Part shown: positions 1 to 64,000 of the stretch, piece by piece
How the letters are laid out: each line of letters starts with the position of its first letter
How positions within the stretch are numbered: the first letter of the stretch is position 1
From: an uncultured Planctomycetaceae bacterium
GTDB taxonomy: Bacteria > Planctomycetota > Planctomycetia > Planctomycetales > Planctomycetaceae
DNA length: 64,000 nt
Assembly (NCBI GenBank): GCA_963813715.1
Contig: CAWFAK010000012.1
Location: 192,001 to 256,000, forward strand
Direction: 5' to 3'
Made by a program: the position numbers and the translations under genes
Notes under the pieces: generated by a model
Databases searched by the model: none
What the model saw: only the letters and a program-made list of their open reading frames with translations
Told to the model about the DNA's origin: nothing

Positions 1-697
1 CTTACATGTACTATTCCGCCCGCTGGTGGGAGACCGGCCAACCGCAGCACCCTCCCTTCGCCCCTTATGGACTCCTTTACCCGAGGACTGATGTCGAATG
101 CGGAAACGCCGAATTTCGCCTTCCAGGCGCTCGGCCTTGACGTTTCGAACGGGGCACCCCTGGCCGTTCTTGAAACGGGAGCAATGCCGACTCGTCGATG
201 AGAATGCCGTGATCGACAACGGCCGCTGCACCAAGTTTCACCGAGTGCTCAAGGGCGAGAACCCCGGCGAGGAGACTCTTTGGGTCAGTCCGGTGCGGGG
301 CGACGTAGTCGTCCATTGGACCATTTTCGCGCCTGGCAGCAAGGCCGAGGGCTCGATCAAGTACAAGAAAGATGAACGCTACGGTTGGATTCCCTCGGAA
401 TGGACCTGCGACTACCCGGGACACATGCTCGAAGAGTGCAAGGTCACCGCCTATGGGATCAACGAGAAGATCGACCCCGCCATCTTCTCGCTCGATTTTC
501 CGCCGGGCACGCCTGTCGTAGATTCTCTGGCGTTGAAAAAGCCCATGCAGAACCCACTCGCCTTTGAGGCCATTCGCTATTACGTCGTCCAGCCGGGCGG
601 GTCGAAACGGGCGATTTCGCACGACGAATTCAATCGGCTCGCCCACATCGGGAATCCGTTCAAACCGCAACGACCCGCGAAGCCGCAAGCGAAGTGA
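1..697 (+). CDS. Hypothetical protein, 5'-truncated by the window edge, probable frameshift near 130
   Basis: ORF 98..697 reads as protein (…KYKKDERYGWIPSEWT…INEKIDPAIFSLDFPPGTPVVD); a different open frame runs from base 3 to about 138. Confidence 0.55.
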
Positions 698-924
698 CAG
701 CGCCATCGGGCGGAGACAATGGCCGAACGACTCGTGTCGCGTGACCCGAACCGAGTCGGGCAAATTTCCCGAGTTGTTTACACGCGCATAGAAACGCGGG
801 GTTCGCGAGCCGCGGCTGGCGTGTTAGCTTGGCGGATGCTCTTCCAGAGGCGATCGCTCGGGATCCGTCTGGATCCAGGCCCAGGTCCCCAGGGTGACAC
901 GGACGGCCGTCGCTGCTGGGGAGA

Positions 925-1680
925 GGGATCCCCGGCGGGGATCCTTTTTCGTACCCGGCGGGGTGGGGATCCTTTTTTCACACAGGGCGAGAAACAGATC
1001 CCCCGGCGGCGCGGCGATCCGAGGGACCGTCGAAGTCCGGTCCGTACACTTTGGCGAACAGGGGTCCGGGTCCAGAGTGCTCTGCCAAACGCGACGGGAC
1101 TCGATCGGCCGAGGGACCTTCGCCCGTTACGTGCTCTTGGGGCTAGGTATTTTCACGGGGGGTTGGGTCACAATTTTTTACTCTATAGGCGACCCACGAA
1201 TTTGGTGACCCACCGCCGATCGGGGGCGGGACGGGACACGTTCGATCGAGTCCAATGTCGAAGATCAGATGCTCGCAATCCTGACTTTGGACCTTTGACC
1301 ACGGGACTTTGGACCGACCACGGGACGGGACACGTTGTTTCACCGAGAAATCCCGGGAGATTTTGGCCCCTCGCTCCGGCTCGAGAGGCGGCGAGCGTGG
1401 GGGGAAGATTGGGGCGTCGGGTGGAAAGAGGTTGGCCGGTGGATCGGTGGGTCGGGACACTTTGTTTCACTAGGTAGTTGACCCAGCGAAGTAGCTGACC
1501 TCCCGTCGCCGGTTTGCGAGGCGGACATTGGGACGGGATCGGGACGGGACACGTTGTTCTATCGAGAAAAGTTCGAAGAATGCGGCCGGCGGAAAGAGAT
1601 TGGCCGGTGGGTCGGGACACCGTTTTCAATTAGGAAGTGACTCGCAGAATGGGTGGACCCGGTCTGGGACGGGACCGGGC
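925..1680 (-). repeat. Mosaic intergenic element, copy A (diverged core about 925-1225 plus GGGACGGGACAC motif array)
   Basis: GGGACGGGACAC / GGGTCGGGACAC-type motifs at about 1229, 1322, 1450, 1529-1550, 1608, 1665; blocks are reverse complements of 17551-17730 and 43590-43700; CGGCGGGGTGGGGATCCTTTTTTCACA is shared with 18770-18796 and 43920-43945. Confidence 0.85.
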
Positions 1681-1683
1681 GGC

Positions 1684-4600
1684 CTAGGCGGCGTCGCGGC
1701 CGCGGCGTGACGCCGGCTGCTGGGAGGCGGCGCCGCGGATGGCCCCGTTTTCGTCGACGTCCTCGAAACGGACGGAGAGTCGCTTCGAGACGCCCGATTC
1801 TTCCATCGTCACGCCGTAGAGCAGGTCGGCGGCCGCCATCGAGCGCTTGCTGTGCGTGATCATGATGAATTGCGTCGTCTGCTTGAACTCGCGGAGCACG
1901 GCGGCGAAACGCTCGACGTTGGCCTCGTCGAGGGCCGCGTCGACTTCGTCCAGGATGCAGAACGGGCTGGGCCGACTCTTGAAGATGGCCAGCAGGAGCG
2001 CGACGGCGGTGAGCGTTTTTTCGCCGCCGCTCAACAGCGACAGGCTCCGCAGTTCCTTGCCCGGGGGGCGGGCGACGATCTCGATGCCGCATTCGAGGAT
2101 GTCGTCCGGGTTCTCCAGCACGACGTCCCCTTCGCCGCCGCCGAAGAACTTGCGGAACAGTTCTTGAAAGTGAGCGCGGATGGACTGAAACGATTCGGCA
2201 AACAGCCGCGTGCTCTCGGCATTGATGCGGCGGAGAATCTCCTCGAGCGTCTTCTTGGCCTCGACCAGGTCGGCTAGCTGCTCGCTGAGATGCGTGAAGC
2301 GGTTCTCCATCTCGTCGAGATCGTGAAGGCTCTCCGTATTCACGCTGCCCATCGCCTTGAGCTGACGCCGCAAGCGATTGACCTGAGCCTCGATCTCTTC
2401 GCGGATCTCGGCCAGCTGGGCGTCGGTCAGCGCGGCATCGGAAGTGGACGACGGCGCCTCCGGGATCGCTGACGCGTCACCCGCGGCAGGATCGGCTGCG
2501 GCCGAGCTTTCGGCATGTCCTTCTGTGACAGCCTCGGACTGTTTTTTGGCGGCGAAGTTCGCCAGCGCGGAGATGCCCGATTCGACGATCTCGGACAAGC
2601 GTACCTGGTACTCTTCGTCGATGCGGGCAACGAGCGATTCGCGTTCGCGGCTCAGCTCGCGGGCTTGCAGCTCCAGCTGGTGCAGGCGGTCGCCCGCCCG
2701 GCGACGCTCTTCGCTGAGCGCCGACTCTTCCTTCATCAGCCCGGCGCGTTCCTTCCGCAGCCCGTCTTTCTCGCCGCCCAAGCGAGCCGCGTCGGCTGCC
2801 AGTTCCTGGACCTTGATGCAGCACTCGGCGAGTGCGGCATTCGTATTGAGGATGTGCAACGAGATCCGTCGCCGATCACCCAACACCTGCTGGACACGGC
2901 GGTCGGCTTCTGCCGATTGCTGACGAAACTGCAGCTGTTCTCGCTCGAGACGTTCTTCATCCTGGCGGAGGGCACCGCGACGCTCTTCGTGCTTGGCGAT
3001 CTCCAGCTGCTCGGTATTTTGGCGACGCACGACGACCACCGACCGCGACTCGAGCGTCGCCAGTTCGGTTTCCAGCTCGCCCAGATGCTGCCGCGACGCC
3101 TGGATTTGCCCATCGAGCGCGGCGAACGTCAGAGCCTCCTGTGCCGATTCCTCCTGCGTTTGCTCGAGTTTGCCTTCCTGTTGCTGGGCGGCAACTTCAA
3201 GTGTCTGGTGTTGGGCGTCGAGTCGGGCCAGCTCGCGCTCCCGCTCGGCCAGCTCGCGCTTGCACATGTGGTGATGTTCGGAGGCCGCGTCCAGTCGCAG
3301 CTTGCCGGCGTGCAGTTCGGTGTCCGCCTCGCCGAGCGACGCCAGGATCGATTCGCTGCGTTCTTCGTCTTCCTGGATCTGCCGATCGATGCGGACCAGA
3401 TCCTGCCGCAGCCGGCGGAGTTCGCTCTTTTGAGAGACCAGCGTGATTTCGCCGCGGAGCGCCCCGACCGTAAGCGTGCCGTCGGCTTCGACCAGTTCGC
3501 CCTGCAACGTGACGAAGCGGCAGCCGCGACCTGGACCGGCCGCCAGCGCGAAGGCCGTTTCGACCGTGTCGACAATCCAGGCGTCGGCAAGCAGTTGCTC
3601 GGCGAGCGCAGGCGCTTTGTCCGAAGTTCGCACGAGCGAGTCGGCCCGGCACTCGACGCCCAGCTGCGAGCGCAAGTCGACGCGGGCGGCCGCGTCGGCG
3701 GCCAGACTTTCAAGGAAGCGATGGACGGATCGCCCAGCGGGCCGACGGGCGGCAGCCTCATTGGCCGAGGCTTGGGAGTCGCGCCCGTGAGCGGTGTTCG
3801 CGGAGGGAATAAAACCGACACGGCCGGACAGCGGGACCGACGAACGGCTGAGGTAATCGAGGAACGGCACCAGATCGTCGACGACGACCGCCTCCGAGCG
3901 GCGGCCCAGCGCGATTTCAATCAGGGGCGCCCATTCGAGGTCGACCTCGAACAAGTCGGCCACGCTGCCGATCACCTGGTTCCAGGGCGCGACCTTGGTG
4001 CTGGCCGCGCGGCTGAGGATTTCACGGACGCCGAGCCCAAGCCCTTCTTGCCGGCTCTCGAGATCTTCGAGCACGCTCTTGCGGGCCCGCCAGGCGCTCC
4101 GCTGCTCGCGGCGGTCGGCCAGCGTTTTGTGGAATTGCTCCTGCACGCCGGCGAGCGCCAGCCGATCGCGCTCCAGCCGATCGAGTGCTTCGCGTTCGGC
4201 GGCCGCGGCGTCAGCTGCGGAGGCGACCTGCTCCGCCTGATGAGCCAGTTCGTCGCGGACCTCCTCAATCTGTTTCTCGAGAGCCGCCCGCTGTTGCCGG
4301 TTGCTCGACAACGACACGCGCAGCTCGTCGGCCTGACCGTTCAGGACCGATTGGCGATGCGACGCTTCGGACAGCTCATGATGTTTGTCGTGCAGGCCCT
4401 GCCGCTCGGCTTCGAGAGCTTTGCGCTGAGCGGCCAGTTCGGCGGTGATTTCAGCGGATTCGCGGGCCCGTTCTGCGAGCACGGCCTCCCGAGCGGCGAG
4501 CTCTTCGTCGATCCGGGCGGCTTGATGTCGGGCGTTTTCGAGTCCCTGCGCCGCGTCGCGGCCGCGCGATTCGATCGAGGTCCGCTGCCGCCGCAGCCGC

Positions 4601-5553
4601 ACCAGATCGGCCTCCAGCTCGCGGACGCGCGACGACTGATGTCGCACCGTCGCCTCCTGCCGGGCCGATTCTTCGCGGAGGTCGGCCCGACGCCCGTCGA
4701 CGTCGCGCAGAGTTTCATCGAGCCGGGCAATCTCGCTCTCCACCCTGGCGAGCGACGATTGGATCTCGGCAATCCGACCGTCCCATTCGGCGCCGGTCGA
4801 GTTTTGAGCGGCGAGCTGGGCTTCGACCTCGGCCAGCTTTGCCGACTGCTCGCGATATTGATCGGCCGCCAGACCGAGCCACAGCTCGCGGAGCTGCTCG
4901 GAAATCTGGCGGTACTTGGCCGCCTTCACGGCCTGGTTGCGGATGGCGTTGAGCTGGGCCTCGACCTCGTTGACGATGTCGGTGAGCCGGGCGACGTTCT
5001 GATCGACACGCTCCAGCTTGCGCTCGGCGTCGAGCTTGCGATTCTTGTAGCGGCTGATGCCGGCCGCTTCCTCGAAGACGAGTCGCCGGGCCGAGGCGTT
5101 GGCCTGCAGAATCTGTTCGACGCGTCCCTGCTCGATGATGCAATAGGTGGCCGAGCCGGCCCCCGTTCCCATGAGCAGGTCACGGATGTCCTTAAGGCGG
5201 GCCGGCGACCGATTGATCAGGTATTCGCCCTCGCCGTTGCGCGAGATGCGTCGCCCGATCTGCACCTCGGCTGTCTCCACGGGCAGAAAGCCAGTGGAGT
5301 TGTCGAAGGTGAGCGTGGCTTCGGCGAAGGCGCTCGGCTTGCGGCCCGACGCGCCGTTGAAGATGACGTCGGTCATCTCCTTGCCGCGGAGGCTCTTCGC
5401 GCTTTGGTCGCCGAGGATCCACTTGATCGAGTCGACGACGTTGCTCTTGCCGCTGCCGTTGGGCCCGACGACGCCCGTCGTTCCGGGCGCAAAGTCAAAC
5501 CGGATGCGGTCGGCAAAGCTCTTGAATCCGAAGATTTCGAGAGACTTCAACAT
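1684..5553 (-). CDS. smc: Chromosome segregation protein SMC
   Basis: 1289 aa; N-terminus FGFKSFAD, Walker [10 protein letters not shown], long coiled coils with a hinge, signature LSGGE, Walker [12 protein letters not shown]. Confidence 0.97.
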
Positions 5554-5714
5554 CGGCGGCCATCATCCTGCCCCAAAAGCGGCGCGAAGCCCACCGGCGG
5601 CCGCCCGTGGGCTTTCCTCGTCCCCCGCCGTCCGACGACGCGAACAATTGCGAGCGTCGGCACGGGGAAGATGCAACTCGTTGATCGGGCCCATCGACAA
5701 GCAGCCAATTCCGG

Positions 5715-7850
5715 TCATGGCTCCTTGTTCCCGGAGACATCTGCGCCGCCAAACTTGAAGAGCTGCCAAAAGCTCCAACGGCTGGACGGTGGATCGGTGC
5801 TCTTGGAATCGTCGTCGTCGGTTTCCGCGACGGCCGGCTTGACCGCGCCCGTCTTGGTCGCGGCCGGATTGGTCGCACCGGCGTTGGTCGAAGTCGCGTC
5901 AGTTTGCGAGACTTGTTTGATCGGCTGCGTTCCGTCGGTCGTCGACGCGCTGCCGGAAGCTGCCTTCGGCGTCGCCGGCATGCTACTGCCGAGGTCGGAC
6001 GGGCGGATCGACTTTGACGCCCCATCGGACGACGAGCCGTCATCCTTGTCGTCGTCAGCGGCAGCTTTTTTCTTCTTGGCGTTACGGTCCTCGCCGATGG
6101 CAAACATGTTGGGACCGGTTTCCGGATTGCCAACCAGGTTCTTCGTGCGGAATTTTGCCTTGGCGATGCCCTGCTCGGGCGGCTGGTAACTGCGGCCCGC
6201 ACGGGGCAGGGCATCGATCTCGAGGTGGCCGGCCAGGTTGTCCTGGTGATCGGCTTCGGTCAAAAATTGATTGACGTCGGGAAACGTCGCGCCGAACTCG
6301 GTCAGCGTGCGAATCACGTCTTGCAGACGAGGCGAGATCGTCTTGCGCTGGTCCTCCTTGCCGACCTCGAAGCGGCATACGGTGACACGGTCGGCCCCCG
6401 GCGCGCCCGAGACAATGATGTTGTTGCCAGCCCGGGCGAAGATGGGAGTCTTGATCTCCTGCTCGGCGCCATACAACACGACTTCCGCTTTTTTGCAATT
6501 GGTGATGTGGACCATGGGCGAGCCCTCGGTCTTCAGCGTGTGCAGGCGGAATTGGTTGCCCAGCATCTCGCCGCGGACGAAGGGATCGTTCTTGTCGAGG
6601 GTGGTGAGCGCGCGAAATGCACCGTAACGGGTCTCGGCGCTCTGCACGTTCATCAATTCGCGCAACTTGACGTGCACCTCCGGATCGTCGAGGCAGGCCA
6701 TCGCCGCCAGCGCGAAGATGCGGAACGCGTATTGGTCGCGGGCCGCCTCGAAGAGGGCCTGCAGCCCCGCGGAGTCGCCGAGATAAGCGAGCGCCTCGGC
6801 CGAATAGAATTGAACTTGCGGATCCTTGCTCTTCAGCCCGTTCTTGAGAGTCGGAATTCCCTGATCGCCGATCGCTTCGAGCTTGAGCGCCGCCTGGGCC
6901 GACGTTTCCGGTTCGAGCAGATCCCATTTGAGCGCGCGGATTCGCACCGCTCGAGCAACGTCGGTCTCGCGAAAGGCAATCTTGCGGACGACGTCGACGT
7001 ACCGCGGATAGTTGTCCCGGTATTTGGGCAGAACCTTCAGTACGATCTTCTGATCGGTCTTGGCTTCGGCCAGCGGAATGCGCTGCCCGTGCCGGTCGTA
7101 GTCGAAGAATCGCCGGCCGATCGCATTGGCAATACGGACCGCGTTACGCTCGCTGCGGAACTCGTTGCGGAGGTAGAGTTCGAGTTCGCGGTCTTCCCAC
7201 TTCCAGGTGCCGCCCGCCACGATTCGGCCACGACGCAGCAGGCCAGCCTGGTCGTTCGCGTTCTTATGGGTGCTGCCCACGAGGATCGGCCCCTCGGCGA
7301 TGGCGAACTCGTGGCTGGTATGGTCGACGCCGGCGTTGTCGCGGAGGTGCTCACGCAGGTAGCACGGCATCAGCCGTCCGCCGTTGAGGCTCTTCACTTT
7401 GCTGCCGTCGGGCAGGCGGACTTCGACGTCAAAGTGTTCGTTCTTGCGGATCAGGGCCGGAACGTAACCGGTGACGATCACGACCGTGACGTTGGGCATC
7501 TTGAGAATCTTGTTGGGATTCGGAATGCCGCGGCGCTTGAGGTCTTCGAGCACCACGTGACGCGCTTCCGACGGCGGCGGATCTTCACCCGTGCCGTTGA
7601 GGTCCACGACCAGTCCGGCGCCTTCCAGCTGAATCCACCACCCGCCCGCAACCTGCGTATGCTCGCCGATAAGAGGCACCTTGGCCCGCGCGTCGTATTC
7701 GTCGAGTTCGCCCGTGTCGTCATCGTCCTTGTTTTTGGACGCCTTCTTCTTGGAACCGAATAAACCCGCCGCATGGCCTGCCGGCGGTACGGCCGCCGAA
7801 ACCAATAGAGCCAGCGTGGTGATCCAGACGACAAGCAGAGGGCGCTTCAT
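5715..7850 (-). CDS. Exported FlgI (flagellar P-ring)-like protein with HEAT-like repeats, planctomycete type
   Basis: Signal peptide; QLEGAGLVVDLNGTG, FDVEV…SLNGGRL FlgI-like motifs; helical ALKLEAIG…AEALAYLG repeats; low-complexity tail. Confidence 0.75.
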   Translation of the reverse strand: MKRPLLVVWITTLALLVSAAVPPAGHAAGLFGSKKKASKNKDDDDTGELDEYDARAKVPLIGEHTQVAGGWWIQLEGAGLVVDLNGTGEDPPPSEARHVVLEDLKRRGIPNPNKILKMPNVTVVIVTGYVPALIRKNEHFDVEVRLPDGSKVKSLNGGRLMPCYLREHLRDNAGVDHTSHEFAIAEGPILVGSTHKNANDQAGLLRRGRIVAGGTWKWEDRELELYLRNEFRSERNAVRIANAIGRRFFDYDRHGQRIPLAEAKTDQKIVLKVLPKYRDNYPRYVDVVRKIAFRETDVARAVRIRALKWDLLEPETSAQAALKLEAIGDQGIPTLKNGLKSKDPQVQFYSAEALAYLGDSAGLQALFEAARDQYAFRIFALAAMACLDDPEVHVKLRELMNVQSAETRYGAFRALTTLDKNDPFVRGEMLGNQFRLHTLKTEGSPMVHITNCKKAEVVLYGAEQEIKTPIFARAGNNIIVSGAPGADRVTVCRFEVGKEDQRKTISPRLQDVIRTLTEFGATFPDVNQFLTEADHQDNLAGHLEIDALPRAGRSYQPPEQGIAKAKFRTKNLVGNPETGPNMFAIGEDRNAKKKKAAADDDKDDGSSSDGASKSIRPSDLGSSMPATPKAASGSASTTDGTQPIKQVSQTDATSTNAGATNPAATKTGAVKPAVAETDDDDSKSTDPPSSRWSFWQLFKFGGADVSGNKEP

Positions 7851-8171
7851 GGCGAGGCACTCCTTGGAACGGGATCGCTCGAGTGCAAATCGGCAGGGTG
7901 TCGAGGCGAGAGATTAAATCAGAGCCGCGAACGCGCGTCGGTGCGCGGCGCAACGCAGCGGTTCTGACAAACGGTTGGAGCAGGAAGTGAAATGAAAGGC
8001 AGCGGAATGAAAGGCGGACGGGAAGAGAGGGGAGATTGGAGAGCGGGAGAATACGACCCGCGCCCCGGCGGGTCAAGGCGATTTCAGCAAACGCCGCGCA
8101 GCCGCAATTTCACGGCGTTCGAAGAGGGAATCTGCGCGGGCTGGAAAACTGGGCGGCGCCACCAAGCGTTG

Positions 8172-8632
8172 TCAGCTGCGCAGTTCCAGAATGCACTCGA
8201 TCTCGACGGCGATATTGCCCGGCAGGGAGCCCATGCCGACGGCGCTCGCGCGGCACGGCCGGCCTCGCCAAAGACGTCAACCATCAATTCGCTAAAGCCG
8301 TTGATGACTTGCGGATGCCGCTCGAAATTGGGGACCGCGTTGACCATGCCCAGAACTTTGAGCACGCGGCCGATGCGATCGAGACTGCCCAGTTGAGTGC
8401 GGAGAGTGGCGAGGATGGTCAACCCGACTTGCCGCGCCGCCCGCTTCCCCTGCTCTTCGTTGAGTTCCGCCCCAACCTTGCCGCAGATCATGCTGCCGTC
8501 GGGCAAGAGTGGTCCGTGTCCCGACACGTAGAGGATGTTGCCCGCCTGAACGACGGGATTGTAGACGCCGGCCGGTTTGGGCGGCGGCGGGAGTTCGAGC
8601 TTCAATTCCTGGATTCGTGCGTCGGCGCTCAT
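8172..8632 (-). CDS. RidA/YjgF family protein (one frameshift near 8245)
   Basis: LPPPPKPAGVYNPVVQAGNILYVSGHGP…HPQVINGFSEL…; C-terminus SAVGMGSLPGNIAVEIECILELRS* lies in a shifted frame. Confidence 0.88.
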
Positions 8633-9004
8633 GACAAATCCCTGGGCGAACGAAACGGACCTGAATTCGAGCCGGCGTGGCAAAAGCAGACGGTCGCTGA
8701 GGATACCCGGATCCGCCCGCCAGTCCAATCGAGTCGCGGCGTCCTTTCCGCACCCGGGAGCTGGCCGTTTGCCGCCCGACCGTTTGCCGCACTTCGCCCA
8801 TCTTGTGGACTGAGCTTTCCAGCCCTCTTACAATGACAACTGACGAGGACAACGGCTTCTTGCAGTGATACTGGCTGAGTGGCACCGGCTTTTGAAAGCG
8901 CGGCTAGCACTGCCTTCCGAGGACACCGTCTGTTGAAGACGCTGTCTGTCTGAACGAACCTGTTGAGATCGCGGGCGATCGCCGTCCGCGAAGGTTGAAC
9001 GCGC

Positions 9005-10009
9005 ATGGAAAACTTCGTTTGGACGGCTCCGCTGGCCATTTTCGCCATCTTTGTGGCGATTATGGCGTTGGTTGTGCTGTTCATGTTTGCCCGCTATTTC
9101 AAGTTGTGGTTGCGAGTCTTCGTGTCACGTGCTCGCATCGGGCCGTTTGCGCTCATCGGCATGTCGCTGCGGAAAGTCAATCCGCAAGTCGTGGCTGAAA
9201 CGAAGATCATGGCCGTGCAGGCCGGCCTCGCCGACATCACTACGAACGCGATCGAGGCCCACTACCTGGCCGGCGGCAACATTCGCCGCGTCGTGCAGGC
9301 GCTGATTGCCGCTCATCGGGCCAGTATTGATTTGAACTGGGACACGGCGGCGGCGATCGACCTGGCCGGCCGCAACGTGCTGGAAGCCGTGCAGACCAGC
9401 GTCGATCCGAAAGTGATCGACTGTCCGGATCCGCGTCGGACCGGACGCACCACCCTCGACGGTGTGGCGAAGGACGGCATCCAGCTCAAGGCGCGGGCGC
9501 GCGTCACTGTCCGCACGAACCTCGCGCAGCTCGTCGGCGGCGCGACCGAAGAGACGGTCATCGCCCGCGTCGGCGAAGGCATTGTGTCGGCCATCGGTTC
9601 GTGCGGATCGCATAAGGACGTCCTGGCCAACCCGACGCTCATCGCCAAGGCCGTGCTCGACAAGGGGCTCGATTCGCAGACCGCGTACGAAATCGTCTCC
9701 ATCGACATTGCCGACATTGCCGTCGGCGACAATCTGGGCGCCCGGCTGATGGCCGACCAGGCCGAAGCGGACATGCGGATCGCTCGCGCCAAGGCCGAGG
9801 AGCGACGAGCCAACGCCGTCGCCAAAGAGCAGGAAATGCAGGCGCTCACCAAGGAAAATCAGGCGGCCGTCGTGATGTCCGAGGCCGAGATTCCCAAAGC
9901 CATGGCGGAGGCGTACCGCATGGGCAATTTGCGAGCCCGCATTTCCTCCAATGGAGAACCTCACGACGTGGGCCTGCCCGGCCTGCCCGCCCCCAGCGCG
10001 GAGCGGTGA
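9005..10009 (+). CDS. floA: Flotillin-like protein FloA (UPF0365/YqfA)
   Basis: N-terminal TM helix; [59 protein letters not shown]. Confidence 0.93.
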
Positions 10010-10341
10010 GGCCTTTTCCGGTGCTGAAGGGGGGCCGTTCGGCCGCCAAAGGTTTGCTGATTCGCTGCCGATCCTTTTGACATTCGAAACCTCTTGGCAT
10101 TCGAGGTGGCGGGCACGACGCGGCGGACGCGGTTCTGACCGGGCGAACTCCGGCGTTGAGTTCACGCCGTTCGAGTTTGCGGGTTGCACGTGCCGCGACA
10201 AATGCGAGGGCGGATGTTGGGGCAAACTAGGCTGCTTTGCTCTGTCTGCCGGTTGAGAACCCCCACGGCCGGCGTTACGATGAATGTGTGAGAAATGTCT
10301 TCCCGGCAGGGGCGGGTGAAACAGCAGGAGGTTTCGTTCCG

Positions 10342-10551
10342 ATGAGCGAAACTATGAGCGTCGGACTGACCGAAGATCAGCGCGAAATCCTTTTGCGGGG
10401 TCTGCGATTCGTTCGCAGTGCCGTGGCCCTCGAGGTTTACGATTCGACCCCCGAAACCGACATCCAGCGATCGAGCAAGCTACGGGAGATCCGGCAGCTC
10501 GCCGAATACCTGGAGGGCGCGCGGCCGGCCGGTACGACCGCCCGGGTCTAG
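10342..10551 (+). CDS. Small hypothetical protein
   Basis: AGGAGG RBS upstream of ATG 10342; 69 aa, LTEDQREILLRGLRFVRSAVAL. Confidence 0.65.
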   Translation: MSETMSVGLTEDQREILLRGLRFVRSAVALEVYDSTPETDIQRSSKLREIRQLAEYLEGARPAGTTARV

Positions 10552-10634
10552 TCCTCTTCCGTGAGCGCGCCGTCGCATCGTCGAATAGTCCGTAAGAACC
10601 GGCAGGCTGACACCTGCCGCTCGCCGATGCCCTG

Positions 10635-11675
10635 ATGCGTTATCGCCACGTCTCGATCGCGGCCGTCTGCCACGTGTTGCCGCCCGAAATCGTCACGTCG
10701 GCCGAGATCGAAACCCGGCTGCGCCCGGTCTACGAACGGCTCGGACTGCCCGAAGGCCGCCTCGAGCTGATGACGGGCATCCGCGAGCGGCGATTCTTCC
10801 CCCGCGGCACACGACCCGGCCAGGTGAGCGCCCAGGTGGCCACTCGGGCTGTCGAAATGTCCGGCATCCCGCGGGCACTCTTTGGCGGACTGGTGCACGG
10901 ATCGGTCTGTCGCGACCAACTCGAGCCGGCGACGGCCAGCTTCGTACATCATGCGGCCGGACTGCCTCAATCGGCCTTCGTGCTGGACGTGAGCAATGCC
11001 TGTCTGGGGTTGCTCAACGGCATGATCCTGTTGGCCGACATGATCGAGCTCGGGCAAATCCGCGCCGGCGTGGTGGTCGGCACGGAAGACGGTCGCTCCC
11101 TCGTCGAAGGCACGATCGAATCGTTGCTGGCCAACCCCACGCTCACGCGGCAGGACGTGAAGCGTGACTTCGCGTCGCTGACGATCGGTTCGGGGTCGGC
11201 GGCGATTGTGCTCTGCGATCGCAAGCTCGCCAAATACGGACATCGGCTGCTGGGCGGTGCGTTTCGGGCGGAAACCAGCAATCACGAACTGTGCACGGGC
11301 GGAGATAGCGCCCAGCCCGGCGACGCACTGCGGATGCAGACCGACTCGGAAGCTCTGCTGCACGCGGGCGTCGCCCTGGCGGCCAGCACATGGCAGGACG
11401 CCAAGCAGGCTTTGGGCTGGTCCAACGCGGACGTCAACAAGACCTTCACGCACCAGGTCGGCCGAGCGCACCGCAAGCTGCTGTTCGAGCGGCTCGAGCT
11501 CGATCCGAAGATCGACTTTCCGACCGTCGAGTTCCTGGGCAATACCGGGGCCGTCGCGCTACCCACTGCCTGGTCGCTCGGCATCGAACAAGGTCGCATC
11601 ATCGCGGGAGATCGTGTCGCCCTGCTCGGAATAGGCAGCGGGCTCAACGCGCTGATGCTGGGGCTGGAGTGGTGA
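10635..11675 (+). CDS. 3-oxoacyl-ACP synthase III family, OleA-like condensing enzyme
   Basis: LEPATA (Glu), DVSNACLG (Cys), THQVG (His), LGNTG (Asn), LLGIGSGLN. Confidence 0.85.
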   Translation: MRYRHVSIAAVCHVLPPEIVTSAEIETRLRPVYERLGLPEGRLELMTGIRERRFFPRGTRPGQVSAQVATRAVEMSGIPRALFGGLVHGSVCRDQLEPATASFVHHAAGLPQSAFVLDVSNACLGLLNGMILLADMIELGQIRAGVVVGTEDGRSLVEGTIESLLANPTLTRQDVKRDFASLTIGSGSAAIVLCDRKLAKYGHRLLGGAFRAETSNHELCTGGDSAQPGDALRMQTDSEALLHAGVALAASTWQDAKQALGWSNADVNKTFTHQVGRAHRKLLFERLELDPKIDFPTVEFLGNTGAVALPTAWSLGIEQGRIIAGDRVALLGIGSGLNALMLGLEW

Positions 11676-11690
11676 CAGCAGGAGATAGTC

Positions 11691-12501
11691 ATGTCCAGCG
11701 GTCGAAATAGTCGTCTTCACGCGACTGCCTTTCTTCGCGCGACGCGGTTGGCTGTCTTCTCATTCGCGGCGCTTGCTTTTGCTTCCGAGGGCCCAGGCCG
11801 GGATCCGGAGGATTCGTCGAAGTGGGTCGAGATGAGCGTCGACCAGAACGCCGATTACTGGCAGAGAGCCAACTGGTCGTCCGATGAATGGGTCGTCTAC
11901 TTACGCGAGGGCCGGCCGAGTGTGCGTACCCAAAAGAGAAGCGAGGACGATCGAGGCAAGCTACCGTTCGCGGTCGCGAAAGGCTTCCGCAATGTGCAGG
12001 TCGCCAAAGTTGCCGACGGATGGATCGTTGCTTCTAACTACGGCGAATTCGGGGCCGAGCTCTGGTGGTTTTCCCCGGAAGGGAAGAGCCGTTATCAGAT
12101 TTCACGAGAGCACGTCCGCGGCTTTCTACAAAACGATCGCGAGCTGTTTGCGTTAGAGGGACTTGCCCACAAGGGCATTGACCGGGGTCAAGTTCTTCGC
12201 ATCGTCCGTGGCTCAAACGGCAAATGGAGGTCCGAACGAGTGGTGGATCTGGGAAGTGAGCCGGGCGCGGCAACGCGAGACAAGGACGGCTCGTTGATCA
12301 TCGTCACCAACACGCGACTGGTCCGTGTCCGCGTTGGAAAGCCAGTGGAAACGCTGCTGGACGATATGTTCTGGGATGGCCTTTATCCCAACTCGATCGT
12401 CGTTGATAGCTCCGGCACCGTCTATATCGGAATGCGGAAGGGTGTCGCGAAGGCGACGCTCAAGGGAACCAAGACGCTGTCTCTGGTTAGTTCCCAAGTA
12501 G
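11691..12501 (+). CDS. Exported hypothetical protein (probable frameshift just before the stop)
   Basis: Signal-like N-terminus; NYGEFGAELWWFS, ALEGLAH, GLYPNSIV; alternative-frame end WLVPK* at 12501 avoids overlap with the CDGSH gene. Confidence 0.6.
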
Positions 12502-12532
12502 GATGCTCTATTTGCGTGAAACCTGCCGCCGG

Positions 12533-12759
12533 CTATTGCGGCTCAGCCGGCTTCGGCACGGCGCGCTCAGCGGCAGCGAATCCGCACGCTTTGTGCTGGC
12601 CGTCGCAAAATGGTTTGTTCTGCGACTGGCCGCAACGGCACAGGGCGACCGTCTCTTTGCCGGCGATGTCGAATTGATTCCCGTCGGGGTCGACCAGGGT
12701 GATCGGGCCGGTGACCAGCAGCGGGCCGTTTTGCGCGTGCGAATCGAGACGTCGGGCAT
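12533..12759 (-). CDS. CDGSH iron-sulfur domain protein (frameshift near 12730)
   Basis: Reconstructed MPDVSIRTRK-GPLLVTGPITLVDPDG…ALCRCGQSQNKPFCDGQHKACGF; absent from the ORF track. Confidence 0.88.
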
Positions 12760-12927
12760 TTTCGAGAATCCTGCAGACGAGCGGGGGAAGAACGCCGCCG
12801 GGGCGGACGGCTCGAACATAACGGTGCCATTTTGCAAACGCAATCGCTGTCCATTAAGCTTCCGTTCACGCCTGGCTCGCGGTCAGGCGCGGGCATCATT
12901 CGCGAACGACTTGTTGAAGGACTCGCT

Positions 12928-13842
12928 GTGACCGCGCGCGACGATCTCCTCGGCGAGCTGCGCTGGAAAAAATTTCCCGTGCTCGACGATGGCTTTGTCT
13001 GCCTCGTCGATGTGATGGGCGACGACGGTTCGGTTGTGCAGGCGGCCCGCGTCAGCTACGGCGAGGGGACCAAGCGCGTCTCCGACGACCGCACGCTGAT
13101 CCGCTACTTGATGCGGCACCGTCACACCACGCCCTTCGAGATGGCGGAGATCAAGCTGCTCGTCCGCGTGCCGATGGATTGCTGGCGGCAATGGATTCGC
13201 CACCGCACGGCGTCTGTCAACGAGTACAGCACCCGCTACTCGATCGCCATCGATTCGGCCCAGGCCACGCCCGCCGATCAGTGGCGGAGCCAGGCCCAAA
13301 CGAACCGGCAGGGGAGCGGCGAGTTGTTGCCCGCCGAGCTTGGCCAGCAACTCACCGAGGCCGAGCAACGATTGCAGGAAGAATGTCGCCGCGTCTACCA
13401 GGAGCGACTCGATCGCGGCGTGGCCCGCGAGCAGGCTCGCAAGGACCTGCCGCTGGCGACCTACACCGAGGCCTACTGGAAGGTCGACCTGCACAATCTG
13501 CTCAACTTTCTAGTGTTGCGGATGGACGCGCATGCCCAGCAGGAAATCCGCGATTACGCTTGCGCCATCGGCGAGCGAATCGTGGCCCCACTCTTCCCCG
13601 TCGTCTGGGAGGCTTTTTGCGACTACCGCCGCGAGTCGATGGAATTGACGCGGCTCGACCTGGCGGTCATTCAGCGGCTGCTGGCCGCCGGAGGGACTGC
13701 CGGGACCGCACCTCCGTACGATCAGACGACCTTTCTGGCCGTGCAGGACGAATCCTGGAGGTCGCTCAGCCGCAGTCGGGAGCGGGAGGAATGTGCGGCC
13801 AAGCTGCGGCGCCTGGGCCTCCTGGCCGACGAGCCGAGCTGA
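12928..13842 (+). CDS. thyX: FAD-dependent thymidylate synthase
   Basis: AARVSYG, HTTPFEM, RQWIRHRTASVNEYSTRYS, AREQARKDLP, LRMDAHAQQEIR; GTG start after GAAGG. Confidence 0.95.
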   Translation: MTARDDLLGELRWKKFPVLDDGFVCLVDVMGDDGSVVQAARVSYGEGTKRVSDDRTLIRYLMRHRHTTPFEMAEIKLLVRVPMDCWRQWIRHRTASVNEYSTRYSIAIDSAQATPADQWRSQAQTNRQGSGELLPAELGQQLTEAEQRLQEECRRVYQERLDRGVAREQARKDLPLATYTEAYWKVDLHNLLNFLVLRMDAHAQQEIRDYACAIGERIVAPLFPVVWEAFCDYRRESMELTRLDLAVIQRLLAAGGTAGTAPPYDQTTFLAVQDESWRSLSRSREREECAAKLRRLGLLADEPS

Positions 13843-14128
13843 CCAGCGGCCTCCAACGATCGGTCGCGGCACGGTTTGCATGGTTCCGGGGTTCTTGGTA
13901 CTCTAACGGTCCAATTGGGGTGGTCTGCGCTGTTTCTGAGCGCCGACAGCCGTCCGGTCCACACCCGGACTCGCGCTCGACTGGCCCTGCTTTTGCCAGT
14001 CGACCTGGCTGCGGCCCAGAGTGACCTGGCGGACTCCTGCGCGGGAGCCGCATGCAGGTGACTCACCAGCACGGTGATTCAAGTGCACCGCCACCGTTAC
14101 CGACATTCAGAGTCACAGGAGGAAATTC

Positions 14129-14326
14129 GTGGTCAAGCTGCGTCTGCGCGAGCATGAATCGATTTCGGATGCTGTGAAGAGATTTCGTAAGCTGGTGGAA
14201 CACGCGGGGATCAAAAAAGAGATGCGCCGCCGCGAGTATTACGAAAAGCCCAGCGACCAGCGCCGCCGCGCCCGCCGTCGGGCCGAACGCCGCGCCCGGA
14301 TGCTGCGAATGCCTGTCAGCCAGTAA
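14129..14326 (+). CDS. rpsU: 30S ribosomal protein S21
   Basis: [12 protein letters not shown]…[22 protein letters not shown]. Confidence 0.95.
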
Positions 14327-14403
14327 ACCAGCCTGGCGATAATTGCGACTGCGTGAATGCAAGCGGGCTCCGCCCTGCAGTCGCGCCTTTGAAGCAAACA
14401 AAC

Positions 14404-14439
14404 AAAAACCCCCGGCTTAACCACGTCGGGGGATTTTTT
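14404..14439. terminator. Bidirectional intrinsic terminator
   Basis: AAAAA-CCCCCGGC-loop-GTCGGGGG-ATTTTTT between convergent genes. Confidence 0.75.
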
Positions 14440-14470
14440 GTCTTCGTAATGAGCCTGCGAACGCCGGCGT

Positions 14471-14836
14471 TTACTTCGACGCCGCGGCTTCGACCGGCTT
14501 GGCCGGCGGAATGATGGTCTCTTTGATCGCCTGGATGAAGAAAATCTTCTTGGGCGACTTCAGCTTCAATTGCTGCACCTTCTCCTCGGCCGACTCCCGC
14601 GCGTCGTAGGCGAAGCGCCCTTCTTCTTTCATGCTGCCGTTGTAGACGGCCCACATCAGCCGCTTCCGCTCGGCGACCTTGGTCTTGGTGCGGCGGGTTG
14701 ACGGCTTCTTCGTGCCGTCCTTGCTTTTGACCTTCTTCTTGGCGGTCTTTTCGCCCTTTTCGCCGGACGAATCGGCCTCGCCGGCGGCTTCGACTTGTCG
14801 CCGCAATTCCAACCGACTGGGAGTCTTCCGCGCCAT
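14471..14836 (-). CDS. Basic hypothetical protein
   Basis: 121 aa, Lys-rich N-half, RKRLMWAVYNGSMKEEGRFAY; GAGG RBS. Confidence 0.75.
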   Translation of the reverse strand: MARKTPSRLELRRQVEAAGEADSSGEKGEKTAKKKVKSKDGTKKPSTRRTKTKVAERKRLMWAVYNGSMKEEGRFAYDARESAEEKVQQLKLKSPKKIFFIQAIKETIIPPAKPVEAAASK

Positions 14837-15292
14837 CTCTTAAATCCTCAGCTCTCTTGATTCGCGCCCCGCACTGAATGAGGGGCGGCGTGAAATTCTC
14901 GCTTTGCCGCTCGTCGCCATTTTCCCGGGTTGCAATCGACGTCTGGCTGCCCCGAATGCACGGCCCAAACGCACGGCCGACCGGCCAACGGCAGAAGATA
15001 ACAGATGGATTTCGCGGCGGCCATTGAGCGGCAGGAAGTGCCGAAACATATGGCGCGGCGCGGTTCGCCAATGGAATAAGGGACCTATCAATGCCTTCCT
15101 CCGCGTTGCGGCTCCGGTTCCGAGCCGAATTTGCCCCTCGATTCCGGGTCAATTTCCTTGAGTGGAACGATCGTTTCGTCCGAAAAAAGCAGAATAGTTT
15201 ATCTAATCAGGCCAACCGGACCGATCAATATAACCGCGGGAGTCCTCCCAAGACCGGCTCCCACGGTCCATGTACGTTAAGGAGAGCACTCG

Positions 15293-16363
15293 ATGCGTAG
15301 GTACCCGAAATGGGTGTTGACCCTGGGAATCGTGGCGGTGACTCCTGGTCTGTCGATGGCCGCCTTCCCGTTCGGGAGCGACACCGACGCCAGCTCTTCC
15401 ACGGCGACTCCGCCGCGTTCCAGCCGTAACCAAAAAGTGGCCGAGGACATTGCTGTCGCCCTCAAGCGGGCTCAGTTCCACGGCTACGAGATCGAAATCG
15501 AATACAAAGATGGCGTGGCCATTCTGACCGGAAAGGTCTCCGACCCCCGGCAGAAGATGAAGGCCAACCAGGTCGTCAACGCCGTACCCGGCGTGCATCG
15601 CCTGGAAAACCGACTCTCGGTGATCACCGCCTCGCGCGGGCCGATCCGACAGGCGTCGGCCGATTCCGAGGTCACTGCTCAGCCCGCCATGCAGGCTGGC
15701 GGAGCGGCTCCGGCCGGCCCCGGCAACCAGGAAAAGGCCATGCTGATCGGCCGTGCTCTCGAAGCCGGCGGTCTCAGCGGGTATGACATCGAAATCCTGT
15801 TCCAGAACGGTCAGGCCGTGCTTCGCGGCACGGTCGCGACGCCGCAGCAGGTGGCCGTCGCGGGAAACATTGCTCAGTCGGTGCCGGGCGTCCAATCGGT
15901 CGCCAACCAGCTCCGACTCGGTCAGCCTCAGGGTCAACCTCCTGCCGGTGCGCGTTACGCGATGGCCGGATACCAGGCGGGTCCCGGTGCTCCGATGACT
16001 CCGGGCGTTGCTCCGGGAATTCCCGGTCCGGGTGGACCGGCTCCTTCCGCTGGTCCGGGCGGTCCGCTGGGAGCTCCGATTCCGGCGACGGGCCCGGTGC
16101 CCGCTGGCCCGGTCTACGACAACCCGAACATCCCCGAGTACGCCTGGCCGACGTACGCCCAACATCCGAACTACGCCGCTGTGACCTACCCGAGCCAATA
16201 CAGTGCTTCGGCATGGCCTTACATCGGACCGTTCTATCCGTATCCTCAGGTGCCGCTCAACTGGCGTAAGGTCAGCCTCGAGTGGTCGGACGGCCACTGG
16301 GATCTCAAGTTTGACTCCCGGACCGATCGCTGGTGGTGGTTCCTGAATCCGGTCAACTGGTGA
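15293..16363 (+). CDS. Exported protein with two BON domains and a Pro/Tyr-rich tail
   Basis: AAGGAG RBS; signal peptide; two GxAxLxGxV…VPGVxxxxNxL BON repeats; PYIGPFYPYPQVPLNWRKVSLEW tail. Confidence 0.85.
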   Translation: MRRYPKWVLTLGIVAVTPGLSMAAFPFGSDTDASSSTATPPRSSRNQKVAEDIAVALKRAQFHGYEIEIEYKDGVAILTGKVSDPRQKMKANQVVNAVPGVHRLENRLSVITASRGPIRQASADSEVTAQPAMQAGGAAPAGPGNQEKAMLIGRALEAGGLSGYDIEILFQNGQAVLRGTVATPQQVAVAGNIAQSVPGVQSVANQLRLGQPQGQPPAGARYAMAGYQAGPGAPMTPGVAPGIPGPGGPAPSAGPGGPLGAPIPATGPVPAGPVYDNPNIPEYAWPTYAQHPNYAAVTYPSQYSASAWPYIGPFYPYPQVPLNWRKVSLEWSDGHWDLKFDSRTDRWWWFLNPVNW

Positions 16364-16673
16364 GCGGTTGCCGGCACAGCACACAGGGCGTCTTCGAGGT
16401 GCAGGCCTCGAAGACGCCCATGTCTTTTGAGCGTCCCGATTTCCGATTCGCGTGCTGAGTGCGTGTGACACCTGTCCGGATCGTCGGATTTTTCGTCAGA
16501 AGCGGAAAATTCGCAAAAGTCCACGTCACTTAACACTCGATAAGTAAGAGGCAGCCTTCAGAGCCGAAGGCGTTCGTGCGACTGCCACAACACCAGTCGC
16601 CAACAACGATTTCGCAAACGACATCCAACGCAACAAACCCTCGTTGGCTCGGCATCACCCGAAGGGGAACAGA

Positions 16674-17261
16674 ATGCCCTACGTGAGAAAACATGCAAAG
16701 CGAATCGCCCTCATCATCGCCCTGTGCGTGATGACGGTGCCGAGCAGCGGCTGCACCCTGTTCACCGGGTTCCTGAGTGCCACGTGGGGCTGGATGTGCT
16801 TCTGGGAAACCAGTCCGCTGATTCCAGTCTCGCCGTACTGGAGCCAGCTCATCGAGGACCGCTATCACTGGGAACAGCGCTACGCCAAAGTCCCCGTGCT
16901 CGATCCGGTGGAAGGCGAACACGCTCCCTTGTTCTGTCTCGATCCGCCGTCGCCCGACGAAGTCATGCGGTCCTTGCCTGACGACACGTCCGGCAGCGTT
17001 TACTTCCTCGCGGAAACCCATCGCAACAACGTGCGGATCGTCGTCGAGAACATCGTCGACAGCATCGGCGAGTGCCGCATGTATCCGCTGGTCGGCCCGT
17101 GCAAGTTGAAGAAGTGCCACTACAAATGCACGGTCTACTTCGACAAGCTGATCCGCTCCGACTGGCCGATCCCCTTCTCGAACAACCACCCGACGCAGGA
17201 AGTGGTCTACGTCGACCACGATCACCTGATCCGCTGTGCGGGCCCGGATACTCAGCAGTAG
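16674..17261 (+). CDS. Conserved hypothetical protein, lipoprotein-like
   Basis: Hydrophobic N-terminus ending PSSGC; LDPPSPDEVMR, YPLVGP…HYKCTVYF, EVVYVDHDHL. Confidence 0.75.
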   Translation: MPYVRKHAKRIALIIALCVMTVPSSGCTLFTGFLSATWGWMCFWETSPLIPVSPYWSQLIEDRYHWEQRYAKVPVLDPVEGEHAPLFCLDPPSPDEVMRSLPDDTSGSVYFLAETHRNNVRIVVENIVDSIGECRMYPLVGPCKLKKCHYKCTVYFDKLIRSDWPIPFSNNHPTQEVVYVDHDHLIRCAGPDTQQ

Positions 17262-17323
17262 TCCGCACTCAGCAGCAGTCGCACACTCAGCAGTTAGTCG
17301 GACACTTAGCAAACACTCAACAG
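17250..17323 (+). repeat. Short degenerate tandem repeat (ACTCAGCA x5)
   Basis: actcagcag / actcagcag / actcagcag / acttagca / actcaacag at 11-19 nt spacing, spanning the stop codon. Confidence 0.6.
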
Positions 17324-17474
17324 GAGTGACAGCGGGAGGTAGCCCGAGACTTCTCGCCTCAGGCCGCGAACCTCCAATCCCAAAAAGAGATTCGCAAAAA
17401 ATTTCCGGTGGCGTGCTCGGTTCGAGGGTCCGAGCAAATGCTGCCGGAAATTTTTTGCGCACCGCGCAGTCACG

Positions 17475-18909
17475 GGCCAGGCGAGCCGACTGCGTTAGCT
17501 GTCGGGTGCTTCGGCATCCTCCCGAGAGTTTTCTCCGGCCTTTTCCCGGTGAAACAACTTGTCCCGTCCCGATCCCGTCCCAATGGTCCCGCGGAATGGC
17601 GACCGGGGTGGGTCAACTACTTCGCTGGGTCAACTACCCAGTGAAACAAAGTGTCCCGACCCACCGGCCAACCTCTTTCCACTCCCGATATTCTTCGAAC
17701 TTCTCTCGATGAAACAACGTGTCCCATCCCGTTCTTCTCCAGCCCCAACGGGGCGCGACAGCTATAGCCTGGGTCGGAGCGCAGCGCAGGCCCAGGATCC
17801 CGAGATCCCAATCCACATCCAATCGTCCCCCCTCCCCCCGTATCAGTCCGCGCCGGCACTTACCGCCGAAGCGGCGGACGCCGACAAGCCGGAGAGGGGC
17901 CGGGCGTGAGGGGGCTTTCGCACAACTGGACCAGGCTGAGGGAAGATTTCTCCGGGCTTTTCTCGGTAGAACAACGTGTCCCGTCCCGACTGAACCGAAT
18001 CCGGATGTCTAACCACCAAGCCACCAAGCACCAAGCACCAAGGGGACGCTAAGCTCAGCGGACTTTGCCTGCCTTGGTGATCTTGGTGGCTTGGTGGTTC
18101 AAATCCGTCCCTGATTGATCGTTGGGACCGGATCGCGAACTATCCCGTCCCACCGGCCAATGCCTTTCCACCCTTCCTCCTCACTCTTCCCCCAACGCGC
18201 CCGGCCCTGGCGGGCCGACTGCGTCAGCTGTCGGGTGCTTCGGTCTTCCCGAGAGTTTCTCCGGGCTTTTCTGCGTAAAACAACTTGTCCCGTCCCGCTC
18301 GGAGGGGAGTCTTTCACCACAAAGACACTAAGGCACGAGTAAAGCCTACTCAGGTAATCCCGACTCAGCGGATCGGATTTCTTGGTGTCCTTGGTGTCTT
18401 TGTGGTGACAAATCTTCGGTCTTGTCCCGCGTGTCCCGTCCCGCTGGTCTGAATCAATCCCGTCCCAACGTGTCCTGGGCCCACTTCGGCGGTTTGCCCC
18501 GGTGAAACAACGAGTCCCGTCCCGCGTCCCGAGCCGGCGGCAGAACGAAAGGCACCGGCTTACTGCGTGCGCGGCTCCCTAAGAGGGTCCCGATTGCCGG
18601 GCCGGATCGCCACTCAACGGATCGACACTGACCGGTGGGACTCTCGTCGGTGGGTCCACACCCCTTATATCAATTGTGAGAGACCCGTCCCGGCGGGACC
18701 ACTTTAGGCGGACCCGGCGGGTCAACGTGTCCCGGCGCGCCGGGGATCTTTTGCTCCCTCGATCCTCTATGTGAAAAAAGGATCCCCACCCCGCCGGGGG
18801 ATCCTTTTTCGTCCTCGCGGGGCGCCCTCCACGCGCACAAAACCGCTCGCGCCGAGATCCGCTCTCTCCATTCAGCCACAAAACCGAGATTCGTCCAAGA
18901 TCAGTTTCC
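17475..18909 (+). repeat. Mosaic intergenic element, copy B (motif array 17475-18535 plus core 18587-18909)
   Basis: (GT)GAAACAACxTGTCCCGTCCC-type motifs at about 17549, 17641, 17710, 17966, 18276, 18502; palindromic doublets between them; core nearly identical to 43738-44054. Confidence 0.9.
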
Positions 18910-19083
18910 TCCGAATCCTCGCTAAGAACCTGGGGAGGTGTTTGATCCCTCTCCCATTCAGATGGGAGAAGCAGTGCCCTCGTCACCATTCCCTCCCTCC
19001 CTCCCTCCCTCGCCTGGAGGATTCGGGCGTATTGCAGCACGGGCTTGGCACGCCGTAATCTGGCAGGATATTCGAGGTTTTGC

Positions 19084-21680
19084 ATGGAAGATCCCAGCCG
19101 TCCCGCGAGCGAGCTGCCACCGTCACCGGCCGCAACGGTGATCGGTAATGATCCGTCTCAGCTAATCGGGGCCGTCATTGGGCCCTACAAGCTCATCGAG
19201 CAAATCGGACAAGGAGGATTTGGCCTCGTTTTCGTTGCCGAGCAGCAGAAGCCTGTCAAACGCCGGGTGGCCCTCAAGGTCATCAAACCGGGGATGGACA
19301 CGCATGACGTGATCAAGCGCTTCGAGGCCGAACGGCAAGCGCTGGCTCTCATGGACCATCCCAACATTGCGCGGGTCCTCGATGCCGGCGCGACAGCTTC
19401 GGGTCGACCGTATTTTGTGATGGAGCTGGTCCACGGCATCCCCATCACGGATTACTGCGACAAGAATCGATTGACCTTGCGCCAGCGCCTCGAGCTGTTC
19501 GTATCCGTTTGCCAGGCCGTTCAGCACGCCCACCAGAAAGGGATCATTCACCGCGACATCAAACCGTCGAACGTGCTGGTGACGGTGCACGATCGTCGGC
19601 CGCTGGTGAAAGTGATCGACTTCGGCGTCGCCAAAGCGCTCCATCAACCGCTGACCGACAAGACGATTTACACGCGTTTTGCGCAGATGGTGGGCACGCC
19701 GCTCTACATGAGCCCCGAGCAGGCGGAGATGACCGGCCTCGACATCGACACGCGCAGCGACATCTATTCGCTGGGGGTGCTCTTGTACGAGCTTTTAACG
19801 GGGACCACCCCATTTGACAGGAAGCGACTGTCGCAGGTCGCCTACGACGAGCTGATCCGCATTATTCGCGACGAAGAACCACCTCGGCCGAGCACGCGGC
19901 TTTCTCGATCGACAGAAACGCTCTCCGCTGTCGCAGCGCACGCAGGACCGAACCGGCGCGGCTCTCGAGGATGTTCCGCGGAGACCTCGACTGGATCACG
20001 ATGAAGGCGCTCGAGAAGGATCGCACGCGGCGCTACGAGACAGCCAATGGTCTGGCGCGAGACGTCGAGCGCGTACTTGCGCGAGGAGCCGGTGGAAGCA
20101 GGTCCGCCTGGAGCCCGCTATCGACTGAGAAAACTGGCCCGGAAGCACCGAACGGCCCTAGGTGTGGTCGGGCTATTTGTGGCGCTCCTGTTAATCTCAG
20201 TCGGCGTGAGCACCTGGCAAGCGGTTCGCGCGAGGAGGGCCGAACGGGAAGCCGTGGCGGAGCGCGACCGAGCTGAGGCTAGCTTCAAGATGGCCCGCGA
20301 TACGGTGGACCGCTTCTTCACTCAAGTCGCTGAAAGCCCAAAGCTCAAGGCGCAGGGGATGGAGAGATTCCGGAGGGACCTGCTTGCCAACGCCAAGGAC
20401 TTTTATGAGCGTTCTATCAAGGAGCAGCTCGATGCGGCAGAGGTGCGCGAGGATCTGGGGCTGGCCCATATTCGGCTGGCCAAGATTCACCAGGTGCTCG
20501 GAGAGTATGCAACGGCACAGGCTCTGTCGGAGAAGGCCATCGAGCTCTTAAGCGAGCTGGCGCGGCGCATCCGGAGGTCGCCGACTATCAGCGCGATTTG
20601 GCTGCCAGTCAATTTGAGCTGGGCTCTGTCTATTTCGACACCGGCAACTTGGACAAGGAGGCTGCCGCGTATCAGCAGGCGCTGCCCATTCAGGTAAAAT
20701 TGTGTAACGACCATCCGGAAGTGGCGGAGTATCGTCGTGCTCTGGCGACCACCCAAGACGCTTTAGGATACTTGGATCTCCGTGCCCGGCGCCTGGAAGG
20801 AGCTCAGGCTAGCCTGGAACAGGCCTTGGTGACGTGGTCCGAACTCGCGAGTGACAGCTCACATCTCCCTGAAGACAGGTATGGGCTTGCGAGGGTGCAA
20901 CAACGGCTCGGCGGGACGTATGGACGGCGGGGCCAGACGGAGAAGTCGGAAGCAAGACTGAAGGAAGCAGCGAGCACGTATCAAGGTTTGGTTCGTGACT
21001 ACCCCGACGTCCCTGAGTACCGTCATTCCCTTGCCAGTACCTACACGGAACTGGGTGCTCTTTATATCAACAATACGCGGCAACTCCAAAATGCGGACGC
21101 AGCTCATCAGAAAGCACTGCAAATTCTTGAGAAGCTGGCTGAGGAGCATCCGGATGTGTTGGAATTTACTTACGACGTGGGTCATTGCTACCACAACCTC
21201 GCGGTGGGCGAGCGGCTACAGGGCCGCTCGGACGCTGCGCTGGCCAGTCTCGACAAGGCAATCAGGATCCTGGAGCATGTCGTTAACAGGGGCTATGGTC
21301 GTGCCCGATCGGATCTCCTCAACGGACGGATTTTGCACGCCTCCGTGCTGACTGTCCGGGGCGCCCACGCGCAGGCGATTGATGAAGTCACTGAGTTAGC
21401 CAGGCAGAACGGTTTAAGCGCGGCCAACTTGTACAACATCGGCTGCGTCTTTGCCCTATCATCGGCCGCTGCCGAGAACGACACGAAACTTTCTGCCGCA
21501 GATCGAACCAGGGTAAAATCGCAATATGCCGACCGTGCCATGGAGTTTTTGCACAAGGCGGTTGCCAAAGGCTTTCAAAACGCTGCCGAGCTGAAAAGCG
21601 ATCCGGACTTTGCTCCGCTACGCTCGCGCGAGGACTTTCAAAAGCTGCTGCGAGAGGTGGAGCAGAAGAACAAGAACTAG
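19084..21680 (+). CDS. Serine/threonine protein kinase with C-terminal TPR repeats (frameshifts near 19945, 20070, 20565)
   Basis: [47 protein letters not shown] tail ending YNIGC…[17 protein letters not shown]; spread over several reading frames. Confidence 0.9.
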
Positions 21681-21740
21681 GGTCCCTCGGGTTTCGCAGA
21701 ATCACCGAAACGTGGGTACTGAACGCTGTTCGATGCAGCG

Positions 21741-21970
21741 GGTGGCATGCCCCACGGCTTGGCTTGGGCAACTCTTGCTGCAGTTCGCATGCTCACGCGG
21801 ACGTCGTGAGGCTGTCCGAGAATTCGGTGGGATCTCCGAGCCCTTTCTCACGCTTCGGGCTGTGGTGTCGCGTGCATGAACCCGACGGGTCTGACGCCGC
21901 GGATTGACTCCACAGGAACAAAGCGGACCTTCGAGGACGTGCGGTCCCCAAGCGGAGCTCGCGACCGAGG
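21741..21970 (+). repeat. Composite REP-like repeat, copy 1
   Basis: GGCATGCCCCACGGCT…GGGCA…CTCACGCTTCGGG…GTGTCGCGTGCATGAACCCGACG…GGTCCCCAAGCGGAGCT; matches 22422-22640, 42333-42495 and 44064-44145. Confidence 0.85.
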
Positions 21971-22107
21971 AAATTTGGTTAATGGATCACTAGTTCTGAT
22001 GCATCTAGCTTGGGGTCGAAGCCGGCGTACTTCCTTTGCTCGGAGCGAGCGATTAATTTCAGCATCACCAGAATCTACCCTGGCCAACTGGACTTACGAG
22101 AGCCGCC

Positions 22108-22383
22108 ATGTGCAGAAACATCAAGAACCTGTTCAACTTTGATCCGCCCGCGACTGAAGCGGAGATTCGGGACGCATCGCTCCAGTTCGTGAGAAAGATC
22201 TGTGGATTCACCAGACCGTCCAAAGCAAACGAACTTGCGTTCGAGCGCGCGGTCGAAGAAGTGACGGCATCAGCCAGAGCAGTGATTCGGTCGTTGGTCA
22301 CCACGGCTGAGCCGCGCAACCGTAAGGTTGAGTCTGAGAAACTACGGGCCCGGTCTGCCGCGAGGTTCGGGCCGAAACAATGA
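22108..22383 (+). CDS. DUF2277 family protein
   Basis: MCRNIKNLFNFDPPATEAEIRDASLQFVRKICG…SKANELAFERAV. Confidence 0.9.
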   Translation: MCRNIKNLFNFDPPATEAEIRDASLQFVRKICGFTRPSKANELAFERAVEEVTASARAVIRSLVTTAEPRNRKVESEKLRARSAARFGPKQ

Positions 22384-22421
22384 GGCTCGGTTCATCGGCG
22401 CGGCAGCATGTCCCACGGCAG

Positions 22422-22640
22422 GGTGGCATGCCCCGCGGCTCGGCGTGGGCATGTCCGGCTACAGTTCGCATGCTCACGCGAACGTCGTGACGCCGTCCGG
22501 GAATTCGGTGGAATCTCGGAGCCCTCGCTCATCCTTCGGGTTGGTGTGTCGCGTGCATGAACCCGACGCGTAACGTGAAGGCCGTGCAGCGAGCGGAGCT
22601 TCGAGGAAGAGCGGGTCCCAAGTTGGAGCTTGGCGGCGAA
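22422..22640 (+). repeat. Composite REP-like repeat, copy 2
   Basis: Direct repeat of 21741-21970 on the other side of the DUF2277 gene. Confidence 0.85.
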
Positions 22641-22983
22641 ACACTTGTCCCCCGAGCGATCGATTTGCCAAAGAGGGATAAGCTGCTTGCCGGGATATCC
22701 TTTGTCTACGTCGGTCGATGTGATCGACGCGCGCAAAAGGCTTGTGCCGGCGCCATGGCCGGTTTGCGAAACCTGCTCGAGGGAACGTCTTCTTGGAGAA
22801 GTTGTTGAAGTGCGGTCATGATTATAACGGAGCAACTAACGGGAAATCTGCTCGCGGCGATTAACGATTTTGAAACGGTTGCAGGAATCGAACCGTCCGA
22901 CCACGATAAGATTCGAACGCATCATCCCCCCGAATCTCTGCATCGATCGTCCCGACACGGTCTGCCGCAATCCGAGGTGCAGC

Positions 22984-25926
22984 ATGTCACGGCTCGTTGG
23001 CATTCTCTTTCTCGCAATCGGAACGCTGCATGTCGCGAGCGCGACGCGTGCTGATGACGGTCCTTCGGCCGGCCAGACCGTTTACTTGACGGTTCGCGAA
23101 CCCGAGGTTGCCGGTCCCGCGGGGGGCATCGCGCCGATGGGCATGCGCGAGCTGGTGCGCCAGGCGTTTCTTGTAGCGGCCCGCGATGAATTGGGACTCT
23201 CCACGCGCGACGTGATGCTGCGCGAGGACTTCCCGGACAAACCCGACGAAAAGTCTGCTCCTTTCGAACTGTTTTGCCGAACGTTGGATGCAAATGACGA
23301 CCGCAAGATCGAGTACGTCCTGACTCGTCAGGGATCGCCCGACAAGGTGCTTTGGCGCTGGATCTTCACTGCAGAGACGACTCAGCCGCTCGGAGCGCTG
23401 GCAAACAAGGTCGAACTCTTGTCGCGGGGCGAACTCAAAGACGTGCTTGTGCGCGCCGGCTACAAAGGAAAGGTCACGGCGGCCCGAGTCTCGTCCGACG
23501 TGCCGAGCGCGGCGTACGACTTGCTCTTTACCTGGAACGAAATCTCGGTGATTGCCGGCTTGCGCCAGCTGCACGCGGAGATCCGCGCGAAGGGAGAGTC
23601 GCCGGAGCTCCTGGCGGCCCTGGCGGTGGGGTACGCCAATCTGGGCTCGCTCACGGAGTATTACTACAGCGGTGCCTGTAAGGCTTACTATGCGCGTGCG
23701 CTGCTGTACGAGGAGCGATTGTCGCACTGGACGAAGGACTCACCCTGGTCGCTGTGGAACAGCGCCTACGTGGCGACGCAGATCGGACTGCACAGTCTCG
23801 GACTGGAGGCGCTCGAGGACTCCAAAAAGAAGCAGGGCGTCTCGCCTCCTGAAAAGCCCGTTCCGTTCTTTGCGAGCGTGATCGAGGCGTTCGGTCAGGG
23901 AGACCTCCAGCGGATGGTGAAGGTCGCCAAAACGCCGCTGGAGCGACGGCTGGCCGGCTATCTGAACTGGCAGGCCGTCGTCTTCGGCCACCTGAACGAT
24001 TTGACGCTACAGGCCCTGCAAGATTTCATCCGAGAGTGTCCAGACTCCCCTCGGGCCTACGACTCGCTCGCGGCATCCGGCGAGCTAGGCCCCTCGCGAA
24101 TGGCGGCGGAATCGGCATTCAGCGTCACCGGCGCCTTCCTCCGCAAGCGATTGTTGGACGTTGCCGGCCTTCCGGAGGCCGCGGCAAAACGAGTCCGAGA
24201 TTCCGGCAAGACCCAGGATATCGCCGAAGAGATTGAATTTCGCAAGGGCGTCGTTGCGGATCTGAAAAAAGCCGGGGCACCGGGAGTCGACCGGGGCGAA
24301 CCCTCGCTCTCGGCACTCGGGCACACGATCGAAGAGATCGATTTCGCCCAACTCATGCGCCGACTGGAGATCAATCGAAACAAGCTGAGCGTCCCGGTCG
24401 ACGACATCATTGAATCCATGGATCCGCTCTGCGCGGCCCATCCCTATGCCGCCTACATCAAGGCGTTCAGCCAAAGCAAGCCGGAGAGGGAATCGGCCGC
24501 CGCGCTGCTCGTCAACAAACTCCAACTGTTTGCGGTCAGGATCAAGGAGCGATCGCTCTTGAGCTGGCTCTACCAAATCACCCCGACCGGGCGTCTGCAT
24601 GACTGGTATCAAGTGCCCGGGATGCACTCCGACATGATTTTTGTCGACCAGATGCGCTGCATCCAAGCGGGGTTGTACGGCGTGCCGGACGACGCCAAGT
24701 ACAACGCTCCGTCCATGCGGAGGTGCTGGGAAGTCAGCAAAAAGCTGCCGCTGGCGGTCGCCATGCGAATCGTGCGTGACTGGGCGCATGCGAAGACCGA
24801 AGTCAAAGCCTACGAGCGTGATTATGTCGGCGACCCCACCGTCATGGGCGCCTTGGCCGATCGTTACTATGCGCTCAAGCGTTACGACGATGCCGAACGT
24901 TGCGCGAAGCGGCAAGTCGAGATCCATCCGGGCTATCCGTCGTATCGACTGCTGGCCGCGGTTTACAAGGCGAAGAAGGACCACGTGAAGTGGAAGGAGA
25001 CTCTGGACAAGGCGATCGAACTGCCGTCCGCTGGACTCGAGCAAGCCCAGCTGCAAAACCAGATCGCTTTGGACTTCATGAGTCGCAACGAATGGAACGA
25101 GGCCGTCACCTACGCCGACGCGGCCGCCGAGAGCTATTCCGGCTGGTCGATGATGACGGCGGCCCGCTGCCACGAGATGCTCGGCGAGTGGAAGAAATCC
25201 GAGCAATTGGTCCGCGCGGTCTCGGAGCGCTACGACAACAGCACGTTCGAGTGGATGTATTGGTGTCACCGGACCGGACGCGGCGATATTCGAGCGGCCG
25301 ACGAGTTCACTCGCACCAAAATCGAGGCCCTCGGGACCGCGCTTTATCCCGAGCAATATCGAAACATCGGGCACTATTATCTGCTGACCGGTGAACCGCT
25401 GAAGGCGCTCTTGCTCTACAAGCGCGCCTACGAAAAGGCCCACGACCCATTTACCGGCTTGCACGCGGCGCTGGCGGCGGACAGGAGCGGCAAGACGGCA
25501 GACCGCGACGCGCTCTTTCAGCAGATCCTCGACACCAAGCCGCCCGCCAATCCCGTCGAAGCGCGGAAAATCGACTATTACAAGCAGTTGGTCCGGCAAC
25601 TTCGGGACATGCTGCCGCCCAAAGGCGAGAAGGAAATCAATCTTCCCGAAGTCGAAAACATCCTGAAGGTCGCCGCACCCAAAGATCTCGCCGCGTCCAC
25701 GCTCCCATATTTTGTCGGAGTGTTTCTCAGGGACCGCGGCGACTTGGAGACCGCCAAGACTTATCTGATTCGCTGCGCCGAGTCGAAAGACTGGCAGAAG
25801 GTCAACAATGCCCTCGCGTGCCAGTTGCTGCGGGAATTGAAGGCCGAAGTTCCGCCCAACGTAGACCGGCCCAAGAAAACCGAGCCTGCAAAGACTCCAG
25901 CGGACAAAAAGCCCAAAGGCTCCTGA
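22984..25926 (+). CDS. Large exported TPR-like protein
   Basis: Signal peptide MSRLVGILFLAIG…ATRA; about 980 aa, helical with TPR-like repeats in the C-half. Confidence 0.75.
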   Translation: MSRLVGILFLAIGTLHVASATRADDGPSAGQTVYLTVREPEVAGPAGGIAPMGMRELVRQAFLVAARDELGLSTRDVMLREDFPDKPDEKSAPFELFCRTLDANDDRKIEYVLTRQGSPDKVLWRWIFTAETTQPLGALANKVELLSRGELKDVLVRAGYKGKVTAARVSSDVPSAAYDLLFTWNEISVIAGLRQLHAEIRAKGESPELLAALAVGYANLGSLTEYYYSGACKAYYARALLYEERLSHWTKDSPWSLWNSAYVATQIGLHSLGLEALEDSKKKQGVSPPEKPVPFFASVIEAFGQGDLQRMVKVAKTPLERRLAGYLNWQAVVFGHLNDLTLQALQDFIRECPDSPRAYDSLAASGELGPSRMAAESAFSVTGAFLRKRLLDVAGLPEAAAKRVRDSGKTQDIAEEIEFRKGVVADLKKAGAPGVDRGEPSLSALGHTIEEIDFAQLMRRLEINRNKLSVPVDDIIESMDPLCAAHPYAAYIKAFSQSKPERESAAALLVNKLQLFAVRIKERSLLSWLYQITPTGRLHDWYQVPGMHSDMIFVDQMRCIQAGLYGVPDDAKYNAPSMRRCWEVSKKLPLAVAMRIVRDWAHAKTEVKAYERDYVGDPTVMGALADRYYALKRYDDAERCAKRQVEIHPGYPSYRLLAAVYKAKKDHVKWKETLDKAIELPSAGLEQAQLQNQIALDFMSRNEWNEAVTYADAAAESYSGWSMMTAARCHEMLGEWKKSEQLVRAVSERYDNSTFEWMYWCHRTGRGDIRAADEFTRTKIEALGTALYPEQYRNIGHYYLLTGEPLKALLLYKRAYEKAHDPFTGLHAALAADRSGKTADRDALFQQILDTKPPANPVEARKIDYYKQLVRQLRDMLPPKGEKEINLPEVENILKVAAPKDLAASTLPYFVGVFLRDRGDLETAKTYLIRCAESKDWQKVNNALACQLLRELKAEVPPNVDRPKKTEPAKTPADKKPKGS

Positions 25927-26039
25927 GAGCCGATGCGGAATGACCTTAGGCCCGCACGCGCTGGGTATTACATAACTGGCTAGCGATCGTCATCCTCATC
26001 GTTTTTGAGACGTCTCTTCGCTGGTCCCTGAGTGGGACT

Positions 26040-26092
26040 CTCCGGGAATTCGGTCGGATCTCGGAGTCCTCGCTCACGCTTCGGGTTGGTGT
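26040..26092 (+). repeat. Partial composite REP-like repeat
   Basis: TCCGGGAATTCGGT…ATCTCGGAG-CCTCGCTCACGCTTCGGGTTGGTG as in 22496-22546. Confidence 0.8.
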
Positions 26093-26143
26093 GGGCGCGA
26101 AGACGTTGGGGAGAGTGCAAATCGTTGATTCACCGATCCCATC

Positions 26144-26335
26144 GGCGAGCGCCTGGGTGACTCCCTCGATCTCTACGCACCCAGGCCGATCGCCAGCGGA
26201 CGCGTCATCCTGACGACCAAGAGTCTTCAGGCCGGCCGGCATACGATCCGGTTCGAAATCGTGGGCAAGAATCCAAAGTCGACAGGGACCGACTTCGGCG
26301 TCGATTGCTGCGAGGTCGCTCCGCCGGACCGCTGA
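26144..26335 (+). pseudogene. Start-less remnant of a beta-sandwich C-terminal domain
   Basis: GERLGDSLDLYAPRPIASGRVILTTKSLQAGRHTIRFEIVGKNPKSTGTDFGVDC…*; in-frame stop just upstream and no start codon. Confidence 0.6.
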
Positions 26336-26380
26336 GGTCGAAGAAGAGATCGTGAGCATATCAGAGCTCTCGCCGAGTGC

Positions 26381-27576
26381 TCAGCTCGCCGACCGTTCGC
26401 CTGCGCCTCGAAGCACCTCGGCGACCTCTGCGTGTCCCTTTCCTATCGCAAGGTCAAGCGGCGTTTGACCGTCACCGTTTGTCAGCAGCGGGTTAGCTCC
26501 CTGATCGAGCAACAGTCGCACGATCTGAGCGTGGTTGTTGCCGGCCGCCTCGTGTAGAGGGCTGGTCTTTCCGTCCATGACGTTGAGCAGACTTGGATCT
26601 TCGGCAAGGCGGGCACGGACCAGAAAGTCAAAGCCCCAGTTGGCCGCAACGCAAATGCCAAAAGATCGCGGCTTGCAGCCCAGAACTGGGTCACGCACTT
26701 CCGGATCGGCCCCGGCCTGCTCGAGCAGGGCAATCACCGTGCGCGAGCCGCCGAAGTACGCCCAGTGCAGGGGCGTCGCTCCCAAGAAGGCCCGAAACGA
26801 GAGATCCGGCCGCTTCTCCAAAAGGAATCGCACGACGTCGGCCTGGCCGTTGCGAGAGGCGATGTAAAGCGCGTCGGAAAGTTGATCCCGACCCGACAAC
26901 GGCGGACACGGCAAACGCGTTCCATCGGGTGCAAAACGACTGCTGCCGGTGCGCGATGCGCCGGGAACGAGTTCGCCTGCATCATCGAAGTGGGCTTGAA
27001 CCTCTTCCAGCGCGCCGATTCCCGCCGCGCAAAAGACGTCGGCCTCTGCTCCCAGCGCCACGAGAGTGCGGGCGCATTCGGGCGCGTTGCAGGTCACGGC
27101 CCAGGAGACGGCCGTGTGACCCGACTTCCCGATTTTGGCATCAACGTCGGCACCATAAGCGACCAGCACCGTCGCCAATCGCGGGTCGTTGCACTGCGCG
27201 GCCACATGCAGCGGCGTTTGACCTTCGGAACCGTAGGCCGCCGCCAGAGCCGGGCGGCGACTGAGCAGTTCGGTGACGGCCAGTTCTTCGCCCGCCTCGA
27301 CTGCCGACAGGAGTTGCACGAGATCGGGATCGTCGGGCGACGCGCCGCTGCGGCACGCCCTCGAACTCCGCGGAGCACCGCATCGAGCTTCTCGCGAACC
27401 AGTTCGACGTGGGCCTTGAGTTTGCGCCAGCTCGCGAAGCCGAATTCGCGGGCGACCTCAAGCTGCACGTCACTGAGCCGAGCGGTCGGATTAGTCGCGC
27501 GCAGCGCGTCGAGGCGGTCTTTGCTGAGTTTCTTGAGCCACTCGAGACTGGCGCGGAGGGGGAGCGAGCGAGACAT
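26381..27576 (-). CDS. Ankyrin-repeat protein with N-terminal LPxRxSLEWLKK…AREFGFASWRKLK domain (frameshift near 27320-27360)
   Basis: TPLHVAA, TPLHWA, SPLHEAA, TPLDLA ankyrin motifs; N-terminal domain in an adjacent frame; GAAAGAAGG SD. Confidence 0.88.
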
Positions 27577-27584
27577 GCGGATAA

Positions 27585-27702
27585 CCTTCTTTCAACTGCG
27601 CCCGGCGTCCGCGATCACGGGCAGAAAGAAGGCCATCAGAATTTGGCAGGCTGACGAGTGGGTTCAACCCTGCACGCGGACCGTCGGCCGCTCGTCACGG
27701 CC
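27585..27702 (-). ncRNA. Candidate structured cis-regulatory leader RNA
   Basis: Two hairpins (27585-27632 and 27652-27697) with complementary loops GTCCGCG (27607-13) and CGCGGAC (27675-81); the proximal stem pairs the SD. Confidence 0.55.
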
Positions 27703-27751
27703 AAAATCCACTCTAAACGCGGACCACGGGTCGAAGCAACAGTGCGGTCGG

Positions 27752-28472
27752 TTAGCCCCGCGTCGAGACGTACTTTGCTCGCACCTCGGGGGCAAGCTGC
27801 TCCACCGCATTGCGCAGCATGGGCCGGGGCATCGTGCCGGCGTGGGCCTTGAGGAACCGCAAGAGCCGCTTCCGGTCCTTTTTGCCGGCGTCGCGAATCC
27901 ACGAGCCCACCGCTTTCTGGACCAACTCGTGTTCGTCATGAACCAGCAACTCGGCGATTCGGAACGTGTCTTCGACATCGCCCTGCCGGATGAAATAGTA
28001 GGTACTGACGATCGCGGTCCGGCGCTCCAGGGGTTGGCGGAACGCGCGAGCTGGTATAAGACGTCACGCGGCTGGTCGGAGAGGTAGCCGCCAACGACAT
28101 AGGGCGCCGCGCGATCGACCAGGTCCCAGTTGTTGATTCGATCATGACGCCGGAGGTACAGATCGAAGAGGGCCCTGCGATGCTCCGGCGAAATGCGTTT
28201 GCGCGGGCTTGGAAATCCATAATGCTCACTGCCCCCATCCGGACTTCGTAGTACGGGCTCCCGAGGAGCCGATCGATGTCAGCGAGCGGCATGTCGATGA
28301 AGAGCTTCGCCACGGCGAAAATCTTGCCATGGCTCACGCCAAGGACCTTGTTGCCGCGGGAGTGGCCATTCGGGTCCGCGCGGAAGAAACGCGACACATC
28401 GGCAACAACGGCCGGATCGGCCAGGTCCTCGAGGGCCGCGACAAACTGCTGACGCAGCTTCGGTGTCGGCAT
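27752..28472 (-). CDS. DNA alkylation repair protein, AlkD-like (frameshifts near 28200 and 28025)
   Basis: YEVRMGAVSIMDFQAR, RHDRINNWDLVDRAAP, LVHDEHELVQKAVGSWIRDAGK, MPRPMLRNAVE. Confidence 0.85.
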
Positions 28473-28929
28473 GTTCGAATTGCTCCGGGATAATATGGCG
28501 AGCGTCGTGTGGGCTAATTTCCTTGCTCGCGCGGCTTCCGGCACTCGAATCCGCTCGACACCCGAAATAGGACCAGATGGAGACTTACAGCACTCTATGC
28601 GGCTGTCCCGGTCAACCGAAGTCGGAACACTGCAGAGGCCGAAGTCGACCAAGAAACTCTTCGTTCACCGTCGGGCTGCTGTCGGGGCCCGGTTCACGGG
28701 TGGCACGAGTGAACTGGTGTGGAGTGTGAGAATTGACGTGCGTTGGGTTAAGCGGCCCTCGACGCCGAGCGCGGCGTCGAGGGGTCGCGACTTTCCCGCG
28801 GTCACACGAACCGGCGGCAATGCGATTGCACGCGGACAGCTGGCTTAAGCCCCGTATCCATTCGGCGCCTCGCCGGCCGATAGTTGATCGGAGTCAAACC
28901 ACAACCGCCGCCGGTGGGCGAGAGGCGGC

Positions 28930-29400
28930 TCATTTGTGTTTCTTTGCCGCGGCATTCTGATTGGCGGGGGCGAGCACGATTCTGCCACCCATCACGGTTG
29001 GATGAATCTTGCAGTAATAGCCCAGCTGGATGTTCCCGGAATTGGGATCGACGTCGCCGCCAGCGGCAACGGCAGCGTCATAAATGGCCTGCGTAAACTG
29101 AAAAGCGTGCGGCTGACCATCGGCATTGACTGCCACATCGAAGATCCGCGCGTGTGCGGTGGTCGAGTCCCGCAGTTCGGAAGTTGCCGTATGGTTTGAG
29201 TTCCCAGTCGGGTTGACCCAGTTCACGGTGTCGCCGACGGTGACCACCACGTTGAACTGTTGAGTTTGCCCCTGCTGAATGTATTGGGCATGGTTCTGTG
29301 ACCCTTGCAGGTTGATCGTAATATTGTCCGCACGACCAACTGAACCACTGACAATCGAACCCATGCCGACGAATAACGGAAACAGGACGTTGCGGCACAT
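28930..29400 (-). CDS. Exported cupredoxin-like (plastocyanin/azurin fold) protein
   Basis: Signal peptide; VGDTVNWVN, HTATS and YYCKIHPTVMGGRIV give the His/Cys/His/Met ligand set. Confidence 0.82.
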   Translation of the reverse strand: MCRNVLFPLFVGMGSIVSGSVGRADNITINLQGSQNHAQYIQQGQTQQFNVVVTVGDTVNWVNPTGNSNHTATSELRDSTTAHARIFDVAVNADGQPHAFQFTQAIYDAAVAAGGDVDPNSGNIQLGYYCKIHPTVMGGRIVLAPANQNAAAKKHK

Positions 29401-29511
29401 GAGAATCGCCTTTCGTGGAAATGGGACGGTCAAGAGCAGAATTCTGAAATCCACCGGAGGATATCGCCCAAACGACTACGTCGACTCGGAGGCGGCCGCT
29501 TCGACAAAGCC

Positions 29512-31623
29512 TCACTTGTTTTGCACGCGCTGGCACTGCTCGACGAGCGAATCCATGTCGAAATAGGGTTGTTCGCCGATTGCCTGCCAGCGCCTGCGAC
29601 CTGCCGAATCAATCACAAACAGACCGTGGAGCGGATGATCCGCAAAGCAACCATATTGCTTGAACACGGAGCGACTTTCGTCGGCCAGGAGCAGCAAGGC
29701 GGACTGCTGGCTTCGTGGCTCATCCGAGAGCGCCGTGATCAATGAATTCTTTGAGTCGGTGCCAATCGCCACGACCGACATGCCGGCCGCTTCCAGCGCC
29801 GACTTACGCGCAGAAATCAGCCGCAGCTGCTCGACGCAATGCGGGCACCCTTTCCCACGGTAAAACGCCAGGACGAGCGGGCGTCCCTTGAACTCCGCAA
29901 GAGTGTGCCATTTGCCGTCGGCGCGGGCAGCCGCCAGGTCGCTGCTTGTCCCAGGTCGGGAAGCGGCTGCCGCTGAGCAACCACTTTCGGCTGTGGCGCG
30001 GTGTTATAACATTTCGCCAGGATCCGAAACATCTCCATCATGCCATAGTCTTCGTGGTCGAGTTTGTGGCAGTGAAGCACGGTTTTGCCGGGATAATCCG
30101 CGAACTGGGTGCGGAAGCAAATCGTGTAGTTCTGTGGCAGAAGGATGGTGTCCTTCCAGACCGGTTGCTTGAGTGTTTCGTTGTTATTTGAGTCCTTGAT
30201 CGAAAGAACTTGAAAAGGATTGACGTGAACGTGAAAGGGATGGTTGTCATTGGAAGAATGCAACGTCCATTCTTCCGCGGTATCGACCTGTGGGCACTGA
30301 TCCGTGCGCACCGGATCGAATAGCAGGCCATTGATCGTCCATGTCGTCGCGGAAAGGCCGGTGAGCTCGAACTTTCTGGTCCCGACGAACGTGTTTATCG
30401 GGGCGTAGGGAGCCAACCCGGCTAATTCGATTTTTGCGGAAAAAGCCTTGATTCCTGCGCTTTCCGCAGACGTGAATCCTCGCCAGCACGGCGGCAGGTT
30501 CATCGCGTCCTCGGCGAAGCGCCTTGTCGGCGGTCGAGGCAAGGTCATAGACCAGGTAGTCCCCCGTATGCTCCGGCGCTTTTACCAAGACATCCGATCG
30601 ATAACCCGGAGCCAAGGTGATCGGCTCCCTGGGATAGATGTCACCAAAGGCAATTCCATCGTTGGCAATTTCGTTGAAGAACGGGACTGGCTGGTCGGTG
30701 AGTGTCCTCAGTGCCAGATCGATTCGCTCTCCGATCCCCGCGTGAATCAAACGCCACCGCTGCACTTCGCAAGGGGCCATTTCGATCACGGGTTGCAACA
30801 GCCCGTTAATCGTCGTCTGACGTCCGGGTTCCGGCCAGCTTTGAATCGCGTTGGTCGATTCCACCGTTCCCGGATTTCCGTCGGAAAATGGAATCTGTTG
30901 AAACAACAGAGTGTGCTCTGTCGCGGCTTTGATTTCGGGAACTTCGTCCAAACCGCCTTCGACAATCAGCGCACCTGCCATCCCGCTACAGACCTGGACG
31001 GCCACTGCCATATGCTTATGCGGGTGGTACCAATGTGTGCCGGGCGGATGCTTCGGACCGATCGTGATGGAGTAATCCTGCCGCCCGCGCGGCGGAACCT
31101 GGATAAACGGATTGTCGCTGTTGTCCTCTGGTGAAACGTGCAAGCCATGGGTATGCAGATTGGTCGTGTTGTATCCGTGCGGAATTAAAGGAGGCGTCGG
31201 CTTCGGTTCATCCAACATGTCGTTGATCAACCGGATTGCGAGCGTGTCCCCTGGGCGAACTCGGAACGTCGGCCCCACGAGCCCACCGTTGTACGACCGT
31301 AACTTCACGACATGGCCGCCGATGGTGTTGTAGGCGTAATTGACCACGAGCGTCGTCTGCAAAATCCCGTCTCCCGAGTGAACCACGGGCGGATCTCGAA
31401 ACGGAACCTGGCTGGCGATCGCCCCGGACTTCGACGCGCGTTCGTAATCTTGGATAAAGGTCAAGGTCCTCACCGGTGGGGCGACCGGCACGTGATCGTC
31501 GGACACCTGGCCCTGTCGTGGCACGCCCGAGGCAGCCGTCATCGCATCTTCGGCGGCTGACTTCGAACCCAAACCGATGAGAAGAGCTAGTGCGACAGCG
31601 AATTTGGCGTTTTGTGTTAGCAC
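29512..31623 (-). CDS. Multicopper oxidase, probably fused to a C-terminal AhpC/TSA-type redoxin domain (frameshifts near 30445 and 29922)
   Basis: NLHTHGLH, HWYHPHKH, HPFHVHVNPF, LHCHKLDHEDYGMM; then WRLP-ADGKWHTLAEFKGRPLVLAFYRGKGCPHCVEQL. Confidence 0.85.
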
Positions 31624-31752
31624 AGATTCCTCTCACGTAATGACTCGAGAAGGCAATGGCAAAGGATGCAATAAGCACAGCCCCAATTGTGGGTGTGGCT
31701 CATTTATTTCACCGTCCGCGACGAACAATTCAATAACCTAAACAGACTATTC

Positions 31753-31791
31753 ACCATTGACAACAAAAGTTGTCAATGGTACCGTCGTCTC
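31753..31791 (+). promoter_or_regulatory. Sigma70-type promoter overlapped by a perfect 12-4-12 palindromic operator
   Basis: TTGACA 31757-62, 17 nt spacer, TG-G-TACCGT 31780-85; palindrome ACCATTGACAAC-AAAA-GTTGTCAATGGT. Confidence 0.8.
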
Positions 31792-32394
31792 ATGCTCGAC
31801 ATCCAAGTCATCGACGATCCGGCGACGGCGACGGTGGCCTTGGAGCCGGTGCGGAGTCGACTCCTCTCCGAGCTCGTCGCACCCGCGTCGGCGGCAACAT
31901 TGGCCACGCGGGTCGGCTTGGCTCGGCAGAAGGTCAACTACCATCTGCACGCGCTGGAGGCGCACGGGCTGGTGCGGCTGGCCCAGGAACGCAAGTGGGG
32001 CGGGCTGACGGAACGGCTGCTCGTGGCGACGGCGGCTTCCTACGTCGTTTCGCCGAGCGCCTTGGGCCCGGTCGCCGTTGATCCGAATCGGGAAGCCGAT
32101 CGGCTGTCCGCGAGCTATCTCATTGCCCTGGGCGCACGGGTCGTCCGCGAAGTGGGTGACCTCGTTCGCCGTGCGAAAGAGGCGGGCAAACGTCTGGCGA
32201 CCCTGGCGGTGGATACCGAAGTTCGCTTTCGGTCGGCGACGGACCGGGCGGCTTTCAGCAACGAACTCACCGAAGCCATCACGAAACTCGTCTCGAAGTA
32301 TCACGACGAATCTGCCCCCGGCGGCCGCGCGCATCGCCTGGTGGTTGTGGCACACCCTCTCCCGCAGAAATCCAATCCCAAGGAACCATCATGA
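31792..32394 (+). CDS. ArsR-like winged HTH transcriptional regulator
   Basis: ALEPVRSRLLSEL…SAATLATRVGLARQKVNYHLHALEAHGLV. Confidence 0.9.
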   Translation: MLDIQVIDDPATATVALEPVRSRLLSELVAPASAATLATRVGLARQKVNYHLHALEAHGLVRLAQERKWGGLTERLLVATAASYVVSPSALGPVAVDPNREADRLSASYLIALGARVVREVGDLVRRAKEAGKRLATLAVDTEVRFRSATDRAAFSNELTEAITKLVSKYHDESAPGGRAHRLVVVAHPLPQKSNPKEPS

Positions 32395-32544
32395 GCGTTA
32401 AGAAAGAAGCCTCCGGGCGCCGTTCAGTCCAGGTCGAAGTCGAGGTCCCCGGCACGCCGGAAGAAGTCGGGCAGACCATCGCTACCGGGCCGGGGATTTC
32501 GTCCTGGTTCGTGCCGGCCGAGTTCGAGATGCGCGACGGAAAGC
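32338..32544 (+). repeat. ~205 bp direct repeat, copy 1 (regulator 3' end plus SRPBCC 5' end)
   Basis: Aligns with 33103-33311, with scattered mostly third-position differences. Confidence 0.92.
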
Positions 32545-33059
32545 TCGCACTCTACCTTCGAGCGCTTACCGGCGTCGCCCTTCTGATCCTGCTGGCGTCG
32601 GCGCGGGCTCAGGAACCGCCGAAGCCGGGAAAGGAACACGACCATTTGAAGCGGCTGGTGGGCACCTGGAATGCAGAGACGGAGAGCGGCAAGGGGACGA
32701 TGACCTACAAGATGGGTCTGGGAGGGCTGTGGCTGATTGGAGACTTCGAAGGCGAATTCGGCGGCATGAAGTTCCAGGGCAAGTTCCTGGATACTTACGA
32801 CCCGGCGACGAAGAAGTACCGGAGCATTAGCGTGGATTCCTTCTCCACAGCGCCCAGGATCATGGAAGGCAACTTGGACAAGGACAAGAAAGTCATGACC
32901 ATGACGGGAGAAGGCCCCGGGCAAGAAGGCAAGACGGCCAAGTTCAAGTCGATCACCGAGATCAAAGACGCCGATACCGTCAACTTCAGCCTGTTCATGG
33001 TGGACGAGGACGGCAAGGAACAGCCGACGGTACGGATCACGTATAAGCGGAAGAACTGA
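32391..33059 (+). CDS. Chimeric ORF: about 50 aa SRPBCC N-terminus fused to a DUF1579-like exported protein
   Basis: MSVKKEASGRRSVQVEVEV…SSWFVP, then internal signal peptide ALTGVALLILLASARAQ and PKPGKEHDHLKRLVGTW…YDPATKKY…VDS. Confidence 0.8.
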   Translation: MSVKKEASGRRSVQVEVEVPGTPEEVGQTIATGPGISSWFVPAEFEMRDGKLALYLRALTGVALLILLASARAQEPPKPGKEHDHLKRLVGTWNAETESGKGTMTYKMGLGGLWLIGDFEGEFGGMKFQGKFLDTYDPATKKYRSISVDSFSTAPRIMEGNLDKDKKVMTMTGEGPGQEGKTAKFKSITEIKDADTVNFSLFMVDEDGKEQPTVRITYKRKN

Positions 33060-33102
33060 GACCGCGCGACGGCGTTCCACTCTCCCCGGTGTTCAGGGGA
33101 GA

Positions 33103-33311
33103 CTGGTGGTTTGTGGCACACCCTCTCCCGCAGAACTCCGATCCCAAGGAACCATCATGAGCGTGAAGAAAGAAGCCTCCGGACGCCGTTCCGTCCAGGT
33201 CGAAGTCGAGGTCCCCGGCACGCCGGAGGAAGTCTGGCAGGCCATCGCCACCGGGCCGGGGATTTCGTCCTGGTTCGTGCCGGCTGAGTTCGAGGATGCG
33301 CGACGGAAAGC
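33103..33311 (+). repeat. ~205 bp direct repeat, copy 2
   Basis: Aligns with 32338-32544; preceded by hairpin TCTCCCC-GGTGTTCA-GGGGAGA. Confidence 0.92.
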
Positions 33312-33984
33312 CCGTCGCGGTGAAATTGAACTTCGGTCCGGGCATGGAGACCAGCTTCCCCCGTGACGGGCTGGGATCCGCCGCGAAAGTGGGCTGCGGA
33401 GTCCGCTGGCTGGGTCCCTGGCTCGCCGCCGATCGCGGACGAGTGGACCGTTGAAGCGCGCGGAGGAGGCATCTGCGTCGTCCGCATTGTCCATAGCCTT
33501 TTCGCCAGCACGGACGACTGGGACAACCAGCTGGAAGGCACCGAATCCGGATGGCCTGCTTTTTTGCGTACCCTGCGGATCTATCTCACGCACTTCCGCG
33601 GCCAACGTTCGGCGACGATGAAGTGGATGGCCAACGTCGCGGGCACGGAAGCGGAGGCTTGGAAAACGTTCACTGCAGCATTGGGGGTGAAAGGCGTGAA
33701 CGTCGGGCAGCGTTGGGCGGCGCCCGCGGGTGTCCCGGCGCTCAGCGGCGTGGCGGAGTACGTCAGCCAGAGCCCGTACGACGTCCTGCTGCGGGTCGAC
33801 AAGCCGGGGCCGGGCGTAGCCGCCCTGGGCGCCTTCAGCATGGGCGGCCAGAGCATGGTTGCGCTGGGCTTCTACCTTTACGGCGATCAGGCGGCCGGCA
33901 ACCGTCGCCCACGAGACACCACTCTGGGAAGCGTGGATTCAGAAACACTTCCCGACGCCGACGGAGCCGGGCAAGAGCGAGTGA
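33157..33984 (+). CDS. SRPBCC (START/Aha1) domain protein (frameshifts near 33295 and 33900)
   Basis: VPGTPEEVWQAIATGPGISSWF…WDPPRK…VRIVHSLFASTDDWDNQLEGTESGWP…; ends WEAWIQKHFPTPTEPGKSE*. Confidence 0.85.
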
Positions 33985-34152
33985 GCCGCGTGGTTCGTTT
34001 ACGGCGGTTTCTTGACGGCAGACCGAGTCGAGATCACTGTGGCCTGAACTGAATAGGTCTGAACTCAACAACAGTGTCGGCATCCCTAGAGTCAGCGGCT
34101 GGTGGCGGTCTGCGTTCGACCGCTTCCCTTCCGCCATTTCTCGGAGTCAATC

Positions 34153-34557
34153 ATGAAGGCGATCCTTTCAGTGGCGTTGGTGCTCGGAGGGGCGTTGGTA
34201 CTCGGAGTCGGCGGCCTCGCGCGGGCGGCGGACAAGGTCGAGCCGGTCGGGAAGTGGAAGTGCGAATATGAGATCGGCGATCAGAAGCGGACGTCCACTT
34301 TGATGATCAAGAAGGACGGGGACAAACTCGCCGGGACGATGAGCTGGCCGAACCAGAAGGAGACGACCCTCAAGGACGTGAAGCTGAAGGACGGTACTCT
34401 CACGTTCACCGCCGTGCGGAAGATCCAGGACAACGAGATCACCGTCGAGTACACGCTGACGATTGACGGGGACAAGCTCAAAGGGAAAGGCGCGGCGGAA
34501 TTCGGCGGCCAGAAGCAAGATTTTGATATCAGCGGGAAGCGGGAGAAAAAAGACTAG
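34153..34557 (+). CDS. Exported hypothetical beta-rich protein
   Basis: GGAG RBS; signal peptide ending ARA; PVGKWK…LMIKKDGDKLAGT. Confidence 0.8.
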   Translation: MKAILSVALVLGGALVLGVGGLARAADKVEPVGKWKCEYEIGDQKRTSTLMIKKDGDKLAGTMSWPNQKETTLKDVKLKDGTLTFTAVRKIQDNEITVEYTLTIDGDKLKGKGAAEFGGQKQDFDISGKREKKD

Positions 34558-34664
34558 GGAGAAAAGGAGTCGCGTTCCCGTCGTTGCGTGCTCGCTGCCT
34601 GAGTTCCCTGCGCGGAACGTCTTGGCTTTTTTCGTTTACTCCACTGTTGAAAAACGTGGAGTCC

Positions 34665-34700
34665 TTGACGCGCCCGTTATATGCATTGTAGTGTATATGC
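34665..34700 (+). promoter_or_regulatory. Promoter with an ArsR-type imperfect inverted repeat
   Basis: TTGACG 34665-70, TAGTGT 34689-94; ATATGCA-TTGTAG-TGTATAT inverted repeat; ATG 6 nt after the -10 box. Confidence 0.6.
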
Positions 34701-35051
34701 ATGATAACGCAAATAGACCCCTTCCAGGCCCTTGCTGACCCGACGCGCCGTTGCATTGTCGAGGCATTGCGGAATGGCGAACGGCAGGTCAACGACATCG
34801 TTGAGCAAGCGGGAATTCACCAATCTGGCGTCTCCCGTCATCTGCGCATCCTTCACGAAGCGGGCTTCGTTTCGATGCGACCAGAGGGACAGCGGCGTCT
34901 TTACTGTCTGCGGCCGGAGCCTTTCCGCGCACTCGATCAGTGGCTCGCGCAGTACCGCCGTGTGTGGGAAGCACGCCTCGATCGCCTGGGAGCGGCGCTC
35001 GAGAAGCAACAGTCACGTCGAAAACGCTCAAACAAGGAACAACACAGATGA
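34701..35051 (+). CDS. ArsR/SmtB family transcriptional regulator
   Basis: FQALADPTRRCIVEAL…QSGVSRHLRILHEAGFV…GQRRLYCL…WEARLDRL. Confidence 0.93.
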   Translation: MITQIDPFQALADPTRRCIVEALRNGERQVNDIVEQAGIHQSGVSRHLRILHEAGFVSMRPEGQRRLYCLRPEPFRALDQWLAQYRRVWEARLDRLGAALEKQQSRRKRSNKEQHR

Positions 35052-35566
35052 TCGACAAGAGTCAGTCCGCACCCGCCAGCCACGCGACGCGGCCAAAGGT
35101 CGTCATCGAGCGCACGTACCGGGCAAAGGTCACGGACCTCTGGGAATTGTGGACCACGAAAGAGGGTTTTGAATCGTGGTGGGGACCCGACGGATTCCGC
35201 GTCGAAGTCCATGTTCTCGAAGCCCGCCCGGGCGGCGCACTGCACTACGACATGATCGCCGATTCACCCCAGATGATCGCGGCGATGAAGCAAATGGGCC
35301 GTCCCACTTCCCACGAGACGCGCGCGAAGTTCACCGAGATCAGGCCGCATGATCGGCTGGCAATTACGAGCGTGATCGACTTCGTGCCGGAGATGAAACC
35401 CTACGAGAGCACGATCGCGGCGGAGTTCTTCCCGTCGGGCGAGACTGTGCGGATGGTGGTCACGCTGGATCCCATGCACAACGAAGAGTTCACGAAGATG
35501 CTAACGGAGGGCTTCACGAGCCAACTCTCGAAGCTCGACAAACGGTACAGTGGAGAGAATCGATAA
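35048..35566 (+). CDS. SRPBCC/AHSA1 domain protein
   Basis: VVIERTYRA…LWELWTT…SWWGPDGF…ARPGG; ATGA overlap with the ArsR stop. Confidence 0.88.
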   Translation: MIDKSQSAPASHATRPKVVIERTYRAKVTDLWELWTTKEGFESWWGPDGFRVEVHVLEARPGGALHYDMIADSPQMIAAMKQMGRPTSHETRAKFTEIRPHDRLAITSVIDFVPEMKPYESTIAAEFFPSGETVRMVVTLDPMHNEEFTKMLTEGFTSQLSKLDKRYSGENR

Positions 35567-35638
35567 CGCCGCATCAATCGCAACCGCATCAAACTGACGG
35601 GAAGCCCCGACCATTAGTCCAATCTCGAAAGTAAACAC

Positions 35639-36196
35639 ATGGAACTCTTGATCCCCCTCTGGCTCCCCATTGTCCTGTCCACCGTCGTCGTCTGGATCAT
35701 CTCCGCGATTGTTTGGATGGCCCTGCCCCATCACAAGCGGGACTTCATCGCCCTGCCTGATGAAGACGGTTTCATGGACGCCGTCCGCAAGAGCGGCATC
35801 AAGCCCGGCAACTACATCTTTCCCGATTTCCGCGATCCCAAGGTGATGAAGTTAGAGACGACTCAGAAGGCCTTGAACGAAGGCCCGGTCGGCCACCTCA
35901 GCGTCTGGCCGACGCCGTTGACGATGGGGAGCAAGATGTTCGCCACCTTCATCGTCTACCTCGTTGTCAGCATCCTCATCGCCTACCTCACTCGCGTCGC
36001 CCTCCCTGGCCCGGCCCCGTTTGCCAAGGTCTTTCAGGTCGCGGCCACCGCCGGCATCCTCGCCTACTGCTTCTCATTCATCCCCAACGCCGTCTGGTTC
36101 GGCTCCTACAAGCGCACCATTGTCGCAAACGTTGTCGACGGCATCGTCTATGGCCTCATCACCGGAGCCCTCTTCGCGTGGCTTTGGCCGCACTGA
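35639..36196 (+). CDS. Membrane hypothetical protein
   Basis: Four hydrophobic segments; LWLPIVLS…WMALPHHKRDF. Confidence 0.8.
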   Translation: MELLIPLWLPIVLSTVVVWIISAIVWMALPHHKRDFIALPDEDGFMDAVRKSGIKPGNYIFPDFRDPKVMKLETTQKALNEGPVGHLSVWPTPLTMGSKMFATFIVYLVVSILIAYLTRVALPGPAPFAKVFQVAATAGILAYCFSFIPNAVWFGSYKRTIVANVVDGIVYGLITGALFAWLWPH

Positions 36197-36713
36197 GTGC
36201 GGCGGGCGTCGCGGTGCTCACCATTTCGTCCGGGTCCAATCGTCACTGTCGGTTGACTTTCACACCGCGCACGCCCAAACTGGGGCACGCTTGCTGAGGA
36301 CCAGCAAGGCCGTCTGCATGGACCGCCTGCTCTTCGCCTTGGTCTTTTGTCGTGGACTTGTCCACTCTCGAACCCTGCCCCGACGGCATGTCGCGCGGGC
36401 GGGCTGAACAACTCGTGACTTCGTAAGCCCCTTGCCTCCAATGCGCGGCAAAGGCTTTGTGCGATCGACGCGCGGAAGGTAATCCGCGCTTGTCATGCGG
36501 TCACGGTGGATCGAGACGTGGGAACTCTGCGCGATCGACGGGCCAACGCGTCCCATGACTTCGACCGATCGAACCGGTAGAGAAACGGATTTTGCAGGCT
36601 CGAATTAGCCTCTTAATTCCGGACCCCGGTTCCGATCGTTCTTCGCTTCACCGCATCCAACAGGTCATGGACTGCTTTCGATCGTCGATTCCCTGCGCCC
36701 GTCTCCTGCGGGC

Positions 36714-39700
36714 TTGGGGAAAACGAAGACTCAGCTCAGCAATTCTGATCGGGCCGCCGTGGATAAAAATCCAGTCGACGATAAATCACTGCCGGTTTTC
36801 TTCGATCCGTCGCGTGCCCGCTGGCCGCGGATCCGAAATGTCCTGTTGATCGTCGGCGCAATCGTGCTCGTTCTCGGCGGGGCGCTTGGCGTCAGCGTCG
36901 TCGTCCCTTCGATCCTCCCGGCCTTGAACCTGCAGCCGGTCGCGACCCTTCGAAACGGACCGCGATTGGCTCCCCGCACCGCATCGTCGGTCGCGAGCCG
37001 CGCGCCGCGTGCGGCAATTCCACCAAAGGGCCGGCCGGCTCACAAAGACGGTGCGGCGGTGGCCCCGCCGACAAAAGACGGACGCGTCACTTCTTTGCAG
37101 CCGCTGACGGTCGGCTATTTCGTGAATTGGGACGAATCGAGCTACAGCTCCTTGAAGGCCCACCTCGATGCGTTCGATCTCCTCGTGCCGGAGTGGCTCC
37201 ACATCCACGGCGCGGACGGCCAGGTCACCGAGGACGATCCCGAGTATCAAAAGGACGTTCTCACCTACATCCGTGAAGAGCGCCCGTCGCTACGAATCGT
37301 GCCGTTGGTCAACAACTGGCACGGGGAGTCGTTTGATTCCAACAACCTCGAGCGCGTTCTCGCCGACAAGGCCCTGCGTGCTGCGGCGATCGAGCGGTTG
37401 CTGAAGTACGTGAAAAACCATGGATTCGCGGGGTTGGCAATCGGCTTCGAGGGATTGAAGGACAGCCAACGGCCATTTCAAGAGTTCCTCAAGGAACTCG
37501 GGGCCCGGCTGCATGCGGACAAGCTTGTGCTCTTGATCAGTTTGCAGGCCGAGCAGTCCGATTTTCCATTCGCATCGATCGCCGAGTTGTGCGACCAGGT
37601 GATCGTGATGGCGTTCGACCAACATTGGCAGCAGGGTTCGGCCGGACCGCTGGCGGGCGCCGACTGGTTCGCACAAATCCTGGAGGAGCGTTGCAAGGAG
37701 ATTCCGCCTGAGAAGTTGCTGTGGGGAATTGGAAACTACGGTTACGACTGGGCGCCGGGCACAGAAACGGCGAGCAAAACTTTCGACGAGGTCATGCTGA
37801 CGGCCCGAGACAACAAGGCCAACCTCAAGTTCGACAAAGAGTCCTTGAACCCGACTTTCACGTACCAAGACGCCCAGCACCGAACGCACACCGTCTGGTT
37901 TCTGGACGCAGTCACCGCCTTCAACCAGCTGGCGCTGGCGAGCGCTTCGCCGCCGCGCGGCTTCGCCATCTGGAGACTGGGGAGCGAAGATCCGTCGGTT
38001 TGGAATCTACTCGGAAAGAAGGATCGGCTGGCGGCCGCCGCGGCCTCGACGCTTGCCAAGATGGCCTTTGAATATCGCGCGAATTTCATGGGCGAAGGCG
38101 AGATCTACAAAGTCGCCGCTGCACATCGGGACGGCACGCGGGACGTGTCCTACGATTCAAATCGCGAGTTGATCACGGAGGAACGCTACAAGGAGCTTCC
38201 CTTACCGTGCATGGTCCAACGGTTCGGAACCAATCAGCGGAAAATGGCCCTGACCTTCGACGACGGCCCCGATCCGCGATATACGCCGTTGATCCTCGAT
38301 ATTCTGCGTCGCAAGCACGTCCCTGCCACCTTCTTCATCGTGGGAAGCAACGGGGAGCGATACCCCGAGCTGGTCGCCCGCGAGGTGGAAGACAACCACG
38401 AAGTCGGCAACCACACCTACACGCACCCGCGAGTTTCCGCCGTCTCGGAGGCGCAACTCCGCCTGGAAGTTTCCGCGACCGAGCGCCTGCTCCAGGCCGC
38501 CACCGATCGCCAGGCGGTGCTGTTCCGCGCGCCTTTTGGCTCGGACCTCGACCCCGCGATGCTCGACGACATGAGGCCGCTCGAGGTTGTCACTGAGATG
38601 GGCTACATCTCGGTCGGCTGGAACATCGATCCCTCCGATTTTGACAAACCCGATGCCGACGAGATCGTGCGCCGAGTGGTGGATTCGGCCCGGAAAAACG
38701 AGGGGCACATTGTCCTGCTGCACGATGCCGGCGGGGATCGCAGTCAAACGGTCAAGGCGCTGCCGATTCTCATCGATCGGCTCCGCGAGCTGGGGTACGA
38801 GCTGGTGACCGTGTCGAACTTGATGGACCGGTCACGCGATGAGGTGATGCCCCTCCTGGCGGGCGAAAAGAAGGTGCAGGCCGTGATCAACCGACAGGCG
38901 TTTCGCCTGATGAACGTAGCTGGGAAGGTCCTTTCCCTGCTGTTCATTGCTGCCACCGTGCTGGGCATCGGGCGGCTGGCCTTCATCGCGGCGCTCGCCG
39001 TGGTCGACAAACGCAAAAACGGAAAGAAGCCGATCGTTCCCGGGTTTCTGCCGGACGTGGCGGTGATTGTTCCGGCCTACAACGAAGAGAAAGTGATCGT
39101 TCAAACTGTTGTTCTCGCTGTTGGCGTCCACGTACCGGGGGAAGTTGGAGATCCTGGTCGTGGACGACGGCTCGCGCGACAAAACGTATGAGTGCGCGCG
39201 GCGCGCCTTCGAGGACGAGCCGCGAATCCGCATCTTCCAGACGCCCAATCGGGGAAAACCTGCGGCACTGAATTTTGGTCTGCGGCACACCTCCGCGCCG
39301 ATCGTCGTGACGCTGGATGCCGACACGATCTTTCGCACCGACACCATCGGGAAGCTCGTGCGGCATTTCGCCGACGGACACATCGGCGCTGTCGCGGGCA
39401 ACGCCAAGGTCGGCAACCGCGTCAACCTGCTCACCAAATGGCAAGCTCTGGAGTACGTCACCAGCCAGAACCTCGATCGGCGGGCCTTTAACCTGCTCAA
39501 CTGCATCACGGTGGTCCCCGGCGCCGTCGGTGCATGGAAAAGAGACCTCGTCGAGGAATTGGGTGGCTTCAACCCCACGACGCTGGCCGAGGATGCCGAC
39601 CTGACAATCGCCATCGGCAAGGCAGGCTACAAGGTCGTCTATGACGAAGAGGCCATCGGCCTGACGGAAGCGCCCGACACCATCCGCAGCCTGGTCCGGC

Positions 39701-40287
39701 AGCGCTATCGCTGGATGTTTGGGACGGCGCAAGCGGCTTGGAGGCACCGCGACTGCCTGCTCCGGCCCAAGCACCGTGCGCTGGGGCTTGTCGGGCTGCC
39801 CAACATCGTGCTGTTTCAGGTGCTGTTCCCGTTTGTTTCGCCGATCCTCGACGCCACGCTGCTGTTCTCGTTAGGCACGACCTTGCTGCATGCCTGGCAG
39901 AATCCAGGCTCCGACGTCGCCGAGTCTCTGACGGAGATCTCGCTCTATTACTTGCTCTTCACCGCGATCGATTTCGGCACATCCGTATTGGCTTTCCGCA
40001 TGGAGCCGGCGGAGGACAAACGGCTCCTCGGGTGGCTCATTCCTCAGCGGTTCGTGTACCGGCAGTTGATGTACTACGTCGCGATCAAGTCGGTTCTCGC
40101 CGCGCTGCGAGGCTTCGAAGTCGGCTGGGGCAAGCTCGAGCGCAAGGCCACGGTCAGCCCGATGCCCGAAATGTCCGCGATCAGCATCGCATCCGTCGCG
40201 GTCGAGGATCGGGAGCCAGTGCTCTCGCGCCCGCACGTTCCCGCCCCGACCGCGTCAAATGGACGATCGATCCCGTCGTTCAGGTAG
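36714..40287 (+). CDS. GH18-like / polysaccharide deacetylase / GT2 glycosyltransferase fusion (frameshift near 39105)
   Basis: VMAFDQHW…YGYDW (GH18-like); ALTFDDGP, GNHTYTHP, VLLHDAGG (NodB); VPAYNEE, VDDGS, LDAD, LAEDADL, RQRYRW (GT2 QxxRW). Confidence 0.9.
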
Positions 40288-40383
40288 AGCACCACAATGA
40301 CAAGCCCACCGTTTCCATGTAACCGGGGGCAATGGGGCCGCATGTTCGATCGCATTCCTAGCGCTTCGTCGAGAGGACGAGTC

Positions 40384-41526
40384 ATGACCAACAGGCGAAC
40401 GGGTTTTACGATGATCGAGCTCTTAGTGGCCGTCGCGATCATTGCGGTCTTGATCGCCTTGTTGCTACCGGCTGTGCAGGCGGCGCGGGAAGCAGCCCGC
40501 CGTTTGCAATGCCGCAACAATCTCAAGCAGGTGGCGCTGGCGGCGCACAACTACCACGATATCCACCAGCGATTCCCCATGTTGCTCAGCGTCGTGTATC
40601 AGAACGGATTCCCCTGCGGCCCCGATAAGGGAATTCCGGGCACGTACTTCGATTTCAACATGCACACGTGGGGCTCGGCGCTGTTGCCGTTTCTGGAAGC
40701 GGGTTCGGTCTCCAACCGCATCGATCAGAACGCGCCTCTGTTTTCTCCGTGGGACGCCCCCTGCGGCGACGACTACGAGGCGGAGAATTCCGGCTGCCTC
40801 GAGACCGATCCCTGTGCCGCGAAGCGTCCGTTGGCCGCAGTTGTTCCCACTTGGGTCTGCCCGTCAGCACCGCGAACGGTCAACCCATTTACCGAACAAA
40901 CGCAGGACTGGTCGGACGAATGGGAACCCTGCTCCTTCATTTTCACGCGACTCAGCGGCGCGAGCGACTACTTCCCGATCTGCGGGTTCGGGGAAAACCT
41001 CGCCGGCTATTACAACTATGTGACGACCGGCGATCCCTGCAAGTGCGCGTCGCGATCCACCGATGGGGTGATGGAGGACTCAACAGGCAGCCATTCGATC
41101 GCCGAGATCACCGATGGAGCCTCGATGACGATCTTCTGCACTGAAAATGCCGGCCGGCCCGATCTCTGGGTCCTGGGGAGGAAAGTCCCCCTGAGCTGCG
41201 GCACCCTCAATTGGCGCGAGTACACCGTCACCAACACGGGCGGCTGCTGGGGCTGCTTCGGCAACGCGGCCCTCAACAACTTCGAGGGATCGACCTTTAC
41301 CGGGGCCGAAACGACGAGCAAGACCGAGCCGGTCTGCTTCTTCAACTGCACCAATCTGGGGGGCGGCACGAATCTGGTCTACAGCTTCCATCCCGGAGCC
41401 GGCGGCGTCGCCATGTGCGACGGCTCGGCCCACATGCTCAACGACAAAATCGACATCCGCGCGATGCTGGGCATGGTGACATTCAACGGCCACGAGCCAA
41501 TCACCGACGCCGCCATCGGCAAGTAG
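40384..41526 (+). CDS. DUF1559 prepilin-type N-terminal cleavage domain protein
   Basis: [44 protein letters not shown]-terminal [15 protein letters not shown] (H-X9-DG-like). Confidence 0.95.
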
Positions 41527-41677
41527 GGCGTGCCGCGAACGGGCCTCGGGAATCGTTTCTGCATCAGCGTATCTCGCTCAAAGCCCCACATGCCGGACCG
41601 CCTGCATGCGGACTTCGTCGCCCTTGTCGCCGCGGCGCGCACCCGAGACGCCATCGCGATCTCAGGGGGCCGGCATA

Positions 41678-42049
41678 TCAATCGCGAAGTGGGCGGCCTT
41701 CGATGATCTCGTAAAACTGGCGAACCTCGACCGGCGCCCGACAGGCGACTACGGCCTTGCGCCCCCACGCCAGCGCCTCGTCCAGGTTGGCGGCGTCCAG
41801 TATCCAAAAACCGCCAATGTGCTCCTTGGTCTCGAGGTACGGCCCGTCGGTGATGAGCACCGCACCATTCGACTGCGCCCGCAACGACTTCGCCCTGCCT
41901 GCCGGGTGCAGGCCGCCAGCGAAAAACCTGGCACCAGCAGCGATCATCTCTTCGTTGAGCACGTCGATATCGCGGCCCATCGCTTCGTCCTCTGCGACGA
42001 ACGGGTCGTAGTCGTCGGGATGGTGAATCGCAACCAAAAACTGAGTCAT
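41678..42049 (-). CDS. YciI family protein
   Basis: FAGGLHP…TDGPYLETKEHIGGFWI…EALAWGRK…VEVR; GAGGAG RBS. Confidence 0.92.
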   Translation of the reverse strand: MTQFLVAIHHPDDYDPFVAEDEAMGRDIDVLNEEMIAAGARFFAGGLHPAGRAKSLRAQSNGAVLITDGPYLETKEHIGGFWILDAANLDEALAWGRKAVVACRAPVEVRQFYEIIEGRPLRD

Positions 42050-42164
42050 GATCTCTCCTCTAAAGTTCTTCGGGCGAGCCGGTTGCCCTGCCTTCACCAT
42101 CTAGTCGAATGGCCGAAGCGGAATTCGACAATCTTCCCAAGAAAATTTCCGGCAGAGTTTGCCT

Positions 42165-42495
42165 TCACCAACCCGAAGCGTGAGCGAGGGCTCTTATTTC
42201 CGGCGGGGAGTGATTTACCAACGAAGCATGAGCGAGGGCTCTTGGCTCACTTCGAATTTCCGGACGGTCGGGTGGCTGGGGTCGAAGCGCTTCGCTTCGC
42301 CGCCAGTCCTCGCTGCCACAACGAGAGCGGCGGGGTGCCATGCCCCACGGCTCGGCGTGGGCATGTCTGACCGCAGGCTGCATGCTCGCGTGAATGCGCT
42401 AAGATGACGCCTGCGACCGCCCGGGAATTCGATGTGGTCGAGGAGCCCTCGCTCACGCTTCGGGTTGGTGGTGTCGCGTGCGTTGACCCGATGCG
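42165..42495. repeat. Composite REP-like repeat cluster
   Basis: CACCAACCCGAAGCGTGAGCGAGGGCTC (42166) is inverted to GAGCCCTCGCTCACGCTTCGGGTTGGTG (42443); 42333-42495 matches 22422-22568. Confidence 0.85.
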
Positions 42496-42534
42496 TATCG
42501 CGAGGGCCTTGCAGTGGGGGTCGCGTGCCCGCTT

Positions 42535-43236
42535 CTATTTCACCGCTGCGTTGGTACGCGTCCATTGAGCAATGGGTCGTCCGTCGCGCCGCCACCACGA
42601 TCCGGCCCTGTCGTCCTGAGGCCAGCCGGCGGGTGAATCTTCCCACGACTCCTGCCGGCCATACGGAGTGAAGTCGAGCAACTGCAGGGTGGGCAACATG
42701 GCCTCGATCCCGCGCCACTTCGTTTCATACGTTTGAAACACCTGGTCGCCGACCCTCAGGTAGCAGCGAAGGTCGCCACCGTCTCGAGTGCCCATCACGT
42801 CTCCGGAGTCGGCGGTCGAGTACCACGGCGGCGTCCAGCCCATGAAGTCTCGGTAGGCGACGATCTCGGTCCACGGGCCACGGCTGAAGACGGCGTACTG
42901 CACGTCGCGCTCGGCCAGATAGGCGCAGACGGCGGCGTTCATCGCCGTCTGACTGTGAGTGCAGCCCTCACACTGCTTGGGGTGAGGCGCGCCCTTGTTC
43001 CACATGAAGTGATAGACGAGCAGCATCCGCCGACCTGCAAACACATCGTGCAGAGAGACGGGGCCATCCGCACCCACCACCATGACCGGCTCCATCCGCG
43101 TCATCGGCAGCCGCCGGCGAGCGGCAGCGAATTCGTCGCCGGCGTGCGTGTGCGCCTTCTCGCGGACCAGTAGCTCAGCTCGAGCCCGCTCCCACTCATC
43201 ACGGGAAACGACTTTGGGGGTTGCCGATTCTGCCAT
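42535..43236 (-). CDS. DUF899 family (thioredoxin-like) protein
   Basis: VVSRDEWERARAELLVREKAHT…ARRRLP…YHFM…CEGC…LLDFTPYGRQESWEDSPAGWPQ. Confidence 0.92.
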   Translation of the reverse strand: MAESATPKVVSRDEWERARAELLVREKAHTHAGDEFAAARRRLPMTRMEPVMVVGADGPVSLHDVFAGRRMLLVYHFMWNKGAPHPKQCEGCTHSQTAMNAAVCAYLAERDVQYAVFSRGPWTEIVAYRDFMGWTPPWYSTADSGDVMGTRDGGDLRCYLRVGDQVFQTYETKWRGIEAMLPTLQLLDFTPYGRQESWEDSPAGWPQDDRAGSWWRRDGRPIAQWTRTNAAVK

Positions 43237-43356
43237 GGCGTGCTCCCATGCCTTCGCGAGGCCCACAACAAGAATTTGTTAGCGCAGCCTACCACAACGT
43301 CAGCCACTTGTGATTCTCGGACGACAAGGCGGTGATCGTTAAGCGGCGAAAGGCGG

Positions 43357-44054
43357 CGTCCCCGACCCACCGGCCAACCTCTTTCCACCTCCGAATTCCC
43401 CGGCGTTTTTCCTCGGTGAAGACAACGTGTCCCGTCCCGCATCTTCGCCCCTCGCCAGACCCAGGCGAGCCGATCCGCCGCGGCGGATCAGCTGTCGGGT
43501 GCTTCGGCATCTCCCCCCGCTCTTCCCCCTCGCCCGTCCGCTTCGGATGGGAGAGAGTCGGGGTGAGGGGCAATTACTCGGGCGTTTCCCGGTGAAACAA
43601 CGTGTCCCGTCCCAGCGTCAGTCCAAAGCCCCGCGGTCCAAAGTCCAAAGTCAGGATTGCGAGCCGCTGAATTCTCGACTTTGGACTTTGGACCTTGGAC
43701 TCTTTGAATCGGTCCCGTCCCGTTCCAAATCAATCCCGTCCCGATTGCCGGGCCGGATCGCCACTCAACGGATCGACACTGACCGGTGGGACTCTCGTCG
43801 GTGGGTCCACCCCCCTTATATCAATTGTGAGAGTCCCGTCCCGGCGGGACCACTTCTGGCGGACCCGGCGGGTCAACTTGTCCCGTGCGCGGGGATCTTT
43901 TTCTCCCCCTATCCTCTGTGTGAAAAAAGGATCCCCACCCCGCCGGGGATCCTTTTTCGTCCCCGCGGGCGCCATCCGCGCACCAAACCGCTCGCGCCGA
44001 GATCCGCTCTCTCCATTCAGCCACAAAACCGAGATTCGTCCAAGATCAGTTTCC
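43357..44054 (+). repeat. Mosaic intergenic element, copy C (array 43357-43737 plus core 43738-44054)
   Basis: ACAACGTGTCCCGTCCC at about 43421 and 43596; heptamer doublet GTCCAAA…TTTGGAC as in copy A; core matches 18587-18909. Confidence 0.9.
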
Positions 44055-44063
44055 GCGGAATCC

Positions 44064-44145
44064 GGGATCTGACGCCGCGGATTGACTCACAGGAACGAAG
44101 CGAAGCTTCGAGGAGGTGCGGTCCCCAGCGGAGCTTGGGACCGAG
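44064..44145 (+). repeat. Partial composite REP-like repeat
   Basis: TCTGACGCCGCGGATTGACTC…GTGCGGTCCCC…GCGGAGCT matches 21887-21970. Confidence 0.8.
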
Positions 44146-44178
44146 AAAGCCGCTCGTCGCCTCATCCCGCCCCGCTCG

Positions 44179-44562
44179 CTAAACGCCGTGACTCGACGGC
44201 GGCAGCGGACAGACTTCCATGGCTTGGATCAAGCCGTCTTCGATGGTGAAACGGTGGCCAACGTGTTCATCGCCAAGAACGGCCCCGTCCAGGTCGCGCA
44301 CGACTTGATGCACATCGACCAGGATTCGCCCAGCACCCTCTGGATGGAAGGACACTGGCTCGACGTGCGGGTCGATCTCGGACCACTGCTCCGTCCAGTA
44401 AGCTCGGACCTCCTGATGCCCGCGAACGACGCCCCCCTTAAACGCCCGCGGCCATGCCACGTCCGGGGCCATGGTGGCGAAGGCGGCGTCGAAGTCCCGC
44501 GCGTTGAACGCAGCGTACGCCGCGCGGAGCAGTTCGACTTCCGGCGAAGACTGATCTGGCAT
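44179..44562 (-). CDS. SnoaL-like / NTF2 family protein
   Basis: YAAFNARD…DVAWP…GHQEVRAYWTEQW…VHQVVRDLDG…HRFTIEDGLI. Confidence 0.9.
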   Translation of the reverse strand: MPDQSSPEVELLRAAYAAFNARDFDAAFATMAPDVAWPRAFKGGVVRGHQEVRAYWTEQWSEIDPHVEPVSFHPEGAGRILVDVHQVVRDLDGAVLGDEHVGHRFTIEDGLIQAMEVCPLPPSSHGV

Positions 44563-44960
44563 GAAGAACCCCGCTCAGAGGAAAGATTTAGGTTGCCGCA
44601 GGCGGAAGCTGAACCGTGGTTGCGACTGGACCTCCCTTGAGGATCATGTCCTCGAATTGCGCGTCGGGATGAGCGATCTATTTGATGATTGCTCGCCGCA
44701 CAAGCTCTGACGTTCGCTCAGGTCTGAGTCGTCTTTTTCGCCCTCTTTCTCCTGGATCATCTGCGATTCGTGACGATCGGCCGGTTCCCAAACGCCGTGA
44801 GCATGGCACCCGGCGTCATGCCAATCAAGAATGAGTGAGATCGGCGGATAATAAACGCAGGCAGGGGAGCCGCCGATCGCGTCGGAGTCGATTAAGATGA
44901 GTCACCGCCAGCTGAAGCGTCCAAAAACTGCGTGAAGAATCACGGGTTCGGGGGTTAAAA

Positions 44961-45385
44961 ATGACGACTCCGCGCGATGACATGGAACTTGTCTGCAGGA
45001 GTGCCAGCGATTTTGCCATCGAGCAAATCGCCAAACATGGTGACTTCATCCCCTTTGCCGTCGTCATTGACCATGTCGGGGGGGCTTCGTTTCGTGCAGT
45101 TAGGCGAGGATCAGGTCAAAGATGGCGGCGAGCGGAGCTTGACGAAGATTCGTGAATCCTCCGCACCAACGCAAGAAAGGGGCGTACACGGCTACTGCCG
45201 TTGCGTCTGACGTGCGCGTGCGGTTGAACGAAACCGGGAAATAACGGACGCCATTCGAGTCGAAGTCGAGCATGCCAGTGACGAACCGATCACCTGCATG
45301 CTTCCGTACTGCAAAACGGAGAAGGGCTTCGAGCAACGCATAGATCCCTATTTGGAACCAGGAGATCGTACTGTCTTCTCCTGAA
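44961..45385 (+). pseudogene. Frameshifted hypothetical gene
   Basis: Protein-like pieces in different frames: AIEQIAKHGDFIPFAVVID…AYTATAVASDVRV…DAIRVEVEH…LPY. Confidence 0.5.
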
Positions 45386-46198
45386 TCTGGAGGCCGCGGG
45401 GGGGCATGCCCCACTGCGCCTGCCATCCATCGCCCTACCACGGGCATGGCCTAGAGATTCAGTTGTATCTCTTGGCAGCTGGAAGGGAGGCGTACACTGG
45501 CCTTCCATCGCGGGCGAACCCCGGCTTCGCCCTCAGGTAGGCCGCGCCCAAGGAGGCGGCACGCGACCATTCCTCCACTGCGATTTGGGCTTTGCGAGCC
45601 TCGATCCGCGACAGGTCGTCCGACACGAACTCTGCAATGATTGGGTGGAACCCCACCCATCGCTCAATCCAGTTGGGTCCAAGAATGAGGTCGCGGCATC
45701 GTACGCCTTCCCGCGCTTGTAGGTGTTCACTGTTAGGAGTCGCGAGCCGCGAGCGAGGCCGTAGGTCGCATAAATTCATCCGGGAATGAGGAATACAGCG
45801 ACGCAGTCCAATTCGTCGGTGTAAGCCGCGATGAGCAGAGGCGAGGTGCTGACGACAACGGCAGCTCTGCTATCCCCACACTGGAGCTGTTCTCGAATGT
45901 AGGTCAATTGCGGAAACTTGGATGAGGACCGTAGCCGCCGGAGGGCAGCGCAGAATCCAACAAGTCCGGTCGTAGAAGCTTGAGCTTGGCACGCGATAGG
46001 TTGATCTGGCCGGGGTCCGTCGCCCGCGTCGTGTCGTCAAGCGTTCGCGTTCGTACTGGCTTAGGCATGCGTCTTCCGGTTGTCTCAGCCCGTCGTTTCG
46101 CCGACGGGGCTGGCGGCAAGTCACGTCCAATGCATAGCCAACGCGTAACGACGCGTGTTTCGCAATCTCGGGGCGGTGCCGGATCGCGTCGGCTCTGG

Positions 46199-46729
46199 CT
46201 ATGGCTGCACTCGCACGTGGAAACCGGCGGCGTTAAGCGACTTCACGAGTTCAGCTCCGTCGAAGTTGCCGGTCACCGTCACTGTTTCCGTGTGGGGTTT
46301 CGCGGTGTCGGCTGTGACGCCGTCGACTTTCTTGATCGCGTCCTCGATGGCCGCGTTGCAAGAGCCGCAGCAGTTGTGAATCCCCGTGAGCGTCAGGCTG
46401 GTGACTTTGCCGGCGGCGACTCCGCTGTCTTCCTTGATCTTCAGCGTGCTGTTGCCGGTGTCGCCGTGGAAGCCCTTGGCCGCCAACGCGTCGAGGGCCT
46501 TCTGGGCGGTGGCGTCGTCCGGAGCGTCAATGGTCACGGTGCCTTTCTTTTGATCGCACGTGGCTTTGGCTCCGTCGACCTTACGGACGGCCGACTTCGC
46601 CGCCGCGACACACTTCCCACAGCACAGGTGAACTCCCTTCAGCTCAATTTTCGTCTCGGCTCGCGCGCTCAGCGCGGGAACGAGTAGGACGCTCAGACTG
46701 GCGAACACGATTGCTCGTAAGCCTCGCAT
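46199..46729 (-). CDS. Exported protein with two heavy-metal-associated (HMA)-like domains
   Basis: Signal peptide; GVHLCCGKC and GIHNCCGSC motifs; GGAG RBS. Confidence 0.85.
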   Translation of the reverse strand: MRGLRAIVFASLSVLLVPALSARAETKIELKGVHLCCGKCVAAAKSAVRKVDGAKATCDQKKGTVTIDAPDDATAQKALDALAAKGFHGDTGNSTLKIKEDSGVAAGKVTSLTLTGIHNCCGSCNAAIEDAIKKVDGVTADTAKPHTETVTVTGNFDGAELVKSLNAAGFHVRVQP

Positions 46730-47164
46730 GTGGATTCTCCCTGTTGCGAAAATGATGAAGGGCTGAAAAACTCGCGTCTCGGCGAATTGTCTCCGTTGAC
46801 GGGCCAAAATGCCAGGAGTGCTCACGCGGTGTGGCACGCCCTGCTCAGGGCGTGGCCGGGCCCCGACATCTCGCATCAATTCCGGAGAACGCCCACCACG
46901 CCGTTTCTATCGTCAGGGCGTGCCACCCGACCGCTGACGGCTCGCCGGGCGTCGTGAGTAACGGCTTGAGATCTTCAAAACCCCTTGGCACGGCTGATCT
47001 TGCTGATTTTTGCCGTTGGCGGGTACCATTCAGAAATCGCGCGCCGCGGGTCGGCTCGTCCTTATATAAGGGCTTGGCCGCGGGCGGATTGCGTCGGGGC
47101 GGCGAAAGCCAACGGCCCGAACAAAGCTCCGCTGACTTCGTGCGCGCTTCTGGAGAGGTTTGGC

Positions 47165-50100
47165 ATGCTGGCAGGTCAGAGCGTGGGTGCTCGGCCCGGA
47201 TGGCTGGGACGCTTTTTTGGCGTGTCGACCTGCGCTGCGCTGGCCTTGCTCGTCGTCGCTCCGGCCGCCCGTTCGCAGGATCAGCCGCAGACGCAGGCTG
47301 GTTCCCAGAATCAGCCGACGACTGACAATGCGGGTCAGCCTGATAGGCCGAATGCCGGCGATGCCGCGCGGCCGTCCGAATCGAAAGCCGGCCCCGCCCA
47401 AAACGGCCAGTCGCAAACCGTCCCCGAAGAGTATCGCTTCGCGGCCGGGCTCTATCGGCAGCAGCGTTGGGACCTGGCGGCGGATGCGTTTCGCAAGTTC
47501 ATCAAGAATCATCCCGATCACGAACGCGTCCCCTACGCGCGGCTCTACTTGGGGCTGACGCTGGTCAATGCTGACAAGTATGCCGATGCTCGCGACGTGC
47601 TGCGGGCCTATGTTCGCGATTATCCGCAGAGCAAGAGTCTGCCCGACGCGCTCTATCGGGCCGGCGAGTGCAGTTACCTGCTCGATGATTTGAAATCGGC
47701 CGATCGCGAGCTGGGCCGCTTCGTGAAGGATTATCCGCGACACGAGCTGGTCGAGTGGGCCCTGCCCTACCTGGGCGACAGCAAGCTGCGATTGAAAGAG
47801 CCGGCGGCCGCCCGCGACTCGTTCAAAACGGCGCTCGAACAGTTTCCTCGCAGCCGGCTGGCCGACGATTCCAAGTTCGGCCTGGGGCGGGCGTATGAAG
47901 AGCTGCATCAGGATCGCTCGGCCGCCGAGATGTACGAGCAGCTGGCCGAAGACAAAAACGGCCCGCGGGCTCCGCAGGCGCTGATGAACCTGGCGACCAT
48001 TCGTTTCCGCGGCGGGAAATTTGAAGAGGCGTCGCAAACATTCCTGCGGTTGCCGGCGGATTTTCCCAAATCGTCGCTGGTCGGCGCGGCTCATCTGAAC
48101 GCGGGCTTCGCGCTCTACGAATTGGCGCGCTATCAGCGGGCGATGGAAGAATTCGACCTCGCGGGCGCGGACAAGCGGCACGCCGTCGCCGCCGGGTATT
48201 GGAAGGGGCTGAGCGAAAGGCGCTGGGCGATTATCCGCAGGCCCTCGGCCGGCTGAAGGCGACGTACGACGCCGACCCCAAGGGGCCGCTCGCCGAGGGA
48301 GCCCATTATTATTGGGCAGAATGCGAGCTACGCACCGGCCACTTCGACAAGGCCAAGCAACTCTTTCTGGAGGGCGTCGACAAATTTCCCAAGGGAGACC
48401 TGGCCGACGACGGGCTGCACTTTGCCGGCGAAGCGGCCATGCTCGCCGGTGCGATCGATGAAGCCAAGAAGATCGTCGCCCGCTTCGAGAAGGAGCATCC
48501 CCAGAGTCCGCTCCGCCTGCATGAGCAGATTCTCCGGGCTCGCGTGCTGAATGCCGAGGCGAGTGCGCTCCTCAAAGACGCGAATCGTCCCGATCGTCCG
48601 CTCAACGTCGCCAAGGCGGAGCAGGAACGCCGCGACGCCATCACGCTGCTCGAAAAGGTGATGGCCGAAAGCCATCTGCCGCGCACGGTGGCCCTCGCGC
48701 GATTCCATCTCGGTCGCACGCTGGAAGACGCCGGCGATTTTTCGAAAGCCGTCGATGTGCTGGCACCGCTGGCCAGTCAGGCCGACCAGCCGAAGGCGTC
48801 GTCCGAGGCGGTCGACGCGCTCGCGCTCTCGGGGCATGCGCTGGTGGCGGTCGGCAAGTTCGAGCCGGCTGTGGCGCCGCTGTCGAAGTATCTCACGATG
48901 CGACCCAAAGGCTCGCTGGCCGAACGCGCGCTGGCCGACCGAGCCGTCGCCCACACGCGACTGGGCAAACTCGACGACGCGAACGCCGACGTCACCCAGC
49001 TCGTTGGCACTTTTCCGCACAATCCGGCGACGGCCGAAACGCTCCGCCGGCTGGCCGAGCTGTCCTACGATGCCCGCGATTTCAAAACGTCCCGCGACCG
49101 TTTCGCCAGGCTGGCCGACCTGGGCGAGCCGAAGACCGAAGTGCGTCGCATGGGTTTGTCGGGAGTCGGCTGGTCGCAGTATGAGTTGAACGCCTTCGAT
49201 CAGTCGGCGGCCGCCTTCGGCGAAGTCTTTGACAAGTTTTCGCCCGAGATTCTGCAAGTGGCCGAGGCGGGCTTCATGCGCGGGCGAGCCCTGCAAAAGG
49301 CCGGCAAGCTGGCCGACGCGGCGCACGCTTACACGCAAGCGTTCGAGAAACTCGCGCCGGCCGGTGCGGCTCGGCCGGGCGAGGAATCGCACGGTCCGAC
49401 GCAGTATGGCTTTTTTGCCGGCATGCAGGCGGCCAACTTGCTCGCGCAGCTGAAGCGTTACGAGGACGCCGATGCCGCCTATCAGCGCGTCGCCGAGCAT
49501 TATCCCAAGGCCGACAAGCTGGCCGACGTGCTCTTCGACTGGGCCAACGTGCTGTACGTCGCCAAGAAGGACGCGCCGCAGAGGCAGCGAATCCGCGACC
49601 TGCTCTCCCGCATCGAACGTGAGTTTCCGGCGAGTGCCGCGCAGCCGAAGGCGCGGCTCTTTCTGGCCGAGCTCGACGCGCAGGGCGGGCAGGCGGCCTC
49701 CGCGGACAAGATGCTCCGCGGGCTGGTCTCCGACAACGCGGCCGACGCCAAGACGCGGGAAGACGCGCTGGCCCGGCTCGTCACGCTGGCTTCCGAGAAG
49801 CAACAGTGGAAGACGGTCCGCGAGCTGTCGCAGAAGTATCTCACCGAATTCCCAAAGGGGCCCGACGTGCGCGTCGTGCGACTGCAGGGGGCCTCGGCCG
49901 ATCTGCGTTTGAACGACGCGCCGGCCGCCGAAAAGACGCTCGCCGACTTGTTGCGCGAACTCAAGGCGGACGGCGGCCAGGCCGCGCCCTGGTGGCCCAA
50001 CGTCTGGATCCTGCTCGCCGAATCGCAGTATCAGCAGCGCAAGTACGACGAGGTCGAAGCCACCGTCCAGGATCTGCACAACTCGCATGCCCGATTCGCC

Positions 50101-50500
50101 CCTCATGCCGCAGGCGGACGAAGTGCTGGGCCGCAGCTTCAAGAACCGCACGCAATGGGACAAGGCGACCGCCGCATTTCAGAAGGCCATCGACGGCTCG
50201 CACGGCGAGCAGAACGACACGGCCGCCAAGAGCCAACTGATGATCGCCGAAATCCGCTTCCTGCAAAAGGACTTCCGGCACGCCAAGGAAGAGTATTTGA
50301 AGGTCAGCACGCTCTACGATCGGCTGCCCGAATGGGCGGCTCCGGCGCTGTTTCAGGTCGGTCAGTGCGAGGAAGAGTTGCAGCAGACGCGCGACGCGGA
50401 AAAGACCTATACTCAGCTCATCGCCAGCTTTCCCCGCAGCGATTTCGCCAAGGACGCCCGAAAGCGGTTGGACGAGCTTCACAAACGGCCGGCAGGTTGA
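47165..50500 (+). CDS. Large exported TPR protein (frameshifts near 48215 and 50085)
   Basis: Signal peptide; many YPxS…A.Y..GE.Y-type TPR repeats across ORFs 46985-48256, 48199-50697 and 50087-50500. Confidence 0.85.
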
Positions 50501-50509
50501 GGATCCCCG

Positions 50510-51645
50510 ATGGCCAATTTCACTCGCTTTCGCCGCACAGCCCCCGCGGGACGGATTGCCGGCGGTTCACCGCAACCGCCACGTCGCCGGCGCGGCAGCT
50601 GGCAGGTGATGGCGCTCGTCATGCGACTGGCCGTGGTCGTCTTCGCGGTGGTCGTCTGCCTGACGAAGTGGGGACCCGCGCAAGAACGCTCGCCTAAATC
50701 GGGCCCTGCGACTCCCGCTCCCGCCGTCGCCTCGCCGTCGTCTCCGGCAGCAGCATCGGCCAAGGCCCCGTCGACAACTCCGCTCCGATGCCCGCTCCGC
50801 CCGAAGCCAACGTGCCTGTCCGCACGGCCAGCGAGTCTGCGTCCGCCCCGGCACCGTTCGACGCGCCCGCAAAAGGCGAGACGCCGGCCGCCGGCGCGAC
50901 CGCGAAACCGGCCAAGGCCCATCGCAGCATTCCCACCCGACCGCTCGAAATCATCGAAGCGCTCGGCGTGCCGTTCATCCTCGCCTTCGGTATCTGCTCG
51001 GTGATCACCGTCTGGTTCTCGATCGAGCGGCTGGTCGTGCTCCGCCGCGGCCGCGTGATTCCCCGGCCGTTCGTCGAACGCTTCCTGCAAAACCTGGAAC
51101 AGGGCAATCTCGATCAGGAAGAGGCGCTGCGGCTGTGCGACGAAAACGGCAGCCCCATCGCCCAGATTTTCGCTCACGGCGTCCGCAAATGGGGTAAGTC
51201 GAGCGTCGAAGTCGAGCAGGCCATCATCGACGGCGGCGAGCGCCAAGTCAGCCAACTGCGGGCCCACCTCCGCGTACTCAACGCCGTCTCGACAATCACG
51301 CCCTTGATCGGACTGCTGGGCACCGTGATCGGCATGATCCAGTGCTTCAACGACATCGCCGCATCGCAGGGCATGGGCAAGGCCGACCAGCTGGCCGGCG
51401 GCATCGGCATCGCGCTCTTGGCGACGGCGGCCGGACTGGCCGTCGCGATCCCGTCGCTGACGATGTACCAATTCCTCTCAGGCCGCCTCGACTCGCTGAC
51501 GGTCGATCTCGACCTGCTCTCGCAAAACGTCGTCCATCTCGTCTCGGCCGAGGCACTTTCGGAAGGCGGCCACCTGGCCGCCCGCGCCAAGCCCCGCCGC
51601 CCGGCCGCAGCCGCCGCCGAGTCGAAGGAACGTAAGGCGGTTTGA
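50510..51645 (+). CDS. MotA/TolQ/ExbB proton channel family protein (frameshift near 50785, start uncertain)
   Basis: [10 protein letters not shown]…[19 protein letters not shown]…[21 protein letters not shown]. Confidence 0.9.
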
Positions 51646-51662
51646 TCGCCGGCTTGCGCGAT

Positions 51663-51971
51663 TCACGAACTCCGGTCGAGCCAGTAGTTCGGCTCCCGAC
51701 TGGTATGAGTCACGGCGACGACGAGCACTTCGTCGCTGAAGATTTCAAACACGACCGCATAGCGAAAAAACGAGAGCAATGCGCGACGGTAGGGAGCATG
51801 ATCAGGCAGCGTTTCGACTTTAGAGAAGCTGTCCGGGCGCTCGGCGACCGTCTCTAGTGTCTCCTCGAGATCGGCGATAAAGCGATCGCCAAGATGAGAC
51901 GCTTTCTCGGTCAAATAGTGACGAGCCGATTCGATCTCGACTTCTGCCTCCGCCAGAATGCGGAGGTTCAC
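51663..51971 (-). CDS. RelE/ParE family toxin
   Basis: AEAEVEIESARHY…LGDRF…RRALLSFFRYAVVF…VVAVTHTSREPNYWLDR. Confidence 0.88.
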   Translation of the reverse strand: MNLRILAEAEVEIESARHYLTEKASHLGDRFIADLEETLETVAERPDSFSKVETLPDHAPYRRALLSFFRYAVVFEIFSDEVLVVAVTHTSREPNYWLDRSS

Positions 51972-52210
51972 TTAGCTGCCCCGGCCGCTTGGCGTCGTCG
52001 CAGATCGGCTAGGACGTCGGCCGCCGGCCTGGCGCTGGTCGTTCCGGCGCGGCACGCGGCCGACCGTCGCTGAAGTTCGGCGAGAAGGGCTTCGCCCGAG
52101 ATCGCATCGCCAGCCTCGGAGAGGCTCTGCTCGAGCACGGTCGCGACGTAAGCGCGGTCGTCCGCCGGCAATGCCAACGCTTGTTGCAGGATCATCTCGC
52201 GATCGGACAT
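51968..52210 (-). CDS. Addiction module antitoxin
   Basis: [17 protein letters not shown]…AELQRRSAA; overlaps the toxin start by 4 nt; GAGGAG RBS. Confidence 0.85.
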
Positions 52211-52404
52211 TTACTCTCCTCAGGGCAGTTCACCCTATTCTCTCACGCGGGAAGCCATCCGTCGACTGGATTTCCGCGGAAGGAGCGTTTCATCACAGAT
52301 GGGGGGCGGACAGCGAAAAGTCCCGTTCTCAGAGGGGGCGGAACTTGCGAGAATTCGCCCGCGTGGCGGACAGTCGGTTCGCCGTGCTGGGAGAACCGGC
52401 TGCG

Positions 52405-53678
52405 ATGCAGGTTGATGTGTTGATCTTTGGCGGCGGGGCCGCGGGGCTGTGGTTGCTCGACGAGCTTGCGCGTCGCGGCGACCGGGTCTTGTTGTTGGAA
52501 GCCGCGCGGCTGGGAGCGGGGCAGACGATCGCCTCGCAGGGCATCATTCACGGCGGGCTCAAATACACACTGCAAGGTGCGCTCACGCCGTCGGCCGTGC
52601 AAATTCGCGAGATGCCCGGGCTCTGGCGGGACTGTTTGGCCGGCCGCCGGCTGCCCGATCTGCGCAACGTGCGGCTGCGGGCCGCCTGCTTGTCATTTGT
52701 GGCGGACCGATTCGCTCGGTTCGCGGCTGGGGATGATCGGGGCCCGCGTCGGCCTGCGGGTCGCCCCTCAAGTCGTCTCCGCTGACGAACGGCCAAGTGC
52801 TTTGGCCGGCTGCCCGGGCACCGTCGCGCGGCTCGATGAGCCGGTGCTGGCGCCCGAGTCGCTGCTGGCGGCGCTGGTCGCCGGGAACGCGCGGCGCGTG
52901 CTTCAGATCGATCAGTCGACGCTCGAGATCGATCGCGCGGCCGGCACCGTCCGTCGCGTGCAACTGACCGACCCCGCGACGGGTCGCCGGTTGCACATCG
53001 AGCCGCGGCACGTCGTGCTGACCGCCGGGCGGGGCAATGCCGACCTGCGAGCCCGCGCGGGCTTGCCGGCCACCGTGATGCAGACGCGGCCCTTGCACAT
53101 GGTGCTCGTGCGGGGGGACCTGCCGCACTTGAACGGACACTGCGTCGACGGTCGGACGACGCGGGTCACCATCACGTCCGACACCGAGAGATCGGACACG
53201 GCCGCAGCGATGCGCCGGCCGCACCGTCTGGCAAGTCGGCGGACAGATTGCCGAGATCGGCGTCGCGCTCGATCGAGCGCTCGCTCTTGCGCGGGCCGCG
53301 GACGAGCTGGCGGCCGTAATCCCCGGACTCGATTTCGAGCGCGTCGAATGGGCCAGCTATCGCGTCGATCGGGCCGAACAGACGGCTCCCGGCGGCAAGC
53401 GGCCGGAAACCGCCGGCATCCTCCGCGAGGGAAACGTCATCACCGCCTGGCCGACCAAGCTGGCTCTCGTGCCCTGCCTGGCCGAGCGGATCTTGGAGCT
53501 GCTGCCTGCCGCGGCGACGGGATCGGCAACTGCAGGCCCGGCGACCGAGGGCTCAGCGGACGACGCCGAGATCGGCGACGAGTGGCCTCGCGCGACGATT
53601 GCCGCGCTGCCCTGGGAAGTCTCTCGCACGTGGTATGCGACCCGCGACTTGCCGCGGGCGGCGCGTCACGCTGCCTAA
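52405..53678 (+). CDS. FAD-dependent oxidoreductase (frameshifts near 52685 and 53225)
   Basis: [46 protein letters not shown]. Confidence 0.88.
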
Positions 53679-53691
53679 GGAAGGCGCGCCG

Positions 53692-54471
53692 ATGACACTC
53701 GCCCTCCGCCCGCTCGGCCGCACCGGGTTTGCGGTCTCACCGATCGGCTTCGGCGCGTTCAAGATCGGCCGCAATCAGAAGACGAAGTACTCCACCGCGT
53801 ACGATCTGCCGAGCGATGACCAGGTGAGCGCGCTCCTCGACGGCCTGCTCGAGCTGGGGATCAACTACATCGACACCGCGCCAGCCTACGGCACGAGCGA
53901 GGAACGGATCGGCCGCGCGATTTCGCGGCGCCGCGCGGAATTCGTGCTGGCCACCAAGGTCGGCGAAACGTTCGAGGCGGGCGCCTCGGCCTACGACTTT
54001 TCCGGCCCGGCCGTGCGGCACAGCGTCGAGCGCAGCCTGAAGCGATTAAAGACCGACGTCATCGACGTCTTATTACTGCACTCCGACGGCCGCGACGCCT
54101 GGATTCAGACCGAAACCGACGCCGTCGCGACGCTACAGGATCTCAAGCGACAAGGGCTCGCGCGGGCGATCGGCCTCTCGGGAAAAACGGTCGAAGGCGC
54201 GCGGCAAGCGCTCGACTGGGCCGACGTATTGATGGTCGAGTACCACCTCCGCGACCGCTCGCACGAACCGCTGATCGTCGAAGCCGCGGCGCGGGGCGTC
54301 GGACTCGTCGTCAAGAAAGGCCTCGCCTCCGGCGAGCTGCCGGCCGACGAAGCGATTCGCTTTGTGGTCGCCAGCCCACACGTAGCCTCGCTGGTGATCG
54401 GTGGCCTGAGCCTCGAGCATTTCCGCGCGAATCTGGCAGCGGCTCAGGACGCGGCCAAGATCCGCGACTGA
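53692..54471 (+). CDS. Aldo/keto reductase
   Basis: [51 protein letters not shown]. Confidence 0.92.
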
Positions 54472-54505
54472 GGCCGGCGTTGTTGCGGACGGTGCGGCCG
54501 ACGTC

Positions 54506-55300
54506 TCAGCGCGCCGCCCGGATGCTGCTGACCCACATCGCGACCACCAAGATCACCACACCCATCACGATGATTGGCAGAGCCATCATCAGCGGCAAAC
54601 CGGATAACATCCACAACGCGATCCCCAGGATCCACAGGTAGGCATAGTGCGGCGCCTGTCGGAGCGAGGAAGCGCGCATGAATAAATAAACAGGGATGGG
54701 GAGCAGCCACACCCAAAGTGGAATGGCGTGTCCCGCCCGGCGCACGCGGATGTAGTCCATCGCAAAGAACGCGAAGCTGAGAAAGAGGAAGAGAATCACC
54801 ACGATAGACATGTTCTCGAATGCTCTTTCCGTTGTTCGGGCATCCGCGATCGCCGAAAAAACTAGCGGCAAAAAGGCGAGCGGCAGCACAGACAGCACCC
54901 AAACCATGCCGTTGGGCACGCTCTGGCCGAGGAGGGGCGGCGGTGTGGCAGGACTCATCAGCACCGTTTGACCGGCTTCCTTCCATTCGTCCATGCCTTC
55001 GCACCAGACCAGCGTCTTCGGCTTCACCCGTCCCGTAGCGATTAGCGAAGACATTTCGGCAAAGCTGATCGGACCTTTGCGCGCCCCATCCGCGGCATAG
55101 TGCCACTGTTTCTCGGCCGCGAGGGGCGGAGGCGCGCTCGGGCGAGAGGGCGGCTCGACGGGCGCCAATTCGATCGCCGCGGCGGGTTGCCCGTCGATGA
55201 CGAACTTGTGGCCGCAGCCGCCACACTTAGCGGTCTTCCCCACATATTCTTCCGGCGCCCGCATCTTGCTGTCGCACTGCGGACACGAAACGGTCAGCAT
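54506..55300 (-). CDS. Zinc-ribbon plus GYF_2 (DUF4339) membrane protein
   Basis: CPQC…CGGC; WHYAADGARKGP…TLVWCEGMDEW; several C-terminal TM helices; GGGAGG RBS. Confidence 0.82.
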   Translation of the reverse strand: MLTVSCPQCDSKMRAPEEYVGKTAKCGGCGHKFVIDGQPAAAIELAPVEPPSRPSAPPPLAAEKQWHYAADGARKGPISFAEMSSLIATGRVKPKTLVWCEGMDEWKEAGQTVLMSPATPPPLLGQSVPNGMVWVLSVLPLAFLPLVFSAIADARTTERAFENMSIVVILFLFLSFAFFAMDYIRVRRAGHAIPLWVWLLPIPVYLFMRASSLRQAPHYAYLWILGIALWMLSGLPLMMALPIIVMGVVILVVAMWVSSIRAAR

Positions 55301-55422
55301 CGGCGGCCCTCCCTCACGAATCGGAAAATCGCCACCAGCTTGCCGAATTCGACCGCCGGAAGCAAGAAGTTCTCGCCGCCGGATTCCCAAAATCTCGGCG
55401 GACGCGATCGCTCGTCGGGCCC

Positions 55423-55556
55423 CTATTTCAACGACTCGGTGCCGGCCGCACCCGGGGCGATTTGGCGCTTCTCCAGTCGGCGACCGCAGTCTCCGTACTG
55501 CTGGTCGTCGGCGGTCTGAGCCTCGAACACTTCCGCGCGAATCTGGCCGTTGCTCA
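55423..55556. repeat. Chimeric scar: copy of the 57087-57168 gene end joined to a copy of the 54390-54446 gene end
   Basis: 55423-55504 aligns ungapped with 57087-57168 (…AGTESLK*); 55500-55556 aligns with the AKR end ([13 protein letters not shown]); GCTGG shared at the join. Confidence 0.88.
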
Positions 55557-55597
55557 AGGCCGCGATTGAAACGGGCGCATCCGTTCCGGCAGCGGGC

Positions 55598-56887
55598 TCA
55601 CTCCACGTGATGGACGGTTCGACTCTCGCCGGTGCGCAGCTTGGCCCCGCAGGCGGGACATTCAAAGTGCCGGTCGGCGCCGTGCGGATCGAAGTCGACC
55701 GCGACGGACTTTCCGCACTTCGGGCACTTGTGGGCGACGTGCTCGAGATGCGGCTGCCGGGCCTCCAGCAAGGGAGCGTCCTCTGAGGCAGCCAACGGGT
55801 AGGTCGGTTCCTCCGCAGCAGCGGTCAGGGCCGGTTGTTGGCCGGGATTTGCCGGCGATTTATCAAACAGCGCCTCGAGAAACTTGGGGAAGCCGCCGAC
55901 ATAGGTCCCCTTGAACTCCTTCATCACCTCCTTGAGCGCGACGGCCTGGACGCCCAGGACGTTCGCGACGGCCTGCAGTTCGATCTGCCGCGCCTTCGCC
56001 TCCTGTTCGGACTGCGCGGGCAAGAGGTGCGAGCGGAAAAGACGGTCGAGCGCTTGCTGCAGCTCCGGCGGCAACCGAACTTCCTGGATCTCGACGCGAT
56101 CGATCTTCAGGCCATACTCGGCAACCTTCGGGTCGAGCATGTGCAAGATTGCGTGGGCGAGGTTCTCCGGGTTCGCTGCGTTGGGCCCGTCGGGCACAGC
56201 CTGGTGCTTGGACAGAGAGAGCGAAGAATGCGGGCCGTGCGCGTTCCCGTCCGACCCGTCGGCCCCACTGTGATCGATGCTGTGATCGATGTGGATGTAC
56301 TTCGCGGCGTTCTTGGAGACGACCATGGCCGTCGTCGACTGAGAGACGAGCTTGCGAATGCAACTCTCCGCGAGCGTCAACACCCAGCGTTCGGCCGCGT
56401 CTCTTGGCCCTTGAGGGCTCGCGGCCGCGTCGGCGGAAAGGTCGTCGTCCGCGCGATTGTTGTCGGCAACACGCACTTCCCGGTCGATGACGTAGTAGTA
56501 TTTTTCAAGATTGGCAATCCGCCACCAGAAGGCGACCTTGAGGTAGAGCTGAGTCGACTCCCGGGTGAGGACATTCGCGTCCTCAAACTGCGCGAGCCTG
56601 AGCGTCAGCGGCACGCGAATCCTCAGCTCCTCTCCAAAGAGCGGAAAAATGAACTGCGTCCCGCCGCCGGCCTGGGGGCCGTAGATGACATCGCTCACCT
56701 GCTTGTTCTTGAGCAGCACGATCCCTTCATTGGCTTCCCAAAGAATTAATTTGACCAGGCCGCCCAGCAGATCGACTTCCTTCTGCTTTCCCCGAATGGC
56801 GAAGGGCTTGGCCAGCAGGAGTTGGAGGGCGAAATAGACGACGGCGAGCACCAGCAGAGCAAGCACCAGGTAGAGAATTGTTGTCAT
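55598..56887 (-). CDS. SPFH (band 7) domain protein with C-terminal zinc ribbon
   Basis: N-terminal TM; VLTRES, YGLKIDRVEIQEVRLPPELQQAL; C-terminal CPKC…CPAC. Confidence 0.82.
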   Translation of the reverse strand: MTTILYLVLALLVLAVVYFALQLLLAKPFAIRGKQKEVDLLGGLVKLILWEANEGIVLLKNKQVSDVIYGPQAGGGTQFIFPLFGEELRIRVPLTLRLAQFEDANVLTRESTQLYLKVAFWWRIANLEKYYYVIDREVRVADNNRADDDLSADAAASPQGPRDAAERWVLTLAESCIRKLVSQSTTAMVVSKNAAKYIHIDHSIDHSGADGSDGNAHGPHSSLSLSKHQAVPDGPNAANPENLAHAILHMLDPKVAEYGLKIDRVEIQEVRLPPELQQALDRLFRSHLLPAQSEQEAKARQIELQAVANVLGVQAVALKEVMKEFKGTYVGGFPKFLEALFDKSPANPGQQPALTAAAEEPTYPLAASEDAPLLEARQPHLEHVAHKCPKCGKSVAVDFDPHGADRHFECPACGAKLRTGESRTVHHVE

Positions 56888-57086
56888 GCTTCGAGCTTTC
56901 GGTCGCGCTGCTCAGCCTGCGGATCAGTTAGGGGCAAGTCGTTCGGGGCGATTCGACGGCCGGAATTAGGGGATTGGCTGGCCCGGTCCCCAATGTCGAG
57001 CGTACACCCCCCGGATTGCCGGAATCAATCGGCGAATTCGCAGCCCGTCCCCGATTCCAACGTATGCCGAACCCCGTCGGTTCACG

Positions 57087-59019
57087 CTATTTCAGGGATT
57101 CGGTGCCGGCTTGGCCCGGGCTGATTTGCACCCTCTCGAGCCGGCGGCTCCACTCGTCGTACTGCTGGGCGTCGCGCGTGAGTCGCCCGCTCTCGAAGCG
57201 GAGCCGCGTCATCCAGCGGTCGGCCTCGGCCGTGCGGTGATAGGCGAGTGCCAGGTCTTTCGCGAGTAAAGCCGGCTGAGGCGATCGCTGAGGCGAAATC
57301 GGTGTGGGCCGGGGCTTGCGGCGGGCCGACTTGTTGCAGCCAGGGCTTGTCGGATCCGAGCCGCTCGATGGCGGCCATCCCCAGGTGGTAGTACGCGCGG
57401 AGGTTCGGATGCACGTAATCCAAGAACACCGAGCGGTCGAGGATTCCGGCTTTGGTGTGCGGTCGCAGGACGTCATCGGCGTCGAGGAACGGGATCTCGT
57501 ATCGGCCGGCCACGGCGGCGACCATTTGCCGCCAGGGTGCGGTCATCCGCACCGGCAGGCCGTCGGATTCGAGGGCCCGGCTGTAGCAGAGCGCGGCTTC
57601 GGCCCGCTTCCCCTCATGCATCAAGCACTCGGCCAGTTGAAAGTCGAACTCGGCGAAACCGGGATAACGCAAGACGGCATCGCGATACTTGTCGACTGCT
57701 TCGTGCCAGCGGCCCGCGTCCTGGAGTGAACGGCCTTCCTGGGCCAGCGACTCGATCTGCGCCCGCTGAAACACAGTCGCCGGAGGGTTCAACCACGAAC
57801 GATTCGGAGCATAATCGGCTTCGCTGCCCGCCGGCACGAACCACAGCTCGTCGATTTTCAGCCGCTCGCACCAACTGGCAAGCTGCTCCAATTGCCCCCC
57901 GAAGCGCGCGAGCCGCTTTTCGCAGGCTTCGGGTGACGCGATCGGCCGATCGACCAGCGAGCGAGCGCCCTGGGCTTCGAGTTCCTGCACGCCAATGTGT
58001 CGCGAGATGCGTTGGTCGAGCATGCGAAAAAGGGGCGACCATTCGAGCAGCCCGTCAAATCGCTCCCACGGCGTGTCGAGATCGGTCGCCAGCTCTTCGA
58101 CGTCGTAAAAGAACTCGTTGTGGCCGCTGTAGAGCAGCAACAACTGGGGCCGCACGGTCAGCGTGTTGAGCCGCTTTAGGGCCGTGCGCAGATTCAGGCC
58201 GACCGCGGAAAGATCGTCGAGCACGACCTTGCGATTCGGGTACATCTGCTCGAGCTGCCAGCCGACGACTTTCGGAATGCCGAACTTCCTGTAGGGAAAG
58301 CCGGCCATCGTCGATTCGCCGACGAAGGCGACATGCAGCTCGTTCGGCGGCGGCAGCGGGAGATTGGCGGGCAGCGCCAACCGGTCGGGATTATCGAGCA
58401 CGCGCGCGAAGAGCGCGGCACTCGGCTCGGCCAGCAGGAGAAAGACGAGCGAGGAGAACCACAGCTTGCCGAGCGTCGATACCTGTGTCGCCGGCGCGCG
58501 CCGACGCGTCGACACGTGCCAAATGACGACCGGGATTCCGAGCAGCACGAACAGCCACATCGAAAGGATCGCGATCCGCAGCCCCAACACCAACCCGTGG
58601 ATCGCGGCCACATTGAGCAGATCTTCGGCCGAAAGGTACGCCAGTCCGGCCAGCTCAACGTTCGCCAGCGCGAACACCGACCAACCGCCGCGTGAGCGGG
58701 GCCGGCCTGCGAGGACGAGCAACAGCGGCATCGCGGCGAGCTGAGTGCCCAGCACGTAGAGGTACCAGTCCGCATGCACGAGCGAGCAATACGCCTGCAG
58801 GCGGAGGGGCGTCCAGATCAGGGGCAACGTCGCCAGCGTGACGGCGAGGGCCAGACCGACGCTGAGCCAAGCGGCCAGATCTTTGCCGCCCACCGGCTCA
58901 TCAGGTCGATCAGTCGAGCTGGGCGGCGGCTCTCCGCTTGTGGGAGTCGAGCCGACAAGCGGCTCTCCGGTTGGCGTGCTCGAGCCGACAAGCGGCTCTC
59001 GCTGTTGAGCCGAACTCAT
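57087..59019 (-). CDS. Membrane-anchored SGNH/GDSL-like protein with TPR (frameshift near 57260)
   Basis: TM helices; FVGESTMAG, YSGHNEF, FLDYVHP blocks; C-terminus in the frame of ORF 57087..57476. Confidence 0.78.
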
Positions 59020-59211
59020 GCGCGCGGACGCAAGCAGAGGATCGAAACGGGGCGCGGAAAAGGTCTGACCTCACTCTACTCCCGCGAGCGCGCGGCGGGC
59101 AAGCTGCGAGTCGAATCGCCGCCGTTCGAAAACGAAAACGGGGACGAATAATCGTCCCCGCCATTCGCTGTGCGGGAGCGGCCGCACAGAACGATCGAAG
59201 TCACGCCGAGA

Positions 59212-59382
59212 TTACGTCAAGGCGTTCTTGACGGCGTTGAACTTGTTGTTCGCGTTCGTACCGACCGCCTGGATGGCCGTCAGACAGACCACGACGATCA
59301 GAGCGAGCATGACAGCATACTCGACCGCGGTGGGACCATCTTCCGAAACCACGAACCGCTTCACGCTGTGCAAGAGACTCAT
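59212..59382 (-). CDS. Flp family type IVb pilin
   Basis: 56 aa, MSLLHSVKRFVVSEDG/PTAVEYAVMLALIVVVCLTAIQAVGTNANNKFNAVKNALT; below the ORF-track length cutoff. Confidence 0.93.
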   Translation of the reverse strand: MSLLHSVKRFVVSEDGPTAVEYAVMLALIVVVCLTAIQAVGTNANNKFNAVKNALT

Positions 59383-59816
59383 GAGTTGACCCTTTCTATA
59401 GAGATTTTTGTTGAATCCGTCCGTTGCGAAGTGTGTCGCACGACTCGCGTGCTGAACATGACAAACCTAGGTTCGTGGGTCGGCGAGTCAAACCGTTTTT
59501 GAAAAAAACGCAATGTTCTTGACCGTTGCCATTTGGCATCACCTCGGCACGATCGGACCTCACGCGAACAGCTAAAAACCAGCGGAAAACAGCCAAAACC
59601 GCGGGAAACGGGGAGCCGGGGCCGTGCGCACACGGGCGACGCGCTGGCCCGCGTTGACCGGGCGTCTCGAAGCAAGAAGAGCGGGCTGCGATCCTCGCGG
59701 GGCCGCTCCGTCGCCACCGCCGATCGAGCCGCCCGGCCGCAGAAATGATTGACCCCATCACAGCGGCTACAGATAATTGAAACCAAGGGGAGTTCTCGCA
59801 TCCGAAGGGGCACGGA

Positions 59817-61349
59817 ATGCAGCGCAAACTTCTGGGCATGTTTCTGGCCTGCGGTCTGTCGGCCGCGGCCTTTGTTTCCTCACCGGACACGTCGCGAGCC
59901 GACCACCGGCACTCCACGCGGGGCCCGGTCGCTCCGGTCCGCGCGCCGTATTACCGGCGCTACGCGGGACCGCCGCCGGCTCGGCACGGTTCGCCGTATT
60001 ACGCCGTGGCCAACAGCCGGATCTTCGGACCACCCGCGGCTTACGTGCCTTACGGAGCGCCGGTCGCCGGCGGCTACGCGTATCCGTACGTGAATGCGTC
60101 GGGCTACTACCCGGCCGCCTATCCCGGAATTTTCGCGGGCGAGCCGTTCGCCAGCTCCTGGCCGCCCGTCTGGGGAGATTGGAATCCGTATTCCAATCCG
60201 CTGCTGCAGGCCACGATGCTGGAGAACCAGCTTCGCTGGGGAACCGCGCTGCCGCCCGGCTATCCGGAGCAGCGGACGCGAACACGAGTGCACGTCTCGT
60301 CGCCCGAGCAACAGGCCAAGAGCCTCCGCGCGCAGGCCCAGGGCGACGTCTGGATGAAGAAGCTTCGCTTCCTCAACGCCTACGAGCGCTACAAGGTGGC
60401 CCAGTCGGCCGCCAGCGATCGTCCCGAACCGTATTTTCGCCTCGGCTTCTCGCTGGCCTCGGTCGGCAACTTCGACTCGGCCGTCAAGTACATCAAGCAA
60501 GGGCTCGATCTCGATCCCCGCTGGCCGGCCCACGGCGACAGGCTCGACACGCTCTTCGGCGAGGACAATCGCCTCTCTGTTTTGACGATGATCGAGCGCG
60601 TCGGCGGCTGGGTGCGCGAAGACATTCGCGATCCCGATCGTCTGTTCTTGATGGGCGTCATCCTGCACTTCGACGGCGATACCCGCGCCAGCGAATTCTT
60701 CGAGGCCGCCTTCCGCCTGGCCGGATATGGGGACCACCTGCTGGCGTTTCTGCACCCGGCCGCCGGGCCTGGACCGGCGGAGAATTCTCCCGGACCGGTT
60801 TGGAATGGACCGGGCGGACAGAATCCCAACGGGCCCGCCGGTCCTGACGGAGCGGGGATGGCCAACGGCAGCCCGCCTCCGGGACCGCGCGAACCACGCG
60901 AGATGGCACCGCCCCAAATGGTCGCGCCTCCTGATTTCGGACCGCCGGGCGAGCCGCAAGGCCTGTTCTCGCAGCCGCGACAAGTTCCCCGCGGACTGTA
61001 TCAACCGCTGCCGCAGTCACGTCGTCCGCGCAGCCCGTGGAACGGCAACGTGCCTCAGCCGCCGCAGGTTCCGCCGCCCGGAACCGCCCAGCCGAGCGGG
61101 CCGGCGCAGCCGACTGACCCGAACGTTCCGCCGCAAGTCGGACCGCCGTCGACGCCCGCGCCGAGTGCTCCGCGGCAGAACGCGCAGCCGACGACGCCCG
61201 CGCTGCCACTGCCGCCGTTGCCCGCCCCGGAAGATCCATCAGCGGAGGGGCAACCCGGTTCACCCGGCGCCCCGCCCAGCGACGGACCGGCCCTCGGCCC
61301 CCCGACAGCCGGCAGCGTCGGTGGCAGCACGACGGCGCAGTCGCCCTGA
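59817..61349 (+). CDS. Exported TPR-containing protein with Pro-rich tail
   Basis: Signal peptide; QGDVWMKK…AYERYK…PYFRLGFSLASVGNFDSAVKYIKQGLDLDP. Confidence 0.75.
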   Translation: MQRKLLGMFLACGLSAAAFVSSPDTSRADHRHSTRGPVAPVRAPYYRRYAGPPPARHGSPYYAVANSRIFGPPAAYVPYGAPVAGGYAYPYVNASGYYPAAYPGIFAGEPFASSWPPVWGDWNPYSNPLLQATMLENQLRWGTALPPGYPEQRTRTRVHVSSPEQQAKSLRAQAQGDVWMKKLRFLNAYERYKVAQSAASDRPEPYFRLGFSLASVGNFDSAVKYIKQGLDLDPRWPAHGDRLDTLFGEDNRLSVLTMIERVGGWVREDIRDPDRLFLMGVILHFDGDTRASEFFEAAFRLAGYGDHLLAFLHPAAGPGPAENSPGPVWNGPGGQNPNGPAGPDGAGMANGSPPPGPREPREMAPPQMVAPPDFGPPGEPQGLFSQPRQVPRGLYQPLPQSRRPRSPWNGNVPQPPQVPPPGTAQPSGPAQPTDPNVPPQVGPPSTPAPSAPRQNAQPTTPALPLPPLPAPEDPSAEGQPGSPGAPPSDGPALGPPTAGSVGGSTTAQSP

Positions 61350-61355
61350 CCGCGA

Positions 61356-62118
<763 letters not shown>

Positions 62119-62197
62119 CCGCTCGGATTTGGATACTGACGGGCTTCGAAATCGATCGGCGATCCTGTTGGCGAATCGCCGCCGCTAGAATGACGAC

Positions 62198-62452
62198 ATG
62201 AGCCACGAGCCGAAGAAGCGGGACTGGCCGAAGTGGATGCTGCCCGCGTGCTGGACCTTTGCAGTCTTAGCGGCGTATCAGGGATCGCATTACGCCACGG
62301 CCGCGACAGTTCACTATCCTCGCGCCTGCTGTGCCTGCTGCTCGCACAAGATCGGCGGCAAACAAGTCCCCGAATGGGTCGACAACTATTTCTTTTGGCC
62401 CGCCCAGTGCCTCGACGACCTGATTGGCGTCGATCCATGGAGATGGCATTAA
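62198..62452 (+). CDS. Small hypothetical membrane protein
   Basis: 84 aa with a hydrophobic segment and FFWPAQCLD; fills the intergenic gap. Confidence 0.45.
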   Translation: MSHEPKKRDWPKWMLPACWTFAVLAAYQGSHYATAATVHYPRACCACCSHKIGGKQVPEWVDNYFFWPAQCLDDLIGVDPWRWH

Positions 62453-62482
62453 ACGTCCGCGTCCAACATCAAGAACCCGGTT

Positions 62483-63607
62483 TCAAATGACGTCGCTGCT
62501 CGATATCGATTGCACCTTCGCCCCCGCGTTGAGCGGACGGGCGATTCGCGTGGGACACTGCTGCCAGCGGGGCTCGGCGTGGAGCTGGTCGCGGAGTGTT
62601 TCGGCAGCCGACTGATCGGGGCAACAGACGGCGAGCGTCGGGCCCCACGAAGTTTGGGCGATGCCCCGGCGACCGTGGCCGCGAATCCATTCCACGAGCG
62701 CGCCGGCTTCCGGCGTGGAGTAGGTCCCTCCCTGCACGGGCCGGAAGTAGTCGCCGTTGATGCGGCCGAACTCGAAGATCGCGTCGGCGAATCGATCGCA
62801 GTCGGCACCCTGCAGGGCCGGCAGCATTTCCTCCAGGGCCAGCCGGCGGAGGCGATCGGTCATCTCGCGGGACGTTGCCGGCAAACGGCCGAGCGCCTCG
62901 GACTCGGCCTTGCCCGAAAGTCCGGCCGCTTGACCCGGCGGGTTGACGAGCAGAAACCGCCAGTCGGCCGGGACGGCGACGCGAGCTTCGAGCCGGCCGA
63001 TCAGCTCTTCGCGCTCTTTGCCGGCATCGACCAAAAAACCGCCCTGGCCGAAGCCGTGAATGCCGATGGCCGAGCGCGCTCCGCGCCCCACGCGGCGGGC
63101 GAGCGTCACCGGGTCGATGTCGGGCTCTTTCGCCAACATCGCGAGGGCGGTGGCGACGGCCATCCCCAGCTGCGTGCCACTCCCCAAACCGTGGTGCGCG
63201 GGGATGGCCGACCACAGCTCCATTTCGCAGTGCAGCGGCGGCCGATTTCCGCGCGAGGCCCGCGTGCGATATTCGCGGATGAAACGCAGCGCCCGCGCTC
63301 CCAGCTCGCTCCACTTGTCGACGGGGGGACCGGCGAACGGATCGCCTGCGCCGGACTGGGTGGTTCGCTTCATATTGCAGCGGACCTCGTCCAGTCCCGA
63401 TTCGATCTTCAGCCGGCCGGGCGTCCCGGAGGGGCGAGCGCGGGCCTCGGGGTCGTGTCCGGAGGCAGCAAGCACGAAGGAGGGCGCATCGATCATCAGG
63501 CCGACGCCGCCGTAATTGGTCTCTCCCGAAAACGAGCGAGCCCCGTCGTGGGCGAAAAAGCCGAAGTGCAAGCGGGCTCCGGTCGAGATCAGAATGGTCG
63601 CGGACAT
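62483..63607 (-). CDS. mptG: Beta-ribofuranosylaminobenzene 5'-phosphate (beta-RFAP) synthase, GHMP family
   Basis: GARLHFG, GGVGLMID, PAHHGLGSGTQL, RGARSAIGIHGF..GGFLVDAG, QTSWGPT. Confidence 0.85.
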   Translation of the reverse strand: MSATILISTGARLHFGFFAHDGARSFSGETNYGGVGLMIDAPSFVLAASGHDPEARARPSGTPGRLKIESGLDEVRCNMKRTTQSGAGDPFAGPPVDKWSELGARALRFIREYRTRASRGNRPPLHCEMELWSAIPAHHGLGSGTQLGMAVATALAMLAKEPDIDPVTLARRVGRGARSAIGIHGFGQGGFLVDAGKEREELIGRLEARVAVPADWRFLLVNPPGQAAGLSGKAESEALGRLPATSREMTDRLRRLALEEMLPALQGADCDRFADAIFEFGRINGDYFRPVQGGTYSTPEAGALVEWIRGHGRRGIAQTSWGPTLAVCCPDQSAAETLRDQLHAEPRWQQCPTRIARPLNAGAKVQSISSSDVI

Positions 63608-63624
63608 CGCGGACACCTCGCCGG

Positions 63625-64000
63625 TCAGCCGTCCGTCGGCGCGGCGGGCGCCTCGCGGACGAAGCGCTCGAAGAGCGCGAACGCGTCAGACTCCGCCGGG
63701 CCGCCCGTTTTGGCGACCGCCGGCCGCAGCCGCTCGAACTCGGACAGAATTTCCGCGCGAGAAATCAACTGCACGCGCGTCGCCAGGATGGCCGCCTCCA
63801 CGACTGCGTGCTTGGCCCGATTGAATCCAAAAAAATCGCGTCGACGGCCCGCGTGAACCACTTGCGCTGAGAGCTCGGCCCGGGGTTGCGAGTCGTCGCA
63901 TTCGCGGACCTCGAACTCGTACCAGCGGCAGCAGTCGGCCAGCACGGCCCCCGAGATTTTTTCGGCAGGCACAGTCGGCGGCGTCTCGGCAAGCAGTCCC
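63625..64000 (-). CDS. DUF447 family protein, 5'-truncated by the window edge
   Basis: LADCCRWYEF…FFGFNRAKHAVVEAAILATR…AVAKTGG; adjacent to mptG. Confidence 0.82.
   Translation of the reverse strand, partial: GLLAETPPTVPAEKISGAVLADCCRWYEFEVRECDDSQPRAELSAQVVHAGRRRDFFGFNRAKHAVVEAAILATRVQLISRAEILSEFERLRPAVAKTGGPAESDAFALFERFVREAPAAPTDG

What the first reader, a model, noticed from the sequence alone, without database searches (positions are those of the whole stretch)
17475..18909. Polar non-coding element: motif-delimited array of different palindromic modules ending in a conserved core, three copies in 64 kb
Seen: loci 925-1680 (-), 17475-18909 (+) and 43357-44054 (+) share one layout. A variable array is punctuated by a ~22 nt motif, GTGAAACAACGTGTCCCGTCCC (six or more variants in copy B), and always runs in the same direction into a core. 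The blocks between motifs are shuffled between loci; for example the GGTCAACTACTTCGCTGGGTCAACTAC block and the TTCTTCGAACTT block occur in opposite order in copies A and B. No credible ORF or transposase is present. Inference: a non-autonomous element whose units are gained, lost and reordered by recombination at the motif, with the enzyme encoded elsewhere. Spacing is too irregular for CRISPR. I do not recognise it as a described family.
Basis: partly seen in the sequence, partly recalled or inferred. Interest (0 to 1): 0.85.

Follow-up and report, generated by a model that had tools for sequence, protein, structure and literature searches.

The report
Helicase-origin element and its gene-less arrays
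The repeat arrays are gene-less relatives of a mobile, multi-copy helicase-like gene in soil planctomycetes: they string together that gene's start region, origin-like blocks from several of its lineages and hairpins from other small mobile genes, and they likely spread and reshuffle by local DNA copying plus recombination rather than through a transposase.

Summary
Real, and larger than reported: about 114 one-strand arrays cover 1.2% of this genome. 86 of 110 gene-less arrays carry such blocks, 48 carry two or more types, and 197 of 199 hits face one way. The spacers are hairpins that flank RAYT, DUF559, GxxExxY and four-helix-bundle genes. The gene moves (six 91-96% copies in one relative, three empty sites here), is under purifying selection, and its clades track block type. 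It has lost the primase of its relatives; no integrase or primase gene was found beside it. Likely mechanism: origin-loaded helicase copies or unwinds locally, and the ends recombine at repeats, perhaps with RAYT nicking (inferred). An independent expansion exists in another family. The scan noted helicase-plus-origin layouts in phages before, not this element.

The parts
18861..18918 (-). Copy B end ('T1'): homologous to the region about 200 nt upstream of helicase genes; promoter-like spacing with a degenerate extended -10 box (promoter function inferred)
   Evidence: profile hit upstream of the gene in L061, E 0.005; not called by the sigma-70 scan
18739..18822 (-). Origin-like block type 5 (inverted iterons around an AT-rich centre)
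   Evidence: 78% over 86 nt to the block right after the winged helix of the gene in L117
18661..18740 (-). Origin-like block type 4
   Evidence: 82% over 80 nt to the post-gene block of L127, 79% to L040 of this genome
18500..18531 (-). Motif copy 6, equal to the iteron-pair block at the 3' end of long-class helicase genes
   Evidence: 94% to L036/L141
18302..18418 (.). Hairpin of the type flanking GxxExxY genes
18267..18298 (-). Motif copy 5
18202..18246 (.). REP of the type flanking the RAYT gene at G000:C7:398553
18010..18105 (.). Hairpin of the type flanking GxxExxY genes
   Evidence: 89-93% to flanks in L228, L229, L231
17958..17988 (-). Motif copy 4
17846..17920 (.). Hairpin arm of the type flanking DUF559 genes, plus a segment also found upstream of a helicase gene (L118)
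17736..17799 (.). REP of the type flanking the RAYT gene at G000:C12:190957
   Evidence: 86% over 64 nt
17701..17731 (-). Motif copy 3
   Evidence: 94% to L036/L141
17608..17662 (-). Origin-like block type 1 ending in motif copy 2; same layout as the other blocks, but no cognate gene among the loci sampled
   Evidence: read; unmatched
17541..17582 (-). Motif copy 1; homology with the G002 ortholog ends within 10 nt of it
17470..17513 (.). REP of the RAYT C7:398553 type
764..808 (+). Copy A end ('T2'): homologous to the upstream region of helicase genes
   Evidence: 87-90% to L112 and L134
928..1003 (+). Copy A origin-like block type 5
1025..1060 (+). Copy A iteron block of the L038/L039/L100 gene clade
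1160..1214 (+). Copy A origin-like block type 2 (no significant match to a sampled gene)
   Evidence: read
1283..1350 (+). Copy A four-helix-bundle-type hairpin arm followed by a motif copy
1449..1570 (+). Copy A block type 1 and two motif copies; the array runs on to about 1680, next to the smc stop codon
43408..43443 (-). Copy C motif
43461..43569 (.). Copy C REP (same type as B 17477-17523) and DUF559-type hairpin
43585..43711 (-). Copy C motif and four-helix-bundle-type hairpin
43810..43969 (-). Copy C origin-like blocks type 4 and type 5
   Evidence: 87% to L127, 79% to L117
44006..44065 (-). Copy C end (T1)

Best explanation
The arrays are gene-less derivatives of a mobile, stand-alone AAA_25 plus winged-helix gene, built from its start region, origin-like blocks of several of its lineages and hairpins of other small mobile genes, and they are likely reshuffled and spread because the helicase is predicted to load on those blocks and open or re-copy the DNA locally, after which the ends would recombine at repeats elsewhere. 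Shown: the homologies, the polarity, the spread of the gene to new sites, selection on the ATPase, clade-specific blocks, and swaps at the motif and at hairpins. Inferred: (1) the winged helix binds the iterons, as SaPI Rep does at the origin right after its gene; (2) the RecA-fold motor melts and unwinds from there in one direction, which would explain the strict polarity; (3) with no primase of its own it relies on host priming or leaves single-stranded DNA; (4) the copy is joined at another site through shared REP hairpins or iterons, by host recombination or by RAYT nicking and strand transfer, picking up the local hairpin each time. Deletion of the gene between start region and origin leaves arrays that stay substrates in trans.
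For: Blocks in B and C match post-gene blocks at 78-87% and the motif matches gene 3' ends at 84-97%; 1 hit in 20 shuffles. 86 of 110 gene-less arrays have such blocks against 1 of 500 random pieces; 197 of 199 hits are in gene sense. Distant relatives are primase-helicases with iterons around an AT-rich centre right after the gene, the SaPI layout (PMC9371898, passages). Fold: DnaB, RSF1010 RepA, RadA, RecA/Rad51; Walker A lysine, catalytic glutamate and Walker B positions are shared with the primase-fused relatives. The six other genomes with the strongest array matches are the six with close family members. Six G003 copies at 91-96% sit at unrelated sites, with no terminal repeats or target duplication seen and different REPs on their flanks; 3 of 18 gene loci tested have short empty sites in G000. 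dN/dS 0.009-0.17 among the closest pairs, median 0.24 over 470 pairs; the winged helix diverges much faster than the ATPase between short-class clades. Block type follows the tree: 15 changes against 26.3 shuffled, 0 of 200. RAYT genes lie beside 8 of 54 gene loci against 0.3% of random windows; TnpA-REP cleaves and recombines BIMEs in vitro (PMC3333891, passages).
Against: No biochemical or replication evidence. The fold cannot tell helicase from strand-exchange protein. Tree labels came from my own patterns, 9 of 54 rows stayed unlabelled, the tree is the quick one, and near-copies inflate clustering. Blocks type 1 and type 2 have no matched gene. Only 5 of the 11 G000 genes read through in one frame. 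Mobile elements cluster in intergenic hot spots anyway, so RAYT proximity may be passive, and several of those 8 loci are related sites. The gene-less T1 has a degenerate -10 box. Array positions are mostly shared between G000 and G002, so gene-less arrays mainly turn over in place.
Confidence: 0.55

Rival explanations
1. The protein is a site-directed strand-exchange or branch-migration enzyme (RecA/RadA-like) rather than a replication initiator: the winged helix tethers it to the blocks and it drives gene conversion between arrays and REP sites.
For: RecA, Rad51 and RadA rank with DnaB and RepA in the fold search; primase is absent; arrays turn over in place and flanks are exchanged between loci.
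Against: Sequence relatives are primase-helicases with classic origins; short-class blocks keep the full two-armed origin layout.
Confidence: 0.15
2. The arrays are passive BIME-like mosaics: relic origins and REP hairpins accumulate and are shuffled by RAYTs and host RecA, and the helicase gene is only a passenger.
For: REP modules match the genome's own RAYT flanks; many breakpoints lie in hairpins; IS110, IS4-type and IS481-type elements gather in the arrays.
Against: It does not explain strict polarity (113 of 114), blocks from many clades in one array, selection on recently spread copies, or the near absence of the arrays in genus members that have REP-type hairpins but lack the gene.
Confidence: 0.15
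3. The arrays are a host-kept decoy or sensor set: collected origins and hairpins titrate the helicases, RAYTs and nucleases of incoming mobile elements.
For: Blocks of up to four lineages and hairpins of four gene families sit side by side; G000 holds hairpins of a family whose gene was not found in it.
Against: About 100 dispersed loci and mobile intact genes fit selfish spread better; the exact motif and end pattern had no match in viral contigs, and only one distant viral relative was found.
Confidence: 0.07
4. A dedicated site-specific recombinase acts at the motif, as in integrons.
For: Swaps at loci B and C end at or next to the motif; 2 of 7 resolvase-family loci lie within 750 nt of an array.
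Against: The motif is the helicase gene's own 3' end and is not palindromic; no recombinase recurs among array neighbours or beside the 11 genes; the serine recombinase at C17 interrupts an array core like an inserted element.
Confidence: 0.08

Closest known systems
SaPI/PICI replication module: Rep self-loading helicase plus ori (PMC9371898, passages read)
   Same: Helicase with a C-terminal winged helix, followed at once by short iterons facing each other across an AT-rich centre; iteron type tied to the protein lineage.
   Different: SaPI Reps are SF3 or MCM-type with a primase, inside an integrase-bearing island; here a RecA-fold AAA_25 protein without primase or integrase sits alone between host genes in many copies, with about ten times more gene-less origin arrays.
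REP/BIME and REPIN-RAYT systems (PMC3333891 and PMC3733652, passages read)
   Same: Intergenic mosaics of palindromes that vary between strains, attract insertion sequences and include true RAYT-flanking REPs.
   Different: BIMEs are built from inverted REP pairs of one system; these arrays are strictly polar, mix hairpins of four unrelated gene families, and are organised by origin-like blocks and a promoter-like end from a helicase gene.
Helitrons and IS91/ISCR rolling-circle elements (recalled)
   Same: Polar elements without terminal repeats or target duplication that capture flanking DNA and leave non-autonomous mosaics.
   Different: No HUH domain in the protein and no fixed nick end shown; an HUH enzyme would have to be a RAYT acting in trans.
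Sedentary integrons (recalled)
   Same: Fixed chromosomal platforms with a promoter-like end whose content turns over and whose neighbouring genes are swapped.
   Different: No integrase, no attC-like sites; the modules are non-coding.

Membership tests
SaPI/PICI satellite | Helicase with C-terminal winged helix and iteron origin directly downstream | tested here: met
   (layout only; binding untested)
SaPI/PICI satellite | Primase gene or domain with the helicase | tested here: not met
   none in Pfam or PHROG scans of the genes and their neighbours; present only in relatives at about 37-39% identity
SaPI/PICI satellite | Integrase, att site and phage-interference genes | tested here: not met
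   23 neighbouring ORFs of the 11 G000 genes are host genes, unknowns or IS transposases
REP/BIME/REPIN | Contains REPs of the class flanking a RAYT gene in the same genome | tested here: met
REP/BIME/REPIN | Unit is an inverted pair of REPs of one system with short linkers | tested here: not met
   arrays are polar and alternate origin-like blocks with hairpins of four gene families
IS or MITE | Terminal inverted repeats and target-site duplication | tested here: not met
   none seen at B or around six recent gene copies
IS or MITE | Cognate transposase | tested here: not met
   the partner gene has AAA_25 and MarR-like domains only
Helitron / IS91-like | HUH Rep domain in the element's protein | tested here: not met
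Helitron / IS91-like | Rolling-circle nick at a fixed end | not testable with these tools
   needs a nicking assay; gene-copy boundaries vary on both sides
Integron | IntI tyrosine recombinase next to the array and attC sites | tested here: inconclusive
   no recurring recombinase among clustered neighbours or beside the genes; no genome-wide IntI search was run
CRISPR array or catalogued RNA | Regular repeat-spacer period or Rfam match | tested here: not met
   spacing 68-309 nt; no Rfam hit
SF4/RepA-type helicase | RecA fold with Walker A, catalytic glutamate and Walker B | tested here: met
SF4/RepA-type helicase | Ring assembly and DNA unwinding | not testable with these tools
   needs purified protein

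The most novel reading that the evidence does not exclude
A new class of bacterial mobile element whose only enzyme is a self-loading helicase: a stripped phage replication module that homes into REP-type hairpins by firing its own mini-origin, borrows host RAYT nucleases in trans as a two-part Helitron, swaps winged-helix and origin pairs to gain new specificities, and leaves about a hundred multi-origin arrays that act as hot spots for gene exchange and chromosome rearrangement; it has expanded at least twice in Planctomycetia.
Probability: 0.35. Interest if true: 0.92.

Novelty: categorically new. Interest (0 to 1): 0.82.

Why it matters
A gene that multiplies in a chromosome with no transposase, integrase or nuclease of its own would be a new route of DNA mobility. 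It offers a testable driver for how REP/BIME-like mosaics are built and reshuffled, and ties four poorly understood hairpin-flanked gene families to one platform. About 100 candidate extra origins in one bacterial chromosome are unexpected. The natural series of winged-helix and origin pairs is a ready set for reading the protein-DNA code.

Tried and rejected
Rfam: no hit. Exact motif and end pattern in viral contigs: none. Orientation against local GC skew: no clear bias, 63 against 51, so no support for lagging-strand targeting. ORFs between paired motif clusters proved to be inserted IS4-, IS110- and IS481-type transposases, not the partner. I first read the end as a rolling-circle nick site (recalled likeness); dropped once it mapped upstream of the helicase genes. 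Transcription: three RNA runs gave contigs whose depth profile mirrors the DNA run, so they show nothing about expression. The sigma-70 scan did not call T1. PDB sequence searches gave only weak winged-helix matches. The phylum search found the family in 9 of 301 genomes but scored only four candidates per genome, so it cannot count copies. A module-by-module table of G002 against G000 arrays was not obtained; only flanks and breakpoints were compared, for 20 of the 24 G002 ends found. No complex prediction was run.

Full report
Observation. The three loci, the motif and the swapped blocks are as described. The family is genome-wide: 130 motif matches in 63 single-strand clusters, 63 copies of the B/C end, and 114 arrays covering 92 kb, 113 of them on one strand. 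A second subfamily with about 210-nt units shares the same end. Locus B matches 10 of 11 other genomes of the genus, and outside it only through short hairpin pieces. Record titles of relatives name uncultured Planctomycetaceae. Copy A differs from B and C in its end.

Turnover. At locus C, G002 keeps both flanks, the first motif and the core, but has a different hairpin between motif copies. At locus B, G002 matches up to the first motif and then carries a different gene in place of window 17581-22045. Behind smc, four of five relatives have arrays with different content and one has none. Of 20 G002 ends compared with G000, 3 are collinear, 5 are at the same place with a different insert length, 3 join flanks that lie apart in G000, 8 share only the array-side flank and 1 only the other flank; breakpoints lie at the motif or inside hairpins.

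What the spacers are. They match the flanks of two of the genome's RAYT genes and of DUF559 genes and the flanks of GxxExxY and four-helix-bundle genes in the genus. IS110, IS4-type and IS481-type elements have inserted into many arrays.

The partner. Clustering the neighbours of arrays gave, apart from IS elements, one family that overlaps arrays: AAA_25 plus a MarR-like winged helix, at 11 loci in G000 plus one remnant, 5 of them in one reading frame (the rest are frameshifted, possibly by sequencing error). On the gene's strand, the array ends T1 and T2 lie upstream of these genes, and the motif and core blocks lie at their 3' ends. Copy B therefore reads: T1, block 5, block 4, then motif copies alternating with hairpins. 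Of 110 gene-less arrays, 86 hold at least one such block, 48 hold two or more types, 197 of 199 hits are in gene sense, and 1 of 500 random pieces hits. The predicted fold (mean pLDDT 77) is RecA-like, near DnaB, RSF1010 RepA, RadA and RecA/Rad51. Distant relatives carry primase or DnaB-like N-terminal domains and iterons around an AT-rich centre after the gene (primase hits). SaPI Reps have this layout and bind the iterons with their winged helix (PMC9371898, passages; the pointer came from earlier scan notes). Here the primase is missing and the neighbours are host genes or IS elements.

The gene is mobile and selected. Close members occur in exactly the six other genomes with the strongest array matches. 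G003 has six copies at 91-96% identity at unrelated sites, bordered by different REPs, with variable edges and no terminal repeats seen. Three of 18 gene loci have 108-195 nt empty sites in G000. dN/dS is 0.009-0.17 among the closest pairs, and the winged helix diverges far faster than the ATPase between short-class clades (40 of 54 loci used). Block type follows the protein tree (quick tree, my own labels, 9 rows unlabelled). RAYT genes lie beside 8 of 54 gene loci against 0.3% of random windows, and 4 of 8 G000 RAYTs lie within 2 kb of an array or gene against 7.6% of all predicted genes. In G038, of another family, 8 of 13 loci are 84-90% identical primase-less copies that begin at a consensus-like sigma-70 promoter and are flanked by REP mosaics. 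The family is patchy in the phylum (9 of 301).

Mechanism. Most likely (0.55) the helicase loads on its block, opens or re-copies DNA in one direction, and the product is joined elsewhere through shared hairpins or iterons, by host recombination or RAYT strand transfer (TnpA-REP does this with BIMEs in vitro; PMC3333891, passages). Each event would add or swap a local hairpin or a neighbouring origin, and loss of the gene leaves arrays usable in trans. Binding, unwinding, copying and the RAYT role are inferred, not shown. Against: no expression evidence, a degenerate -10 box in gene-less ends, two block types without a matched gene, and a fold that also fits strand exchange.

Novelty. The parts are known; the assembly fails membership tests for satellites, IS/MITE, REPIN/BIME and Helitron/IS91. 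Seven literature searches listed no description of it; I saw listings and abstract starts for these, and passages only of PMC9371898, PMC3333891 and PMC3733652; no supplements were read, and the library lacks most subscription papers. Helitron, IS91 and integron features are recalled. The scan's earlier notes have no sequence look-alike.

Noticed in passing
L215-L227 (G038): Independent expansion of a primase-less AAA_25 winged-helix gene in another family: 8 near-identical copies with a promoter at the 5' edge and REP mosaics on both sides; a GxxExxY-like gene follows L222.
   Followed up: partly
L087, L093, L045, L117-L119: Short-class helicase genes carry one or two DUF559-type hairpins inside or just before the N-terminal coding region, where relatives have a primase.
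   Followed up: no
G000:C5:658200-658655, C17:329900-330309, C8:490111-490600 and others: Second array subfamily with tandem units of about 210 nt and the same end type; its iteron matches the L038/L039 gene clade.
   Followed up: partly
G000:C16:392283-395384, C5:1086889-1089859, C8:67998-70599: Multi-copy IS110 and IS4-type elements sit in these arrays, the IS4-type one directly against the motif; nested insertions are common.
   Followed up: partly
G000:C17:4638-5949: A large serine recombinase gene interrupts the core of an array that is 88% identical to part of copy B.
   Followed up: partly
window:17581-22045: The array, the Ser/Thr kinase and TPR open frames (split over several ORFs) are replaced by an unrelated gene in G002: gene-scale swap starting at the motif.
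   Followed up: partly
window:17382-17460: A separate hairpin with 16-nt perfect arms upstream of copy B is conserved in all five relatives examined, including one without an array; possible terminator or small RNA.
   Followed up: no
L089, L090 against G000 C9, C10, C13: Flanks of helicase copies are joined differently in G002 and G000, pointing to chromosome rearrangement between copies.
   Followed up: no

Follow-up and report, generated by a model that had tools for sequence, protein, structure and literature searches.

What sets the translation of an ankyrin gene whose ribosome-binding site is folded into the RNA that precedes it? This question is raised by a locus in a 64,000-nucleotide stretch of DNA from an uncultured Planctomycetaceae bacterium (hereafter the window), where a leader of ~118 nt, at 27702-27585 on the reverse strand, starts just past a putative -10 element. 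A sequence-only reading of the locus had proposed a kissing-loop translational switch, with the small basic N-terminal domain of the encoded protein as an autoregulatory RNA-binding partner and the ankyrin repeats as sensor. That the leader is a conserved cis-regulatory RNA which pairs with the Shine-Dalgarno (SD) sequence, as that reading held, is supported by covariation across homologous leaders. The leader recurs ahead of one small uncharacterized domain in many soil bacteria, and what it tracks is this 58-aa N-terminal domain, not the ankyrin repeats.

Architecture of the leader

The leader comprises five stems, two pseudoknots and an anti-SD/SD stem (Table 1). Read along the transcript, TAGAGT (27715-10) is followed by P0 with UGACGAG in its loop, P2 around GUCCGC, and P3; then come CUCGUCA, a linker, CCUUCUUUC, P5 with GCGGAC in its loop, GAAAGAAGG, 8 nt, and the ATG at 27576. 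Every leader string quoted in the sequence-only reading was found in its place upon direct check of the sequence, and the paired strands are exact complements. Its second hairpin (TGACGAG/CTCGTCA) does pair, but a stem had been overlooked, namely P0 (GGCCG/CGGCC), and because the loop of P0 is the TGACGAG strand itself, this "hairpin" is in fact a pseudoknot.

Table 1. Positions of the leader elements and of the parts of the gene in the window.
Feature	Position	Strand	Evidence or remark
Putative -10 promoter element, TAGAGT	27710..27715	-	7 nt before P0; TAnnnT conserved upstream of P0 in homologues
P0 hairpin (GGCCG 27702-27698 / CGGCC 27690-27686)	27686..27702	-	Strand-swap control
P0 loop, the 5' strand of PK1	27697-27691	-	Sequence
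Pseudoknot PK1 (UGACGAG 27697-27691 with CUCGUCA 27658-27652)	27652..27697	-	Covariation
P2 mini-stem (AC 27684-83 / GU 27675-74), holding the 5' kissing loop	27674..27684	-	Covariation
5' kissing loop, GUCCGC	27681-27676	-	Presented by P2
P3 hairpin (GGGU/ACCC)	27660..27670	-	Covariation
3' hairpin (P4 + P5)	27585..27632	-	P4 and P5 pairs covary
P4, anti-SD CCUUCUUUC with SD GAAAGAAGG	27632-27624 / 27593-27585	-	Covariation
P5, inner stem (GCCCG/CGGGC)	27622-27618 / 27604-27600	-	Covariation
3' kissing loop, GCGGAC (6 bp with 27681-27676)	27607..27612	-	132-133 of 133 paired per position
N-terminal three-helix domain (~58 aa; 12 K/R, 7 D/E)	27397..27576	-	AlphaFold2, profile
Ankyrin-repeat part of the gene	26381..27345	-	Pfam Ank matches; frame differs from that of the N-terminal domain in the assembly

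The MFE fold of the leader region (-63.4 kcal/mol, z -2.5) is equaled by 3 of 200 shuffles, and in it the SD, 8 nt 5' of the ATG, is fully paired, just as had been claimed. Three separate perfect helices of at least 7 bp are present in the leader, compared with 0.42 in base shuffles, a count reached in 1% of 2000 such shuffles.

A strict sigma-70 promoter scan did not call TAGAGT (27710..27715) as a -10 site. Among homologues, TAnnnT lies 4-11 nt 5' of P0 in 103 of 114, as opposed to 3-6 in four control windows, and a P0 of 4 bp is found in 119 of 133, as opposed to 35.7 +/- 4.7 upon swapping 3' strands between sequences. Because P0 is conserved and TAnnnT stands a short way before it, the RNA most likely begins the transcript, which would likely start at or just before P0.

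The gene itself had been taken as a single one, at 26381-27576; in the assembly it is two open reading frames, of 160 and 312 aa. The closest named relative, in an uncultured Planctomycetaceae genome (L001), has an N-terminal domain that is 100% identical and is intact at 400 aa, and it is because the window copy lacks 7 bases of L001, at 27339-27373, that it reads as two frames. An assembly error is a plausible cause, since other genes in the window are likewise split between frames. These apparently include what we take to be a Ser/Thr-kinase-like gene (19045-21680, forward strand), a multicopper-oxidase-like gene (29817-31623, reverse strand) and two SRPBCC-like genes (32391-34052, forward strand), and such split genes suggest that small indels are frequent in this assembly. 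A phage collection matched only the ankyrin part of L001 (10 records), and no holder of the RNA was listed among sequencing runs.

Covariation across homologous leaders

Loci were collected via the protein, 23 from named genomes and 80 from metagenomes, the latter being the best 80 of 582 confirmed. In genome samples, matches were present in at least 15 of 401 genomes of the window's own phylum, at least 16 of 151 from the phylum of an Acidobacteriota genome, at least 11 of 251 from that of an Actinomycetota genome, and at least 15 of 301 from that of an Ensifer genome, all of these counts being minima, as scoring was confined to some of the candidates in each genome. Alignment A2 (64 rows) has 89% of its cells paired and double changes in 29 of 32 pairs; its kissing-helix figures are biased, because the descriptor with which its rows were picked demanded complementary hexamers. 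The covariance model R1, which holds the nested stems only and leaves both pseudoknots unmodelled, found 75 matches across 87 sources and another 79 across 80, and some bias remains because the R1 base profile was built from the biased seed. The set used for covariation, 154 rows less 10 weak or partial ones, comprises 133 non-redundant leaders with a mean identity of 53%, for which all 6903 column pairs were compared with 40 tree-based null alignments. With the homologue-built model, the RNA is found in Planctomycetota, Acidobacteriota, Actinomycetota and Pseudomonadota.

The pairings noted from the window alone proved to be conserved in these 133 leaders. Fifteen of the top 17 covarying pairs are predicted pairs of P2, P3, PK1, P4, P5 and the kissing helix, and the remaining two connect a P0 base to a P2 pair, which may reflect a tertiary contact or shared ancestry. 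PK1, which is absent from the covariance model, places three pairs among the top ten (E 0 to 0.05 over 6903 pairs). The strongest covarying pair of all belongs to P2 (131 rows: CG 62, AU 47, UA 9, GC 3, unpaired 10). Three of the four P3 pairs covary, with 96.5% of P3 cells paired in A2, and pairs of P4 and P5 covary in the 133-row test as well.

The kissing helix had been described as a 7-nt loop-loop helix. Six of these pairs stand, each being paired in 132-133 of 133 homologues, while the seventh, paired in only 41 of 64 rows of A2 and 95 of 133 homologues, was rejected; its G instead closes the 2-bp stem P2. Double changes in the helix run from G-C to A-U in 10 cases and from U-A to C-G in 7 (at least 9 and at least 5 changes on the tree, respectively). 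Because the helix is nearly invariant, its two variable pairs, which form in 132 of 133 rows, attain no better than E 0.5 and 2.95 when all column pairs are scanned. Near-invariant bases are also seen outside the stems, such as the A that precedes P3 (99%).

Might such conservation belong to a DNA site, or to a leader that hitchhiked on duplications of gene starts, with no function of the RNA at all? Leader and domain do adjoin, and helix 2-turn-helix 3 of the domain presumably resembles a helix-turn-helix, with no confirmation from fold searches. Against this, seven helices show compensatory changes, judged relative to a tree-based null, in leaders from four phyla whose mean identity is 53%, and G-U pairs are tolerated in the helices; an explanation devoid of RNA function becomes scarcely credible.

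Occlusion of the SD is widely predicted among the homologues. In a model without pseudoknots, predicted SD pairing exceeds 0.5 in 112 of 132 homologues and is 0.999 in the window. The same model yielded no conserved alternative fold that frees the SD among the 132, and the term "switch" in the sequence-only reading is not borne out by these leaders. The one candidate alternative considered, pairing of the anti-SD with the 5' purine tract, was rejected as unconserved, with more than one expected pair in just 30 of 132 (again in the model without pseudoknots).

The N-terminal domain and its association with the RNA

The AlphaFold2 model of the N-terminal domain (pLDDT 91) consists of helices 9-26, 32-42 and 48-57. 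Its K/R residues are conserved at profile positions 13, 17, 52 and 63, beside an invariant W and a near-invariant F and S; the underlying alignment (A1) tolerates a variable internal insertion, and 9714 clusters at 50% identity are hit by its profile. Nearly all of the top 150 matches have the domain at or near the N-terminus. Pfam has no family of its own for it, giving weak single-member matches to OST-HTH (E 0.008) and HTH_16 (E 0.26), and the protein Atlas returned only unnamed clusters at 0.88. Foldseek found no match at E 0.001 and a VIA fold search reached a best Z of 4.5, below Z 5, outcomes that are uninformative for so small a bundle of helices; the domain is assigned no function by any solved structure or fold match. 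One PDB sequence match (9s82 "JUBO2", E 0.026) was discounted as resembling an idealised helical sequence.

Going from domain to RNA, an upstream leader is present for 135 of the 139 domains scoring at least 50 bits and for 11 of 21 weaker or partial ones, 6 of 166 rows being left out of the count because their upstream DNA was short. Of the four strong misses, two give weak scores once filters are switched off (L151, 15.2 bits; L139, 12.2 bits), and L017 and L148 lack a scoring leader despite a good domain. Going from RNA to domain, 41 of 44 whole-genome RNA matches, many of them training loci, have the domain directly downstream, the other three being one contig end and two matches near E 0.001. 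At the ten loci first reached via the RNA, with downstream DNA and a strong score (L175, L182-184, L186, L187, L189, L191, L194, L195), the domain is found in all ten.

The window's own genome holds three leader copies, each ahead of a domain gene, and one weak partial match inside another gene. The two further copies, at G000:C8:450388-450521 (reverse strand) and C8:589498-589627 (forward strand; L175 and L176), each stand before a domain gene, and cross-regulation among these paralogues is possible. An exception to the association is a second RNA copy at L003:3820-3946 (forward strand), just 3' of an intact ankyrin-domain gene and before an M50 peptidase gene that starts with just ~nine domain-like codons; this copy may act as a target in trans, or it may have arisen by recent duplication.

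Partial or rearranged leaders are seen ahead of domain genes at L131:1419-1495, where the 5' part is a variant, and at L157 and L017, where apparently just the 3' hairpin is retained. Divergent leader subclasses with low R1 scores (L145, L146, L173; L151, L152; L166-L168, L171; L169, L243) still have complementary kissing hexamers, and each precedes a diverged form of the domain. Several top domain matches (P0002-P0012 and others) contain two or three copies of the N-terminal domain, an arrangement that could allow multivalent RNA binding.

The C-terminal parts of the 160 loci with DNA fall into 19 unrelated clusters, with 114 members in the ankyrin cluster. For 13 C-terminal representatives, Pfam gave Glyoxalase, Clp_N, DUF3471, TPR/TonB_C, Beta-lactamase, DUF1835 or nothing, and domain partners in the 96 of the best 150 proteins that were scanned include ankyrin, LRR, Clp_N, ClpX zinc finger, FliG_C, FliM, winged HTH and DUF5990. 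Because the identical leader class precedes the domain fused to unrelated C-termini, the sensor role once suggested for the ankyrin repeats is not a general one.

This diversity bears on whether the leader is an orphan riboswitch, whereby the RNA would sense a small molecule or ion and the domain would merely be common to the controlled genes. The size of the leader, its two pseudoknots, the near-invariant bases outside its stems and its SD pairing are all as one would expect of such an element. However, the genes downstream have no common metabolic or transport theme (19 C-terminal clusters, unrelated Pfam families), their products sharing the N-terminal domain only; the conserved bases of the RNA shift in step with the domain subfamily; and the one SD-freeing pairing considered, that of the anti-SD with the purine tract, is seen in just 30 of 132 homologues in the model without pseudoknots. 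We consider a riboswitch unlikely.

The strict one-to-one pairing of RNA and domain, an inferred RNA start at +1, and tertiary structure beyond the need of a simple operator could also be accommodated by a stable ribonucleoprotein that acts elsewhere, as a scaffold, localisation tag or effector-silencing RNA, with SD pairing serving to couple the amounts. The conserved fold, however, extends through the SD to a point 8 nt short of the start codon, there is one RNA copy per gene, and no terminator-like site was found in 26200-28000 of the window, all of which make such a particle distinctly improbable. Still less probable is co-translational control, in which the nascent domain, a stalled ribosome or a shared host factor would open or close the leader without direct domain-RNA binding. 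That almost every one of the top 150 matches has the domain at or near its N-terminus would fit such action in cis, but a predicted folded three-helix unit with a conserved core and a tolerated variable internal insertion is unlike an arrest peptide, and each domain subfamily has its own RNA.

Sister classes and RF02940

No Rfam family matches the window at the gathering threshold; four weak matches over 27500-27800 (MIR164, CRISPR-DR52, fiv_FSE, sR23) were far below their own thresholds and were rejected. RF02940, the COG3860 RNA (gathering threshold 42.5 bits), gave no match in the window, nor any at E up to 10 over 27500-27800. The sequence-only reading nonetheless implied more novelty than the leader has, since part of a sister class is already on record as RF02940, a cis-regulatory orphan with a 54-nt model whose genes have an N-terminus homologous to the window domain via Glyoxalase_8.

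This link is made at the protein level. The window domain is homologous to the N-terminal region of Glyoxalase_8 (PF20066; hhalign 97%, E 2.8e-11) and to the N-terminus of PRK05973 (96.5%). Pfam Glyoxalase_8 weakly matches 12 of 25 domain members, and the window protein gave no match at its curated cut-off of 23.7 bits. Glyoxalase_8 is in turn matched to the COG3860/DUF2087 N-terminus at 96%, and it is through Glyoxalase_8 that the connection runs, the direct profile match between the window domain and the COG3860 N-terminus being weak (8.9%). The COG3860 genes carry RF02940 and DUF2087, whereas the window gene has Ank repeats and no DUF2087.

As in the window RNA, the 5' hairpin loop of RF02940 pairs with a 3' tail and encloses a small hairpin (cf. 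P0/PK1/P3); unlike the window RNA, COG3860 leaders have other conserved bases and no P2 around the 5' kissing strand. The Rfam model ends before the kissing partner and the 3' hairpin. At L231:1975-2130 (reverse strand), L232, L233 and L236-L241, the COG3860 RNA runs ~90 nt past that model. The COG3860 motif reportedly originates from the work of Weinberg et al. in 2017. It is not named in the main text of PMC5737381.

Glyoxalase_8 genes have a leader class that differs from that of the window and is missed by Rfam: ~160 nt upstream of the Glyoxalase_8 match in L219-L230 (Alphaproteobacteria), a double-pseudoknot class without an Rfam match is seen, and all 12 of the 12 fetched loci have the layout of the window leader with different conserved bases. 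In these sister sets, which are small and whose structures were read off the very sequences counted, the Glyoxalase_8 leaders (n=12) show 100% pairing in the kissing helix, where 2 of 6 pairs have changed on both strands, and 90% pairing in PK1, where 4 of 6 have done so. The COG3860 leaders (n=9) have a 7-bp long-range helix, 98% paired and with 4 of 7 pairs double-changed, to the loop of a 3' hairpin that precedes the SD. R1 did not detect the sister classes (best 8.8 bits at a Glyoxalase_8 leader; 10.7 bits at a COG3860 leader).

PRK05973 leaders (L245, L246, L248-L254; 140 nt upstream) have a 3' hairpin before the SD and no Rfam match. The nine share a C-rich 5' strand complementary to the G-rich loop of the 3' hairpin, a pairing that is a lead only, because it is almost invariant and uncounted; their alignments leave aside L247, in which the match start is out of frame, and L255, a near-duplicate of L252.

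The window RNA is best placed as a sister class of the orphan RF02940, outside every Rfam family, and there is a real chance that a new superfamily of RNA-protein cassettes is at hand. In its fullest form, this would be a widespread superfamily of RNA-level one-component regulators, each a portable cassette of a 55-residue, three-helix domain that binds RNA and its cognate leader with two pseudoknots, with at least four matched classes (that of the window, Glyoxalase_8, COG3860 and PRK05973) and thousands of C-terminal fusions, a reading that we hold tentatively, at a little short of an even chance. If true, the dose of the C-terminal domains would be set, or their state reported, by the cassette, the orphan COG3860 RNA would be explained, and a set of orthogonal RNA-protein pairs would be in hand.

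A proposed model for autoregulation

The N-terminal domain has strong indirect support as the putative partner of the RNA, and this role gains from the two-way co-occurrence and from the finding that sister domains have sister RNA classes ahead of them; co-occurrence is by itself no proof of contact, because adjacent DNA is inherited together. We think it probable that the leader is bound by the domain it precedes. The domain would bind the folded leader and so set translation of its own mRNA, with the kissing helix tying the 5' domain of the RNA to the SD hairpin. Promoter, RNA and domain would move together as a single cassette joined to a range of C-terminal domains, and these may in turn modulate the amount of free N-terminal domain.

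Precedent for such an arrangement exists. Aca2 and Aca1, which are HTH proteins, bind RNA motifs in their own 5' UTRs, as described in PMC13551039, and here too a small helical protein is coupled to a conserved 5'-UTR RNA, which in the Aca case blocks ribosome binding. The Aca proteins, in contrast, come from phages and, as HTH regulators, bind promoter DNA as well, whereas the window domain belongs to cellular genomes, has diverse C-terminal fusions, and is a predicted binder. A search of the main text of PMC13551039 for ankyrin, glyoxalase or pseudoknot gave no hit. The main text of PMC11109978 has a category of protein-binding candidates, in which a 5'-UTR motif goes with a protein whose production is probably under its own control; the window RNA is like these, and like ribosomal-protein leaders, in being linked to a probably self-regulating protein, but those leaders precede known nucleic-acid-binding or ribosomal proteins, whereas the window RNA follows an unannotated domain across unrelated fusions. 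The words "ankyrin" and "glyoxalase" are absent from the same main text. In one passage of PMC7113386, DUF2087 is called a proposed nucleic-acid-binding C-terminal domain, with no word there on the RNA described here. Among the papers listed outside the subscription literature, none describes the RNA or the domain; the supplementary motif lists of PMC5737381 and PMC11109978 may contain the motif.

As in an autoregulatory leader, the conserved 5'-UTR structure of the window overlaps the ribosome-binding site, and its association is with one domain exclusively (135/139 and 41/44), apart from the second copy in L003. By analogy, the window RNA would resemble known autoregulatory leaders in its mode of action. 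For the direction of control, analogy with Aca2 (PMC13551039) favors negative feedback, in which binding would clamp the SD-closed fold; this is the likelier direction, to which we give not quite even weight. Release of the SD upon binding seems rather less likely. With the window SD predicted to be 99.9% paired without protein, repression would have little scope unless P4 is strained by the tertiary fold, and, given the very stable P4 of the window copy, binding may instead activate.

A well-supported structured RNA class from four bacterial phyla, absent from Rfam 15, is added here, and an unannotated domain with ~9,700 clusters at 50% identity is given a testable function. The COG3860 RNA gains its missing 3' half and a candidate ligand, the N-terminal domain of its own gene. 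If the classes are mutually specific, they would be natural orthogonal parts for translational control, in which RNA and protein diverge together.

Neighboring genes

Upstream of the leader, at 27664-28652 on the reverse strand, is a gene of the DNA-alkylation-repair family (PF08713), apparently split over more than one reading frame. Within 31687-33366, near-duplicate gene starts (MSVKKEASGRRSVQVEVEVPG) are seen at 32391 and ~33160, the one at 32391 switching into unrelated sequence, and this region looks like a local duplication with an insertion.
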